From the IMG/VR virus record IMGVR_UViG_3300032053_000108, positions 1-52,267 of that record: a stretch of 52,267 nt of DNA. One strand, given 5' to 3'. Position 1 is the first letter of the stretch. Every line of letters begins with the position of its first letter. The stretch is from a virus (taxonomy: Duplodnaviria > Caudoviricetes). A program made the translations under genes and the position numbers. Shown here in pieces: positions 1-52,267 of the stretch. A model generated the notes under the pieces. It was not told the origin of the DNA and searched no databases. It was given only the letters and a program-made list of their open reading frames with translations.

Positions 1-639
1 GATGGCAACGGCATTACAGGCGAATTTGCGAGCATCCTCTTCTGGAACTTTAAGTAATTCTAGTCCAGCTTCCAATGAGGAAACAGTATCTTTATCGAAA
101 GCTCCGGGCCAAATTAAAGCGTAGTCATCTTTGAGAGGACAGAAGCAGGTATCTAGGTGGTAAAAATAAGGATCAGATAATTTAATGTATTGGGTGCTTT
201 CCGTCCAGAGGACTCCCCAATCTGGGTGTGTAACGCATTCGTAATCGCTACGGAACCCGTATCCAAAATAGAGCTTATTCTCGAAATCATGCCGACTAGA
301 TTGTTCCTTGAACAAAGCATCGCCAGCGCCTTCAAAATGAAACTCAGGAAAGAATTCCATTGTTTCAAAGCCATTGGCCTCGAACCAAGATTGATAATGT
401 TCTTTTTCGGCTTGTCGCTCAGGATGCTTGAAGTTCGAGAGCATGACTCTATTTCGATCTCGAAATACGAGTCCGGCATTGGCGGTAAAAACCATATCTG
501 GTAAGCCGGGTTGCCCCGGCATGGTCAATACAGTGGCTCCGATTTCATTCAACAATTTGACTAAGCCATGCCATTGACGAACTGCTAATTCTCGATCCGT
601 TGAGGTTTCTTTTGGTTGCATCCACGATTTCTCCCCCAT
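1..639 (-). CDS. Amidinotransferase / dimethylargininase-family protein (partial, runs off left edge; not in ORF track)
   Basis: Hand translation of the minus strand gives DRELAVRQWHGL, PGLPDMVFTANAG, FKHPERQAE, DPYFYHLDTCFCPL and FACNAV, typical pentein-family motifs. In-frame ATGs at 639 and 621. Confidence 0.85.
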   Translation of the reverse strand, partial: MGEKSWMQPKETSTDRELAVRQWHGLVKLLNEIGATVLTMPGQPGLPDMVFTANAGLVFRDRNRVMLSNFKHPERQAEKEHYQSWFEANGFETMEFFPEFHFEGAGDALFKEQSSRHDFENKLYFGYGFRSDYECVTHPDWGVLWTESTQYIKLSDPYFYHLDTCFCPLKDDYALIWPGAFDKDTVSSLEAGLELLKVPEEDARKFACNAVAI

Positions 640-736
640 CAACTTTGAGTGAGACGCCTTTATTGCCAACTAATGAAGAGACGCCCCAAGCTGCTTCTGG
701 AAATCTGTTTTCGAGCCATTGTTTGAATCTAATCAC
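545..736 (-). CDS. Small protein with N-terminal FKQWLE motif
   Basis: GTG start abutting the stop of the upstream gene; MIRFKQWLENR; overlaps the amidinotransferase ORF in another frame. Confidence 0.45.
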   Translation of the reverse strand: MIRFKQWLENRFPEAAWGVSSLVGNKGVSLKVDGGEIVDATKRNLNGSRISSSSMAWLSQIVE

Positions 737-1549
737 TTAGTATCCCTTTGCCAATCTGGTAAAGATTGGAGACAGTTTCTTATTTGATTGTTCTTGTCGA
801 ACCAGTTCCATTGCTACATCGTCGAAGTTAACAGCGAAGTTATCCCAGGAAAAATCTGGACGCAGTGACATTTCTTTGTTTTGAACTACGAAGAATTGAT
901 TGAGGGGCGAGTTAGAGGACAGCAGACCGACGTGTGCGTGATCGAAGTCATCTAGGATGACAGCCTTTTGATCTGCATAGGTTCCATAGATGTAGAAGTA
1001 GCTTGTTTGTGCAACGACTTCTGTGAACATAGCTTTTGCTGCTAAGCATTCTCCTGCTTTAACTTGGTTGACATTGCAAAGTGTTTTTAGATGGCGATTA
1101 TAAGCTCCGTATTCTCCTCTAGCGGAGAATGGATGTTGTCCATAGTAGTGAGCGATAACATCATGAACGCCACGTTGTTTTACGTTATCGTCATTTGAGA
1201 ATACTGGGTGTCCTGCTTGTTGGTCGCCATCCATTGCTGGTGGTTCTGCGTAGACAGGGATCACTGGTTTTCGGACACCCATTGATTTTTGTTTGTTGAT
1301 ATCTTGAGTCATAGCTTTCATGCTATGATAAGGATCAGCCTGTGACGGATTCATCTGAAACTTTGAGGAAAGAAATTCTTGTTGACGGCTTATTTTTCTT
1401 CCTAGCTCTTGAAACGCTGGCACGGCTTCTGGTTGTTGAGTTGGTGCTAATTTGTATTTAGCGGCAACCAGTCTTTGAAAAAGACTTCCTTTGAAGTCTC
1501 CTTTTAGAGCAAGAGTTTCATCTAGGTTTAGCCATTCTGAGAATTTCAT
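737..1549 (-). CDS. Hypothetical phage protein, possible head-internal protein with His-rich motif
   Basis: 270 aa; GAGG RBS; N-terminus MKFSEWLNLDE; RGVHDVIAH...FSARGE motif recalls uncharacterised domains in phage polyvalent proteins. Confidence 0.65.
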   Translation of the reverse strand: MKFSEWLNLDETLALKGDFKGSLFQRLVAAKYKLAPTQQPEAVPAFQELGRKISRQQEFLSSKFQMNPSQADPYHSMKAMTQDINKQKSMGVRKPVIPVYAEPPAMDGDQQAGHPVFSNDDNVKQRGVHDVIAHYYGQHPFSARGEYGAYNRHLKTLCNVNQVKAGECLAAKAMFTEVVAQTSYFYIYGTYADQKAVILDDFDHAHVGLLSSNSPLNQFFVVQNKEMSLRPDFSWDNFAVNFDDVAMELVRQEQSNKKLSPIFTRLAKGY

Positions 1550-1671
1550 TTTGCCTCTTTCACATTTTTATTTTTATGTAGCCATTCCAAGAACAGCTTT
1601 CTACTTTTTCTTGTTGACACTTATGTATTTAGCCATCTGGCAATTATCTTTATGTGATGATAAATAACATC

Positions 1672-1950
1672 ATGAGAACAACAATTGAACCTAAATTCTT
1701 CCACTTCATTCCTGAAGAACTGGAGGACGGCATCTTGTACATATCGTTGGAGTACGGTGCTGCCCTTCACAAGTGCTGCTGTGGCTGCGGCGAGACTGTT
1801 TCTACGCCAATTGATCCCAATCCACCACATAATGGTTGGACGCTTACAAACGACTCTGGGAGGGTTTCTTTGAGTCCATCTATTGGCAACTTCCAATTGC
1901 CGTGCAAGACGCATTATTTCATTCGAGAAAACCGAGTTGTGTGGTGCTAA
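1672..1950 (+). CDS. DUF6527-like Cys/His protein
   Basis: IPEELEDGILYIS, HKCCCGCG, W.LT...VSLSPSIGN, CKTHYFIRENRVVWC match the family pattern. Start placed at ATG 1672. Confidence 0.75.
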   Translation: MRTTIEPKFFHFIPEELEDGILYISLEYGAALHKCCCGCGETVSTPIDPNPPHNGWTLTNDSGRVSLSPSIGNFQLPCKTHYFIRENRVVWC

Positions 1951-2020
1951 TGAAAGAAGAAGAAACGATTGATCGAATAAGTTACATCGTAATAAGTTGG
2001 GTCGCAAACAAGTATTTTGG

Positions 2021-2308
2021 TCATCCATTGCTGCCTAAAGTTGGTGTTGAAGACATGATACGGATGAGATCGCCAAGTGTTCCCATTCGGCTTCTGATCT
2101 GTCCGATGACTTGATCTTGGACTTCTTGTCGCAACTCTTTGAACTCGCCAAGTCCATTGAGAACATTGATTAACTGCTCTGGTTCCCAGGCGTCAAGACC
2201 TTGGGATAAACCGTGGGTGCGATCAAGGTTCAGTTTACCAAGAAGGACATTCTTGTAGAAGTCATAACCTTTGTTTTCCATTTCTGTAAGCCAAACCTTA
2301 AACATCAA
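2021..2308 (-). CDS. Hypothetical protein (FKVWLTE N-terminus)
   Basis: 95 aa ORF with the shared N-terminal motif. Confidence 0.65.
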   Translation of the reverse strand: MMFKVWLTEMENKGYDFYKNVLLGKLNLDRTHGLSQGLDAWEPEQLINVLNGLGEFKELRQEVQDQVIGQIRSRMGTLGDLIRIMSSTPTLGSNG

Positions 2309-2488
2309 TTACCGCCTATTTTTATCTTAAACGAATTGTCACGTCGTCACGACTATCCAAATTCGGAATCGGTTTTCCGAATCGGGTCGTTGTTTGAACG
2401 GCCATTTCATTCATATTGAGCCAACTTCTAAATGCTCCCATGCCATTTCTTCCCTTGCAGTAATTGAGTCTCTCTCCTATATAAAGAC

Positions 2489-3304
2489 ATGAACCGTTTA
2501 CTTTTCAAGCAATGGATGTTATCCGAAATGGCCGATTTCGGCTTTGACAATGACCAACGAGGCAAGCCGAAAGGCGGCATCGAGGCAATGGATGGGGATA
2601 CTCTGTTCAAAGCGGTAGACGGTAGCAAAATAATCACAGAACTAGCTAGTTTTCCGGCTCTTGGCCCTAATCGTCCTCTTCAGCGATGGAACGATGTGGT
2701 AGAATGGGGAGTCGGTCCTGGAGCAATCCAGGTGGGTGTAACGCCGTTAGGATCAATGCGTGTGGTTGTCCGTAGAATGACAAAAGACCTCTGCGGAGAG
2801 GCTACTTGGATATGCACCAAGGTAATACCGCTTGGCGATAACGCAGCAGAAAACAAAGAAACCGCCATTGCTCACGACGTGTACGATACGCTTACGGAAG
2901 TTTCCAATGAGATGGTTCCGGGGCCTGCCAAAGAGTATGATGAACTGGAGCGGTTATCGTGGAAACTGTGGGCAGCAACTAAACGTCAACATCCGTCATA
3001 TTGCATGTTCCCTATTGGGATGCGACAGCAAAATGAAAATTACTACAAGCTCGTGTTTGAATTCCGTGGGCAGGGAGTAAACCGCCAGACCGGAAGTGGC
3101 GGTGGTCGTGCGGAACAATTCAACATCGACATGGTTTGGGAACCAAAGCGTGGTTTGATTCGATGTCTAGGCTACGATATTGACTCTTCAACTGGACAAC
3201 ACTCGTGGGAAGTTCAGCCTGCTGAGTTCAACGAATATTATTCGCCTCAACAGAAACACGAAAATATCATCGACAGTATAGTTCAGACCTTCTTGCAGTA
3301 TTAA
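2489..3304 (+). CDS. Hypothetical protein (FKQWMLSE N-terminus)
   Basis: 271 aa ORF; CTATATA 5 nt before the ATG. Confidence 0.75.
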   Translation: MNRLLFKQWMLSEMADFGFDNDQRGKPKGGIEAMDGDTLFKAVDGSKIITELASFPALGPNRPLQRWNDVVEWGVGPGAIQVGVTPLGSMRVVVRRMTKDLCGEATWICTKVIPLGDNAAENKETAIAHDVYDTLTEVSNEMVPGPAKEYDELERLSWKLWAATKRQHPSYCMFPIGMRQQNENYYKLVFEFRGQGVNRQTGSGGGRAEQFNIDMVWEPKRGLIRCLGYDIDSSTGQHSWEVQPAEFNEYYSPQQKHENIIDSIVQTFLQY

Positions 3305-3315
3305 CAAAGAGGACA

Positions 3316-3861
3316 ATGATGTATACAAAGAAAATCTTGATTGCCGCACTGCTCTTAGTCGGTGCCGGTGCCTTGTATGTGAAATACGGCAAACATAATG
3401 ATGTGCCGGTAAAACCACCTACTAAGATGACTGATCCTGTCACTCCACCTGTGGCACCGCCAGTCACGCCTCCTCCTGTGGTTCCTCCTGTGGCACCGCC
3501 AGAAGTGCTGGCTAATTTCAGCAACTACCAAGAAGCGTTAGCTGCCGCCAAGAAACACAACCGACCAATCTTTTTATATTTCAGTGCAGAGTGGTGCGGC
3601 TGGTGCAAAAAGATGAAATCAGAAACGCTTTCTGATGCGGCTGTCAAATATAAGCTAGGCAAGGAATATGTCACTTGCCTTATTGATACCGACAAAGATC
3701 GTGCCACGGCCAGAAAATACAAAGTCTCAGGTATCCCTGCCTATATGGTCATTGATACATCTGAGACTGTTGTTGTCCGTGACTCTGGATTCAAGAGTAA
3801 GCACGATATGTTGATTTGGTTGCGACCTAAGAATGTATCCCTGCTTGAAGATAAATACTAA
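3316..3861 (+). CDS. Exported/membrane-anchored thioredoxin-fold protein
   Basis: Hydrophobic N-terminus, Pro-rich linker (PPVAPP repeats), FSAEWCGWC active site, GIP cis-Pro loop. Confidence 0.85.
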   Translation: MMYTKKILIAALLLVGAGALYVKYGKHNDVPVKPPTKMTDPVTPPVAPPVTPPPVVPPVAPPEVLANFSNYQEALAAAKKHNRPIFLYFSAEWCGWCKKMKSETLSDAAVKYKLGKEYVTCLIDTDKDRATARKYKVSGIPAYMVIDTSETVVVRDSGFKSKHDMLIWLRPKNVSLLEDKY

Positions 3862-4214
3862 GCAGCCTTCTTTTCTTGAAGTTTCTCATACAGAACCTCC
3901 TCGGTGGCCTCTAGCAGATCATCGAGGCGGTTCATTGTATAGAAGTCACCTTTGATGCCACGAGTATTATTGACCTTGTAGCCCAATCTGGTCAACTCTT
4001 GATACACCTTCTCGTGGGAAGGGTCGGCCATATCGGTCAGACCCAACGCCACAGCCAGCGGGCAAAACTTGCCATCTTCGTAGTTGTATGTGTCCAGAAC
4101 CATTGGCTCAGGATGCAAGAACACCTTCAGCAACTCTTCTACACTCAATTGTCGTAGGCCATTCTTGAGGCCAATCTTGCGGCCAATCTTGCGATCATCT
4201 TCTACACACCACAT
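3858..4214 (-). CDS. Hypothetical protein
   Basis: 118 aa ORF packed in a minus-strand operon. Confidence 0.65.
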   Translation of the reverse strand: MWCVEDDRKIGRKIGLKNGLRQLSVEELLKVFLHPEPMVLDTYNYEDGKFCPLAVALGLTDMADPSHEKVYQELTRLGYKVNNTRGIKGDFYTMNRLDDLLEATEEVLYEKLQEKKAA

Positions 4215-4223
4215 GCTTTTTCC

Positions 4224-4904
4224 TTATTGGAGATAGTCAAAATCAGTAATTGATGTCGCCGACTGAATTACGGCGGGTTGTTGTGGTGTTCTATTTTTCA
4301 GGGCGTCGAACGACAACAAGTTTCTTTGTTCCATGATATATTGTGGTTTATCTCGTCCTGGCAAACAACGGAAGTTTTCTTCTTTGGCTAATTCCTTTGC
4401 CCAATAGAAGCCACGGAACGTAAACCTACCATTCTTTCCGGTAAATAGACACAGTGCATCAATATGTTCAGCTTGTTTCCAATGTGAAAGCGTGAGCCTT
4501 CCTGTATGGTATTCAGTGGCCTTGATGTCAATCTTGAGGCCATCATGCACTATATCTCCGAAATCGTCTTTGGCATCTCTTGGACGAATCTCCAATTGCT
4601 CACCTGGATAGAGATCGAACATCTTGGCATAAAGTAATTCGCCTTGAAGTCCATTGATTTCCATGAACTTCTCTTTATCAGAGCCACCAGACGCAGCCTG
4701 AATCATGTTCACTTTGCCACTAGCCCGTGCAGCTTGAGTTCTTTTCGGCCCCAAGATTTCCGTAGCTTTAATTTCCCGTTCATTCAATGTGTATTCTTGA
4801 CCAACATCTATTGAATCAAATGGCGTAGAGCCAAAAAACTCAAATGGATATTTGTTGTCGAGCTTACACTGATCGAGGTATTGTTTGTATTGGTTCATAT
4901 TCAC
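4224..4904 (-). CDS. Putative PD-(D/E)XK-fold nuclease-like protein
   Basis: GLQGELLYAK...GDI...KIDIKAT pattern; resembles 16689-17231. Confidence 0.5.
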   Translation of the reverse strand: MNMNQYKQYLDQCKLDNKYPFEFFGSTPFDSIDVGQEYTLNEREIKATEILGPKRTQAARASGKVNMIQAASGGSDKEKFMEINGLQGELLYAKMFDLYPGEQLEIRPRDAKDDFGDIVHDGLKIDIKATEYHTGRLTLSHWKQAEHIDALCLFTGKNGRFTFRGFYWAKELAKEENFRCLPGRDKPQYIMEQRNLLSFDALKNRTPQQPAVIQSATSITDFDYLQ

Positions 4905-5617
4905 AACATCAATTTTGTTTTTGAAAAATACAATGGTGTATTGTAATAGGTTTTGATTGCGTTTGTAAGTCCGAATGCCGCAAGCGTCTCTTGGTGTTCA
5001 TCCCATGCTTTCTTCCCATTAGGGAATACGGTGTCTTGTGACACACATGGTCGAGTATGCTCAATGGTTAAGTTGTTGATGACACCAACATTAGACTTCT
5101 TTTCATTGGCGACAATGATAGGCCAAACGAAATCAAGTCCCCATGCAGAGTATGACAAAGAAAATGTCCACAAGCAAGAGAACATGCCTCTACGAGAAAA
5201 TATTGGACACATAGGCTCAATCAAGTTCATGTGTCTAATGAGAATGTTTTTATCGTCAATCGGAGCCAAGGGCGGGTGATTGAGATGGCCTGTAATAGAC
5301 GGTTGGCATAAGTCCAAACTATAATGTTTGGCAATATCAAACATCCTGTTGATGTCATTGACTTTTATTTTGAGATCAGGATCAGGACACATCACATAGT
5401 CGTACTTGCCTAAAGACCTAAAGTGATTTCCATAGAGCTTTACCAGGGTGCGAAACTTGTGTTCTTTGATTTCAAAATACAACTCTGGATTGCGATCCCG
5501 GAAAAAACCGGGATCGCCCCAATTGTTCACAAGAATGTCGTAATTCCTACCCTGACCAAACCATAAGTCTGCGTACTCGCAGTTGGTTCTACTGAGGGGA
5601 AGATAGACTAAATTCAT
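4901..5617 (-). CDS. DUF707-like glycosyltransferase
   Basis: YDYVMCPDPDL, LDLCQPSI, IEPMCPIFSR, WGLDFVW motifs. Confidence 0.7.
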   Translation of the reverse strand: MNLVYLPLSRTNCEYADLWFGQGRNYDILVNNWGDPGFFRDRNPELYFEIKEHKFRTLVKLYGNHFRSLGKYDYVMCPDPDLKIKVNDINRMFDIAKHYSLDLCQPSITGHLNHPPLAPIDDKNILIRHMNLIEPMCPIFSRRGMFSCLWTFSLSYSAWGLDFVWPIIVANEKKSNVGVINNLTIEHTRPCVSQDTVFPNGKKAWDEHQETLAAFGLTNAIKTYYNTPLYFSKTKLML

Positions 5618-6381
5618 ACGACGCTCCTGAACTCCGGCATGTTCACTTCCTCAAACTCGTGAGGAAACATCTCTCTGAATCTGCGAACGACTTCATCAGT
5701 GATGCACGGCTTGTAAAGGTCAGGATCGAAGTTCATCCTCTTATAGTCTTCTGGCTTCATAACTGCCGCAATATGCGGCGACATTGCAATATAGTACGGA
5801 CTGATTTTGCCGAAATTAACCCAGCGAAAGAGGTTGTTGTTGATGTGGGACTCCCGGTACTTTTCAAGGTTTGGACTTGCTCCAAAGGTTTTGGCGAAGA
5901 ACTCTTTAGTTCGCTCAAGTCCTTCGAGGGCTTTGATGACGCCGGGACCAACAGGCTGGGATACTTCGGACGGCTTCGCAGAGATGGAATCATATTTTCT
6001 TTTCCATAATTTCCACCGCTTCCAGGCTTTATCTCCCACCAAACAATTGGCGTCGATGAGAGGGTGGCCCTTGCCGGTAATGATATGTCGGAGGACATCA
6101 AGCTGCGCCCGGATATACAAAGGGTAGTCTTTTTCTTCGAGTACGCCCTGTGTCTCACGAACCAGCTTGTAGCACACTTTGAATATCAGCGACTTTCGAG
6201 GGTCGCCCTTCTTCATTGTCGTGTGCTGATATTCAGGGAATACTTTACGACTTCTATCGAGCCAGAGCAAGCACAATTTATACGCTTTGCCTTCAAGCTC
6301 ATCCATTTCGTAGTCAATAATTGCTTCGAGTCGCACGTCGTTGCTCTCCGAGAATAAGTCTTCTTTTTTGTTTTCAGCCAT
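5614..6381 (-). CDS. Hypothetical protein
   Basis: Long ORF; start moved to ATG 6381 after a GAGG RBS. Confidence 0.7.
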   Translation of the reverse strand: MAENKKEDLFSESNDVRLEAIIDYEMDELEGKAYKLCLLWLDRSRKVFPEYQHTTMKKGDPRKSLIFKVCYKLVRETQGVLEEKDYPLYIRAQLDVLRHIITGKGHPLIDANCLVGDKAWKRWKLWKRKYDSISAKPSEVSQPVGPGVIKALEGLERTKEFFAKTFGASPNLEKYRESHINNNLFRWVNFGKISPYYIAMSPHIAAVMKPEDYKRMNFDPDLYKPCITDEVVRRFREMFPHEFEEVNMPEFRSVV

Positions 6382-6540
6382 TTTACCTCGTTCCTTTTTT
6401 TCAGTCGAGTGCAATTATTTATCTAAATCGGACTTGATCTGCGGAATCTCAAAATATATCATTCTCTTTGTCGATGCCCTTGTTGCAGGGATTCGACGAT
6501 CAACAAAACCAGGGACGCCTCATTCGAGATTTCCCGCATA

Positions 6541-8370
6541 TTGAAAGACAATCCTTTGAAAATTCGCATCAGACATGATGAAGCTGCGCATGTGCCAATT
6601 TCATCTTTATTTAATCCATATCCTTGGATTATCCAAGCGATTCGCAAACGACTTCAGTTAGACCAAATCGACTTTTTGGCAAATTCTTGCCCCGGTTCAG
6701 GAAAAACTGGATTTGGAGTTTTGGCAGGTGCGCAAGACCTAAACGCTAAAATTGTAGACTACATTCTAGTAGTCTCGCCATCTGCCACTGTGAATGACCA
6801 GTGGATTAAGAAGTTCAAAAAATTCGCCAATATCCCAATTATTGGGACGGAAAAAAATCCTTGGCGACCTGACACCCGTACTGGAAAATTCCAAATTCCT
6901 GATGGGTTCCGTGGTGCTGTTCTTACCTATAGCGCCTTAGCATCGAATGCGGAAGAAGTTCGAGAGTTCATTGAAAACCATAATGTCTTAGTCATTTTCG
7001 ATGAAGTACATCATCTTGGCGAAGACCTCACATGGGGCAAAAAAGCACGAGAGGCTTTCGATAAAGCGAAACGGCGACTGCTTCTAACCGGCACTGCTTT
7101 CCGTGGTGATGATGTAGAAATCCCGTTTGTGCAATATGTACTCAATGCTGAAGGATATAAGGTCTGCAAGACAGATTTCGACTACACATATCGTGAAGCT
7201 GTTCGAGATAAGATTTGTCGAGCTATGGCCTTTCCTGACTTCACTGGCAGAGGGAAGTACAAATACGATGGTAAAGTGTATGACTACAACTACAAAGATG
7301 AAGTTGGAGATCAACAAGCTCGAAGACGATTGAGAGCATCACTGGCGGCAAGTGAAAACTTTATCAAGACCATGATTGAGGATGCAAACGACCGACTCAC
7401 ATTCGTTCGGAAAACTCAACCTGATGCCGCTGGGTTGGTCGTGGCAATGAACATCAAGCACGCCAGGGATATTATTTCCATCCTCGAAGACCTGGGCGAA
7501 AGCCCTATTTTAGTCGTGTCTACAGACCCCAGCGGGAGTATAGACAAAAAATCGAAAGCCGCCTTGGACGCATTCGCCGAATCCAACAGCAGATGGGTTG
7601 TGTCGGTAAATATGGTCACAGAAGGCGTGGATATTCCCCGTTTTCGAGTTGGTGTATACGCCAGCAACGTCACTGCATGGTTGCGATTTCTTCAGATCAT
7701 TGGGCGGTTTGGTCGCCACCAACAGGATATTCCTTATGAAAACGAGATGTCCTGGATTTATATCCCCAAAGACCCAATCCTCTATGAATATGCTAATTCC
7801 ATTTTGGAAGACGTGGAAGTAGCTCTGGAGGAACGAAAGAAGCAAACTGAACCCGGTTTGGAAGACATGCCCGGTCCAGAAAAGAAGAAACTCGAAACAC
7901 TCGAAGCAAATGGAGAGCATGACGAGACAACGGTTGCTTCTATCAAGAACAACGGTGAAGCAGGCATGGATAAGTTCACCGCTGACGAAATCAGCCGTGC
8001 CAAGGATATTATCGTCCAACTCAATTTGCCAACAACACCAGAAAAGTTGGCAGCGGCAATGAGAGTCAATTCAAACGGCACCAATACGGTGATTCTGAGT
8101 GGTAAATTATCGAAAGATGACCTACCAGATGCTTACCGATGTGATAAACTAAGGAAAGACTGCGGCAAAAAGGTCCGACAACTTGTCATTGCCAGAAATG
8201 GCGATACCAACAACTTCGATGACTGGAAAAAGTGGACCAGTAGAATTGAGTTGGAATGGCAAGGTAAAGGTAAAGGATACCCGGACGTTAAGAATTCAAG
8301 TGTGGCAGACTTGGAGGCCAAATTGAAATGGCTCCAAGGGGAACTACGAGCAACCAAAAAAGACGAGTGA
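6541..8370 (+). CDS. SF2 DEAD/DEAH-box (ResIII-like) helicase
   Basis: PGSGKT, DEVHH, LTGTAFR, MVTEGVDIP, QIIGRFGR motifs. Confidence 0.9.
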   Translation: MKDNPLKIRIRHDEAAHVPISSLFNPYPWIIQAIRKRLQLDQIDFLANSCPGSGKTGFGVLAGAQDLNAKIVDYILVVSPSATVNDQWIKKFKKFANIPIIGTEKNPWRPDTRTGKFQIPDGFRGAVLTYSALASNAEEVREFIENHNVLVIFDEVHHLGEDLTWGKKAREAFDKAKRRLLLTGTAFRGDDVEIPFVQYVLNAEGYKVCKTDFDYTYREAVRDKICRAMAFPDFTGRGKYKYDGKVYDYNYKDEVGDQQARRRLRASLAASENFIKTMIEDANDRLTFVRKTQPDAAGLVVAMNIKHARDIISILEDLGESPILVVSTDPSGSIDKKSKAALDAFAESNSRWVVSVNMVTEGVDIPRFRVGVYASNVTAWLRFLQIIGRFGRHQQDIPYENEMSWIYIPKDPILYEYANSILEDVEVALEERKKQTEPGLEDMPGPEKKKLETLEANGEHDETTVASIKNNGEAGMDKFTADEISRAKDIIVQLNLPTTPEKLAAAMRVNSNGTNTVILSGKLSKDDLPDAYRCDKLRKDCGKKVRQLVIARNGDTNNFDDWKKWTSRIELEWQGKGKGYPDVKNSSVADLEAKLKWLQGELRATKKDE

Positions 8371-8374
8371 ACCA

Positions 8375-9133
8375 ATGACTGCCAATCTAGTTCGTAATGG
8401 TCAGATCATCAACTCCCTGGCGCAAGCAGTTGCGTCAGGGAGTTCTGGTTTGAATGCAATCCCTGCCCTCATCAAAAGGGTAATCGAAGATGGCATGTAT
8501 CGACACTTTATTGTCGATATGGTCCACAAAGAAATTCAATTCGACAGCTTTGAGGAATTTGTAAATACTCGTGCGCCAATTGGATTAGAAACTGATATTC
8601 CTACGCTTCAAAAACTATGCAAAGCGAGCAAACACGACGACAGAGAATTGCGTGAAATAGAACTTCTAATCATCAATGAAGTAAGAAATCCGCATGGTGG
8701 TCGTTATAACCTAACTGGCAAAAACCAACATTCAGACGCACGAGTAGACGAGGCAATCGAAAAACTCAGCGATGACTCTTTACAACCAAAAGAAAACGAG
8801 GTCGAGTTTGATAATATAATACTCGACCACAATGTTGTACATCCCACTATAGAGCCTGCCCCTCTCAAGCCAAAGAAAAAACCTGCACCTACTGGAACGA
8901 CCAAAGAATACGCAATGAAGCGACTCCAGGCCGATCATCCAGAATTGCTGGAAGATGTGTTGGCTGGGAAGAAATCGGCAAACACGGCGATGGTGGAAGC
9001 AGGTGTTCGCAAGCGGTACATAAATGTGCGAGCGGACGATCCAAAAATTGCTGCCAAAACAATCATCAAATATTGTGGAACTGAGACGACAAAGGCTTTA
9101 ATTGAAGAACTCACAAAACTTTTGGATCAATAA
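8375..9133 (+). CDS. Hypothetical DNA-binding protein coupled to the helicase
   Basis: 252 aa, 4 nt after the helicase stop; C-terminal helical GTTKEYAMKRL...SANTAMVEAG segment. Confidence 0.65.
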   Translation: MTANLVRNGQIINSLAQAVASGSSGLNAIPALIKRVIEDGMYRHFIVDMVHKEIQFDSFEEFVNTRAPIGLETDIPTLQKLCKASKHDDRELREIELLIINEVRNPHGGRYNLTGKNQHSDARVDEAIEKLSDDSLQPKENEVEFDNIILDHNVVHPTIEPAPLKPKKKPAPTGTTKEYAMKRLQADHPELLEDVLAGKKSANTAMVEAGVRKRYINVRADDPKIAAKTIIKYCGTETTKALIEELTKLLDQ

Positions 9134-9164
9134 AATAAGCCCGGAATTTCCGGGCTTATTTTTT
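9132..9164. terminator. Bidirectional intrinsic terminator
   Basis: Perfect palindrome AAAATAAGCCCGGAA-T-TTCCGGGCTTATTTT between convergent genes. Confidence 0.85.
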
Positions 9165-9506
9165 GCGCTTTCGATATTTTCGGACACCATCAAGAATGAG
9201 TTTTGTGTCAGACAAGTTAAGCGAATCATCTTCTTTCAACAATTTATGAAATGTTTCATGACATTCTGAACAAAGTGGTATCAAATCCTTGAGCCATTCC
9301 CGCCCTAAACGATCATATGTCGTGTGGTGCAGTTGATAGTTCGGATCACCACAACAAAGACACTTCTGAGGCCGCTTGCTGGCCCGGTACGCTGCTTTCT
9401 TTTTTCGCCATAGGTCTGAGTCAAGATAAGCCGCATAGCTCTTAAAACCGATCCTACGCAGCTTCTCACTGAAACTAATCCAATTATTCTTCTTACGAAT
9501 ACTCAT
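9156..9506 (-). CDS. HNH endonuclease
   Basis: YLDSDLW, CLCCG, LHHTTY, LIPLCSECH. Confidence 0.85.
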   Translation of the reverse strand: MSIRKKNNWISFSEKLRRIGFKSYAAYLDSDLWRKKKAAYRASKRPQKCLCCGDPNYQLHHTTYDRLGREWLKDLIPLCSECHETFHKLLKEDDSLNLSDTKLILDGVRKYRKRKK

Positions 9507-9541
9507 ATCTCAATTTAGTAAATTGCCTACTAAATAAATCC

Positions 9542-9823
9542 ATGAACTTTAGAGAATGGCTCTTGAACGAAGGGCAAAACATTAGATTTGGTGACTGGTC
9601 TAAAGATGGGACAATAATCGTCTACATTGACAGCACCCGGTACGTTTTTGTGACCGATGCTCTTTACCACCGCCAACTTCAAAAATTGGCATGCTTTAAG
9701 CCTTGGACTGCCTTAAACAAGATCAAAGAGATGGTAAAAAATAAGGCGGCGACCCAAATAGAGCCACCGCCTCAAGAGAGATTGCCTCAAGAAAAACCGC
9801 CAGTTCATGGCACGTTATTTTAA
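9542..9823 (+). CDS. Hypothetical protein (FREWLLNE N-terminus)
   Basis: 93 aa; CTAAATA 5 nt before the ATG. Confidence 0.7.
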   Translation: MNFREWLLNEGQNIRFGDWSKDGTIIVYIDSTRYVFVTDALYHRQLQKLACFKPWTALNKIKEMVKNKAATQIEPPPQERLPQEKPPVHGTLF

Positions 9824-11101
9824 TTCTTTGATGATTCTTGCAGCTAAGTCCGAACCAGATGTAACTGCGCCTTCCATGTATCCAATGAACTTATAGCATG
9901 TATGCTCGCCTGCGAAATGCAGATTTCCAATGCCCTGTCTCAAAATTGGACCGAGCTTTGTGATCTCCCCAGGTGCCGGGAAAGAATATCCACACTTCGT
10001 CCAGCGATCAGTTATCCAATTGACCAGTTCACTGCGAACAATAGACTGGTTGATATTTGGATAAAACTCCTCCAACTCATCAAGCAATTCCTTTTCGGCA
10101 TTTACTGATTTTGCAGAATCGCCGCCGCTGAATATCACAATGGCAGAATAATCAACTTGGATTTGACCTTCTGTGCCGTTCCATGTTTCGTTGATTTTCC
10201 TGTCGCCCTTGGCGTTTTGCGACACGTTCTTGTCGATCCAATATTTGCTTTCGACTGCCGAAAGATGCTTGATATTCATGCCCATCTGAGGAGCAAAACC
10301 ATCAGGCAATTCCGGTGTGAAACGAATAGTAGACCACAATGAAGGTGGAATTGCCAATACAACAATATCGGCCTCATGCTTTATGCCATGAGCGTCTACA
10401 ACAACCACATTCGGCTCAGTGATGATCTGCGTTACCGGGCAATTCAAAGTCAATCTAGTGCCTAGTTTTTGAGCAAACTTCAATGCGAACTGTTGGTTGC
10501 CACCCTTGGTGCGGTAGCTTTCGGTATCACTCCAGAATTTATCGAGGCCACCGCCTCGAATCAAAACTAGGTTGCCCAAAAGACTTTGCTTATCAGAGGT
10601 CACGCCGTTGTCACTCGATACCTGAATATCGAACAGATATTTGGCTATTGCCGAAGCATCTTGAGTGTAAATCCATTCTCGCATCGAAATCTGATCCAGA
10701 TATTCGGCTCGTGGAGACAACCAAGGTTGGTTAGCATCAATATCAACAGCCATTTCCGACAACGCATTTTGCATTTTGGATATTTCTGTTTTGATATTTC
10801 CGTATTCTACCTGCGACAATTTTTGTTGCTTCAGGATGATCGGTGTTTCAGCGTCATTATCTTCGGCTTCCAAAAATTCGAGGCCGAACTCAAGAGCGTA
10901 TCCGATCAAGCAATAGTGGTTTGAGCCGATAAGCTCCCCACCAAATTCGACGTTCATGCCAGAGATGAAATCGTCTTTGCTGTATACTCGGACACCAACT
11001 CGGTTGCGAGCTTCCAGAACTTGAACGGTATGACCAGCGGTCATTAGCTCGTATGCACAAGCAAGGCCGGAGAATCCTGCTCCGATTACAATTATTTTCA
11101 T
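9815..11101 (-). CDS. FAD-dependent flavin monoamine oxidase family protein
   Basis: GAGFSGL dinucleotide fold, LEARNRVG, FAGEHT...GYMEGAV.SG. Confidence 0.9.
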   Translation of the reverse strand: MKIIVIGAGFSGLACAYELMTAGHTVQVLEARNRVGVRVYSKDDFISGMNVEFGGELIGSNHYCLIGYALEFGLEFLEAEDNDAETPIILKQQKLSQVEYGNIKTEISKMQNALSEMAVDIDANQPWLSPRAEYLDQISMREWIYTQDASAIAKYLFDIQVSSDNGVTSDKQSLLGNLVLIRGGGLDKFWSDTESYRTKGGNQQFALKFAQKLGTRLTLNCPVTQIITEPNVVVVDAHGIKHEADIVVLAIPPSLWSTIRFTPELPDGFAPQMGMNIKHLSAVESKYWIDKNVSQNAKGDRKINETWNGTEGQIQVDYSAIVIFSGGDSAKSVNAEKELLDELEEFYPNINQSIVRSELVNWITDRWTKCGYSFPAPGEITKLGPILRQGIGNLHFAGEHTCYKFIGYMEGAVTSGSDLAARIIKELK

Positions 11102-11163
11102 GGAATCCTTCCATAGTAAAAGAAATACCCATACTGGTACTACCGTATTTATGCGCTACAACC

Positions 11164-11758
11164 AAACTAAAAGAAAAAACCTGGGATCAAATGGACGGAA
11201 GCGGTAAAAATACGTTCTATCTGGCTTGATCGAAACGAATTTCGTGTCTAGGATATTGACGCTCGGTGAAATAAGTGCATCCAAATAGCCGAGTGAAAAC
11301 CTTCAATAAGGCATACAGGTCATCGCTGCTGGGATAGAAATATTCCTTCAGATTTCGGACAGCCTTTGATGCTACAGCCCCAATACCCCGGATTGGTTCG
11401 AGGGCCTGATTTACTGGATAGGGTTTCTTCCTCAAAAGAGGTCTTAGGTGGCAATGGGCCGACGTGTAGCGGCTAGTCGGAGAGTAATCTCCGAGGATTG
11501 AATAAGAGCTAGGATTCAACACCCACCAACGGCGTGCCTCGTCGCTCAGATAAACGAGGTTGGGATAAATCACAAAGAAACCGATATAATCCGCTGAACC
11601 TATAATCGCTCCAACGGAAGTTGGGTGTAAATCAGAAAGAGCTTTAGAGCTAACTTATTGTTGGGATTACAGCCGAAATTTTCGGCTATTGTATAAGTGA
11701 CTAATTACAGTTGCTTGTACAATGAATAATCCCAATAATAAGAAGGCTCTTTTAGTTT
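11164..11758 (+). ncRNA. Candidate large (~595 nt) structured non-coding RNA, family unrecognised
   Basis: 11-bp closing helix 11164-11174/11748-11758, three GNRA-capped stems, 15-16 bp helices with G-U pairs that work only on the + strand; no credible ORF. Confidence 0.7.
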
Positions 11759-11821
11759 ATAAATAATTATAAGAAGCGTTTGTTGTACACCCAACAAAGA
11801 AACAAGAGACAACGAACAGTC

Positions 11822-11850
11822 TTGCAATCAAAGCGTTTGAGTCTTATACT
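11822..11850 (+). promoter_or_regulatory. Sigma70-type promoter for polA
   Basis: TTGCAA-N17-TATACT. Confidence 0.7.
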
Positions 11851-11862
11851 TAACCAAGAAGG

Positions 11863-11879
11863 GTGCCTTTCATTGGCAC
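11863..11879 (+). promoter_or_regulatory. Leader hairpin/operator, copy 1 (upstream of polA)
   Basis: GTGCC-TTTCATT-GGCAC, identical to 40025-40041. Confidence 0.65.
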
Positions 11880-11907
11880 ACTGCCAAGGATGTCATAAAC
11901 CGCATGA

Positions 11908-13227
11908 TTGAGACACATGGACCACTCGCAACTGGCAAAGGCTCTTACCGATACGGTGGGGCCAAATGTGTTTATCTGTTTCCAGCCGGAAGTGCTTGAC
12001 TTCACGGATCGGGCAGTCGTACCTGAATTGCAAATATTCAGTTCGAGTGGGCAAATCAAAGTTATGCTCACGGACGAAGTTTTGCCGATACTCTTGCCAA
12101 TGTTGCGGCTGAGTATTTTTGGAAAGAGCAACAAGATTGTCGCTTGGAATTGGAAGAACCTCGTAAGTTTCATTCTGGCCAAGACTGGCAAGACGTATCC
12201 CGTCGATGGGGCAATTATTGACTTGAAGATAATCGAAACTTATTGCGGGCGCAAGTTCAATGTTCCGAAGACACTGATCGAGGCAATGAACAGACTGAAA
12301 GACCTCATCACCACTGGTATGTGGAAAGAGGTTGAGACGGTTTATCGCAAGGTTCATATACCGCTCATCACTACGGTCATCCCTCATCTCGAAACTGTTG
12401 GCATCCTCAATACGCAAATCGGCAATAGGGTCTATGCGTATTACGAAATTAACGGCCAGGAAAATGGTCGTCTGAAATGTTCTGGCGAGTATCAGCAGGG
12501 CTATGTCCCGCACGCCATGAAGCCGGAGACACGGCAGGTTCTCAAGCCTCGCTCTGAGAGCGATCTGTTCATGGTTTTTGATTACAAGGGCATGGAAGTC
12601 TTCATGCTGGCCTGGATGAGCAAAGACCCGCTATTGCAGGAGTTTTGCCGGGAGCCGGATGTTTATGTTGCCCTTTACGAGAAAATCACCGGCAAGGAAT
12701 GCGAAGGAAAAAATGATCGTGAAATGGCGAAAAAATTCTTTCTGCCGGTTATATATGGACAGTCGGCTTATTCATTAAGTCAACGCTGCGGTGTCGCCCT
12801 GGATGTCGCAGAGATTATTGTAGAACGCATTGACGCTTTGTTTCCGGTTGCTTTGGCCTTCATCGAGGGTTATCAGAAGCAGCTTCAAGAACTCGGATAT
12901 GCCAAAGACATCTTTGGCAAACGCCGTTCAAGTTTCGAGGAAGGCAAAGAATATTCTGTCAGAAACTTCGCAGTTCAATCACCGGCATCCGTCGTGTGTT
13001 TGGAAAAGTTATCCCACCTATATTTCGCACTCAAAGATAAAACCGACCTCGCCTACACCGTCCATGACGGTTACGCTGTGTATGCAACGAAGGAGAACTG
13101 GAAAGCCATAGCAAAACTTGGCCGAGATGTTCTTACTGGCGAGTCAGATTTATGCCCCGGTTTACGGCTCAGAGTAACTTGCCGTGCTGGTCGCAACCTT
13201 GATGATCTGAAGTTACTCCGCACCTAG
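11908..13227 (+). CDS. polA: Compact family A DNA polymerase (apparently thumbless, degenerate 3'-5' exonuclease)
   Basis: Motif A FDYKGMEV, motif B REMAKKFFLPVIYG, motif C VHDG, ENGRL, RNFAVQSPAS; only 439 aa. Start may be ATG 11917. Confidence 0.88.
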   Translation: MRHMDHSQLAKALTDTVGPNVFICFQPEVLDFTDRAVVPELQIFSSSGQIKVMLTDEVLPILLPMLRLSIFGKSNKIVAWNWKNLVSFILAKTGKTYPVDGAIIDLKIIETYCGRKFNVPKTLIEAMNRLKDLITTGMWKEVETVYRKVHIPLITTVIPHLETVGILNTQIGNRVYAYYEINGQENGRLKCSGEYQQGYVPHAMKPETRQVLKPRSESDLFMVFDYKGMEVFMLAWMSKDPLLQEFCREPDVYVALYEKITGKECEGKNDREMAKKFFLPVIYGQSAYSLSQRCGVALDVAEIIVERIDALFPVALAFIEGYQKQLQELGYAKDIFGKRRSSFEEGKEYSVRNFAVQSPASVVCLEKLSHLYFALKDKTDLAYTVHDGYAVYATKENWKAIAKLGRDVLTGESDLCPGLRLRVTCRAGRNLDDLKLLRT

Positions 13228-13234
13228 AGGACCA

Positions 13235-13792
13235 ATGTTAGACATTTGCATAAATTACAGCATTAACGAAGAAGAGTACCTAGAGCTTGAACATCGTTTC
13301 GGTCGCCTCTGTTGGCACGCCGCACACGAACTCAAGAAGAAGAACTCTCGCAACAACTACACCGATGATCCCGAAGACATCAAGCAAGAACTCCAGATGT
13401 CTATGCTCAGAGCCGGTAGCTATTACAAGCGACAGATATACATTGAAAAATGTCTTGCCGTGGCAAAGAAACATGCCACCGACGAGCTTATGCAGCATAT
13501 CATACAAGAGCTAGAGAACTTGTGGGCTAACCGAACTCGACATGGCGCAAACCGCCAGAAGTTCGGGACGTTCCAAGAACAGCTTCTCCAGAAGATCGTT
13601 CGGCAAATTGTTCCGAAAGAGGAGAGGCCCAATAAGAAAGAGAACTTGAAGATTGACGCCAAGTTCGCTACTTATTGCAAAGCCATTGTCTGGAATGGGC
13701 AGAAAAGCATGGGTAAGAAGATAACTAGAGAGAAAGCAATCCGATCTGGCCAAGTAAGCCTTTCTGAATTCGATTACTTGGGTACGGTATAA
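13235..13792 (+). CDS. Sigma-factor-like protein (region 2 only; candidate late sigma)
   Basis: EDIKQELQMSMLRA and AKFATYCKAIVWN resemble sigma70 regions 2.2-2.4; ends soon after VSLSE, so no region 4. Confidence 0.55.
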   Translation: MLDICINYSINEEEYLELEHRFGRLCWHAAHELKKKNSRNNYTDDPEDIKQELQMSMLRAGSYYKRQIYIEKCLAVAKKHATDELMQHIIQELENLWANRTRHGANRQKFGTFQEQLLQKIVRQIVPKEERPNKKENLKIDAKFATYCKAIVWNGQKSMGKKITREKAIRSGQVSLSEFDYLGTV

Positions 13793-13807
13793 TCGGTTTA
13801 TAATACG

Positions 13808-13927
13808 GAAATGGGAACGGTGTAGTCTGTCGCCGAGGGCATACAACTTGATTGTGTTTTACATAAATATGTTTTGTTTTTTTATATAAAAAATGCCTTA
13901 GTAATGCGACACTCCGTTCCTTATTTC
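13808..13927 (+). other. Structured intergenic element (long interrupted stem with inner hairpins)
   Basis: GGAACGG/CCGTTCC, TGTCGC/GCGACA and AGGGCAT/ATGCCTT nested pairings. Confidence 0.5.
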
Positions 13928-13949
13928 TTTTCTCCTGAAGGTTGTCCCG

Positions 13950-14540
13950 ATGGAACCCAAATCAAGACCCAAAATAACCACTGGATATGGCGATGATGGA
14001 TGGACTTACGCCGGAATCCATAAGCAATGTGCAAAAGATGATTTTGTCATTGACACCCTGGGCGACCTTGATGAACTTAATTGTTGGTTGGGTCGCACTA
14101 GAGAGTTGTATCCACAATTCGATGAAGACCTGAAGACGATCCAAGGCAACATTTTTGAGCTTGGTGTATTCGTCGTACAATATCGCCCGCCCTTCACTCT
14201 TGAGGATGTTCGCTGGTTGGAGAGCAAGTCTGTAGAACTCGAAAAAGACCTGCCCGACCTCAAGAACTTTATTCTTCCTCACTACCCTTCTGAAGTTCAC
14301 ATTGCACGAGCGGTATGCCGTCGTGTAGAACGTAAGCTATGTTCTTTCATGCGACAAGCAAACCGCATGATGTCAGAACTTCCAATCAATGAATCGGTTG
14401 ATTCTGAGGGATTCAAATTTATCGTTCCCTACATCAATCGCCTCAGCGATTATCTCTTCATCATGGCCCGCTATTTGTGCTATTCTGCTGGGAAAACAGA
14501 AACCATATGGCAAGGCACAAAACTGGAGGCAAGTAAGTGA
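13950..14540 (+). CDS. pduO: PduO-type ATP:cob(I)alamin adenosyltransferase
   Basis: TTGYGDDG, GDLDELN, FILP, HIARAVCRRVER, YINRLSDYLF. Confidence 0.92.
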   Translation: MEPKSRPKITTGYGDDGWTYAGIHKQCAKDDFVIDTLGDLDELNCWLGRTRELYPQFDEDLKTIQGNIFELGVFVVQYRPPFTLEDVRWLESKSVELEKDLPDLKNFILPHYPSEVHIARAVCRRVERKLCSFMRQANRMMSELPINESVDSEGFKFIVPYINRLSDYLFIMARYLCYSAGKTETIWQGTKLEASK

Positions 14541-15046
14541 AGAAAAAGAGTGTCGAAGTAGAAATCAAAAGTTACGTCATCGTTCACGCTCGTAATCCTG
14601 ATGGAAAAATATTGCTGGTTCTGAAAGATAGACCAGAGTGGCAAAAGGGAAGATTGAATTTGGTTGGCGGCAAAATTGAGCCTGGAGAAACACCCACTCA
14701 TGCCGCCATGCGTGAATTGAAGGAAGAGTCGGGACTCATTGGCGGTCCAGTGATTCCTAAGTTGTGCGGGGCAATCAAGGGCGTTGATTGCTTAATTTAT
14801 TGCTTCGCTGTGGATGTATATGACAAAGTAATCAATCCACGAGAAGGCGAAACAGAAAAAGTCGATTGGTATCCTCTGGAAGTGCTTGACGATCCAAGAC
14901 TTATGCCTAATTTAAGGCTAGTCATTCCGATGTTGCAAATGGGCATCATGGATTGGGTTATCTCTGACCACAAGTCGTCTTTGGGTGTGCCTACTCACGA
15001 GGTTATGGTATCCTTGCGTATAAATAAGCCTTTCGTGAATGGGTGA
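14537..15046 (+). CDS. NUDIX hydrolase
   Basis: Nudix box GGKIEPGETPTHAAMRELKEESG. Confidence 0.92.
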   Translation: MKKKSVEVEIKSYVIVHARNPDGKILLVLKDRPEWQKGRLNLVGGKIEPGETPTHAAMRELKEESGLIGGPVIPKLCGAIKGVDCLIYCFAVDVYDKVINPREGETEKVDWYPLEVLDDPRLMPNLRLVIPMLQMGIMDWVISDHKSSLGVPTHEVMVSLRINKPFVNG

Positions 15047-16602
15047 AAATAAAAATGCGAGAATTGACGCCAGACGAGGAAGCAAAGCTCTCAGCGATTA
15101 CCGATCCACAAGCCAATGCGAAGGTAAAGTTTGCCTGGGACGACACGTTCCAGCGAAAACTGATGGGCATGTTATTGACCGATCAATACATGCTCATTCA
15201 GGCAATTGACAAGTTGGAAGCTGGCTATTTCAGCAATGAAGCTCATGTGCTGATCTGCGATATTCTGTTGAAGCACTTTGCCATTCGCAAAGCAATTCCA
15301 GAAAAGTGGATCATTGAAAATGAGCTTCGAGAAAAACTCAAAGATCGTGATGCCAGTATTCAACTGCATTACTTGGCAGAACTACATTCTGTATACGACT
15401 ACTATGTTCCCGGTTTGGAAACACGGGAATATTTAATTGATAAAATAACCTTTTTTGCAAAAGTGCAAGCTGTAAAAAAAGCGTTTGGAAAATCTCTCGA
15501 ACTGATGGCAGAAGCCCCGGAAGATGAGAAAACCTGGGCCACCGTTTATGAGGAAATGCGAAAAGCAATGCTCATCGACCGGAGCTATGAACCCGGCGTT
15601 GAATATTTCATGAACCTGGATGAAATGTTCTTGCGAATGGATCAGGTCTTTGAAGGCAAGGACCGATTCACTTCTGGCTTTGCTCCCATTGATGACGCCC
15701 TAACTGGTGGTGGTCTATTCAACGGACAGATCGCTTCCTGGATTGGTTTGCCCGGCACAGGCAAATCTCTGGCGCTCGTCCGGTCAGCCGTACAGAACGT
15801 CCTATTGGGCCACAAGGTTCTCTATCTCACGATGGAAATGGACGAGCTTGGAATCATGCAGCGATTCACATCGCAGTTTGCCAAATTGGACATCAATAAC
15901 CTGCGAGGTGTTAAGGAAGAAGTGTATCGCACCGTGGAAGAGTTCAAGAAGGGATATGATGATCCCAACTTACTACACGTCAAGCAGTTCCCTGGCGGCG
16001 AAATGGACGTGAATGGCATTCGTGCCTATATCGCCCAACTTGAATTGCGGAAGTTCAAACCCAACTTGGTCATTATTGACTATGTTGGCGAAATGAAAGA
16101 CGATCCAAACGTCAAAAAGTACGAGTCTGCATATCGTATTCTCCGTGACCTTCGTGGCTTCGGCGTGAGTCGTGGACACTGCACAATGACTTGTGTGCAG
16201 CCTAATGCGACAGCCGCCAAACTGGAACTCGGTCAGTATATTGACGAGTCGAATATCGGTACGTCGTTCGACCAGTTCAAGCCGCTGGACGCCTTCTGGA
16301 GTATCAATCAGCAGGTATTGGAGAAGGATGCGGAAGTTGGTCGAGTCTTTGTCATCAAGCACCGCAACGGTCGCTCACGCTTCCCGTTCAAGATTGGATT
16401 TGACTATAAGCTGGGAACGCTAGATATGTTCGCTATCTCGAAGGAGAAATATCGAGAGCAAATGAATCTTGTCCAGGAAAAGAAGGCCGAGGAGGTCACG
16501 ATGGACAATATTAACACCGGCACTCCTCAGCCTGGGAAGAAACTAAGGAGCAAGCGGGGCTTTAAGGGTGACGATCCGGTTGAAGATACCTATGAGGCTT
16601 AA
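15043..16602 (+). CDS. Replicative DnaB/gp41-like helicase
   Basis: GLPGTGKS Walker A, YLTMEM, VIIDY, KHRNG. Confidence 0.9.
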   Translation: MKIKMRELTPDEEAKLSAITDPQANAKVKFAWDDTFQRKLMGMLLTDQYMLIQAIDKLEAGYFSNEAHVLICDILLKHFAIRKAIPEKWIIENELREKLKDRDASIQLHYLAELHSVYDYYVPGLETREYLIDKITFFAKVQAVKKAFGKSLELMAEAPEDEKTWATVYEEMRKAMLIDRSYEPGVEYFMNLDEMFLRMDQVFEGKDRFTSGFAPIDDALTGGGLFNGQIASWIGLPGTGKSLALVRSAVQNVLLGHKVLYLTMEMDELGIMQRFTSQFAKLDINNLRGVKEEVYRTVEEFKKGYDDPNLLHVKQFPGGEMDVNGIRAYIAQLELRKFKPNLVIIDYVGEMKDDPNVKKYESAYRILRDLRGFGVSRGHCTMTCVQPNATAAKLELGQYIDESNIGTSFDQFKPLDAFWSINQQVLEKDAEVGRVFVIKHRNGRSRFPFKIGFDYKLGTLDMFAISKEKYREQMNLVQEKKAEEVTMDNINTGTPQPGKKLRSKRGFKGDDPVEDTYEA

Positions 16603-16688
16603 CTCCAACCGAACTCCAATTTCATGGCGTGGAAACACAGCGTAAATTATGGATTCTGAAACGCAATTTACTTTTTCATGAGGTTCAA

Positions 16689-17231
16689 ATGAATAACGAA
16701 GATTTTTTTGCTGCATGGGATGTTCGGATCAACAACTCTATCGAACTTACTGAAGATGAATGTCGATTAGCCGACATTAGAGGCAAGAAGAAATATGATG
16801 AGGCTGTTAAGGCGGGCAAGAAGGACAAATATGGTTTCAATGGAAATCCTTTAGCCATTCATTGTCAAGGAGAGCGAGGCGAATTGGCTGCGTCCAAGTT
16901 TCTTGGCATCGAGTATGAATTTAGGTGCAATGAATACAAAAATGGTTTGGCCGATTTGGGGGATGACATTGAAGTAAGGACCAAGACATACGACGGAAAA
17001 ATGATAGTAAGACACGATGACCATGATAATCGAAAATATGTTCATGTGGTTCCTGTGGGAATTTCAGATGCTACTGGTTGTCATCGCAAGTTTCACATCA
17101 AAGGTTGGGCATTTGGTCGTGACTGTATGAAGAGGGAATATTTGGGTAGTCCCGATCCAAAAAGACCGCCATGTTATAACATTCCTGATGAGTTGCTTAG
17201 GCCAATTGGAGAACTCGTCCAGCATGGCTAA
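16689..17231 (+). CDS. Putative PD-(D/E)XK-fold nuclease-like protein
   Basis: GERGELAASKFL...DLGDDIEVRT; start at ATG after GAGG. Confidence 0.55.
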   Translation: MNNEDFFAAWDVRINNSIELTEDECRLADIRGKKKYDEAVKAGKKDKYGFNGNPLAIHCQGERGELAASKFLGIEYEFRCNEYKNGLADLGDDIEVRTKTYDGKMIVRHDDHDNRKYVHVVPVGISDATGCHRKFHIKGWAFGRDCMKREYLGSPDPKRPPCYNIPDELLRPIGELVQHG

Positions 17232-17238
17232 ATAGGAT

Positions 17239-17832
17239 ATGTTAAAGAAAGTCGCTCTAGTAGCGGGGATCGTCATTATGGCGGTCCTGATAATCGTTCA
17301 TCTTCCGCACACGGTTATTCAGGAATCCTCTGCTACACAATTTGTTTTGAACGTCCCGTTTAAGGAAGTTCAAAAGTCTATCCGAAAGGGGAATTTTGAA
17401 CAGGAAACCTTGAAGATCAACAATGCGGAATTGCTACAAAAGCAATGGATAGACAGGAATTTCAATATTCAACGGCCCCTAAAGGCTGACCGATATTGGG
17501 AGTTTTCCGGCAGGCTGCTCGCCAAGGTGCGGGTAGATAATCCTCAAGCTGGAAAGATGGATGTGGAATTGGTGGAGGATATTTTTTTCGCCACCAATAG
17601 AATTGAAGTGAAGACGCAGCTTGCCAAGCCATTGGCGATAGGCGTCTCTGATATACGTCAGGAAATAGTGATATATCCTTACGGGCAGACAACCAGGGTG
17701 GAGTTGAGCAGCAACATAACGCTCAAGCGATTCGTGCCTTGGTTCATGACAGACTACGCTCGCAAGCAGGTGAAATCTGCAACCGAACAGTCTGTCTCGA
17801 AAATGGAATCTATTTTGAGGAACTTAAAATGA
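17239..17832 (+). CDS. Hypothetical membrane-anchored protein
   Basis: N-terminal hydrophobic helix, 197 aa. Confidence 0.7.
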   Translation: MLKKVALVAGIVIMAVLIIVHLPHTVIQESSATQFVLNVPFKEVQKSIRKGNFEQETLKINNAELLQKQWIDRNFNIQRPLKADRYWEFSGRLLAKVRVDNPQAGKMDVELVEDIFFATNRIEVKTQLAKPLAIGVSDIRQEIVIYPYGQTTRVELSSNITLKRFVPWFMTDYARKQVKSATEQSVSKMESILRNLK

Positions 17833-18029
17833 AATATCGTATTTGCGAAATGATGCTCAATGAGTATGTTAATCACCCAACTGAAGTTAAGATTGACGAA
17901 ATTGAGGCATCAAGTCAGGAAGAAGCGCAGAAGCTCGCTAATTTACGTTGGCCGAATCGAGGACCGCTGAAGGTTGCTCCAGCGGACAGCTACACAGAAA
18001 ATAACTGTGTTGATTACATTCGAGAGTAA
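17829..18029 (+). CDS. Small hypothetical protein
   Basis: ATGA overlap with the upstream stop; IEASSQEEAQKLA motif common in small phage proteins. Confidence 0.55.
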   Translation: MKYRICEMMLNEYVNHPTEVKIDEIEASSQEEAQKLANLRWPNRGPLKVAPADSYTENNCVDYIRE

Positions 18030-18058
18030 TGGTAAAGTATTCCTAAAGGCGAAACACT

Positions 18059-18553
18059 ATGGCACAAGAAGCACCCATTGAAATTGTTAAAGTAACTGTT
18101 CAGGGGCGAGAGATTGTTCTCGACCCTAAGAACATGAAGTACAACGAGAACTCCTTGGGCGATTACATGAACAAGGAATACGGGTGGGTTGACTATCTTG
18201 GCAAGCAACTTGAGTACGCTCAAAAAGAAGTTTTGCTCGCTGACATAGAAGCCGACCGATTGCTTGGTTTGCGATACATGGAAGCCAAAGATAATGGACA
18301 ATCAGAAGGTTATTCAAAAGCCTTTTCTACCTCTAGTGATGATGTGGTTGCGGCAAGGAAGCATTTAGCCGAACGAAAAGAAGTTGTCGGCCATCTCAAG
18401 GCTCACTTACGAGCTTTTGACAAGAACCACGAGAACGCTCAGAACCGAGGCCACACGCTTCGTAAAGAGTTGGATAAGCTCAACAGAGACATTTATGTGT
18501 CACCTGATGATGCGACTTGCACATTCGAGGAAGCACTGAACAAGGAGGAGTAA
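18059..18553 (+). CDS. Coiled-coil protein, possible UvsY-like recombination mediator
   Basis: 164 aa, helical heptad pattern, replication context; function inferred. Confidence 0.45.
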   Translation: MAQEAPIEIVKVTVQGREIVLDPKNMKYNENSLGDYMNKEYGWVDYLGKQLEYAQKEVLLADIEADRLLGLRYMEAKDNGQSEGYSKAFSTSSDDVVAARKHLAERKEVVGHLKAHLRAFDKNHENAQNRGHTLRKELDKLNRDIYVSPDDATCTFEEALNKEE

Positions 18554-18685
18554 TGTCAATAATTACCCTTTACCGTTCTTTGACTAATGATTATCGTGTC
18601 TACCACTATCTGCGTCCTGATTTGTATGTTGAAGGCGAAGATCAATACGCTGCAATAGGCGAACTGATTCGCAGGCATCCAATGG

Positions 18686-19288
18686 GTGAAGTCTCTCATG
18701 GTCGATCCTACCAAGATTACGAACTATCGTCTTTCTCAAGCCAAGACAGAAGAAGTGCTTTTGTTTTGGGTTTGCGCAGCAGGCAAGAATGGCGTGACCG
18801 CAGCGAAATGCTTAGACAGACTTCTCTCGACTTGGCGGGAGAGAGCATCCAAGGTCAATCCGAAGCCGTCGCCGTTTGACATCATTCGACACATCTCTCA
18901 AGTCGGCGATCTTGCCGACGAAATGAAGAATCATGGCATTGGCTGTTATAACGCCAAGGCCAAAACATTTCTTCATCTGGTCGGCAAGTCAATGGACTTA
19001 AAGAAATGCACTGTGGAAGACCTTGAGTCCGTTCCTGGCATTGGCCCAAAGACCGCCCGATGCTTCTTGATTCACAGTCGCCCAAATCAGCAATACGCTG
19101 GTCTTGATACTCACGTTCTGAAATATCTTCGAGACAAGGGACATGAGGTTCCTAAGTCTACTCCCACTGGTAAAAAATACCGTGATTTAGAAACGGTGTT
19201 TTTGAAGTATGTGGCTGAGTCCGGTATGACCGTCGCAGATTTTGATTTGATGATTTGGAATGACTACCGGAACAGGAAAGCGGCATGA
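18686..19288 (+). CDS. HhH-GPD DNA glycosylase (Ogg/EndoIII-like)
   Basis: LESVPGIGPKTA HhH motif, LDTHV catalytic Asp, FDLMIW. Confidence 0.85.
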   Translation: MKSLMVDPTKITNYRLSQAKTEEVLLFWVCAAGKNGVTAAKCLDRLLSTWRERASKVNPKPSPFDIIRHISQVGDLADEMKNHGIGCYNAKAKTFLHLVGKSMDLKKCTVEDLESVPGIGPKTARCFLIHSRPNQQYAGLDTHVLKYLRDKGHEVPKSTPTGKKYRDLETVFLKYVAESGMTVADFDLMIWNDYRNRKAA

Positions 19289-19381
19289 GTATTATTACTA
19301 TGACAAATGGCGGCAAGCGTTTGTCGTCTGAAATCATAGAAGAAAGAAATCGTTTGTCATCTAAAGTCAAGGAGTTGAAGC

Positions 19382-19858
19382 ATGTCTCGTGGGATTGAGT
19401 GGTGGGATCGTTGGTTTTTAGGAATGGCTGATTACATTTCTACTGCTTCTAAAGACCCTTCAACTAAAGTGGGGGCGGTCATAGTTGATCCACAAAGAAG
19501 AGTTGTGTCCACTGGATACAATGGCTTGCCACAAGGCGTCGAAGACACTGATGAGCGATTGAACAATCGTGAAATCAAATACAAGATGATCGTTCACGGC
19601 GAGCGTAATGCGTTGTTGTTTGCTGGACGGCCTGTCACGGGCTGCACGCTTTACACGATGCCATTCATGCCATGTGCGACCTGTGCCAGCATGGTTATCC
19701 AAGCAGGCATCAGAAGGGTCGTCGCACCATACAGCGATAACCCACGATGGGTAGAAGACTTTAAGCTCACCGAGCAGTTGTTCAGTGAAGCCGGAGTTGA
19801 ATTGGTTCTTTTACACGGAGACGACAGTGGCAACCAAGCTAACAAAGCCAGTAACTAG
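19382..19858 (+). CDS. dCMP deaminase
   Basis: SKDPSTKVGAVI, TGYNG, HGERNA, PCATC. Confidence 0.93.
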   Translation: MSRGIEWWDRWFLGMADYISTASKDPSTKVGAVIVDPQRRVVSTGYNGLPQGVEDTDERLNNREIKYKMIVHGERNALLFAGRPVTGCTLYTMPFMPCATCASMVIQAGIRRVVAPYSDNPRWVEDFKLTEQLFSEAGVELVLLHGDDSGNQANKASN

Positions 19859-20063
19859 AGTTGTTGACATCAAGGACATTAACGACGTTGTAGGGGAGGT
19901 TGCCGTCACCATCACTGGCAGCGGCATTGTCTTTTCAAAAGGACGAAGAAAATTTGGTGTGATCCCGTGGGCATCCATTACAAAACTTGTGACCTTGCCC
20001 GGCAGTATTCCAGCTAAATTTGCGGGAAATCCAATGGGTTGGCTGACTGAATTGGGCAAATGA
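19827..20063 (+). CDS. Small hypothetical protein
   Basis: GTG start after GGAG; stop overlaps the next ATG. Confidence 0.55.
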   Translation: MATKLTKPVTRVVDIKDINDVVGEVAVTITGSGIVFSKGRRKFGVIPWASITKLVTLPGSIPAKFAGNPMGWLTELGK

Positions 20064-20917
20064 AATTATCGTTTACTTTAGGTGGAGGACTTGGGGATTA
20101 CATCCTCAATTATTTAGGTGATCCGGGCAACCGGCTTGCTTACATTATGATGGCAGTGCCGGACATTGAGTTCAGAGTTTCTGCTCAATGTCCGGCTGGC
20201 ATTGATTTGGTGAAGCATTCTCCGTACTTCAGATGTCAGCATGTTTATCAAGAAAAGAAGTTCGCTCAGAATCGACTTAAAAACGACATATCCAATATAG
20301 CCAATCTTTCTGATTACCTTAAAGTGGTTCCTCCTTTGTGGCTAGATTCAGACGAAGAAGACATTTTGGCGAACGTGGTTGGCCCTTACGGTGTTTTCCA
20401 TCCATTTGCCTCCTACGGCCCTCGTAATCTCGTTACAGCGTTCAATACGGCTAATATGGTGCAATGGATCGCCGATGCGTCTGGCGTCAATATGGTGGTT
20501 CTGGGACAAGAGGACTTTGGATATGAATCATCCAATGTGAGACACATCAAGGGCAGTCCACGTTTGGCAACCAAGCTGGTTGAGAGGTCTGCTTTTTTCG
20601 TTGGCAGTCATAGTTCCATGCAGTGTGCTGCCTGGGTTCATGACGTGCCATCATTGTGTATAGGTCCGAGCCACCTATTGTTTCACAATCTTTACTCGCC
20701 CAACAATAACGATCTGTATTTGAAGCCCTTGTTCAAAAACAAGAACGTATTCATGATGTACGACCAAGCAGATCGGTTCTCTTATTTCTTAGACTATTTT
20801 TTAAGGACGGCCACTTCTCTACGGCCTCAGCGAACCCCCGAAGAATGTCGGAGGAAGATAGCTCTGTCAGGCATGGCTTCTGAATTTCTTTTGACTTCGG
20901 ACAAGTTGTCATGTTGA
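20060..20917 (+). CDS. GT9-like (heptosyltransferase-fold) glycosyltransferase
   Basis: GGGLGD, VFHPFAS, FVGSHSSMQCAAW. Confidence 0.7.
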   Translation: MKLSFTLGGGLGDYILNYLGDPGNRLAYIMMAVPDIEFRVSAQCPAGIDLVKHSPYFRCQHVYQEKKFAQNRLKNDISNIANLSDYLKVVPPLWLDSDEEDILANVVGPYGVFHPFASYGPRNLVTAFNTANMVQWIADASGVNMVVLGQEDFGYESSNVRHIKGSPRLATKLVERSAFFVGSHSSMQCAAWVHDVPSLCIGPSHLLFHNLYSPNNNDLYLKPLFKNKNVFMMYDQADRFSYFLDYFLRTATSLRPQRTPEECRRKIALSGMASEFLLTSDKLSC

Positions 20918-21764
20918 AGCATGGGCCGCAGTCCCAATCGCCATTGTCTCTGTGTTTTTGAACCAGGATAAAATCGTAGTATTTGCCATATAGTTTGCCG
21001 TCAGTGAAAGCGAATATCCCGATTAAGGGTTTTTGAAGCCCACCTGCGATGTGAAATGTCGCAGTGTCTACCGAGATGACAGCATCGGCCAGTTCGACCA
21101 TAGAAATCCAGGCTTGTTGATGGATGCTGAATATTTGGTCTACTCCCAAGTTGTCGTATACAACTTGTTTATCGTCATGGATGGTAAACACATAGTAGCC
21201 TTGATCTCTTAGTGCCTTGACCACATCACTGATTTGATCGTAGGTCAGGCTTTTGGCTTTGCCTACCATATCGGGAGTGGAAGTTGAAGCAAGCAACACT
21301 GCTGGCTTTCCTTCTTTGTTGTATCGCTTGAATGCTTCTCGGCATTGCTCCAATACAATTGGGTCCGGCTTCAGCATCATATTGTGGTTTTTCAAAACCA
21401 TGCCGCAATGTGCCGCCCAAATATCGCTTCTGTGATCTTGATTTCTATCTCCAAATCGAGATTCGTGAACTCGACAGGCGGTCGATAGGTCGTATATGAC
21501 TCCATATTCATCCTCATTTACAGAGCCAAGATCGAGTACCTTGGCGAACGGATGGTTTTTAGCCATTTCAATGTATTGCGCAGGGCAGGTAAAGGTGATT
21601 TCTGCTCCTGGAAAAGCCTTAGAAAAGTCCTCGAATAACATTCTCTGCATGAGAATGTCACCGTAGCCGCCACTTCGTCTTTTGATGAGGATTTTGTTGC
21701 GTCTTTCTTGGTGATCTCGCAGCGACACTGGCTTCTTTGCTTTCTTTTTCACCAACTTGAGCAT
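20751..21764 (-). CDS. GT9 family glycosyltransferase
   Basis: GGYGDILM, VISVDTATFHIAGGL, Cys-rich C-terminus. Confidence 0.82.
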   Translation of the reverse strand: MLKLVKKKAKKPVSLRDHQERRNKILIKRRSGGYGDILMQRMLFEDFSKAFPGAEITFTCPAQYIEMAKNHPFAKVLDLGSVNEDEYGVIYDLSTACRVHESRFGDRNQDHRSDIWAAHCGMVLKNHNMMLKPDPIVLEQCREAFKRYNKEGKPAVLLASTSTPDMVGKAKSLTYDQISDVVKALRDQGYYVFTIHDDKQVVYDNLGVDQIFSIHQQAWISMVELADAVISVDTATFHIAGGLQKPLIGIFAFTDGKLYGKYYDFILVQKHRDNGDWDCGPCFNMTTCPKSKEIQKPCLTELSSSDILRGFAEAVEKWPSLKNSLRNKRTDLLGRTS

Positions 21765-21813
21765 ATATTTTGACCTCGTTCTAAAATTTATCTGTCTGCA
21801 TTATAGATAATGA

Positions 21814-21980
21814 GTCCTTGACTGACTCCCTAACTTCAGTCCGTGATAACAACTCAGTTCCGACTGTCTGCATGGAAGTTTGATCTGAGGTCACGAGTGG
21901 ATAGAGCCAATGCAGGGTCAGGATGCTTTAAGGCACTGATCGGGCGAAATTCAAACAGAGGAAATACCTCGACCAAGGAT
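21814..21980 (+). ncRNA. Candidate ~170-nt pseudoknotted ncRNA
   Basis: Closing stem GTCCTTG/CAAGGAT, several nested hairpins, two crossing pairings, upstream TATAGATA, downstream terminator. Confidence 0.6.
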
Positions 21981-22024
21981 AAGGGAACCAATTACTCGAT
22001 AGTATTATTGGTTCCCTTTTTTTT
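21981..22024 (+). terminator. Intrinsic terminator
   Basis: AAGGGAACCAAT...ATTGGTTCCCTT followed by a T-run. Confidence 0.85.
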
Positions 22025-22044
22025 GGTCGAGACTATTATAAACC

Positions 22045-22869
22045 ATGTTAATGAATTTTCCACCTATAGGCCAACCATTGCCTCTATTCGAGTGCATTGA
22101 GATAGAAACGACTAACACATGCACTCGAAAGTGTTGGTTTTGTTTACATGGTCAATTGGACAAGCCTCGTCCTCGTGCGGTCATGTCGTGGGATTTGATT
22201 AACAAAATAATCAACGAGCTATCTGACTTATCGTATGATGGAGTTTTGTTCTTGTATAGCACAAACGAGCCGTTGTTGGACAAGAGGCTTCCTGAGATCA
22301 TCGCTTTGTCTAAGCAAAAAATTCCATCGGCCCGGCTTCCCATCACCACCAATGGTGACTTGTTGAATCAAAAGTTGTTGGATGAGCTATTTGCAGCCGG
22401 AATGACCAAGTTGAACATTTCTTTATATGATCTCGAATCCGATGCGAATTTGGACAGGTTGGACTTTAAGAATTACCCGGTTTTATTTTGGAAGTATTAC
22501 GTTGGTCCAGATCATGGAAGAAAATATGAGTTGGAGTTAGACCCGGTTGAATCTTTTGACAATCGTGCCGGAAAAATCATTCAGCTTACTACTAGAAAGT
22601 ACGAGAATTATGATTGTTGGCGACCATTTCGATTCATGGCGATACGCTTTGATGGCAAAATGAAATTGTGTTCAAAAGATACTGACGCATCTGGCTTGCC
22701 AGATCACTGTAGTCTTGAGAACATGACTCTAAGAGAACTATGGCATTCTAAAGAAATGGAAGAATATCGTGCCTTTTTGAGACACGGCAGAACAGCAAAA
22801 TCGCCATGCAAGGAATGCAGTTATAGGTTTCGCTGCAACCCTCAGCCCCAACAAATAAAATACTTGTAG
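22045..22869 (+). CDS. Radical SAM/SPASM protein
   Basis: CTRKCWFC motif, NEPLL, TTNG, C-terminal C..C..C..C. Confidence 0.9.
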   Translation: MLMNFPPIGQPLPLFECIEIETTNTCTRKCWFCLHGQLDKPRPRAVMSWDLINKIINELSDLSYDGVLFLYSTNEPLLDKRLPEIIALSKQKIPSARLPITTNGDLLNQKLLDELFAAGMTKLNISLYDLESDANLDRLDFKNYPVLFWKYYVGPDHGRKYELELDPVESFDNRAGKIIQLTTRKYENYDCWRPFRFMAIRFDGKMKLCSKDTDASGLPDHCSLENMTLRELWHSKEMEEYRAFLRHGRTAKSPCKECSYRFRCNPQPQQIKYL

Positions 22870-22912
22870 ACGCATATCTACATTTGGATGAAAAAGGAAA
22901 AAGGAGAAAAAC

Positions 22913-23824
22913 ATGCCAGTTAATTCCATACCAGAAGCAGTTCAATTGCTCGTAGAGATTGAGCGGTATTTGACCACTTTACAATCATCAAGTCTTTCTG
23001 AGCAGTCGGCGGCTGGTCCTGCCTCTGATTTTAATACTTTAGTTGGCCTTTTGGCAACCGATCAGTGGCCTGCGGCTGTTCCTCCTGGTCTTATTTGTCA
23101 AGACACGGAAAGCGATAAGCTCGATAGGGCAACTTCCATTTTGGAAATAACCGTTGGGCAGGGTTTGACCAACCGTAAGTTGCTTGATTTCGGATGTGGG
23201 GAAGGCCATGTTTCTATCAAGGCATCAGAAATTGCTTCTAAGGTTGTGGGATATGATCTAGTTTCATCCGGCAATCAATCATGGGAGTCGGATAGTGACA
23301 AGTTGCTTTTGACAACTGATTTCTCCAAAGTTCAAGCAAATGCACCATTTGATTTTGTATTGCTTCACGACGTTCTTGACCACTCAGATTCTCCTGTGGA
23401 CTTGTTGAAGCAAGTTGCGACTGTCTGTGGACCATTGACGAGGGTGTATGTTCGTTGTCATCCTTTGACATCACGTCATGGCGGGCATCTTTACAATAAG
23501 CTGAACAAGGCATGGGCTGGGTTGATTTTCACTCCAAATGAACTAGCAACGATTGGTGTGGGTTCTATCGCAGAACCATATAAGGTAGATGCTCCTCAAA
23601 AGGTGTTGTTTCCTGTCAACACTTACAAACAGTGGTTTGCTGCCGCTGGTTTTTCCGTTGTTTCGGAGGATGCAACAGTAGGCGATGTGGAGAGGTTCTT
23701 CTCCGATACGCCAGCAGTTCGTGATAGATTGATTTCCATTTTTCAGCCATTTACACGAAATACAGAATTTCCATCTTGGCAGTTATCTCAGCAGTTTAAT
23801 GATTTCGTTATACGTTTAGGATAA
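22913..23824 (+). CDS. Class I SAM-dependent methyltransferase
   Basis: LLDFGCGEG, FDFVLLHDVLDH. Confidence 0.85.
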   Translation: MPVNSIPEAVQLLVEIERYLTTLQSSSLSEQSAAGPASDFNTLVGLLATDQWPAAVPPGLICQDTESDKLDRATSILEITVGQGLTNRKLLDFGCGEGHVSIKASEIASKVVGYDLVSSGNQSWESDSDKLLLTTDFSKVQANAPFDFVLLHDVLDHSDSPVDLLKQVATVCGPLTRVYVRCHPLTSRHGGHLYNKLNKAWAGLIFTPNELATIGVGSIAEPYKVDAPQKVLFPVNTYKQWFAAAGFSVVSEDATVGDVERFFSDTPAVRDRLISIFQPFTRNTEFPSWQLSQQFNDFVIRLG

Positions 23825-23827
23825 CGA

Positions 23828-24670
23828 ATGTACAATGGCTACAAAGTAGTAGTTGCTACGCCCGCTGGCAGACAGAGATTTTTGGAAATCCTTTTGCGGC
23901 ATTCTTTGTGCAATCGTGACGTGATTGATCGTCACGATTTGTGGCTTAACACAACTGTTCCAAGCGATATTGATTTTATTCACAGGGCAGCAAGAGCTTA
24001 TCCTGATTATTTCAACATTGTCCATCCCATTGAACCTCTGGCCAACAGGCCAGTGGAGTCAATAGCTCAGTTTTACCGTAATTGCATTGATGAAGACACC
24101 ATATACATTAAACTTGATGATGATGTTTGCTACATCTGTCCTGACGCACTAAGACACTTGGTTGAGTTTAGGGTGGCGCACCCAGAAGCATTTCTCATTT
24201 ACCCAATTGTGATTTGCACCGGGATGGAATGGGTATTAGATGTTTTTCGTCCGGTTGCTCGATGGAAGCGATCATTTAAGAATTGCAACTTAGAACATAT
24301 TCGCCGTCATGTCGAGTTTCTGTCTGACCCTACAGCAGATCGTTATCTTTGTGAGCCATATCTGATACCATCAGACCTTAGTATAAGCATAAACTGCATT
24401 AGTTGGATGGGCAAGGACTTCGCATCTTTTGGTGGCAATGTCCCTGCTTGGCCGGTATATGATGAGGATTGGTTGACGCTGACAAAGACAAAAGAAATGG
24501 GCAGGCCCAATTACATAAATGGCTCTAGCGTCATGGTTCATTTCAGCTATACTCACGGCGGAACCATGAAATTCTTAGAAGACTTCACCGATTTACGTCA
24601 GAGGTATTTAGAACTAGCCCTAGAAATATGTCCCAAACTGCTCCCGGCTCAAATCAAATTTTTTGTATAG
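23828..24670 (+). CDS. GT-A fold glycosyltransferase-like protein
   Basis: TPAGR...YIKLDDDV DxD motif. Confidence 0.7.
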   Translation: MYNGYKVVVATPAGRQRFLEILLRHSLCNRDVIDRHDLWLNTTVPSDIDFIHRAARAYPDYFNIVHPIEPLANRPVESIAQFYRNCIDEDTIYIKLDDDVCYICPDALRHLVEFRVAHPEAFLIYPIVICTGMEWVLDVFRPVARWKRSFKNCNLEHIRRHVEFLSDPTADRYLCEPYLIPSDLSISINCISWMGKDFASFGGNVPAWPVYDEDWLTLTKTKEMGRPNYINGSSVMVHFSYTHGGTMKFLEDFTDLRQRYLELALEICPKLLPAQIKFFV

Positions 24671-26352
24671 AATTTATTTTCAATCGCCGCACAATCTAAT
24701 TTGGTGTCCATAACTAAGTTCAAAATTACTTGAATGTTATTGGCAATTGGTTTATTGCGATCATTAAGAGAAGTGTTGAGAAGTATAGGCACCCCTGTTT
24801 TTGCTTCTACGCTTTTCAATAATTTATACAACAATTGATTTTCATCTCTGCTAACAGTTTGCAATCTTGCTGTGTTATCAACATGCGTTACGGCTGGAAT
24901 GAGTGCTTGTTTATCGCTTTTGACAACAGGACATTCAAGCATATAAGGTTGTGGGTGGTCGATTTCAAACCAATCTTTCGCAGATTCTAATGTACAGATT
25001 GGCGCAAATGGTCGCCAAAATTCTCTATGTTTAACTTTTTCATTGATAACATCTTTCATCTTTGCTGGAGATGGCAAGCAGAATATGCTTCTGTTTCCAA
25101 GCGATCTTGGACCAATTTCGCTTCGTCCTTGCGCCCACGCAATAATTTTTCCAGCCATTAGCTTTTCAGTTGTTTTCTCTATCAATTCGTCTTCAGTTAA
25201 TTCAACTGCGTTCAATGATTTTGAATGAGATTCATTTTGTCCAAGTAAACTATCTCCAAGATAAGGTGTGTGATTTTTACGACCTTGAAAATCGTTCCCA
25301 AGAATATTGTGCCAATAATACAAACCAGCCCCGATAGACAATCCACTGTCTGAGCAAGCAGGTGGGATGTATAATTTTTCAATTGCTTTTTCTTGAATTA
25401 TTCTTGTGTTTGCTTGGCAGTTTAATGCACATCCTCCACTAAGACACATTTTGTCTTGCTCATAAATCGTTCCCAATTTCTTGACAGTTTCAACCATATA
25501 CAATTCAACTTCATCTTGAATTGTAGCCATTAAATCTTGCGCTGATTTTGATCGTGGGTCGTCAAAAGTCATAGTCATAGACATAGTAGACTTTAGAGTT
25601 TCGATTGTCGCTTTTGTTGTTGCCCAAACACCAAGCTCGTCATCATAACCAGATATATCATTTGGAAATAATACATCTCTAACATTTTTTCGCCAATGAT
25701 CTACCGGCTTGCCATACGAAGATAATCCCATTGCTTTGCCTGCGGCTCCTAATGGATCAAAGCCTAAAAATGGAAAAAGACGACCAAGACAACTGTATGT
25801 TATTCCAATATTGTTATAGGCAATGTCATCTTTGTTGTCCCAATTCGTATTTCCAAAATAAGTCAACTTGTTTTTTTCACCCAACCCATAAGCTGTATTT
25901 GTCGCAAAATCTCCACGACCATCTATTGCCAACAATGCACTTTGATTAAATGGACTTGTGTAATATGAATAAGCCATATGATTGACGTGATGTGTAACAG
26001 CAACAAATGTTCTTTTTCTTCCACGCCATATAGACGACCACATTGAATATGGCTGCGATAAACTCCTTTTGTACTGCATTCCTGTTACAATGTCTTTGAA
26101 CTCTGATTTAGACCAATCGCCGCCACTCCAAGGATACAATCCACCCATAACTATCGTTTGTATGTCTTCAATATTCCACCCAAGCCGATTCAGAACAATG
26201 TCTACTGATTCAGCGATTTCATTATTGAACGACGACCCACAAAAATGCTTTTTGTTATAGTATCTTTCAAGTTCAAAGTGCATAACAATTTCAGCACCAT
26301 CAAAAGCTGTAACGCTTGAATCATGACCGTTGTGAATCGAAATGTATTTCAT
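24649..26352 (-). CDS. NodU/CmcH-family carbamoyltransferase
   Basis: HDSS, HHVNH, DGRGD, GKAMGL, SGGCALN, GPRSLGNRS, RPFAP, LNTSLN. Confidence 0.93.
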   Translation of the reverse strand: MKYISIHNGHDSSVTAFDGAEIVMHFELERYYNKKHFCGSSFNNEIAESVDIVLNRLGWNIEDIQTIVMGGLYPWSGGDWSKSEFKDIVTGMQYKRSLSQPYSMWSSIWRGRKRTFVAVTHHVNHMAYSYYTSPFNQSALLAIDGRGDFATNTAYGLGEKNKLTYFGNTNWDNKDDIAYNNIGITYSCLGRLFPFLGFDPLGAAGKAMGLSSYGKPVDHWRKNVRDVLFPNDISGYDDELGVWATTKATIETLKSTMSMTMTFDDPRSKSAQDLMATIQDEVELYMVETVKKLGTIYEQDKMCLSGGCALNCQANTRIIQEKAIEKLYIPPACSDSGLSIGAGLYYWHNILGNDFQGRKNHTPYLGDSLLGQNESHSKSLNAVELTEDELIEKTTEKLMAGKIIAWAQGRSEIGPRSLGNRSIFCLPSPAKMKDVINEKVKHREFWRPFAPICTLESAKDWFEIDHPQPYMLECPVVKSDKQALIPAVTHVDNTARLQTVSRDENQLLYKLLKSVEAKTGVPILLNTSLNDRNKPIANNIQVILNLVMDTKLDCAAIENKFYTKNLI

Positions 26353-27143
26353 AAAAAGACCTTTTTGTTTTTTAGTTTATTGATGTTTTCCCAAACTATT
26401 TTAGCATAAGGTTCTGCCCACTTTAACTCACTCGGAACATATGGCGAAGCCTCATATCCTTCAAGAAGATCAAATATTTCTTCACTACATTTTTTACCAA
26501 AAGACCACATCTTTGTAGCACTTGCCGGGGAATGATTATAAGCGCTTAAAACATCATCAATCACATGCACATTAAGTTTTTTATCTTGAATTATTTCGTC
26601 TAATGTTCGATGATTTTCTAAAAAATCAGAGTGTTGAAAGTTGACTGCATTGTATCCTTTTTTCGTCAAGACGGCATTGTTTGAATATGCCCAACGTATA
26701 TTGTCTATTGGCTTGCTCGTAATTACGGTATTGTGTCTGAAAAATCCGAACGGCCAAATGATTACATCATCAAACGACTGTAGCTTTTTTTCTATAACTT
26801 CAAATATCTGAGGACACGCCCAATCATCATCATCCGTAATGTACAGTAAAAAAGAATCAGATTGATTGAGAACATCTTTTGTCTTTTCGTTGATGATCTT
26901 CGCATTGGGAACTTCGCCTAAATTCAACAGCGATACTTCTTTTAGTTTTTTCCTAAAATTGAAGTAATCGACGCCAAAACTCTTGTTCCATTTTTTGATA
27001 GAACTTATCAATTCTGGCATCCAGTCTTTCAATAAAGGTCGTGCATTTACATTTGCAGCAATAAAATCATCTATGGTCTTTATTTTATGCCAATCCAAAG
27101 ATGACCGAATATAAATGAATTTTTCTATTTCCAGCACGGGCAT
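26349..27143 (-). CDS. Glycosyltransferase-like hypothetical protein
   Basis: TDDDDW motif; lies in the glycan island. Confidence 0.55.
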   Translation of the reverse strand: MPVLEIEKFIYIRSSLDWHKIKTIDDFIAANVNARPLLKDWMPELISSIKKWNKSFGVDYFNFRKKLKEVSLLNLGEVPNAKIINEKTKDVLNQSDSFLLYITDDDDWACPQIFEVIEKKLQSFDDVIIWPFGFFRHNTVITSKPIDNIRWAYSNNAVLTKKGYNAVNFQHSDFLENHRTLDEIIQDKKLNVHVIDDVLSAYNHSPASATKMWSFGKKCSEEIFDLLEGYEASPYVPSELKWAEPYAKIVWENINKLKNKKVFL

Positions 27144-27149
27144 TTCCTT

Positions 27150-27893
27150 TCACATCAATTGTTTGACGTTTAAGATGACTTCATCATTGAGATGAGCTAC
27201 GTTTTGTACGATCACGCAGCCATGATCTACTCCTACGTTCATGTGTCGTCGATACAAACCATGAATGACAGACTGTTCACAATTCCGAATAAGCGGACAA
27301 TATCTTTCGTCAACCTGAGTCCACAGCTTAACGGCAGCACATTCTGAAAAGAAATCTAAACAAAACTTTCGACGACCCATCCAAACGCCAGAGTTCAAAT
27401 AGCAGAATCGACCTGGAGACGCCGCCCGTTGATGCTGTTTGCATTCTCTGTAATATTGCACAGGCCATTCAGGATAAAAATCAATCTCCGCATTGAATAC
27501 CAAGTCCAAACCAAGATCAAGAAACCGCTCTAAACAAAGATTGGGATCGCCGAAGAATACAACATCAAAAGAATCCAAACCAATCACATATTCAGCCTCG
27601 ATTTCTTTCAATAGACCAACCACTAGCTCAAACTTTTTGAGATTGTTCCATTCATTGAGATCGCCGCCAATCTTGTAGTATTTAACGCCGTTGTGCCTCA
27701 AAGATTGTTCCACTAGAGAATCAGGAGCATTATTCCAAGTGATAATCGCCAGCCGAGAATCGAGGTTGTATTGTTTGCGTGATAATGTAGGCCAAAGGCG
27801 AAGAACATCTCTCCAAATGGCTGGCTTGGCGTGGTCAAATCCTGGGGCATGGATGATCTGTGGGTCGGAATGAGTGACCAAATTCTCAAGCAT
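27150..27893 (-). CDS. PLOD-type glycosyltransferase domain protein
   Basis: DSFDVVF, FNAE, YLNSGVWMG. Confidence 0.7.
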   Translation of the reverse strand: MLENLVTHSDPQIIHAPGFDHAKPAIWRDVLRLWPTLSRKQYNLDSRLAIITWNNAPDSLVEQSLRHNGVKYYKIGGDLNEWNNLKKFELVVGLLKEIEAEYVIGLDSFDVVFFGDPNLCLERFLDLGLDLVFNAEIDFYPEWPVQYYRECKQHQRAASPGRFCYLNSGVWMGRRKFCLDFFSECAAVKLWTQVDERYCPLIRNCEQSVIHGLYRRHMNVGVDHGCVIVQNVAHLNDEVILNVKQLM

Positions 27894-28926
27894 AGTATCT
27901 AACCTTCTTGGTGGCACGCCTGAATGCCTCAAGGTATCTGTATTCATATAAAGAATCTGGTTCTAAGCACGCTTGTTCGCCCCACTCATTCCAAGCGTTA
28001 ATGAATATGAATTCATCCTCTGATGCTCTGAAAATTTGCTTGCGCAAAGCAACCTCAAATGTTTCTGGTGTCCCGTTTATGTAGACGCACCCACGCAGAG
28101 GGCTTCGTGGGGAATTGTCAAATCCCACCATCATTCCTTTGAAGTGTCGATTGTGTATCTTGGTGTCGTTGAGCATCCTTTTCCAAGCAACACTCATTTC
28201 ACAAAAAGCTATATTTTCTTTCTCGTAAGAAATGGTGTCTGGGCGACGTAGGAAGTTGGGATAAAAGTCAAATGCCGCATCAACGTGTGGAACTATTGGA
28301 TAACATTCATCACGAGGAAATGGCCCAACAGTCATGATTATGAACATGCCGCCAAAGCCTTCTTCCTTGAGCCTCTTCTTCCAGTAAGCAAACCGCTGTG
28401 AATAGTTTGTGATTTGAGATATTCTGTAGATAACGAAAACTGGTTGGTCATCAACCTTGATATAATTAGGATGACGAAAAAATGGCAACAAATACTGCAA
28501 GTGTTGCTCCCATTCTTCTTCCTGACCATACATTTGAGGCTGAGTGATCTCTCCATTTCCACCGTTCATCCGTCTGGTCCAGGCTTCATTTGCCCAACTT
28601 AAACAAAAAGGCAAATCTGGTTGACCGTCTGCAATAGTCATTTCCAGAGTCTTTTGCATCAGCAACTTGCCATGAAACCAATAATGGTAATAGCAAAAGC
28701 CATAAACTCCATACTCTTTTGCGATCTCTGCTTGCTTTTGCCGCACGCTCCGATCTTCAAGACAATAATACCCTATGTCAGAATGAGGATATTTGAGGAC
28801 GTGGCCAGGGGCTAACACTTTGGCCTTTTCAAGACAAGTCCATTCTGTGAATCCCTTGCCCCACCAAAAATTGTTTTCCTCGAACTCATGAAATTGAGGC
28901 AGATACATGCAAATGGGCTTAATCAT
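27886..28926 (-). CDS. WbsX / GH99-like domain protein
   Basis: YLPQFH, WWGKGFTEW, FCYYHYWF, WANEAW, NAWNEWGE. Confidence 0.88.
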   Translation of the reverse strand: MIKPICMYLPQFHEFEENNFWWGKGFTEWTCLEKAKVLAPGHVLKYPHSDIGYYCLEDRSVRQKQAEIAKEYGVYGFCYYHYWFHGKLLMQKTLEMTIADGQPDLPFCLSWANEAWTRRMNGGNGEITQPQMYGQEEEWEQHLQYLLPFFRHPNYIKVDDQPVFVIYRISQITNYSQRFAYWKKRLKEEGFGGMFIIMTVGPFPRDECYPIVPHVDAAFDFYPNFLRRPDTISYEKENIAFCEMSVAWKRMLNDTKIHNRHFKGMMVGFDNSPRSPLRGCVYINGTPETFEVALRKQIFRASEDEFIFINAWNEWGEQACLEPDSLYEYRYLEAFRRATKKVRYYA

Positions 28927-28940
28927 ACTATGATTTAGTT

Positions 28941-29822
28941 ATGTTTCAGAGAAAAGTAAAAATTCATTGCCCCGCTGATTGGAGCCATCACAGACACGGA
29001 TGGAACTACGTTGTGAACTCATTAAAAGAAAACCTACACAATGATCTCGGTGTGGACTTCTTTACAAATGGCCTATATGCCAAAATGATCTCATCAAATG
29101 AATTTTACGAGAAGCCCTGGATAGGCATATTGCATCTTACTCCAAGTGATCCAGGAATGGGACACAACCTTGAAAACAACAAGGCATGGCATCGCAGTTT
29201 AGAACAATGTCATGGCTTGTATACCCTATCCAATCACGGTCGTAAATTCTTGGAAAAATACGTCAACTGCAAAGTCGAAAGATTGTACTACCCTGGAACT
29301 CCGGGTGGACCTCAATTCGACCCAATGCGTTACGAAGCCAATATGAATAAGAAAGTGTACTTTGTCGGACACTGGCTGAGAAGGTTCGAGCCTTTTTTTG
29401 AACTAAAAACAAATCATAAAAAAATAGCTGTTCGCTGTTCCGATACGCATATTCCGTCCAGCATTGACACAATTCAATATCTTCCACCTACCGATTACGA
29501 CAAGATATTCACAGACAATATTTTGTTTCTCTCTTTGCTTGATTCTTCGACAAACACAACAGTTCTTGAGTGCATCAAAAGCAGCACTCCGATTATTGTC
29601 AACAGGCTTCCAGCATTAGAAGAATATCTTGGCCGAGACTATCCTCTGTTTTACCAGGATTTACAAGAGGCTGAAAATGTTATTGATGACCACCACAGAA
29701 TTATCTCAGGACATGAATATCTACTTAGGATGGACAAGTCCCATCTAAACATAGATCGGTTCTTGAAAGACATTGCCGAATCTTCAATATATAGATCGCT
29801 AAAAATAACCAAGTTTTTATAG
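28941..29822 (+). CDS. Glycosyltransferase-like hypothetical protein
   Basis: GT-B-like C-terminal pattern (NTTVLECI..TPIIVN, EYLG.DYPL). Confidence 0.55.
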   Translation: MFQRKVKIHCPADWSHHRHGWNYVVNSLKENLHNDLGVDFFTNGLYAKMISSNEFYEKPWIGILHLTPSDPGMGHNLENNKAWHRSLEQCHGLYTLSNHGRKFLEKYVNCKVERLYYPGTPGGPQFDPMRYEANMNKKVYFVGHWLRRFEPFFELKTNHKKIAVRCSDTHIPSSIDTIQYLPPTDYDKIFTDNILFLSLLDSSTNTTVLECIKSSTPIIVNRLPALEEYLGRDYPLFYQDLQEAENVIDDHHRIISGHEYLLRMDKSHLNIDRFLKDIAESSIYRSLKITKFL

Positions 29823-29823
29823 G

Positions 29824-30186
29824 ATGCTGATGTTTTCAAAAATAGCTGTTGGACTACTCTGCTCCGCATGTCTGCTGGTCGCAGGTGCCGCACCCATACC
29901 AAAAGGAATCAAAATGATCGAGAAAAATCAAGATAAAGAAACGACAACGAGTTTGATCGTTTACGCAAGTGACAACACAGTTGAGCAAAACACAATGCCA
30001 TCTCCAGACTTTGCTGACGCTAACTTATTGGACGTTCTGCGTGGCAAGGAATCTTTTGGATTCGAGGCTTTTGCAATTGTTACAACGGGAGACAAAACAT
30101 CATTCGTCTACATTGAAAACAATTGCACTGTCTGGGCAACGCCCTTGGAGTTCTTCAAGAACAAAGTAAAAATCAGCGAGCGATAA
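29824..30186 (+). CDS. Hypothetical secreted protein
   Basis: Signal-peptide-like N-terminus ending AGA. Confidence 0.6.
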   Translation: MLMFSKIAVGLLCSACLLVAGAAPIPKGIKMIEKNQDKETTTSLIVYASDNTVEQNTMPSPDFADANLLDVLRGKESFGFEAFAIVTTGDKTSFVYIENNCTVWATPLEFFKNKVKISER

Positions 30187-30235
30187 TCCATACAAGGCAC
30201 ATTGGGATATTGGCAAGCGTCAAATCGCTTGCCAA

Positions 30236-30928
30236 TTATAAAATGAACGGCTTCAACAGCAATCTCCAGTTCTTTCTTAGATTCCTGTTCGCTCCCTGAA
30301 AATGAACTCCGCATAATGAAATGTTTAGCGGGAAATCATATTCTGGAAAGTAATTAAGTATTGTCTCTGGTTCAATGATGATGTGCTGGTTCTGAAACAG
30401 CGAATAGGCAATCACCCCTTGGTCATCACACCACTCAATCCATGCTCGATCCACATCATTCTCACAGGCTTTCTTTATTTTACTGGCTAGATCGAAATGA
30501 GGAGGCATACCATAAAGTCCACTGTTTATTGCGTGCGGCTGAGGAACCAAGTGATCGTACCTGCCATACTTTCTAGCTCGACCTCTGAGCATCAGAGTGA
30601 AATCTGAATTCAAAAAATCATCAATTTCTTTGAACCTTCTGAATATGATGAGATCGTTGTCAATCACAATTTCGTGAGATTCTGGCCTCATTCGGGCCGG
30701 GTACATCTTCCACATTTCTCTCTGAGGAAGATATTCCATGTCTTCTGTGTGATGTTGTTGAAGCAGATCGGCATCTAAATTGCAGAGCTTGTTCTTTTCT
30801 ATATTGTTAAAGCAAACAACCCGATCTATATCGGGATAGCATTTTTTGAAAAGACGTATCGAATATTGAAGTATATCAAGCCCATCTTGGGAAACATCTC
30901 CAACCGTCCATCTGATTAAATTCTTCAT
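30236..30928 (-). CDS. GT-A fold glycosyltransferase-like protein
   Basis: IDNDL, INSGLYG, DDQG, HFQG motifs. Confidence 0.65.
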   Translation of the reverse strand: MKNLIRWTVGDVSQDGLDILQYSIRLFKKCYPDIDRVVCFNNIEKNKLCNLDADLLQQHHTEDMEYLPQREMWKMYPARMRPESHEIVIDNDLIIFRRFKEIDDFLNSDFTLMLRGRARKYGRYDHLVPQPHAINSGLYGMPPHFDLASKIKKACENDVDRAWIEWCDDQGVIAYSLFQNQHIIIEPETILNYFPEYDFPLNISLCGVHFQGANRNLRKNWRLLLKPFIL

Positions 30929-31743
30929 TTCATGAGTTCCGTTAGGCTCTCTATGTAATCGTCACACTTCAAAAATGAAGAAGCGTCTTCTCTCGTTATG
31001 CGTGTTTCAATAATTCGATCTGTTAATGATTCAATATTGCCCAACCAAGATATTTGAACCAGATGCGATACAATCGACTCCCTGTCGCTGCTGGTTAAAA
31101 CATTGTAGTCAAGCACAGGTATCTGATGAATGCGAGCCTCTTTCAGCACTTTGTAGTAAGAAATAAGGTGTGCCGAAACTTGCTGCTTTTCGAGCGTGTC
31201 GGCATTGCTTTGAGCGTATTCCACGAATGGAATGATTTCTGGATCGAGCGAATTCTTATTGCTTATTAGGGAGAAATAAATGGCGTCATACCATGTTTTG
31301 CACGCCGTTCTCCTGTAGGCATTCTTCGAGAGACATGGCATACAGTATTTCAACTCCCGATAAAGTACAAAACACCTAAACACCTTGCAGTGGTTCGGCA
31401 TGTGGAACGCCGAATAATTCTCCTTGGTGAAGTTAAACTCGCTAAGTCTCCAGGTTTCATTCAATAAAAAATTATACTCTTCCCACGGCCTTATCTTAGC
31501 TATGTTCAAAGATGTAGAACTCAACTCACAACCGAACATGGTTGCCACTTTCATGGGGCAAAGATAGTTCGATATTGGATTGAAGTATTCTCTGTAATAT
31601 TTCAATTCTTGATTGTTTGCAGAGATGTTATCTGCAAGCCAATCTGTTCCTGAGTTGGGCAAGCCAATCAGCATGGTTGGCTTTCTTGTATTAGGCAAGC
31701 TAACCATGCTGATTGGCTTTGGTTTATTTTCAATCATGTCCAT
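30925..31743 (-). CDS. Sulfotransferase-like P-loop protein
   Basis: IGLPNSGTDWL resembles the 5'-PSB motif; EYFNP. Start moved to ATG 31743. Confidence 0.55.
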   Translation of the reverse strand: MDMIENKPKPISMVSLPNTRKPTMLIGLPNSGTDWLADNISANNQELKYYREYFNPISNYLCPMKVATMFGCELSSTSLNIAKIRPWEEYNFLLNETWRLSEFNFTKENYSAFHMPNHCKVFRCFVLYRELKYCMPCLSKNAYRRTACKTWYDAIYFSLISNKNSLDPEIIPFVEYAQSNADTLEKQQVSAHLISYYKVLKEARIHQIPVLDYNVLTSSDRESIVSHLVQISWLGNIESLTDRIIETRITREDASSFLKCDDYIESLTELMK

Positions 31744-31745
31744 AC

Positions 31746-32456
31746 TTAGTAGCCACTTTTCATTACGTTTAGCAATTCTACATTGCAGCCAATAGCTGAG
31801 GCGTAAGCAATGAAATTGTTCATGATGTCTCGCTGAACAGGTCCAGATATTAACTTCATGGGGTCTGTTTGCCCAATAACAATCCACGCCTCTCGCAGTT
31901 GATTGAAGTCGATCCCACCCAGGGTCGATACATCTTTGATTTTCTGCATTAGTTCATGTTGAACTGATTCAAATACAGCCTTGGAATATTTGAACATCTC
32001 GCACGTTCTTGCATCTGTCTGAAGGTAGCGATATTTGTCCTTGGCGATTGAGGCAAAAAGATCGACTGCTTCCTTGGTGTCTTCTGGACTTCCTCCAAAG
32101 AGAAAGCCTCCTGGTTCGCAGCCAATATGGACGATTCGCTGTCCAGTTAGGGCCTTTAGCCTATCCGTTGTCCCAGGTTCTACTGGAGAGGCAATGATGA
32201 ATAGACCGGCATGGCAACATCGCATGGCATCCTCGATTAGCACGGTGTCACAACGGAAGTCCTCAATTTTAGGCTTCTTGGTTAGTCCACAGTTTTTGGT
32301 CAGGGCGGTTTCGCAAATCATTACATAATTGAACCATGTTGGTTCTTCTTTTTCTGCCGCCCAGATATTGAGGGTGCTGACCTCGTGGTGGTCCTTGAAG
32401 AACTGCCACATTCCTTCGCCTGACAGGTTGTCTCCCACGATTAAGATTCTAGCCAT
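31746..32456 (-). CDS. Degenerate UDP-glucose/GDP-mannose dehydrogenase-like protein
   Basis: PVEPGTT and CEMFKY...GIDFNQLRE match the UGD layout; GxGxxG and catalytic GGxC are not recognisable. Confidence 0.55.
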   Translation of the reverse strand: MARILIVGDNLSGEGMWQFFKDHHEVSTLNIWAAEKEEPTWFNYVMICETALTKNCGLTKKPKIEDFRCDTVLIEDAMRCCHAGLFIIASPVEPGTTDRLKALTGQRIVHIGCEPGGFLFGGSPEDTKEAVDLFASIAKDKYRYLQTDARTCEMFKYSKAVFESVQHELMQKIKDVSTLGGIDFNQLREAWIVIGQTDPMKLISGPVQRDIMNNFIAYASAIGCNVELLNVMKSGY

Positions 32457-33582
32457 TGATGATTTTCTCCGCTTTGCTCATTGCTGAGGCTACAGTTTGG
32501 TCGATGTCAAGATATTTGTATTCTCCCAAACGGCCTCCGAATGTTATGTTCTTTATATCTTTTTTGAGATCGAAGTATTTAGAGTACAGTGCCGAATTGA
32601 TCTCGTCTCTTATTGGGTAGTATGGTTCTGGGTGGTCCTTAAAGGAGATCGGGATGTCATAGGAAACTACGGTTGGTTCAGTTGTGTCAATCAGCGGCTC
32701 GTGCTTGGGACCACGCTTATGAAAGTGCTTGTGTTCGATGCTCCGAATGTATGGCACAGACTGGTCAACGTAGTTGAACACAGCGTTCCCCTGAAAGTCG
32801 CCTTGGTGGAGTCTGTGTTCAAATCGGAGCGTATTGTATTCAAGCTCCCCATATTCGTAATTGAAGAATTTATCAATTGGTCCTGTATAAACCAAATGGT
32901 TGGCAAAGTCTTGCCAGTTGTTCTTCATGTCGAAGAAGTCTACTCCTAACTGAACCTCAATGCCGTCCAGCATGTTCTCTACCATTTTGCCGTACCCATC
33001 TTTGGGTATGCCTTGGTATTTTGTAGTGAAGTAGTTCTCTTCATATGTGAAACGAATAGGGAGTCTTTGGATGATTGAGCTTGGGAGTTCTCGTGGCTCT
33101 TTCATCCATTGCTTCTTGGTGTATCCATAGATAAACAGTTCATAGAGTTCACGTCCGATTTTGTCTAACGCCCACTCTTCAAAGTTGCGAGGGTTATCAC
33201 ATACGACACGAACAGAGTTCAGTTTCCTTCTTGCTTGTTCTGGTGTGATGACGCCCCACAGTTGGTGCATCGTCATCATGTTAATTGGAAACGAATAGAC
33301 TCTATCACCAGACAACACCTTGGGCTTGTTGATGAATGGCTCGATCTCCGAGAATTGGCTCAGAAAGTTCCAAATTGCATCGCTTTGCGTATGCAGAATG
33401 TGCGCACCGTATTCTCCGACAATGATGCCATTGTCCCACCGCTTATCGAATGCAGCACCAGCAATGTGTGGCAAACGGTCGATGACTAGGCATTTTTTTC
33501 CAAGATCAGTAGCCTTGCGAGCGAATGTGGCTCCGAAAAATCCTGCGCCCACAATTAAGAAATCATAGCGGTTATTTGGCAT
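32449..33582 (-). CDS. glf: UDP-galactopyranose mutase
   Basis: VGAGFFGA, YGAHILHT, YTKKQW, YQGIP, EPYYP, GRLGEYKYLD. Confidence 0.95.
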   Translation of the reverse strand: MPNNRYDFLIVGAGFFGATFARKATDLGKKCLVIDRLPHIAGAAFDKRWDNGIIVGEYGAHILHTQSDAIWNFLSQFSEIEPFINKPKVLSGDRVYSFPINMMTMHQLWGVITPEQARRKLNSVRVVCDNPRNFEEWALDKIGRELYELFIYGYTKKQWMKEPRELPSSIIQRLPIRFTYEENYFTTKYQGIPKDGYGKMVENMLDGIEVQLGVDFFDMKNNWQDFANHLVYTGPIDKFFNYEYGELEYNTLRFEHRLHQGDFQGNAVFNYVDQSVPYIRSIEHKHFHKRGPKHEPLIDTTEPTVVSYDIPISFKDHPEPYYPIRDEINSALYSKYFDLKKDIKNITFGGRLGEYKYLDIDQTVASAMSKAEKIING

Positions 33583-34234
33583 GGTTAGTCACCATCTTGC
33601 AGAGTTCTATGAACTCTTTTTGTGAAAGGGATTGTTTCATCATATTGATTTTTTTGAGTGTCCACTGCACGTTGTCTTTTGTGTATCCTTTGGTCGAGTC
33701 AATGCGATCCAGAGATGCTGTGGTGCGGGTTCTGGTTGGATTGGATTTTTTTCTTCCACAAAAAATTAGCGTTGCGTTTGTGAGAGCGCAGCGTTGCCCT
33801 TGGTCGAGAAAAAGTTGCCAAGCATATTCGACGGTAATTTCAAAGGGAATATTGCGTGCCTTTGCTCCATTTTTCACGTTTGCCCAAAATGTGCCTGTAA
33901 TCTCACCGTAACCTTTTTTGCAGCAGTTGTTACATTTCGTTGATGTGCCTTGCAACAAGTTGCATGACTTAACTGGTTTTTCTACACCGCATTTGCAACG
34001 ACATATCCATGTTGAATGAGATTTGGGATTCTTTCGTAATACTTTCCAATTTCCAAACTGTGTGCCAGTGTAATCCCTAACAGTCCAGTTTTTTCGTCTT
34101 TCAAAACCGGATAGTTGCATTGCTTTGTATATTGAGGATGCTGACCATCCTGTTTCTTTTGCTATTGTTGGTACGCTTTTTCCGAGTAAGATATATTCTC
34201 TTTCAAGGAAAGTTGAGTTAATTTTTACTTTCAT
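33572..34234 (-). CDS. HNH homing endonuclease
   Basis: WICRCKCG, CALT, SLDRIDSTKGYTKDNVQW, NMMK. Start placed at ATG 34234. Confidence 0.85.
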   Translation of the reverse strand: MKVKINSTFLEREYILLGKSVPTIAKETGWSASSIYKAMQLSGFERRKNWTVRDYTGTQFGNWKVLRKNPKSHSTWICRCKCGVEKPVKSCNLLQGTSTKCNNCCKKGYGEITGTFWANVKNGAKARNIPFEITVEYAWQLFLDQGQRCALTNATLIFCGRKKSNPTRTRTTASLDRIDSTKGYTKDNVQWTLKKINMMKQSLSQKEFIELCKMVTNHAK

Positions 34235-34295
34235 GTATTTATATAGAATATGAAAGTCATTCTTCGCAAGATAGTTCTTGCGAAGTGGCAAGATT

Positions 34296-35105
34296 TCATA
34301 GTGATCCTAAATAAGCAGCTAGGAGTGCGTCACAATATCCCTTTTGGGATGACCATCCGTATTTGTAGCAATCTCGGTTGCCTAAAAAGTTTGTAACCCA
34401 AAAGTCGATGTCATTTTCCATGCGATAGCCCCACGCTATTGCAGTATTCTTTCTGGCCGCTGCTCCCCATAATCCTGCCCAGCTATCACAGGAAACAACC
34501 ACATTCGCTCGATACATTGTAAAAGCAATTGCTTCTAATATTGACCATTTGCCACAACGGTTGTCGATGTGAGGTATATATTCATCCTTGACACAGAGAT
34601 GAATGGGATCATCTGCCGCACCAACCATTATGATTTGATACCCTTTGTTAATCAGTGTTCGTAAGCACCTGTCCCAGACAGGAATGTAATCATCCAGGTG
34701 GTCTTTCGGCTTCATTCTCAAGCTGATTGGCTGAAATACAGCGATCTTGTCCCCAGGTGCGTTTGGCGTCAAATCTCTGAGGTCTACCCATTCACGGATG
34801 TCGTTGTAGTCTCGACCCATCATTGGATGTTCGATATTTGTGTTGTATTTTTTGCTGAACTTGAATGTCTCTTCGTCGCCGTGTTCGACATCCATAACCA
34901 CTTCCTTGATGAAATTGGTTCGCCGCCAGATTTCATGTACGATTGGGTTGCTGGGGATATTGATGCCATTGGCAATCAAGAATGGCGTTGTGTGAATAAT
35001 CGCCTTTTCGTGATTGCTAGTGGCCAAAGCAATGTGCTGGCGACACAGATTTAGGGCCGTGTCGCCAATGGCTCCAGATTCAGCGTAAATATGCAGGTCT
35101 GACAT
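34296..35105 (-). CDS. GT9-like glycosyltransferase
   Basis: GAIGD, VFQP, VVSCDSWAG. Confidence 0.65.
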   Translation of the reverse strand: MSDLHIYAESGAIGDTALNLCRQHIALATSNHEKAIIHTTPFLIANGINIPSNPIVHEIWRRTNFIKEVVMDVEHGDEETFKFSKKYNTNIEHPMMGRDYNDIREWVDLRDLTPNAPGDKIAVFQPISLRMKPKDHLDDYIPVWDRCLRTLINKGYQIIMVGAADDPIHLCVKDEYIPHIDNRCGKWSILEAIAFTMYRANVVVSCDSWAGLWGAAARKNTAIAWGYRMENDIDFWVTNFLGNRDCYKYGWSSQKGYCDALLAAYLGSL

Positions 35106-35119
35106 AACTCTATTACAGT

Positions 35120-35749
35120 ATGAAAAAGACTGATCTTCAGTGGCTTACTGCCATTATGAATTCCGAACTGGACGCTGGCACGATCAGCGGTCGAGTGATA
35201 TTGGATCGCTTGCGATTGATTGACGAAGACTCTCGTAAGACGGCTCCGTATCTCGATCACCGATATGCACCCTTTTACTATCATCTCGGCAAGCATGTGG
35301 AGCCTCTATCCGTAATGGAAGTAGGCTTTAGCCTTGGCTTGCTGAGTGCCAGCTTCTTAACATCATGTAAGTCAGCTAAGAGATTTTTTGGCTACAAAGA
35401 AAACAGTTCTGATTTCACTCCTATCCGAATCGGTAAGGCAAATATCAACCTCAGATTCAAGGGCGAGGCAAAGTTTTACATTGGAAGTGTTTACGATCAG
35501 GAATTTATCGACATATTTTCACCAAATCCGTGGGATTTAGTCATACTTAATGATGAGACGGTCTACGACAAACATCTGGAATATCTGGATGCCGTATGGC
35601 CCCAAGTCAGCGAACACGGTCTTATAGTTGCCGAATATATCGACCGACACATTCCTGCCAGGGACGCTTTTTTTGCTTTCTGTGAGAGTAAGAACCGAAA
35701 GCCAGTGGTGTTTGAGACAAGATACGGGACCGGCTTACTCCAAAAATGA
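35120..35749 (+). CDS. Class I SAM methyltransferase-like protein
   Basis: VMEVGFSLG, WDLVILND, GLIVAE. Confidence 0.65.
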   Translation: MKKTDLQWLTAIMNSELDAGTISGRVILDRLRLIDEDSRKTAPYLDHRYAPFYYHLGKHVEPLSVMEVGFSLGLLSASFLTSCKSAKRFFGYKENSSDFTPIRIGKANINLRFKGEAKFYIGSVYDQEFIDIFSPNPWDLVILNDETVYDKHLEYLDAVWPQVSEHGLIVAEYIDRHIPARDAFFAFCESKNRKPVVFETRYGTGLLQK

Positions 35750-36921
35750 AAGGTGATTTAATGAAAATGAATAAGGATGAGTTGAGAGAATATTTGAACA
35801 AGGACATTGAAAGTCTTCGTTCCCTGAATTTCAGTGAGCCGTATATCAAGTCGGTATCTGAAAATACAAGCAAATGGGCAGGCACGGGCTTATTGGGCGG
35901 GATTAACGATCCGCATATTGGCCGCAACGTCGCAACCCTTTTGGAAAACCAAAGGTTATTCAACGAGCAGTGGCCGGGAAACGGTGCCTCATTGATCCCA
36001 GAAGGAGCAGAAACCGATATTCCAATGGAACATTGGGCCAGCCAGTGGAAGCGTATCAGTATCCCTGTGATGCGACGTGTATTTGGTGAGAATTTTATTG
36101 GTCATCATATTGTGTCTGTTCAGGCCATGAAAAGCAGTCAAGAGAATACTTATTTGATCGGCTTTGATGGTCGCACTATGTCTGGAATGACCGAGGCGAA
36201 TACTCGTCGTCTTTCTGTTTCTTGGGAGCCGCCCATCTGGAAATACTCAGAAGACGGCAGTGTGAAATGGGTTGAGTTTCGTGGTGAAAAATTCATGTCG
36301 GGACTGGATGGAGAAGCAGAAGCGACTGCAATGTTCTCTGAGGCCGTTTGTCAAGATTTTAGTCGAGAGATCATTCGAGACTTAGCCTTAAACGCTGGCA
36401 AGTTAGCCGTTTACGAATACAAGGACGAGAATCATCTTTTGTCGCTTGTTGAAGGAATGAGTGCTTATATTGCCGCCAAGTGTTATAACCGGGAGGCCAC
36501 TTGGGTTGTAACGAGTCCTACGATTGTGAAGCTGTTGGGAGAATATATCGAACCGGCTACAGATCAGTGGAACAACATCGTAAATATCAATGCCCAGAGG
36601 AATGGCGTCAACAAAGTTGGGGTGTTGAATAAAAAATGGCAACTGTTCGAGGATTCTACAGCACCAGCGGGAAATATACTGTTGGGGCTTAAAGACCATC
36701 GAAATCATTATTTTTCAGGATATGTATTTGCCCCGTTTTTGCCAGTTAATCCTACTCCATCTTGGAGAACTGATGAACAAGAGCAAACTGGACAAGTATT
36801 GGCCCGCTACGGGAAGCGGCTCACCAATCCTGGCTTTTACGGCACGATCAAGATTGAGAACTTGCCAGAAGCCACTCCCTTAGAGAAACCAGAACCGGAA
36901 GAGGCCGAAAGCGAGGAATAA
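35746..36921 (+). CDS. T4 gp23-like major capsid protein homolog, internally shortened
   Basis: KWAGTGLL, ATLLENQ, IPVMRRVF, VSVQAM, TRRL.VSW, GLDGEAE, REII, VVTSP, GYVFAPF.P, RYGK in gp23 order. Confidence 0.8.
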   Translation: MKGDLMKMNKDELREYLNKDIESLRSLNFSEPYIKSVSENTSKWAGTGLLGGINDPHIGRNVATLLENQRLFNEQWPGNGASLIPEGAETDIPMEHWASQWKRISIPVMRRVFGENFIGHHIVSVQAMKSSQENTYLIGFDGRTMSGMTEANTRRLSVSWEPPIWKYSEDGSVKWVEFRGEKFMSGLDGEAEATAMFSEAVCQDFSREIIRDLALNAGKLAVYEYKDENHLLSLVEGMSAYIAAKCYNREATWVVTSPTIVKLLGEYIEPATDQWNNIVNINAQRNGVNKVGVLNKKWQLFEDSTAPAGNILLGLKDHRNHYFSGYVFAPFLPVNPTPSWRTDEQEQTGQVLARYGKRLTNPGFYGTIKIENLPEATPLEKPEPEEAESEE

Positions 36922-37454
36922 TGGGACAAATATATGGAATCAAACATTTGTTGTCTGGAAAGATATACATCGGAAGCACAACTAAGCCAAAGTCAAGGAA
37001 AAAACAACATTTTAGTGATTTGAGAAAAAATCGTCATTGCAATAAACATTTGCAGCGAGCTTTTAACAAATACGGGGAAGGTGCATTTCAATGGTTGGTG
37101 ATAGAAACCACCACTGAAGATTTGGCATTTAGAGAGAAATACTGGATAGATTATTTTTATTCTGATGATGGCATACATGGTTATAACGGAACAAATCAAC
37201 CATACGCTCCAATGCGTGGCAAGACTTTTTCCGAAAAAACAATTGCGATGTTCAAAGACGGCAGAAGAAAAGGATCAAAGCACCCCAATGCTAAAATAGA
37301 TGAAAATGTAGTAAAGTCTATTTTTTCATTAAGAGAAAAAGGACTTACTCAAAAAGAGATTGGACTTCAATTGAGCATACACAATTCAAATGTAAGTTTG
37401 ATATTAAATGGCAAGGCGTGGAATCATGTAAAGGGGGTGAATTGTGGGATTTGA
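36921..37454 (+). CDS. GIY-YIG homing endonuclease with C-terminal HTH
   Basis: QIYGI...IYIGST, HCNKHLQRAFNKYG, terminal TQKEIG HTH. Confidence 0.88.
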   Translation: MGQIYGIKHLLSGKIYIGSTTKPKSRKKQHFSDLRKNRHCNKHLQRAFNKYGEGAFQWLVIETTTEDLAFREKYWIDYFYSDDGIHGYNGTNQPYAPMRGKTFSEKTIAMFKDGRRKGSKHPNAKIDENVVKSIFSLREKGLTQKEIGLQLSIHNSNVSLILNGKAWNHVKGVNCGI

Positions 37455-38196
37455 ATGTACTTACCATTACCACGAACGAGTTGAGGGCGACTACAACAAG
37501 GAGGAAACTAAGTCCTTCAAGAAGAAAGTCGGCGACCCGTTCGATGATGTATCATTGGAAAAGTTGGCTGGCGCTGTCATGGCCCAGCTTGCTCGTCGTG
37601 ACGTTTGGATTGTCGATGTGGAGGTCTTTGAGTTATCTAAGAAGCCTGTCAGCTTCAAAGAGTCCAAAGGCGGGATCATCTTAAAGAACAAGAAGTTTAA
37701 CTTCGATGGTGGTGGCGAGGACGCATCCACCGTTATTGTTCAGGATATGGTTCAAGCACCACCGCCAGTTCAATATGTTCAACCTGCCAGCAATGGACAG
37801 CATGTGAATATTCAAGGGCAGGCACCGCCAAACCCCTCCAGGGGAGTGCATCCTCACGAACAGGGGCAACCTCGTCGCCCGATAGACTGGATGGTATTTT
37901 CGCCGGAGCTTCCGCAGATGGCAGAAGTGAAGCAGAAGAACCTCCGATTCACTCCCGAAAAGAAATATCCAGTATTCGAGAAGCGAGAAGGCGTTGGTGG
38001 GGAAGTCTTTGTCATGATCGACGATACCGGACGGGAACAGTTGGTTTCCGACAAGTATTTTGTCCCAGGAAATATTCAGTTGATGGCCGATAGAGAGCTT
38101 GGCTTCTCTCAGAACCAACAACAGCGTGATGGTGGGAAGCTATATTGGGGTGGTGCAAACCAAGAACCTGATATGCCAGAAATCAGACGCCGATAA
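37444..38196 (+). CDS. Hypothetical protein
   Basis: 250 aa; GGGG RBS before GTG. Confidence 0.75.
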   Translation: MGFECTYHYHERVEGDYNKEETKSFKKKVGDPFDDVSLEKLAGAVMAQLARRDVWIVDVEVFELSKKPVSFKESKGGIILKNKKFNFDGGGEDASTVIVQDMVQAPPPVQYVQPASNGQHVNIQGQAPPNPSRGVHPHEQGQPRRPIDWMVFSPELPQMAEVKQKNLRFTPEKKYPVFEKREGVGGEVFVMIDDTGREQLVSDKYFVPGNIQLMADRELGFSQNQQQRDGGKLYWGGANQEPDMPEIRRR

Positions 38197-38204
38197 ACAA
38201 AAAC

Positions 38205-38231
38205 AAAAGCCCGGAGCAATCCGGGCTTTTT
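38205..38231 (+). terminator. Intrinsic terminator
   Basis: AAAAGCCCGGA-GCAA-TCCGGGCTTTTT; same stem as 9132-9164. Confidence 0.85.
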
Positions 38232-38284
38232 CTATTTATCGAACTCCATTATCCTCGTATACTTCAAATATCTCGGAGGGAAAT

Positions 38285-38812
38285 ATGGCTACTCAAAAAC
38301 AAAAAGAAAAGAAGAAGAAGGATCGTGAACGAGTTGCCAAGGCACGGGTCTTGGTACGTCGTGAAGCTCTGCGTAAGGAGCGAAAGGCTGAAAAGGAAGA
38401 ACAGCGTAAGTTCGAGGAAGCTCAAGAGATTATGCACGGCAAGATGTTGCCGATCATCAATAATCCAGCAGTTGTTGCCCAGCGTGAAGCGGCTCATGCG
38501 AGAGCCGTATCAGATAAGCTGAAGCAAAACCTGGAGATATTGGAAGCTCTTGAACGTGAATATGAAGCCGAGCAATTTGCCCGTGCGGAAATGAACGATA
38601 AGCTCGAATCTGAAGGGCATAAGACAATGCGTGAGAAGATGGACGCATTGCACCAAAAGGCCCTGGCTATGACAGGCAAGGCAGAAGCATTAGCTCAAGC
38701 CGAGGAAGAATATGTTGCACAGCATAGTGGAACGGAATGTGTTGGACACCAAAATATTGAAGAAGAAATTGTTGTAGAGCCGACTATTTCGATTTCTTCG
38801 CAAGAAAAATAA
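38285..38812 (+). CDS. Charged coiled-coil hypothetical protein
   Basis: GGAGG RBS, ATG 38285, K/E-rich helix. Confidence 0.7.
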   Translation: MATQKQKEKKKKDRERVAKARVLVRREALRKERKAEKEEQRKFEEAQEIMHGKMLPIINNPAVVAQREAAHARAVSDKLKQNLEILEALEREYEAEQFARAEMNDKLESEGHKTMREKMDALHQKALAMTGKAEALAQAEEEYVAQHSGTECVGHQNIEEEIVVEPTISISSQEK

Positions 38813-38828
38813 AAAACAACTAAAGCTA

Positions 38829-38857
38829 TTGAGTCTCCCGCCGATATAGCTTACAAC
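38829..38857 (+). promoter_or_regulatory. Possible sigma70-type promoter for ssb
   Basis: TTGAGT-N17-TACAAC. Confidence 0.4.
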
Positions 38858-38912
38858 ATCACTCAACGAACGCCGACGACTGTTACTGTGACTTTCCAAG
38901 ACGTTCAGAATT

Positions 38913-38929
38913 GTGTCTGTCAATGACAC
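38913..38929 (+). promoter_or_regulatory. Leader hairpin/operator, variant copy (upstream of ssb)
   Basis: GTGTC-TGTCAAT-GACAC, a compensatory variant of the polA/recA motif. Confidence 0.55.
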
Positions 38930-38940
38930 AGCACTATTAA

Positions 38941-39954
38941 ATGACTAAGGAGCTAACTGTGGCGAACACTGAATATGAAGGACTTGATCTATCGGAGATG
39001 CAACACGAATACGAGCGAGTCAATACCGAGCCGGGTTCTTTCGGCGGCGATGACTTCCTTGAAAAATTTGTGCGTCTCCCGGAGCGTGACGGATTTACGA
39101 TTATGCGTATCCTGCCTCGCAAGAAGGGTGGCAAGCATTATTGTGCAACCCGTGTTCACACGCTTTCCAACCCCACCACCAAGAAGAAGAGAACCTATCA
39201 CTGCCCGAAGGTTCTCGTGCAGACGGATAAAGGCCCTCGTTGGCAGGGCGAATGTATCATCTGTAAGTATTACGGTGATCTCTGGCAGAAGTCTGAGTCC
39301 TTGAGCGGTAAGGCTCAACAAGACTTGCAGAATCAGGCACGGGCCATCAAGCCAGTCGAACGGTATTACTACAACGTAATCGTTCGTGCAGAAAAAGACT
39401 TCAAGACTGGCGAAAACAAGAAGAACGTCGGACCCAAGATTTACTCTTGCGGCAAGACGGTTCACGCCAAGATTGTTCGTGCTATCGTCGGCGACGAAAC
39501 CGCAGGCGAAAAGGGCTTGGGCGACATCACTCACCCAATGACTGGTCGGGATTTCCGAGTGGTCAAGAAGGTTGTCAAGGGCGGTGGTGGTGCTGAATAT
39601 CCTAACTACGATAACTCGAAGTTCGAGGATGTGGCTCCTGCTGGTTCGCCGGATGAATTGTCTACCTGGATTGAAAACCTTAACGATCTTCAGGCGCTTC
39701 GGGCCATCAAGTCCGAAGATGAATTGAAGCACGCTCTCCGTGTCCACTTGGGCATGGTCAAAGAGGGTGAATCTCAAGACGATGACCTGAACGAATTCCG
39801 CAATGCTGGTCACACGGCTTCATCGCCTTCGACCGCATCGGAATCTGTTCGTGAGGAATTGACTGTTAGCAGCACTCCTGCCGCTTCTGAAGGCAAGAGC
39901 GGAGAAGAGATTCTCGCTGACGACGATTTCATGAAAGAACTCGAAGGCATGTAA
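38941..39954 (+). CDS. Single-stranded DNA-binding protein, gp32-like
   Basis: MRILP, H..C...CIIC Zn ligands, RYYYNVIV, GRDF, YDNSKF, acidic tail. Confidence 0.85.
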   Translation: MTKELTVANTEYEGLDLSEMQHEYERVNTEPGSFGGDDFLEKFVRLPERDGFTIMRILPRKKGGKHYCATRVHTLSNPTTKKKRTYHCPKVLVQTDKGPRWQGECIICKYYGDLWQKSESLSGKAQQDLQNQARAIKPVERYYYNVIVRAEKDFKTGENKKNVGPKIYSCGKTVHAKIVRAIVGDETAGEKGLGDITHPMTGRDFRVVKKVVKGGGGAEYPNYDNSKFEDVAPAGSPDELSTWIENLNDLQALRAIKSEDELKHALRVHLGMVKEGESQDDDLNEFRNAGHTASSPSTASESVREELTVSSTPAASEGKSGEEILADDDFMKELEGM

Positions 39955-39970
39955 CCTTCTGTTCCACTAG

Positions 39971-40006
39971 GCCATCCAGGGCCTCAAAACCCTGGATGGC
40001 TTTTTT
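39971..40006 (+). terminator. Intrinsic terminator
   Basis: GCCATCCAGGG...CCCTGGATGGC-TTTTTT. Confidence 0.88.
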
Positions 40007-40024
40007 CTTGAGTTTTCAATAAAT

Positions 40025-40041
40025 GTGCCTTTCATTGGCAC
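40025..40041 (+). promoter_or_regulatory. Leader hairpin/operator, copy 2 (upstream of recA)
   Basis: GTGCC-TTTCATT-GGCAC, identical to 11863-11879. Confidence 0.65.
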
Positions 40042-40060
40042 TCAATACTTAGAGGTTCTA

Positions 40061-41296
40061 ATGGCAAAGAAGAAAGCTGCTGCGGGTGGTGGAGTTGATG
40101 ATGATTTTTTCGAGTCGCTGGCCGAATCAACGGGCGGTGATGTTTTGGATACCATAGATTCTGTTCGGTATTTTGTTGATACCGGCTCACTCGCTATCAA
40201 CTATATTTGTTCTGGGCAGTTCATCACGGGAGGTATTCCTGGTGGCAAGCTGACAGAAATCTATGGACCCAACTCGTCCTCGAAGTCTTTGCTAGGTGCG
40301 AATATTTTGTTCGGCACACAACGAGCAAAGGGCATTGCGGTTCTAATGGACTGCGAGAACTCTGCGAATAAAGAGTTCATTCAACAAGCCTCTCACTGTA
40401 ACTTGAAGCGTATTGTGCGTCATACGCCACAGTCGCTTGAGCAAGTATTCACCAAGATGTACAAGGTGATCGAGAAGGCTCGTGAAAAGATTTCGATGGA
40501 AATCCCTATCGTTATTGTTTACGACTCAATCGGCGTGTCTCCGTCCGAGCGTGAGTTGAAGGAAGTGGCTTTGCCGGAAGGTTATACTGCTGCTGACTTC
40601 AAGCGTATTGTTGGTGGTCACGAACAGCCGGGCGAACGGGCCAAGATTTGCTCCCGTGAATTCCGCAAGCTGAACACCGTGATGGAGAAGAACAACGCTA
40701 CCGTTGTCATCCTAAACCAGACTCGTGCTAAGATCGGCGGTTATGCCCCTATGGGTCAGCAGGCGTTGACTACGGCTGGTGGTGGCAACGCACTTCCTTT
40801 CTATGCTTCCTGTCGTCTTGAAACCAGGACGCAAATGAAGATCGAAAGGAAGATCACAGCGAAGAAGAAAAAGATTCTCGGCATCAACGTGAAGCTGAAG
40901 AATGTAAAGAACAAGACTCACCGGCCCTTTGTCGAGTCGGAGAACATTCAGTTGTTGTTCGATAAAGGCATCAACCCACTCAGCGGTCTGCTAAGTTGTT
41001 TGCTGGACGCAGAACGCATCGAGATCAAAGGCTCTGGAAACTTTGTGGTGAAAGAGCCTTGGGCCGGTGGGTCTGAAGTCAAGTTCAAGGCCAGCATGGA
41101 ACGCAATGACCTTCCTGCTGAAATCTTGATGCAATGTCCGGCTTTGATCGACGCAATTTCTGCGGAGCAGATCAAGGATTACCTGGAGCCATTCCAAGAG
41201 TCCATCAACTTCCGACCTGAAGACAATACCGACATCGAATTGAGCGGTGTTGGCGATGACGATGATGACGATATTGATGAAGAGTTAGAAGGCTAA
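40061..41296 (+). CDS. recA: RecA/UvsX recombinase
   Basis: DTGSLAIN, GGIPGGKLTEIYGPNSSSKS, YDSI, LNQTR, GGNALPFYAS.R, KNK. Confidence 0.92.
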   Translation: MAKKKAAAGGGVDDDFFESLAESTGGDVLDTIDSVRYFVDTGSLAINYICSGQFITGGIPGGKLTEIYGPNSSSKSLLGANILFGTQRAKGIAVLMDCENSANKEFIQQASHCNLKRIVRHTPQSLEQVFTKMYKVIEKAREKISMEIPIVIVYDSIGVSPSERELKEVALPEGYTAADFKRIVGGHEQPGERAKICSREFRKLNTVMEKNNATVVILNQTRAKIGGYAPMGQQALTTAGGGNALPFYASCRLETRTQMKIERKITAKKKKILGINVKLKNVKNKTHRPFVESENIQLLFDKGINPLSGLLSCLLDAERIEIKGSGNFVVKEPWAGGSEVKFKASMERNDLPAEILMQCPALIDAISAEQIKDYLEPFQESINFRPEDNTDIELSGVGDDDDDDIDEELEG

Positions 41297-41304
41297 AGGC
41301 CAAT

Positions 41305-41470
41305 AAGTGCTGACAACGGGCCGGTCTTGAGTCGGTGGTGTCGGCAACTATAAGTAATCACATCATTTGGTCCGCTGGTAGCGTCAAAAGTGCTGACAAC
41401 GGGCCGGTCTTGAGTCGGTGGTGTCGGCAACTATAAGTAATCACATCATTTGGTCCGCTGGTAGCGTCAA
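41305..41470. repeat. Exact 83-bp tandem duplication
   Basis: 41305-41387 equals 41388-41470. Confidence 0.95.
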
Positions 41471-42434
41471 ACACTATCAGCGGATAATTTTGCGCCATGT
41501 CACCATCTAAGTAAACGGTTAATTTACCTTCATTAGTCGCAGACCAGAGGCCAATTCTGTTTCTGTGGTTATTGTGGATGAATATTTCTTCAACGACATT
41601 GTTGGGATTCATAATGACCCATTTTTTGTGGTTGTCTGTTATGGACGAAGAAATAAAAGATAGATTCTTGTAGGGAGCTTCATGCTCAGGCGACATGGAT
41701 TCCAGCCAATTCATTACGCAGGCATTTTTGTCTCTGGCGACCCAATGGATGTGATTGAAGTGTCCTTGGAATTCTGAGAATTTGCAAATCTCTGGTCGAA
41801 CAGTCAAAAACCTTACTGTTGTTGGATGCACTTTCACCATGCGTGCGCAGAAGCATAATCCATGATCCCCGAATCCTTCAGGTATTTCTTTTCTTAATTT
41901 GAAATACTTCTGAGCATTGGCGTCGTTCAAAATTCGCTTCATGGCAGCATTGCTGGTTATTGACATTTCATATTCGTGTGGCGGGGTGTCATCTGAATGT
42001 TTATACCAATGATTGAAACCCAATTTTTCCAATACGAATCTTTCAACTGGTTGAACATCCCAATTGAGTTCTCCTGTGATGTGATATTCTCTGTCGTGAT
42101 CGAAGTGTGATTCCAGGTTATTCATTAACCCGCCGATGTCATTCATGGTGTCTTCGTCAATACGGTAGTACCACTTGGCCGTGTCAGGCTTGGCGATTGC
42201 ATCGTAGTAGTGATAGATTCTTTGAGCGACGTGTTTGTACGGTGTGACGGCAATTTCCACATCAACACCGTCTGGCCAACCACCTTCAAATACCGACAAG
42301 TCATTGTCGCAAGCAGCCGCCAGAACGAGTTTGATTTTGTGATCGCCTATGTTTCTGAGGCCCCACTTTTTGAAGTCCACAAATCTTTGGGCCATCTGTG
42401 CTTCAGCCGGAACAAGTATTTCCAAGTCGTACAT
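41358..42434 (-). CDS. Glycosyltransferase-like protein (C-terminus altered by the duplication)
   Basis: WYYRIDEDT DxD-like motif, GDHGL. Confidence 0.55.
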   Translation of the reverse strand: MYDLEILVPAEAQMAQRFVDFKKWGLRNIGDHKIKLVLAAACDNDLSVFEGGWPDGVDVEIAVTPYKHVAQRIYHYYDAIAKPDTAKWYYRIDEDTMNDIGGLMNNLESHFDHDREYHITGELNWDVQPVERFVLEKLGFNHWYKHSDDTPPHEYEMSITSNAAMKRILNDANAQKYFKLRKEIPEGFGDHGLCFCARMVKVHPTTVRFLTVRPEICKFSEFQGHFNHIHWVARDKNACVMNWLESMSPEHEAPYKNLSFISSSITDNHKKWVIMNPNNVVEEIFIHNNHRNRIGLWSATNEGKLTVYLDGDMAQNYPLIVFDATSGPNDVITYSCRHHRLKTGPLSALLTLPADQMM

Positions 42435-42895
42435 TAGTTTACCTTATATTGTCCTGCGCCCAATTTCAAGAATTTGAACCCTTCTTTTTCGAGTTCAGAT
42501 TTCACACGACGCACATGATTACAGAGTGCGGCGTCGGTCAATTTGTATCGCTTGAATCGCTTCTTCAACTCTTTTAACGATACGGCATTGCGATTTTGGA
42601 ATTGTTCGTTGACGTACTTCTTTACCTTGTCGGCAATACGCAATATTTCGGCACGAGATCGCCCTTCTGTGGACATCTTTGTTTCGATGACCTCATATTG
42701 AACTTTTGGCTTTTTGTAAGCCGGATCGCACAATGCGGGGGCCAGTTCCTCAAGTTCCAATACCGTTCCTTCTTCCAATTTTACTATTGATATTTCGGCA
42801 TTGAAGGCTTTCGAGAACTCGATGAGTTGAATGAAATTCTTTTCGTGGGTGAAGAACTTGCGTTTGTCCTTCGTTTCGATGAGTAGGCAATTCAT
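42434..42895 (-). CDS. Hypothetical protein with winged-helix-like C-terminus
   Basis: AAGGAG RBS; VSLKELKKRF...LTDAALCNHVRRV. Confidence 0.6.
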   Translation of the reverse strand: MNCLLIETKDKRKFFTHEKNFIQLIEFSKAFNAEISIVKLEEGTVLELEELAPALCDPAYKKPKVQYEVIETKMSTEGRSRAEILRIADKVKKYVNEQFQNRNAVSLKELKKRFKRYKLTDAALCNHVRRVKSELEKEGFKFLKLGAGQYKVN

Positions 42896-42985
42896 AAATT
42901 TACTCCTTGTAATGAAATTATATCGCCGACTCAGCGATCCTGGTGTTTGTGTCATATAATTATCGTAGAATTGGGGATAAATCGC

Positions 42986-44017
42986 ATGGACTCACCTAAA
43001 GAAAACTTGAATTTGAACTACGTTCGCAGGTTCGGCGTCGAAATAGAGATCAACTCTTTCGATGGTCGAAACCGCCCTATTGGATACGAAGACGGCGTTC
43101 TGCCAGAAGGCATCCATTACATAGGCAATCTGGTTCAAAAGCTCTCAGAAGAGAAGGTTCTGATCCATAAGTGGGGCAATGACCACCATAACGATGTGTG
43201 GATCGTTAAACCAGATGGAAGTTGCGGCATGGAGGTTTGCACGCCCGTAATGAAGGGGTGGAACGGCGTTGTGCGAACCTGTAGGGTCATCGACGGATTT
43301 AGCAAAGACTTGAAGATCGAATCGGATACTCGCTGCTCGTTCCACGTCCATGTTGATGTCTCTGACCTGACTGAACCGCAACTTGCCAGCGTTATATCCT
43401 GGTGGATTAAATGTGAGCCAGTATTTCTGGACTCAGTTCCAGCCCGTCGCAAGAAAAATCAATATTGCCAGTTTCTTGGTGAAATGGATATATTTGACGA
43501 TATTGAAGACGGTTTGATGCCAGCCGAACTTTTGCTCAAGAGGGTAGGTCATTGCAAGTATTACACCATCAATACCTTCCACTATCAGAACAAAAAAAGA
43601 AAGACCATTGAGTTTCGCATTATGGACAATGCGTGCTGTTTGGACCCCTGGATGGCTAAAAACTGGATCAGGATGGTTTTGCACTTTGTTGAGCGTGCGG
43701 CTGCACGAGGTTTGCCAGCACCATTTGAGATGGGCAATAAGTGGTCGGGTTATTGTTGGCTTGATCCGTTCGATGTGTTTGATTTTTTGGGATTCACTCC
43801 AGGGCAATATGAAATCTCCCCAGGGTTGCAGCAAGTGCGATCTTGGTTTGTTTCCAGATTACACTCTCAGTCAAAAAACACGGGATTGCGTGGAGTCATG
43901 AGTGATAAAGGTCGCAGAATATCGCACTCGCAGATTGATGAGTTGTACGCTAATTTGGTCCCACAGGAAGCGGCTCTCTCCGAAGAAGAGATATACAGTG
44001 AGAACTTTCGTATTTAA
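42986..44017 (+). CDS. Putative amidoligase (COOH-NH2 ligase type 2)
   Basis: RRFGVEIE, DGSCGMEVCTP, CSFHVHV, TIEFR. Confidence 0.85.
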   Translation: MDSPKENLNLNYVRRFGVEIEINSFDGRNRPIGYEDGVLPEGIHYIGNLVQKLSEEKVLIHKWGNDHHNDVWIVKPDGSCGMEVCTPVMKGWNGVVRTCRVIDGFSKDLKIESDTRCSFHVHVDVSDLTEPQLASVISWWIKCEPVFLDSVPARRKKNQYCQFLGEMDIFDDIEDGLMPAELLLKRVGHCKYYTINTFHYQNKKRKTIEFRIMDNACCLDPWMAKNWIRMVLHFVERAAARGLPAPFEMGNKWSGYCWLDPFDVFDFLGFTPGQYEISPGLQQVRSWFVSRLHSQSKNTGLRGVMSDKGRRISHSQIDELYANLVPQEAALSEEEIYSENFRI

Positions 44018-44061
44018 GCGAATATATAACGCAGGGTGAATTCCCTGAATAAAGGTTTGCT

Positions 44062-44529
44062 ATGTTCTACAAGGAATCAAAACTCGAAGAGATTATCGAA
44101 GGCATGAGGGCCTTGGGTGATATGTTAATTCCCTATAACTTCCCAAAGGCACCGCCGCCGACTGCAATGGAGGATGATTTGGCTATTTTCAAACAACGAG
44201 AAGTCATTATCGACGGGTATCCCATCATGCTGCATTACCAAAAGGCTGATTACGATAAACATCTAATGGAAACGCTCCAGATTTACGGCAAGAGCAGCCC
44301 ATTTTTGCCGTTCAATTTGATCTGCAATTTGGCTAAGAGGTTTTTAGGGTCGTATCATTTGTCATTGGTTGAGATTTTCAAAGACAATAGAAAAATCTAC
44401 ATTTGGTCTGTTTGTGTTGATCGTCGAGGCCGACCCATTCTTGCTCCATTTGACACGGAAACTGAGGAATGTGAATTTGAAGGCTTGGACTATCTGTACA
44501 TGCAGCCTAGTCAGGTGAACTTTTACTAA
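44062..44529 (+). CDS. Hypothetical protein
   Basis: 155 aa ORF in an operon. Confidence 0.7.
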   Translation: MFYKESKLEEIIEGMRALGDMLIPYNFPKAPPPTAMEDDLAIFKQREVIIDGYPIMLHYQKADYDKHLMETLQIYGKSSPFLPFNLICNLAKRFLGSYHLSLVEIFKDNRKIYIWSVCVDRRGRPILAPFDTETEECEFEGLDYLYMQPSQVNFY

Positions 44530-45431
44530 TGTACAAACTGTTGCTGATAGGTTGTTTCACTTCTTGGAGAAACAACACAAGCTGCGAGTTCTTCAGCGAT
44601 GAATTCGCAAAACGATTTTCTAAATTGCCGGTGTCGCTTATCAAGCATCACTTCAACGACCCGGCTTTTCCAGAGGCAGACATTGCCTTGATCCACGCCT
44701 ACGATTCTACCGAGGCAGTTCAACAAGTATCTGAGATCAAGAAAAAGGTCAAGAAGGTTGTGTTGTTTATGGAGGAGCCTAAATATGAATTGGGCTTCGA
44801 CCATTGCTATTTTTACAACCAGAAATTTATACATGGCAACAAAGGCACCTACATTCGTATTCCTTTGGCAAAAGACCAATATGAAATGGTGCCTAAAGAG
44901 CCTGGGTCAATCTTGTTGGATCACGATTGTCAGCTATTTCCAGATCACGGAATTTCTGGTCACGACTGGACAGAGCGGCTGTGGGCTTTTTTTGAAAAAA
45001 ATAAACAATACAGGCCGGTCTATCAACTAGAGCGTGGCAATGTCAAGCACCCAGATTTCATCAAAAAATTATCCATTCAATCTCACCAAGATTATTTAAG
45101 TGCAACTGCTCACATTGAGACTTTTGTTTGCACGCACGCAGGAAAATACAATCACACGGCAGTTGATATGGCAGTGCGAGGTTCTAAAGTTATTGTTCCG
45201 ATGGTTCCAGGAACATTTCACAATACATTTGTTCCTGAATGTCTTGTTAGAGATTTGAACATGGCTTTGATTCTCAACGAGCAACAGCTTGGTGCGGCAT
45301 TGAATCTTATCAAGACTGGTTCAAGACGAGATCGGCCTGCCATTGATATGGCAACTGATTTAGATGAGGTTGTCTCGATTATGGATAGAGACTTCAAATC
45401 TTGGACTAGAAAAAAGATTGTGCTTCCTTGA
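44529..45431 (+). CDS. Hypothetical protein, possibly glycosyltransferase-like
   Basis: 300 aa; TAATG coupling; weak GT-B-like layout. Confidence 0.55.
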   Translation: MYKLLLIGCFTSWRNNTSCEFFSDEFAKRFSKLPVSLIKHHFNDPAFPEADIALIHAYDSTEAVQQVSEIKKKVKKVVLFMEEPKYELGFDHCYFYNQKFIHGNKGTYIRIPLAKDQYEMVPKEPGSILLDHDCQLFPDHGISGHDWTERLWAFFEKNKQYRPVYQLERGNVKHPDFIKKLSIQSHQDYLSATAHIETFVCTHAGKYNHTAVDMAVRGSKVIVPMVPGTFHNTFVPECLVRDLNMALILNEQQLGAALNLIKTGSRRDRPAIDMATDLDEVVSIMDRDFKSWTRKKIVLP

Positions 45432-45468
45432 AAATTGAATTCTCTTGGCGGGCAGCGTTCTTTGGAGT

Positions 45469-45891
45469 TTATGTTAAAAGTTTACAATTTGCGAGAGTGA
45501 TGTGAAAGCACTTCAGGTAGCCGTCAGGTGGTTGGGTGTATTTGTCATGGACATAAAGACCAAGCTCAACTCTGATCTCTTCCAGACGAGTGCTGAAGGC
45601 ATTGATCCACCAATATACTCGACCATTGTGGACGTAATTGGTGTATTCAAATTCAACCTGTTGACCTTCGTATTTTCCCCAATGCTCCATATTCACAGAA
45701 TGTTCGTGTCGCACAACGGAGATGTGTGGGGCGTATCGTTGTGGATTGAGTGTAATGTATTTGGGCATCATCGCACGACAAAAAGAGGCGATGCCAGGAT
45801 CAACCTCTAGGACGAGTTTGAACCCAGCATCGCCTGCGTGACTATATCGAAGCGTTCCGTCACTCTTGTGCAGCAGCATCCCAAAACTCAT
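45469..45891 (-). CDS. 2H phosphodiesterase
   Basis: Two HxS/T motifs: PHISV and FHITL. Confidence 0.8.
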   Translation of the reverse strand: MSFGMLLHKSDGTLRYSHAGDAGFKLVLEVDPGIASFCRAMMPKYITLNPQRYAPHISVVRHEHSVNMEHWGKYEGQQVEFEYTNYVHNGRVYWWINAFSTRLEEIRVELGLYVHDKYTQPPDGYLKCFHITLANCKLLT

Positions 45892-46201
45892 CGGCCTTCA
45901 CCAATGCCCTCATTATATTTTTTGCACCAACGGCATTCTTGGAATGTACTGCCCAGGTCAATCGGGGCAGATTGCCATGATACGCTTGTTCCTCGATCCA
46001 ATTGGCTACGTCCATGCCAGTACCGGCGATGGGTGGTCCAAGGTCATGATCGAGAGAGACAAACGTAACTTGGCCTTGGTTCAGGTAGGCAATCGCTACG
46101 TCAGCAGTTTTTGCCCAAACTTCGTCACCCTCGGCCCCAAAAATACTTTGAATTTTGGGGTCACGAGGATCACGTTCATCGTCCAGCCAGAGTTTCATCA
46201 C
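45860..46201 (-). CDS. Cyclic-phosphate-processing receiver-domain protein
   Basis: LWLDDERDP, SLDHDLG, TGMDV..WIE, VHS.N.VG. Confidence 0.85.
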   Translation of the reverse strand: MMKLWLDDERDPRDPKIQSIFGAEGDEVWAKTADVAIAYLNQGQVTFVSLDHDLGPPIAGTGMDVANWIEEQAYHGNLPRLTWAVHSKNAVGAKNIMRALVKADEFWDAAAQE

Positions 46202-47468
46202 TAGACCTCTGATAAGCAGCCGATTCAGCCCCGCTCATTGCGTCACTGATCGCTTTGCCTTTTAGGTGCATGAAGTCTTGTGACCTCACGGTGGGTTGGT
46301 AATTCAGGAAGTGTTGAAGTTCCGCTTCCTTGCCAGAGATTCTAGCGAAATCCAATACGTCCGTCGTTAGGACTTCTTGTCCTGCCGCTTGAAGTTTTGG
46401 ATTTTCCAGTTGCTTGTGCAAGTCTCGGTGCTTCAACAGTTGAGCTACCTGCGACACGTCGAATCGGTACAGTCTGACCAGAAAGGAAGTTGCATCAGAA
46501 ACATCGTTGGCGTACTTGAGGCGATTGAGTTGGATGCGGACGGCTTTAGGGTCGTCTTGCTTCAACAGCCATGCAAGGACAGCTTTGATGTTCTTGATGT
46601 TTCCAATACGATCTACATCGTGCATATCGACTTGAAGACCAGGGAATACTGCGGGCAGCAATCCGGTGGCTTCGTAGTTCCTCAGATAGTTGACCGGGCT
46701 GGCCGCTTTCTGAAGACCGCCAGTGAACTCGGCGGCAATACGTTCTGGAGACACACCAGCTAGGTCTTTGAATTCTTTAATGGCCGCTAGGGTGTCTTTA
46801 TCCAGATGTTGCATGATGTATCCAGGATTGAAGCGTGAGAAGAACCGAACAAGTCGGGGGATTCTCAGCTTGTCTTCTTGGAAGCGATCACGAGCATTTC
46901 CTACAGGTCGGTGAACAAGATTTTTGATGTCATGCAGCCCTTGTCCTTCTCCTTCGTGGTTCAGGTTGTAGTCCCTGATTTCCTTCTTGTGAATATCGTA
47001 GAACAGAGCGTTGTAGGTCAGGTCACGACGTTGAGCGTCCTTGGCCGGAGTGCTGAAGCTCACGGAGTCAGGACGCCGCCCATCGGTGTATTGACCGTCT
47101 TCTCGGAAGGTGGCGATCTCGTATTCTTCTCCGTCAACAACGGCAGAAATAACTCCGAAAGCCTCGCCTTTCGGAAAGGTTTTGATGCCGTGCGAAAGAG
47201 CAGCCGGACTCCCCAAGATCGCCATCACTTTTTCTGGCGGTGCTTCAGTGGCAAGGTCTACGTCCTTCGGAGAGAATTTTCCCCCATGATGGTGGGAGTA
47301 GAGAAAATCACGGATTACTCCACCCACAGCAAACAACGAGGCTCCCTGACGAGCAAAAAGCTCGCTGAGGGTATACACCGCTGCGGGGAGCGGAATATCT
47401 GCCTTCATGCTGTGAAATTTTTCTTCCACGGTTTCTAAAAACCCCCTAAATTTAAGCTGTGCGACCAT
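46176..47468 (-). CDS. cca: CCA-adding tRNA nucleotidyltransferase (class II)
   Basis: VGGVIRD, DVDLAT, EIATFR, DAQRRDLTYNAL, FQEDKLRI.R, SPERI. Confidence 0.9.
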   Translation of the reverse strand: MVAQLKFRGFLETVEEKFHSMKADIPLPAAVYTLSELFARQGASLFAVGGVIRDFLYSHHHGGKFSPKDVDLATEAPPEKVMAILGSPAALSHGIKTFPKGEAFGVISAVVDGEEYEIATFREDGQYTDGRRPDSVSFSTPAKDAQRRDLTYNALFYDIHKKEIRDYNLNHEGEGQGLHDIKNLVHRPVGNARDRFQEDKLRIPRLVRFFSRFNPGYIMQHLDKDTLAAIKEFKDLAGVSPERIAAEFTGGLQKAASPVNYLRNYEATGLLPAVFPGLQVDMHDVDRIGNIKNIKAVLAWLLKQDDPKAVRIQLNRLKYANDVSDATSFLVRLYRFDVSQVAQLLKHRDLHKQLENPKLQAAGQEVLTTDVLDFARISGKEAELQHFLNYQPTVRSQDFMHLKGKAISDAMSGAESAAYQRSSDETLAGR

Positions 47469-47598
47469 GATTTTCCCCAGATTGTACCATATTTTGGCGT
47501 TGTTGTAAAGCGTTCGATATTCCTTTCGTCATGGGAATATATACCTTCGTAGCGTCGGTCTATTCGACGCAAATAACCTTTCAAACGAGGGTCCACAC

Positions 47599-47907
47599 AT
47601 GACAAACATGACAAAGAATAAAATTCAGTCGCTTATTGTCGAGCATCTTCTCAAGCACGGACAGATCGAACTTGTACTCCCAGACGGAGTAACACTCGAA
47701 ATCGGACTCACCCAAGAAGACCAAGAGGGTAAACTAACAATTCATGACGATTATTGTTGGGTCATTGCATCTCAAGGTGGCCGAGCCACGAGTATTGACT
47801 CATACAATATGGGCCTTCGTTTTGCAGACAAAGAAAATATCTTGGTGTTTGAAGATAAATTCGTGGACCAAGATGGAGAGAAAGTTCGCCGCTTAGATGT
47901 AGTTTAA
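47599..47907 (+). CDS. Hypothetical protein
   Basis: GAGG RBS; 102 aa. Confidence 0.7.
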   Translation: MTNMTKNKIQSLIVEHLLKHGQIELVLPDGVTLEIGLTQEDQEGKLTIHDDYCWVIASQGGRATSIDSYNMGLRFADKENILVFEDKFVDQDGEKVRRLDVV

Positions 47908-47929
47908 TATAATCAAAAAATATTTCATC

Positions 47930-48283
47930 TTAGACGCAATAAAGGTTGCCCATCGTATTCACATGCGTTATACTGCCGTTGCAGGATAAATGAAGTTCCA
48001 TAGTTCCTTCAGCCATTTGAGTTGAGGTAATGGGAATATGGAACTCAACCCATAGGTTGAAGCCTGTGGGAATCCAATAGCATCGGGAGAGCGTAAGAGA
48101 TACGCCTTTGGGTTTTATTTCGCTCGATGATATAATGGCAAGGCGGTTGATATTTGCCTTTACGGTCTGTAATACGAAGGCCAACAGCCTTGAACTATCC
48201 AAGAAGTGTGTCCAGTTTGCGACTAAGAGTTCTTCCAGTTTGTCTTCTCTGAAGGTGTTCTTCAGCACACTTACCAATTCCAT
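47930..48283 (-). CDS. Hypothetical protein
   Basis: 117 aa ORF. Confidence 0.6.
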   Translation of the reverse strand: MELVSVLKNTFREDKLEELLVANWTHFLDSSRLLAFVLQTVKANINRLAIISSSEIKPKGVSLTLSRCYWIPTGFNLWVEFHIPITSTQMAEGTMELHLSCNGSITHVNTMGNLYCV

Positions 48284-48297
48284 GTTTGGAGTTTCCC

Positions 48298-48555
48298 GTG
48301 AAAAAGCCAGATGTTTACTTAAAAGAGTATTGCCAGCGTCTTTCGGATGATAACCTCAAGTTTATGACTGGAAGGTTGAATCAAAAATTGGGTGGCGATG
48401 TGGCAGAAATTCTTGATTTCCTCAGCAACGTGCGTGAGATTGATCGTTGGCTCGCTTCGGCATGTACCAGTAATGATCTTTTTGACATGATCGACCTTAT
48501 ACATTCATCAGTGGTGAAAGAATATGACCGTCGTTGCAGCAGCAATGCAGCCTGA
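48298..48555 (+). CDS. Hypothetical protein
   Basis: GGAG then GTG 48298; helical, 85 aa. Confidence 0.6.
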   Translation: MKKPDVYLKEYCQRLSDDNLKFMTGRLNQKLGGDVAEILDFLSNVREIDRWLASACTSNDLFDMIDLIHSSVVKEYDRRCSSNAA

Positions 48556-48744
48556 GCCTATCGCCAAGTGCTGCCAGTCTCCTCCAAAAAAATCCCGATT
48601 CTGGTTAGGATTCCTTTTCGGACTTCCTGTGTATCCATTGGCTATGCCGTGGCTACTACTTGGTCTTCCGGCTAGATACTCTGAAGCGTATCTTTGGCTG
48701 TATGTGGAATATATCAGATGCGTGATGCACACTTTGGGTGTCTC

Positions 48745-49284
48745 ATGAAAAAGGCATTTTTGGCAATTGACATATTGCTGATGTCAGCAATATCCGTATT
48801 TGCCGTCGATATTCCCAAAGATTGCCGTGTGGCAAATATTCCACCAGGATATTGCTGCTGGGCAAGCCTCGAAACTTTGGGCAAGGTCCACAAAATATCC
48901 AGCCTGGATGGTTTGCTGGAATCCAGGACCAAAGAAAACGATACGATTGTCGTTTATCCTGGTGGTTTGCATCATGTTGAGCCAAAAAATTATGGATACG
49001 ACCATGCCATAAGTTCTAAACTCACCGATCTCAAGGTGAAGTTTTGGATGAATTTCACTGGCAGTTTCGACCGATCTCTGTTAAAGTATGCTAACTCGCA
49101 TGGATGCTTGGTGGGGTTGAAGGCAGGTGCCAGGGGCAAACTCGGCCACGGCATTGTCTTGACCCATTACGATGACAAGATTATTCGGTTCTATGACTCC
49201 AACCAGTCGAACGACACTTGGGAAGGATCGAGAGAGTGGTTCGATTTTTGGTGGAGTGGTATGACCGTAGTGGTTGAAAAATGA
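48745..49284 (+). CDS. Secreted C39/papain-like cysteine peptidase
   Basis: Signal peptide, GYCCWASLE catalytic Cys, HGIVL, YDSN. Confidence 0.7.
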   Translation: MKKAFLAIDILLMSAISVFAVDIPKDCRVANIPPGYCCWASLETLGKVHKISSLDGLLESRTKENDTIVVYPGGLHHVEPKNYGYDHAISSKLTDLKVKFWMNFTGSFDRSLLKYANSHGCLVGLKAGARGKLGHGIVLTHYDDKIIRFYDSNQSNDTWEGSREWFDFWWSGMTVVVEK

Positions 49285-49673
49285 AGTTTCACACAAAAAA
49301 GACTGCCTATTTTGAGGCTCGTATATACATTGGCTCTCGTGTCAAGTATGACGGGCCTCAATTTTCGTTTTCCGAGCTTAGAGAAGCCATTGGATATTTC
49401 CAAACAAACAACGGGATTGAATCCAATCCAGTTCGCATAACTCCAACTACGTTTGTTTGGGAGAAGTACGAAGAAGAAGGATGGGAGATCGCAGTGATTG
49501 ACTATCCACGAGTAAGCAAGCCTCATGAAGTTTTGCGAAAATTCGCATACAACTTGGCGGTGCATTTGCTCGAACGGTTCGAGCAGAACCGAATGTCTAT
49601 TGTTTTTCCTGATGAAATAGTTATGCTGGAGGCCGATGACGCAGAAGAAAACAAATACAAAAGCAACGAGTAA
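49281..49673 (+). CDS. Hypothetical protein
   Basis: ATGA overlap; 130 aa. Confidence 0.7.
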   Translation: MKFHTKKTAYFEARIYIGSRVKYDGPQFSFSELREAIGYFQTNNGIESNPVRITPTTFVWEKYEEEGWEIAVIDYPRVSKPHEVLRKFAYNLAVHLLERFEQNRMSIVFPDEIVMLEADDAEENKYKSNE

Positions 49674-51735
49674 ACGTAAGGAGAAAAAGGTGCCGCCAGT
49701 AATCAAAGCTGAGGATCAGCCGGTCATTGTAGCTACTGCTGATTATCCCTACGCCAAATGGAAATTCGAGAAATTCAATCCGGTGCAAAGCCGGATCATG
49801 GATTTTTATGACAAGGATGTGAATGGTCTGATTGCCGCTATGACATCAGCAGGCAAGACCGTCGTTGCTGAAATGTTTCTTGCGCAAGAGATTCGCAAAC
49901 GTGGCGGCAAAGGCATGTTCCTTGCCCCGTTGCGTGCATTGGCCCGTGAAAAGATTACTGATTGGAAAGATGAAAAATATCACTTTGCCGATCAGAAGAT
50001 TTCCATCTGCACTGGCGACTATAGATTGACCAAAGAGCGATCCAAAGAGTTGAATGATGCCAATCTCATCATTATGACTTCGGAAATGCTCAATCACCGT
50101 AGTCGCAATCACAAAGCAGAACAAAACAACTGGTTACTTGATGTTGGCACGTTGATTATTGATGAAAGTCACTTGCTGACTGTTGCTGGTCGTGGCGACC
50201 ATTTGGAAGTCGGTTTGATGAAGTTCACCGAGATCAATCCCAAGGCTCGTCTTGTATTGCTTTCGGCGACGATGCCAAACGTCGAAGAGATTGCAGACTG
50301 GATCAGTTATTCTTTGACCAAGCGTGAAACCTTCATGCTCAGGTCCAAGTACCGTCCAGTTCCGCTCACGGTTCACTATGAGTCGTACTACGACACTGGC
50401 AAATACGATCAAGTTGAAGAAGAGAAAGTCAATAAGGCACTCGAAATTATTGAGTGGTATCCTGACGACAAATTCCTGGTCTTTGCTCATACAAAGCGCA
50501 CGGGCGAATTGATGAAGCAAAGCCTGCGATCTATTGGCGTAGAAGCACAGTTCCACAACGCTGACTTGCAGGCCGACGAGCGAGCCAAAGTGGAAGACCG
50601 ATTCCGCAACGATCCTAAGCTGCGTGTCATTGTTGCCACGTCCACTTTGGCATGGGGGTTAAATCTTCCTGCTCGACGTGTTATTATTCTTGGCGTCAAT
50701 CGTGGCATTAGTGAAGTGGAGTCATACGATATTCTTCAGATGATTGGCCGATCTGGTCGCCTGGGCATTGACCCGATGGGCGATGCTTATATTCTCGTGC
50801 CAGAAAGCGAAGAGGCAAAATATCGTCAAAAATTCAGCAAGCCAAATCGCATTGAGTCGCAGCTTTTAGAGAAAGTGGGCGACAAATACAAGGTGCTGGC
50901 CTTCCACCTTGTCAGTGAAATTCACCACGGCACAGTCTCTACCACAGACGACGTTCATGCTTGGTATAAGCGGTCGTTGGCATATTTCCAAAACAAGTCT
51001 CTGGATGAGACGGTTGTAGATCAGACTTTGAATTTGCTGAAGAAATGTAGTGCCGTGTGGGAAGAAAAAGGCGAAGAAGACGGAGAAGACAAGTGGACGT
51101 GCCGACCCATTGGTAAAGTCTCCAGCATGTTTTACTTCAGTCCGTTTGATGTTTCGGACTTGTACTTTAACTTCAAGAATCTCTTCGAGGACAAAAAAGA
51201 AGACAACGATTATTTCATCGCTACTGCCTTGGGCAATATTGATGGACAAAGGATGAATATCGTGTCTCGCATCGAGAAAGAAGAGATGAGTATGTTCGCT
51301 ACGAAGGTGCGAGCATTGATGCCAGGGAAGTTCTTCAACGATGCTTCTTTGAAAGCGAGCTTCTGTTACTTCAATCTGTTGAATGGAGTCAACGCTCAAG
51401 CCTGTGCTGCAACACAGAGGAACCTTCAGTTCGATTTTAATCGACTGTCTCAAGTGCTTCAAGCTCTTGATTCGTTTGGCGGCAATTGGCAACGTGATGG
51501 CTTCTTCAAGATGCTAGAAGGCCGTATCGTCAATGGTGTGCCAGGGCATTTAGTTGATTTGTGTCGGTTGGCAAATATTGGAAAAACACGGGCTACAAAA
51601 CTTTACAATGCAGGCTACAAGACCGTTGAATCTATTGCTGATATGGACTTCAATAAATTCAAAGAGATTGTCAACATGAAAGCTGATGCAGCCAAAGAGA
51701 TTATGGACTCTGCCAAGAAGTTCGCTCTGCTTTAA
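49636..51735 (+). CDS. Ski2/Hel308-like SF2 helicase with C-terminal HhH
   Basis: FNPVQ, TSAGKT, APLRALA.EK, DESH, LSATMPN, ATSTLAWGLNLPA, QMIGRSGR, NIGKTRA.KLY.AG. Confidence 0.9.
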   Translation: MTQKKTNTKATSKRKEKKVPPVIKAEDQPVIVATADYPYAKWKFEKFNPVQSRIMDFYDKDVNGLIAAMTSAGKTVVAEMFLAQEIRKRGGKGMFLAPLRALAREKITDWKDEKYHFADQKISICTGDYRLTKERSKELNDANLIIMTSEMLNHRSRNHKAEQNNWLLDVGTLIIDESHLLTVAGRGDHLEVGLMKFTEINPKARLVLLSATMPNVEEIADWISYSLTKRETFMLRSKYRPVPLTVHYESYYDTGKYDQVEEEKVNKALEIIEWYPDDKFLVFAHTKRTGELMKQSLRSIGVEAQFHNADLQADERAKVEDRFRNDPKLRVIVATSTLAWGLNLPARRVIILGVNRGISEVESYDILQMIGRSGRLGIDPMGDAYILVPESEEAKYRQKFSKPNRIESQLLEKVGDKYKVLAFHLVSEIHHGTVSTTDDVHAWYKRSLAYFQNKSLDETVVDQTLNLLKKCSAVWEEKGEEDGEDKWTCRPIGKVSSMFYFSPFDVSDLYFNFKNLFEDKKEDNDYFIATALGNIDGQRMNIVSRIEKEEMSMFATKVRALMPGKFFNDASLKASFCYFNLLNGVNAQACAATQRNLQFDFNRLSQVLQALDSFGGNWQRDGFFKMLEGRIVNGVPGHLVDLCRLANIGKTRATKLYNAGYKTVESIADMDFNKFKEIVNMKADAAKEIMDSAKKFALL

Positions 51736-52267
51736 CGGCGAGCTTTGGCAATTCTCTGCAAGAGCTTTTGCTTGCTGAGGTAGGTTTTCTGGCTCCCTGT
51801 TATCACTGATCGTTGCTTGAATGCAGCGAACGAAGTTGATCCACTGCACGCTCCTAACAGGGAGCCAGTGCTGCTTACTAAGCAGCACGAGCAGCACATC
51901 ACCGATGGCGGCGTGATTGATACGCCGACTCCTCCACAGTCTGCGACTGATACGCTAGTTCCTCCACCATTGATGGAGCAACTAAAACTTCCGCTACAGG
52001 CGCTTCCACATCCAGATAGCGATACCGTTCCTGCCCCAATTGCAGTAAACGAAAATCCCGATCCATAAAGGCAGCAGCCTGATGTGGACAACGTGATCGT
52101 TATTGTGGTGCATGGTATAGAACAGGAGGCCATGTCCATCACTGGTGTATCTTGTGCGAACACATATCCGTCCTCGGTGGTGCCACCATTGAACATATAT
52201 GCCGGATATTCAAAGTCAGGAAATTCTACATCTAAGCTAGGCGCACGAAACGCTGGTGGAGTAACTA
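51732..52267 (-). CDS. Cys/Ser/Gly-rich protein (partial, frame open to right edge)
   Basis: Frame stays open upstream of 52196 (VTPPAFRAPSLDVEFPDFEYPAY); many Cys; possibly virion-associated. Confidence 0.6.
   Translation of the reverse strand, partial: VTPPAFRAPSLDVEFPDFEYPAYMFNGGTTEDGYVFAQDTPVMDMASCSIPCTTITITLSTSGCCLYGSGFSFTAIGAGTVSLSGCGSACSGSFSCSINGGGTSVSVADCGGVGVSITPPSVMCCSCCLVSSTGSLLGACSGSTSFAAFKQRSVITGSQKTYLSKQKLLQRIAKARR

Follow-up and report, generated by a model that had tools for sequence, protein, structure and literature searches.

Upstream of a short family A DNA polymerase gene in a fragment of a huge T4-like phage (52,267 nucleotides, hereafter the window) lies a lineage-specific non-coding module, 11151-11907, which occupies the slot that in most relatives of this polymerase holds a gene for a structured RNA. 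Sequence comparisons identify this RNA, here called the canonical RNA, as a well-supported structured family that is absent from Rfam. The window element is conserved, but a folded RNA cannot be shown for it, and by the same comparisons it is not detectably homologous to the canonical RNA. Our best guess is that a non-coding RNA locus sits in this slot, linked either to a replication origin or to PolA. That the module, attached as it is to the mini-PolA gene, has the role of an origin RNA is a tentative proposal, for which we judge the odds to lean somewhat against.

A non-coding module attached to a mini-polymerase gene

The interval 11102-11907 is the largest non-coding gap of the 52-kb fragment, and it separates a divergent amine-oxidase gene from the gene for a 439-amino-acid family A polymerase. 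The phage carries T4-like gp23, gp32 and UvsX genes, and polA is followed downstream by a DnaB-like helicase gene and other replication genes. The parts of the locus are as follows.

9815-11101, minus strand: divergent flavin amine oxidase gene, outside the module
11151-11907, plus strand: non-coding module that travels with polA, its left border set by relative L002
11151-11389, plus strand: variable left part, with 22 substitutions per 100 nt relative to L004
11390-11640, plus strand: highly conserved, GC-richer core, with 4.5 substitutions per 100 nt relative to L004
11217-11654, minus strand: 145-codon open frame, not a gene
11640-11810, no strand assigned: AT-rich trough between the core and the polA promoter, 28-34% GC versus 44% for the whole window
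11822-11850, plus strand: polA promoter-like TTGCAA-17-TATACT, occurring once in the window
11908-13227, plus strand: short family A DNA polymerase gene, 439 aa, with a TTG start at 11908 and an ATG at 11917

The left border of the module emerges from comparison with close relatives. The L002 sequence is 100% identical to the window from 11151 rightwards and unrelated to it leftwards of that position. Because the amine oxidase gene is replaced in L002 and 5'-truncated in L004, it is placed outside the module; the element shifts with polA while the left neighbour changes. The promoter-like site claimed for polA in the initial annotation is present, its sequence being unique in the window (chance 0.01), and it also precedes polA in L023, L024, L036, L090 and L064. 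A search for a plus-strand promoter at the left end of the element found none, and promoter-like sites in the gap region occur on both strands.

The product of polA is a family A DNA polymerase, apparently a non-proofreading one. It matches Pfam PF00476 (DNA_pol_A) with an E value of 8.3e-26, and its motifs A, B and C are intact and align to those of Taq and Bst, with motif C reading VHDG. An AlphaFold model (pLDDT 81.5) can be aligned from end to end with Klenow-type large fragments (TMq about 0.7), and Foldseek gives E values near 1e-19 for Bst, Pol nu, Pol theta and Klenow. The protein combines an exonuclease-like N-terminal domain with a stump thumb, and the Bst large fragment has about 303 residues where this protein has residues 1-170. 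A full-size thumb subdomain comprises about 100 amino acids, with two long helices plus a tip. In the model, the place of the thumb between the exonuclease-like domain and the palm is taken by helices 123-135 and 138-164 only, which suggests that a full-size thumb is absent. The earlier description of this enzyme as thumbless is therefore roughly right, in that the thumb is shrunk, but two helices remain.

The element had also been described as having no credible open reading frame, a statement that holds only after comparison with relatives, as the 145-codon minus-strand frame is open in the window. In L003 this frame is interrupted by two in-frame stops, and in L004 by frameshifts; its substitutions at codon positions 1, 2 and 3 number 20, 22 and 13, compared with 44, 17 and 108 in polA. 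No codon-position bias is seen even between the closest sequence pairs, and a search with its product against 1.84 billion proteins returned only the product itself. Since the frame is broken in relatives, shows no third-position excess and has no protein homologue, we rejected it as a protein gene and regard the element as non-coding on this comparative evidence. A small plus-strand ORF (11369-11476), whose start is not kept in L004, was likewise rejected as a gene.

A structured RNA upstream of related polymerase genes

In 26 of 43 related loci, an RNA gene of ~260 nt lies 0.4-0.55 kb upstream of PolA on the same strand; the PolA proteins of these loci are 39-77% identical. Covariance model R1 matches these 26 sources, in every case on the plus strand upstream of PolA, and additionally matches the MAG locus L096. 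In the covariance model of domain d, four helices that covary enclose GUCUUWG and an ACGRG loop. The 23 pairs of this domain are 90.2% paired, versus 37-51% in slid controls, and 18 of them show double changes, a number that none of 500 shuffles reaches. In a full-length alignment of 16 sequences, double changes are found for 28 of the 32 predicted pairs, including those of a long-range helix. Pair 18-33 is G-U in 11 of the 16 sequences, which fixes the plus strand as that of the canonical RNA. The RNA thus described has a compact multi-helix fold with the invariant unpaired motifs GUCUUWG, the ACGRG loop and AGGU; for its extra helices (a 5' hairpin, P-y and hairpin D), the subfamilies are out of register in MAFFT alignment A5.

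A 12/12 sigma-70 promoter is located directly 5' of the canonical RNA in L057, and the RNA is predicted from such sequence to be a gene with its own promoter. All five large contigs carry a single strong copy that adjoins PolA. We rejected weaker second R1 matches (15-23 bits) in large contigs, the one in L102 because it falls within an opposite-strand ORF. In IMG/VR, each of the 11 genuine RNA-pattern matches belongs to a contig that the PolA query had already found. Synteny of RNA and PolA persists despite differing left neighbours; seven distant PolA loci (33-44% identity) lack the RNA, and three of the seven have coding genes directly upstream. The canonical RNA gave no match in Rfam, and we found no published description of a PolA-associated RNA in the literature, where the supplementary tables of PMC10690425, with more than ten thousand candidate phage RNAs, may nevertheless list it.

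The initial annotation proposed a non-coding RNA linked to the unusual polymerase. The relatives lend this idea support, but the window element itself is not a detectable member of the family. When window positions 11000-12000 are compared with R1 with filters off, the best match scores 5.9 bits (E 0.55), and the best match to model R2 scores 7.1 bits (E 0.34); E values against the covariance models range from 0.3 to 0.55. The window-type loci L032 and L033 match neither R1 nor R2, two models that also miss L053-L058, though L053 aligns significantly with L023. In local alignments of the window with six family members, the real score is matched or beaten by 33 to 281 of 300 shuffles; when members are aligned with each other, none of 300 attains it. 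The only nhmmer match between the window and the canonical RNA is 13 nt long (GAAAAAACCTGGG, E 0.15). A further nhmmer match at 37999-38048 (E 9.3) falls inside a gene and was rejected, and the canonical RNA was not found elsewhere in the window-type records G000, G001 and G002.

The likeness between the two is one of position and layout. Both lie in the same slot upstream of the short PolA and on its strand, and the succession of GC-rich block, AT-rich trough and polA promoter is common to the window type and 20 canonical loci. The window's element, however, is ~2.5 times longer and has no promoter seen at its 5' end. Its GUCUUAG heptamer is located at -467, the family range being -391 to -543. 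A 5' signature (GUACYNCC, 10-40 nt, AAACYUG) occurs once in the window, at 11137-11183 on the plus strand (chance 0.02 per window), and in 14 loci of family members, for a pattern that was chosen after seeing the window. The GUAC part of this signature falls to the left of the 11151 border and is not kept in L003, L004 and L002.

The initial annotation further suggested that the RNA might serve as template, as primer, or as a scaffold in place of the missing thumb; in the bold form of this idea, the primer would be built into the enzyme. The reduction of the thumb to two helices and the synteny across 39-77% PolA identity would fit such a partnership. Nonetheless, the same short PolA architecture exists without the RNA, with coding genes directly upstream in L082, L085 and L030, whose PolA matches cover about the same residues, and the window clade itself lacks the canonical RNA. 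We consider this role highly improbable.

Conservation and folding of the window element

Identity to the window's element is 100% in L002, 95% in L003, and 85% in L004, L005 and L022, with the core at 97%. The 4.5 substitutions per 100 nt that separate the core from that of L004 compare with 12.8 in polA. The high identity of the core could also reflect a recent recombination tract, similar to polA 12700-13099, which is 90-98% identical to L005. All five contigs with the window's PolA type (L002, L003, L004, L005 and L022) retain the complete element, and the X18 contig provides a sixth full-length sequence. This variant, with 27 substitutions, came from four DNA sequencing runs examined as contigs, which yielded no starts, ends or joints besides it; the 24 sequencing runs listed for the sequence include no RNA run. 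Searches of phage records, IMG/VR and the relatives' loci limit the element to one shallow clade. Using blastn, we found no match in 50,697 phage records and no further copies in 1.4 Mb of relatives' loci, and two exact probes of 18-19 nt retrieved from IMG/VR the same four contigs only, plus L019, which was rejected as a further copy (a chance 31-nt match).

This distribution would also be expected of a decaying relic, such as a gene that has died or what is left of a mobile element that took the place of the canonical RNA, conserved through recent recombination among close phages. Only the window has the minus-strand frame open, L003 and L004 having lost it in different ways; most indels of L004 form local clusters, each adding up to a multiple of three bases, and mosaic tracts of 95-98% identity are present inside polA as well. 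However, no protein homologue was found anywhere searched, codon positions are unbiased even in the closest pairs, and the full length is retained in every contig with this PolA type and in that of X18. We regard a relic as quite improbable.

The whole window was scanned with cmscan against Rfam 15, with membership defined by a score at or above the family's gathering threshold. There were no matches, and hence no clean match to a known family; OLE, ROOL, GOLLD, HEARO, group I/II introns, RNase P, tmRNA and riboswitches are among the families not found in the window. The best sub-threshold matches (E 0.22-6) are unrelated, seven relatives gave no match at E<=0.1, and ARAGORN detected no tRNA or tmRNA. 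The structural elements considered here are the following.

11164-11174, plus strand: 5' arm of the 11-bp closing helix, partner 11748-11758, not conserved
11479-11492, plus strand: hairpin GGAGA-GUAA-UCUCC, with loop GCAA in L003 and L004
11610-11625, plus strand: GGAA-loop hairpin, loop constant, stem changed in L004
11646-11750, no strand assigned: inverted repeat equivalent to the proposed three-way junction, with 24-nt arms, 83% complementary, around two hairpins

A large RNA architecture, built on the closing helix and the three-way junction, had been proposed from the window alone, and a covariation check gives it no comparative support. Both arms of the closing helix are present (AAACTAAAAGA at 11164-11174 and TCTTTTAGTTT at 11748-11758), but the helix is not conserved: 3 of its 11 pairs are lost in L004 and another in the X18 contig (11173 G>T), all uncompensated. 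The arm formed by GCTACA (11371) and TGTAGC (11465) also exists, but one of its pairs is lost among relatives. For the junction, the 16-bp helix (11654-11669/11727-11742, one G-U) and the 15-bp hairpin (11688-11702/11709-11723, three G-U) can be formed, but comparison does not support them as RNA, the former being invariant across relatives and the latter having three broken pairs and a one-sided change. An AGCCG hairpin and a CCUC/GAGG hairpin show no variation. When the proposed helices are taken together in three distinct sequences (76 pairs, including one out-of-register 4-pair helix, CCUC/GAGG), two pairs carry double changes, a count reached by 51 of 500 shuffles.

GNRA-capped stems do occur where they had been placed (GAAA 11337, GTAA 11484, GGAA 11616). 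In L003 and L004, the loop of the 11479-11492 hairpin changes from GUAA to GCAA and is still GNRA only when read on the plus strand. Compensatory changes are limited to three short hairpins of the element. The stem of hairpin 11610-11625 in L004 has one double change, two one-sided changes and one broken pair; hairpin 11213-11237 has three double changes and one break, and a few compensatory changes are seen in it and in hairpin 11260-11267/11288-11295.

Folding of the whole 595 nt gives z-scores of -5.1 on the plus strand and -4.8 on the minus strand, a signal on both strands that stems from the symmetric inverted repeat 11646-11750. Because of its symmetry, this repeat might just as well act at the level of DNA. 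On the plus strand the core is no more stable than its shuffled versions (z -0.44); on the minus strand its z-score is -2.35.

The equal folding of both strands raises the possibility that the element acts as DNA only, as a divergent promoter/operator or a protein-bound origin, and produces no functional RNA. Consistent with this, five TTGGG-containing motifs lie in both orientations within 11557-11798, promoter-like sites occupy both strands, and in L087 the slot contains six iterons of 39 nt. Conversely, L004 carries mutations in three of the five TTGGG copies, a nearly invariant, non-repetitive core of 250 nt would be unusual for protein binding sites, the GNRA loop conservation is specific to one strand, and the slot of relatives houses an RNA gene. 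A purely DNA-level element is unlikely in our estimation. Late-promoter-like boxes, TATAAATA, were rejected as an enriched signal (3 versus 1.2 expected).

A possible origin RNA and comparison with known systems

The window slot combines a divergent gene junction with a GC-skew minimum, the cumulative G-C curve reaching its lowest point at 11180. GC skew in these phages follows gene orientation, and this minimum is therefore no proof of an origin. In G003 and G005, the local skew is negative or zero ahead of the RNA locus and becomes positive there, and the global minima are elsewhere. The GC-rich block followed by an AT-rich trough, the iterons of L087 and the replication genes downstream of polA likewise make the setting origin-like.

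We suggest that the replication module may start in this slot. A transcript without coding function made there, the canonical RNA in relatives and the 11390-11640 core in the window clade, would act beside the AT-rich stretch as an origin RNA, either as a pre-primer or by forming an R-loop. PolA might then extend this RNA in the manner of ColE1 RNA II or the T4 oriF/oriG transcripts. The window version would be a replacement of the canonical RNA or a copy diverged beyond recognition. This proposal is weakened because the core has no fold signal beyond that of shuffles on the plus strand, because the window element fails all homology tests against the canonical RNA, because its left end has no plus-strand promoter, and because the RNA is missing from the seven distant PolA loci.

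ColE1 RNA II is a promoter-driven non-coding transcript of a few hundred nucleotides that runs into an AT-rich region, and Pol I, a family A enzyme, extends the processed RNA. T4 oriF and oriG each pair a promoter with a downstream unwinding element. The window locus is similar to these in being a non-coding locus before an AT-rich region, but it has no sequence or Rfam similarity to them. The canonical RNA is distinguished from such origin transcripts by its compact, covarying, multi-helix fold.

Somewhat unlikely is a reading in which the structured RNA of the slot stands alone and acts in trans, as a regulator, ribozyme or RNP partner that is functionally linked to PolA but unrelated to origin firing, with the window element as a diverged or analogous counterpart. 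A separate promoter, a compact fold with invariant unpaired motifs, PolA synteny that survives a change of left neighbours, and window GNRA loops preserved on the plus strand would all suit an RNA of this kind. However, no function is readable from the sequence, the window element is neither demonstrably structured nor homologous, and an RNA acting in trans would not need strict adjacency to one gene.

A bolder version is improbable: the mini-PolA of huge phages would work with a dedicated upstream structured RNA, serving as pre-primer, origin activator or bound cofactor, and the window clade would have swapped in a different, larger non-coding RNA to fill that role. If true, this would be the first PolA-ncRNA system, and an RNA that binds the polymerase would be a new kind of polymerase cofactor. 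If the RNA instead fires an origin, it would join ColE1-type plasmids as the second example in nature of a family A polymerase supplied by a structured RNA, and an RNA that marks or fires origins would offer a sequence handle for them in uncultured huge phages. By itself, the window element amounts to a conserved non-coding region without known kin, which is a modest finding. The relatives add an RNA family without an Rfam match that in many huge-phage contigs keeps strict synteny with a polymerase of unusually small size and reduced thumb, and this RNA-polymerase pair is directly testable in vitro, both parts being short.

Other systems share some of these properties. Retron and DRT systems likewise place a polymerase gene next to a structured non-coding RNA, but the window's enzyme is a family A DNA polymerase in a phage replication module rather than a reverse transcriptase, and the locus is without an msr/msd-like pair. 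ROOL, GOLLD, OLE and raiA are likewise structured non-coding RNAs without known function on phage genomes, and none was found by cmscan in the window or the seven relatives. Compared with them, the canonical RNA is of smaller size and keeps to a single neighbouring gene, and the window element has no proven global fold. T4-type operators (gp43, gp32) overlap the ribosome binding site of the mRNA that they regulate. The T4 gp43 operator and gp32 pseudoknot are likewise RNA elements upstream of replication genes in T4-like phages, whose gp32 leader is mentioned in PMC10690425. The window element, in contrast, ends >100 nt before polA, with a conserved promoter in between.

A non-coding module between the amine oxidase and polymerase genes

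The longest gap in the window between accepted ORFs of at least 100 aa lies at 11102-11907, between two genes:

9815-11101, minus strand: flavin amine oxidase, left flank
11908-13227, plus strand: PolA, a 439-aa short family A DNA polymerase, right flank

The initial annotation proposed a large structured RNA here. A minus-strand open frame of 145 codons (11217-11654), overlooked in that annotation, was considered as a gene and rejected. In the related locus L003 (PolA 98% identical) it is interrupted by two in-frame stops, and in L004 (PolA 89% identical) by frameshifts; substitutions relative to L004 at codon positions 1/2/3 number 20/22/13, versus 44/17/108 in polA. The frame matches no Pfam or PHROG family, and a complete HMMER search of 1.84 billion representative proteins returned its own gene call alone. 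ARAGORN detected neither tRNA nor tmRNA. The Rfam 15 comparison likewise assigned the element to no family, with zero matches at gathering thresholds across the window and nothing meaningful at E values up to 10 within 11000-12000.

The element belongs with the polA side of the gap, as judged from two relatives: L002 is 100% identical to the window rightwards from 11151 and unrelated leftwards, and the oxidase gene of L004 lacks its 5' part. The junction at 11151 (L002:815) is a sharp recombination border, to the left of which the oxidase is replaced in L002 by another minus-strand gene. Per 100 nt, the core of the element (11390-11640) differs from L004 by 4.5 substitutions, versus 12.8 for polA as a whole and ∼25 for its third codon positions, a pattern that has the appearance of selection at the nucleotide level. 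A recombination tract might also account for this low rate, because polA 12700-13099 is likewise 90-98% identical to L005. The window element is a conserved, non-coding, PolA-linked module.

All helices of the initial annotation are present where it had placed them, but conservation of the closing helix and a global fold find no support. The proposed 595-nt RNA folds more stably than shuffled sequences about equally on both strands (z of -5.1 on plus, -4.8 on minus), a signal that stems largely from a symmetric inverted repeat at 11646-11750; the core, which is the best-conserved part, gives z values of -0.44 (plus) and -2.35 (minus). Across the collections, this element occurs in only three distinct versions (the window together with L002; L003; L004/L005/L022), and a metagenome contig variant, X18, provides a fourth. 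Among the first three, the annotated helices show double changes at two pairs, a count that 51 of 500 shuffles attain. Uncompensated loss affects three pairs of the 11-bp closing helix in L004 and one more in X18, and we regard this helix as a chance pairing. Across the three sequences, the 16-bp helix and the AGCCG hairpin do not vary, and the 15-bp hairpin has three broken pairs. RNAalifold predicts 209 pairs for them, of which six show double changes versus ∼23 broken; a global fold is therefore unsupported. Some local hairpin features do support a plus-strand reading: the GUAA loop becomes GCAA in relatives and so remains a GNRA loop, the GGAA hairpin retains its loop despite changes of two A-U pairs to C-G or U-G, and three pairs of the hairpin at 11213-11237 show double changes.

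A structured RNA upstream of PolA in relatives

Searches with PolA yielded 14, 9, 65 and 1 loci, with polymerases 33-100% identical. The motif GTCTTWG occurs at -391 to -543 from the PolA start in 25 of 42 distinct upstream regions, including the window (-467), and a common fold is evident around it in all of these except three window-type sequences. A four-helix structure was written by hand from 16 sequences in a plain MAFFT alignment and scored on that same alignment: 90.2% of cells are paired, compared with 37-51% when partners are slid, and 18 of 23 pairs show double changes, a number that none of 500 shuffles attains. Nor does any of 500 shuffles reach the observed cells paired, cells with double changes or covariation score. 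For a full-length alignment, RNAalifold predicts 32 pairs, of which 28 show double changes; among them is a long-range GUAC helix that closes an RNA of ∼260 nt. The plus strand is fixed by pair 18-33, a G-U in 11 of the 16 sequences.

R1, a covariance model of one domain of this RNA, matches 26 of 43 related sources (E values of 1e-3 to 1e-29), always on the plus strand upstream of PolA. Examples, with 23 further sources also matching, are:

L057:2423-2699
L023:2414-2660
L064:2471-2730

The 17 sources lacking a match comprise two of window type, four with too little upstream sequence (L024, L047, L088, L095), four of a variant subfamily (L053-L058), of which L053, the one compared, aligns significantly with L023, and seven distant loci (PolA 33-44% identical), three with coding genes directly upstream. 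In five large contigs, the sole strong R1 match adjoins PolA. A strict pattern for the RNA found 14 stretches in IMG/VR, 11 of them in contigs already found via PolA; the other three lack both an R1 match and PolA, and are chance matches. Rfam 15 gave no match in seven relatives (E≤0.1) and noise alone on two of these RNAs. This ∼260-nt family shows strong covariation, has no Rfam match and always lies upstream of a short PolA. We found no description of it in the literature covered, which did not extend to the supplementary lists of PMC10690425.

In L057, a perfect TTGACA-16-TGgTATAAT promoter abuts the RNA, and in other subfamilies a TATAAATA-like box, judged by eye, precedes its 5' ACUGAGA. 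Between the RNA and polA, L023 (2700-2800) carries a perfect tandem duplication of ∼48 nt (GCTGGGGATACTCTGCGCAGTGAGAGGCTTGACTAGGCTTAAAT). R1 also matches, at 58.7 bits, RXKI01000130.1, a 13-kb contig of a betaproteobacterial (Neisseriaceae) metagenome-assembled genome that bears the RNA-PolA pair; this binning may be a host hint or an artefact.

The window element failed every test of membership in this family. With filters off, R1 and the iterated model R2 score 5.9 bits (E 0.55) and 7.1 bits (E 0.34) over 1 kb of the window, and nhmmer finds a 13-nt match alone (E 0.15). Local alignment scores against six members are reached by 33 to 281 of 300 shuffles, versus none of 300 for member against member, and the canonical RNA is absent from window-type records of 52, 223 and 99 kb. 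There are likenesses in motif: GUCUUAG lies at the distance from PolA expected of the canonical RNA; a 16-mer shares 14 of its positions with L023, and in each of the two a hairpin comes next, of differing sequence; and a GUACUACC-N-AAACCUG signature is present, which straddles the module border and is not retained in L002, L003 and L004. The element may be a replacement of the canonical RNA or an extremely diverged form of it. The proposed pairing of an RNA with PolA gains partial support from relatives, but not from the window's own sequence.

A possible replication start region

Several observations together suggest that the slot upstream of polA is a replication start region, where a transcript would act beside an unwinding-prone stretch. 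The cumulative G-C minimum of the window falls at 11180. In the related records G003 and G005, local skew switches to positive values at the RNA locus, which is also the start of a long block of rightward genes, with global minima elsewhere; skew here follows gene orientation, so its evidence for an origin is weak. Window-type and canonical loci share a layout of a GC-richer block (-550 to -300), an AT-rich trough (-250 to -100; 11% under the locus mean in 20 canonical loci, 28-34% GC in the window) and a polA promoter (TTGCAA-N17-TATACT). In L087 (PolA 38% identical), six direct, iteron-like 39-nt repeats (2582-2962) fill the 400 nt before PolA. Our leading reading, which we hold tentatively, is an origin-linked or PolA-linked RNA locus.

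The polymerase and its phage

An AlphaFold model of PolA (7-sequence alignment, pLDDT 81.5, pTM 0.84) matches over its whole length the Bst, Taq and Klenow large fragments, Pol nu and Pol theta in Foldseek (E∼1e-19, TMq∼0.7). Residue 171 aligns by profile with residue 304 of the Bst large-fragment chain, and the exonuclease-like domain and thumb together are therefore ∼133 residues shorter than in that chain. In the model, a beta-alpha exonuclease-like domain (1-135) and just two helices (123-135, 138-164) precede the palm. Polymerase motifs A, B and C are present, with motif C reading VHDG. The Exo I position, judged by eye, reads DFTD, without the glutamate of the Klenow motif, and the sequence suggests that PolA lacks proofreading.

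With a CheckV completeness of 11%, the 52,267-base IMG/VR virus record therefore represents part of a very large phage genome, and among its relatives are contigs of 223 and 462 kb. Its replication module comprises an SNF2-type helicase, HNH, a DnaB-like helicase and the family A polymerase. A flavin amine oxidase, a PduO-type cobalamin adenosyltransferase and a NUDIX hydrolase are encoded around these genes (9815-11101, 13950-15046), and a 185-aa ORF directly 3' of polA (13235-13792) has no family match. T4-like genes for a gp23-type capsid protein, gp32 and a RecA/UvsX homologue lie at 35746-41296. T4 itself uses a family B polymerase; this phage pairs these T4-like genes with a family A replicative polymerase (11908-13227). 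A GIY-YIG endonuclease gene (36921-37454), which may encode a homing endonuclease, begins where the gp23-like major capsid gene (35746-36921) stops.
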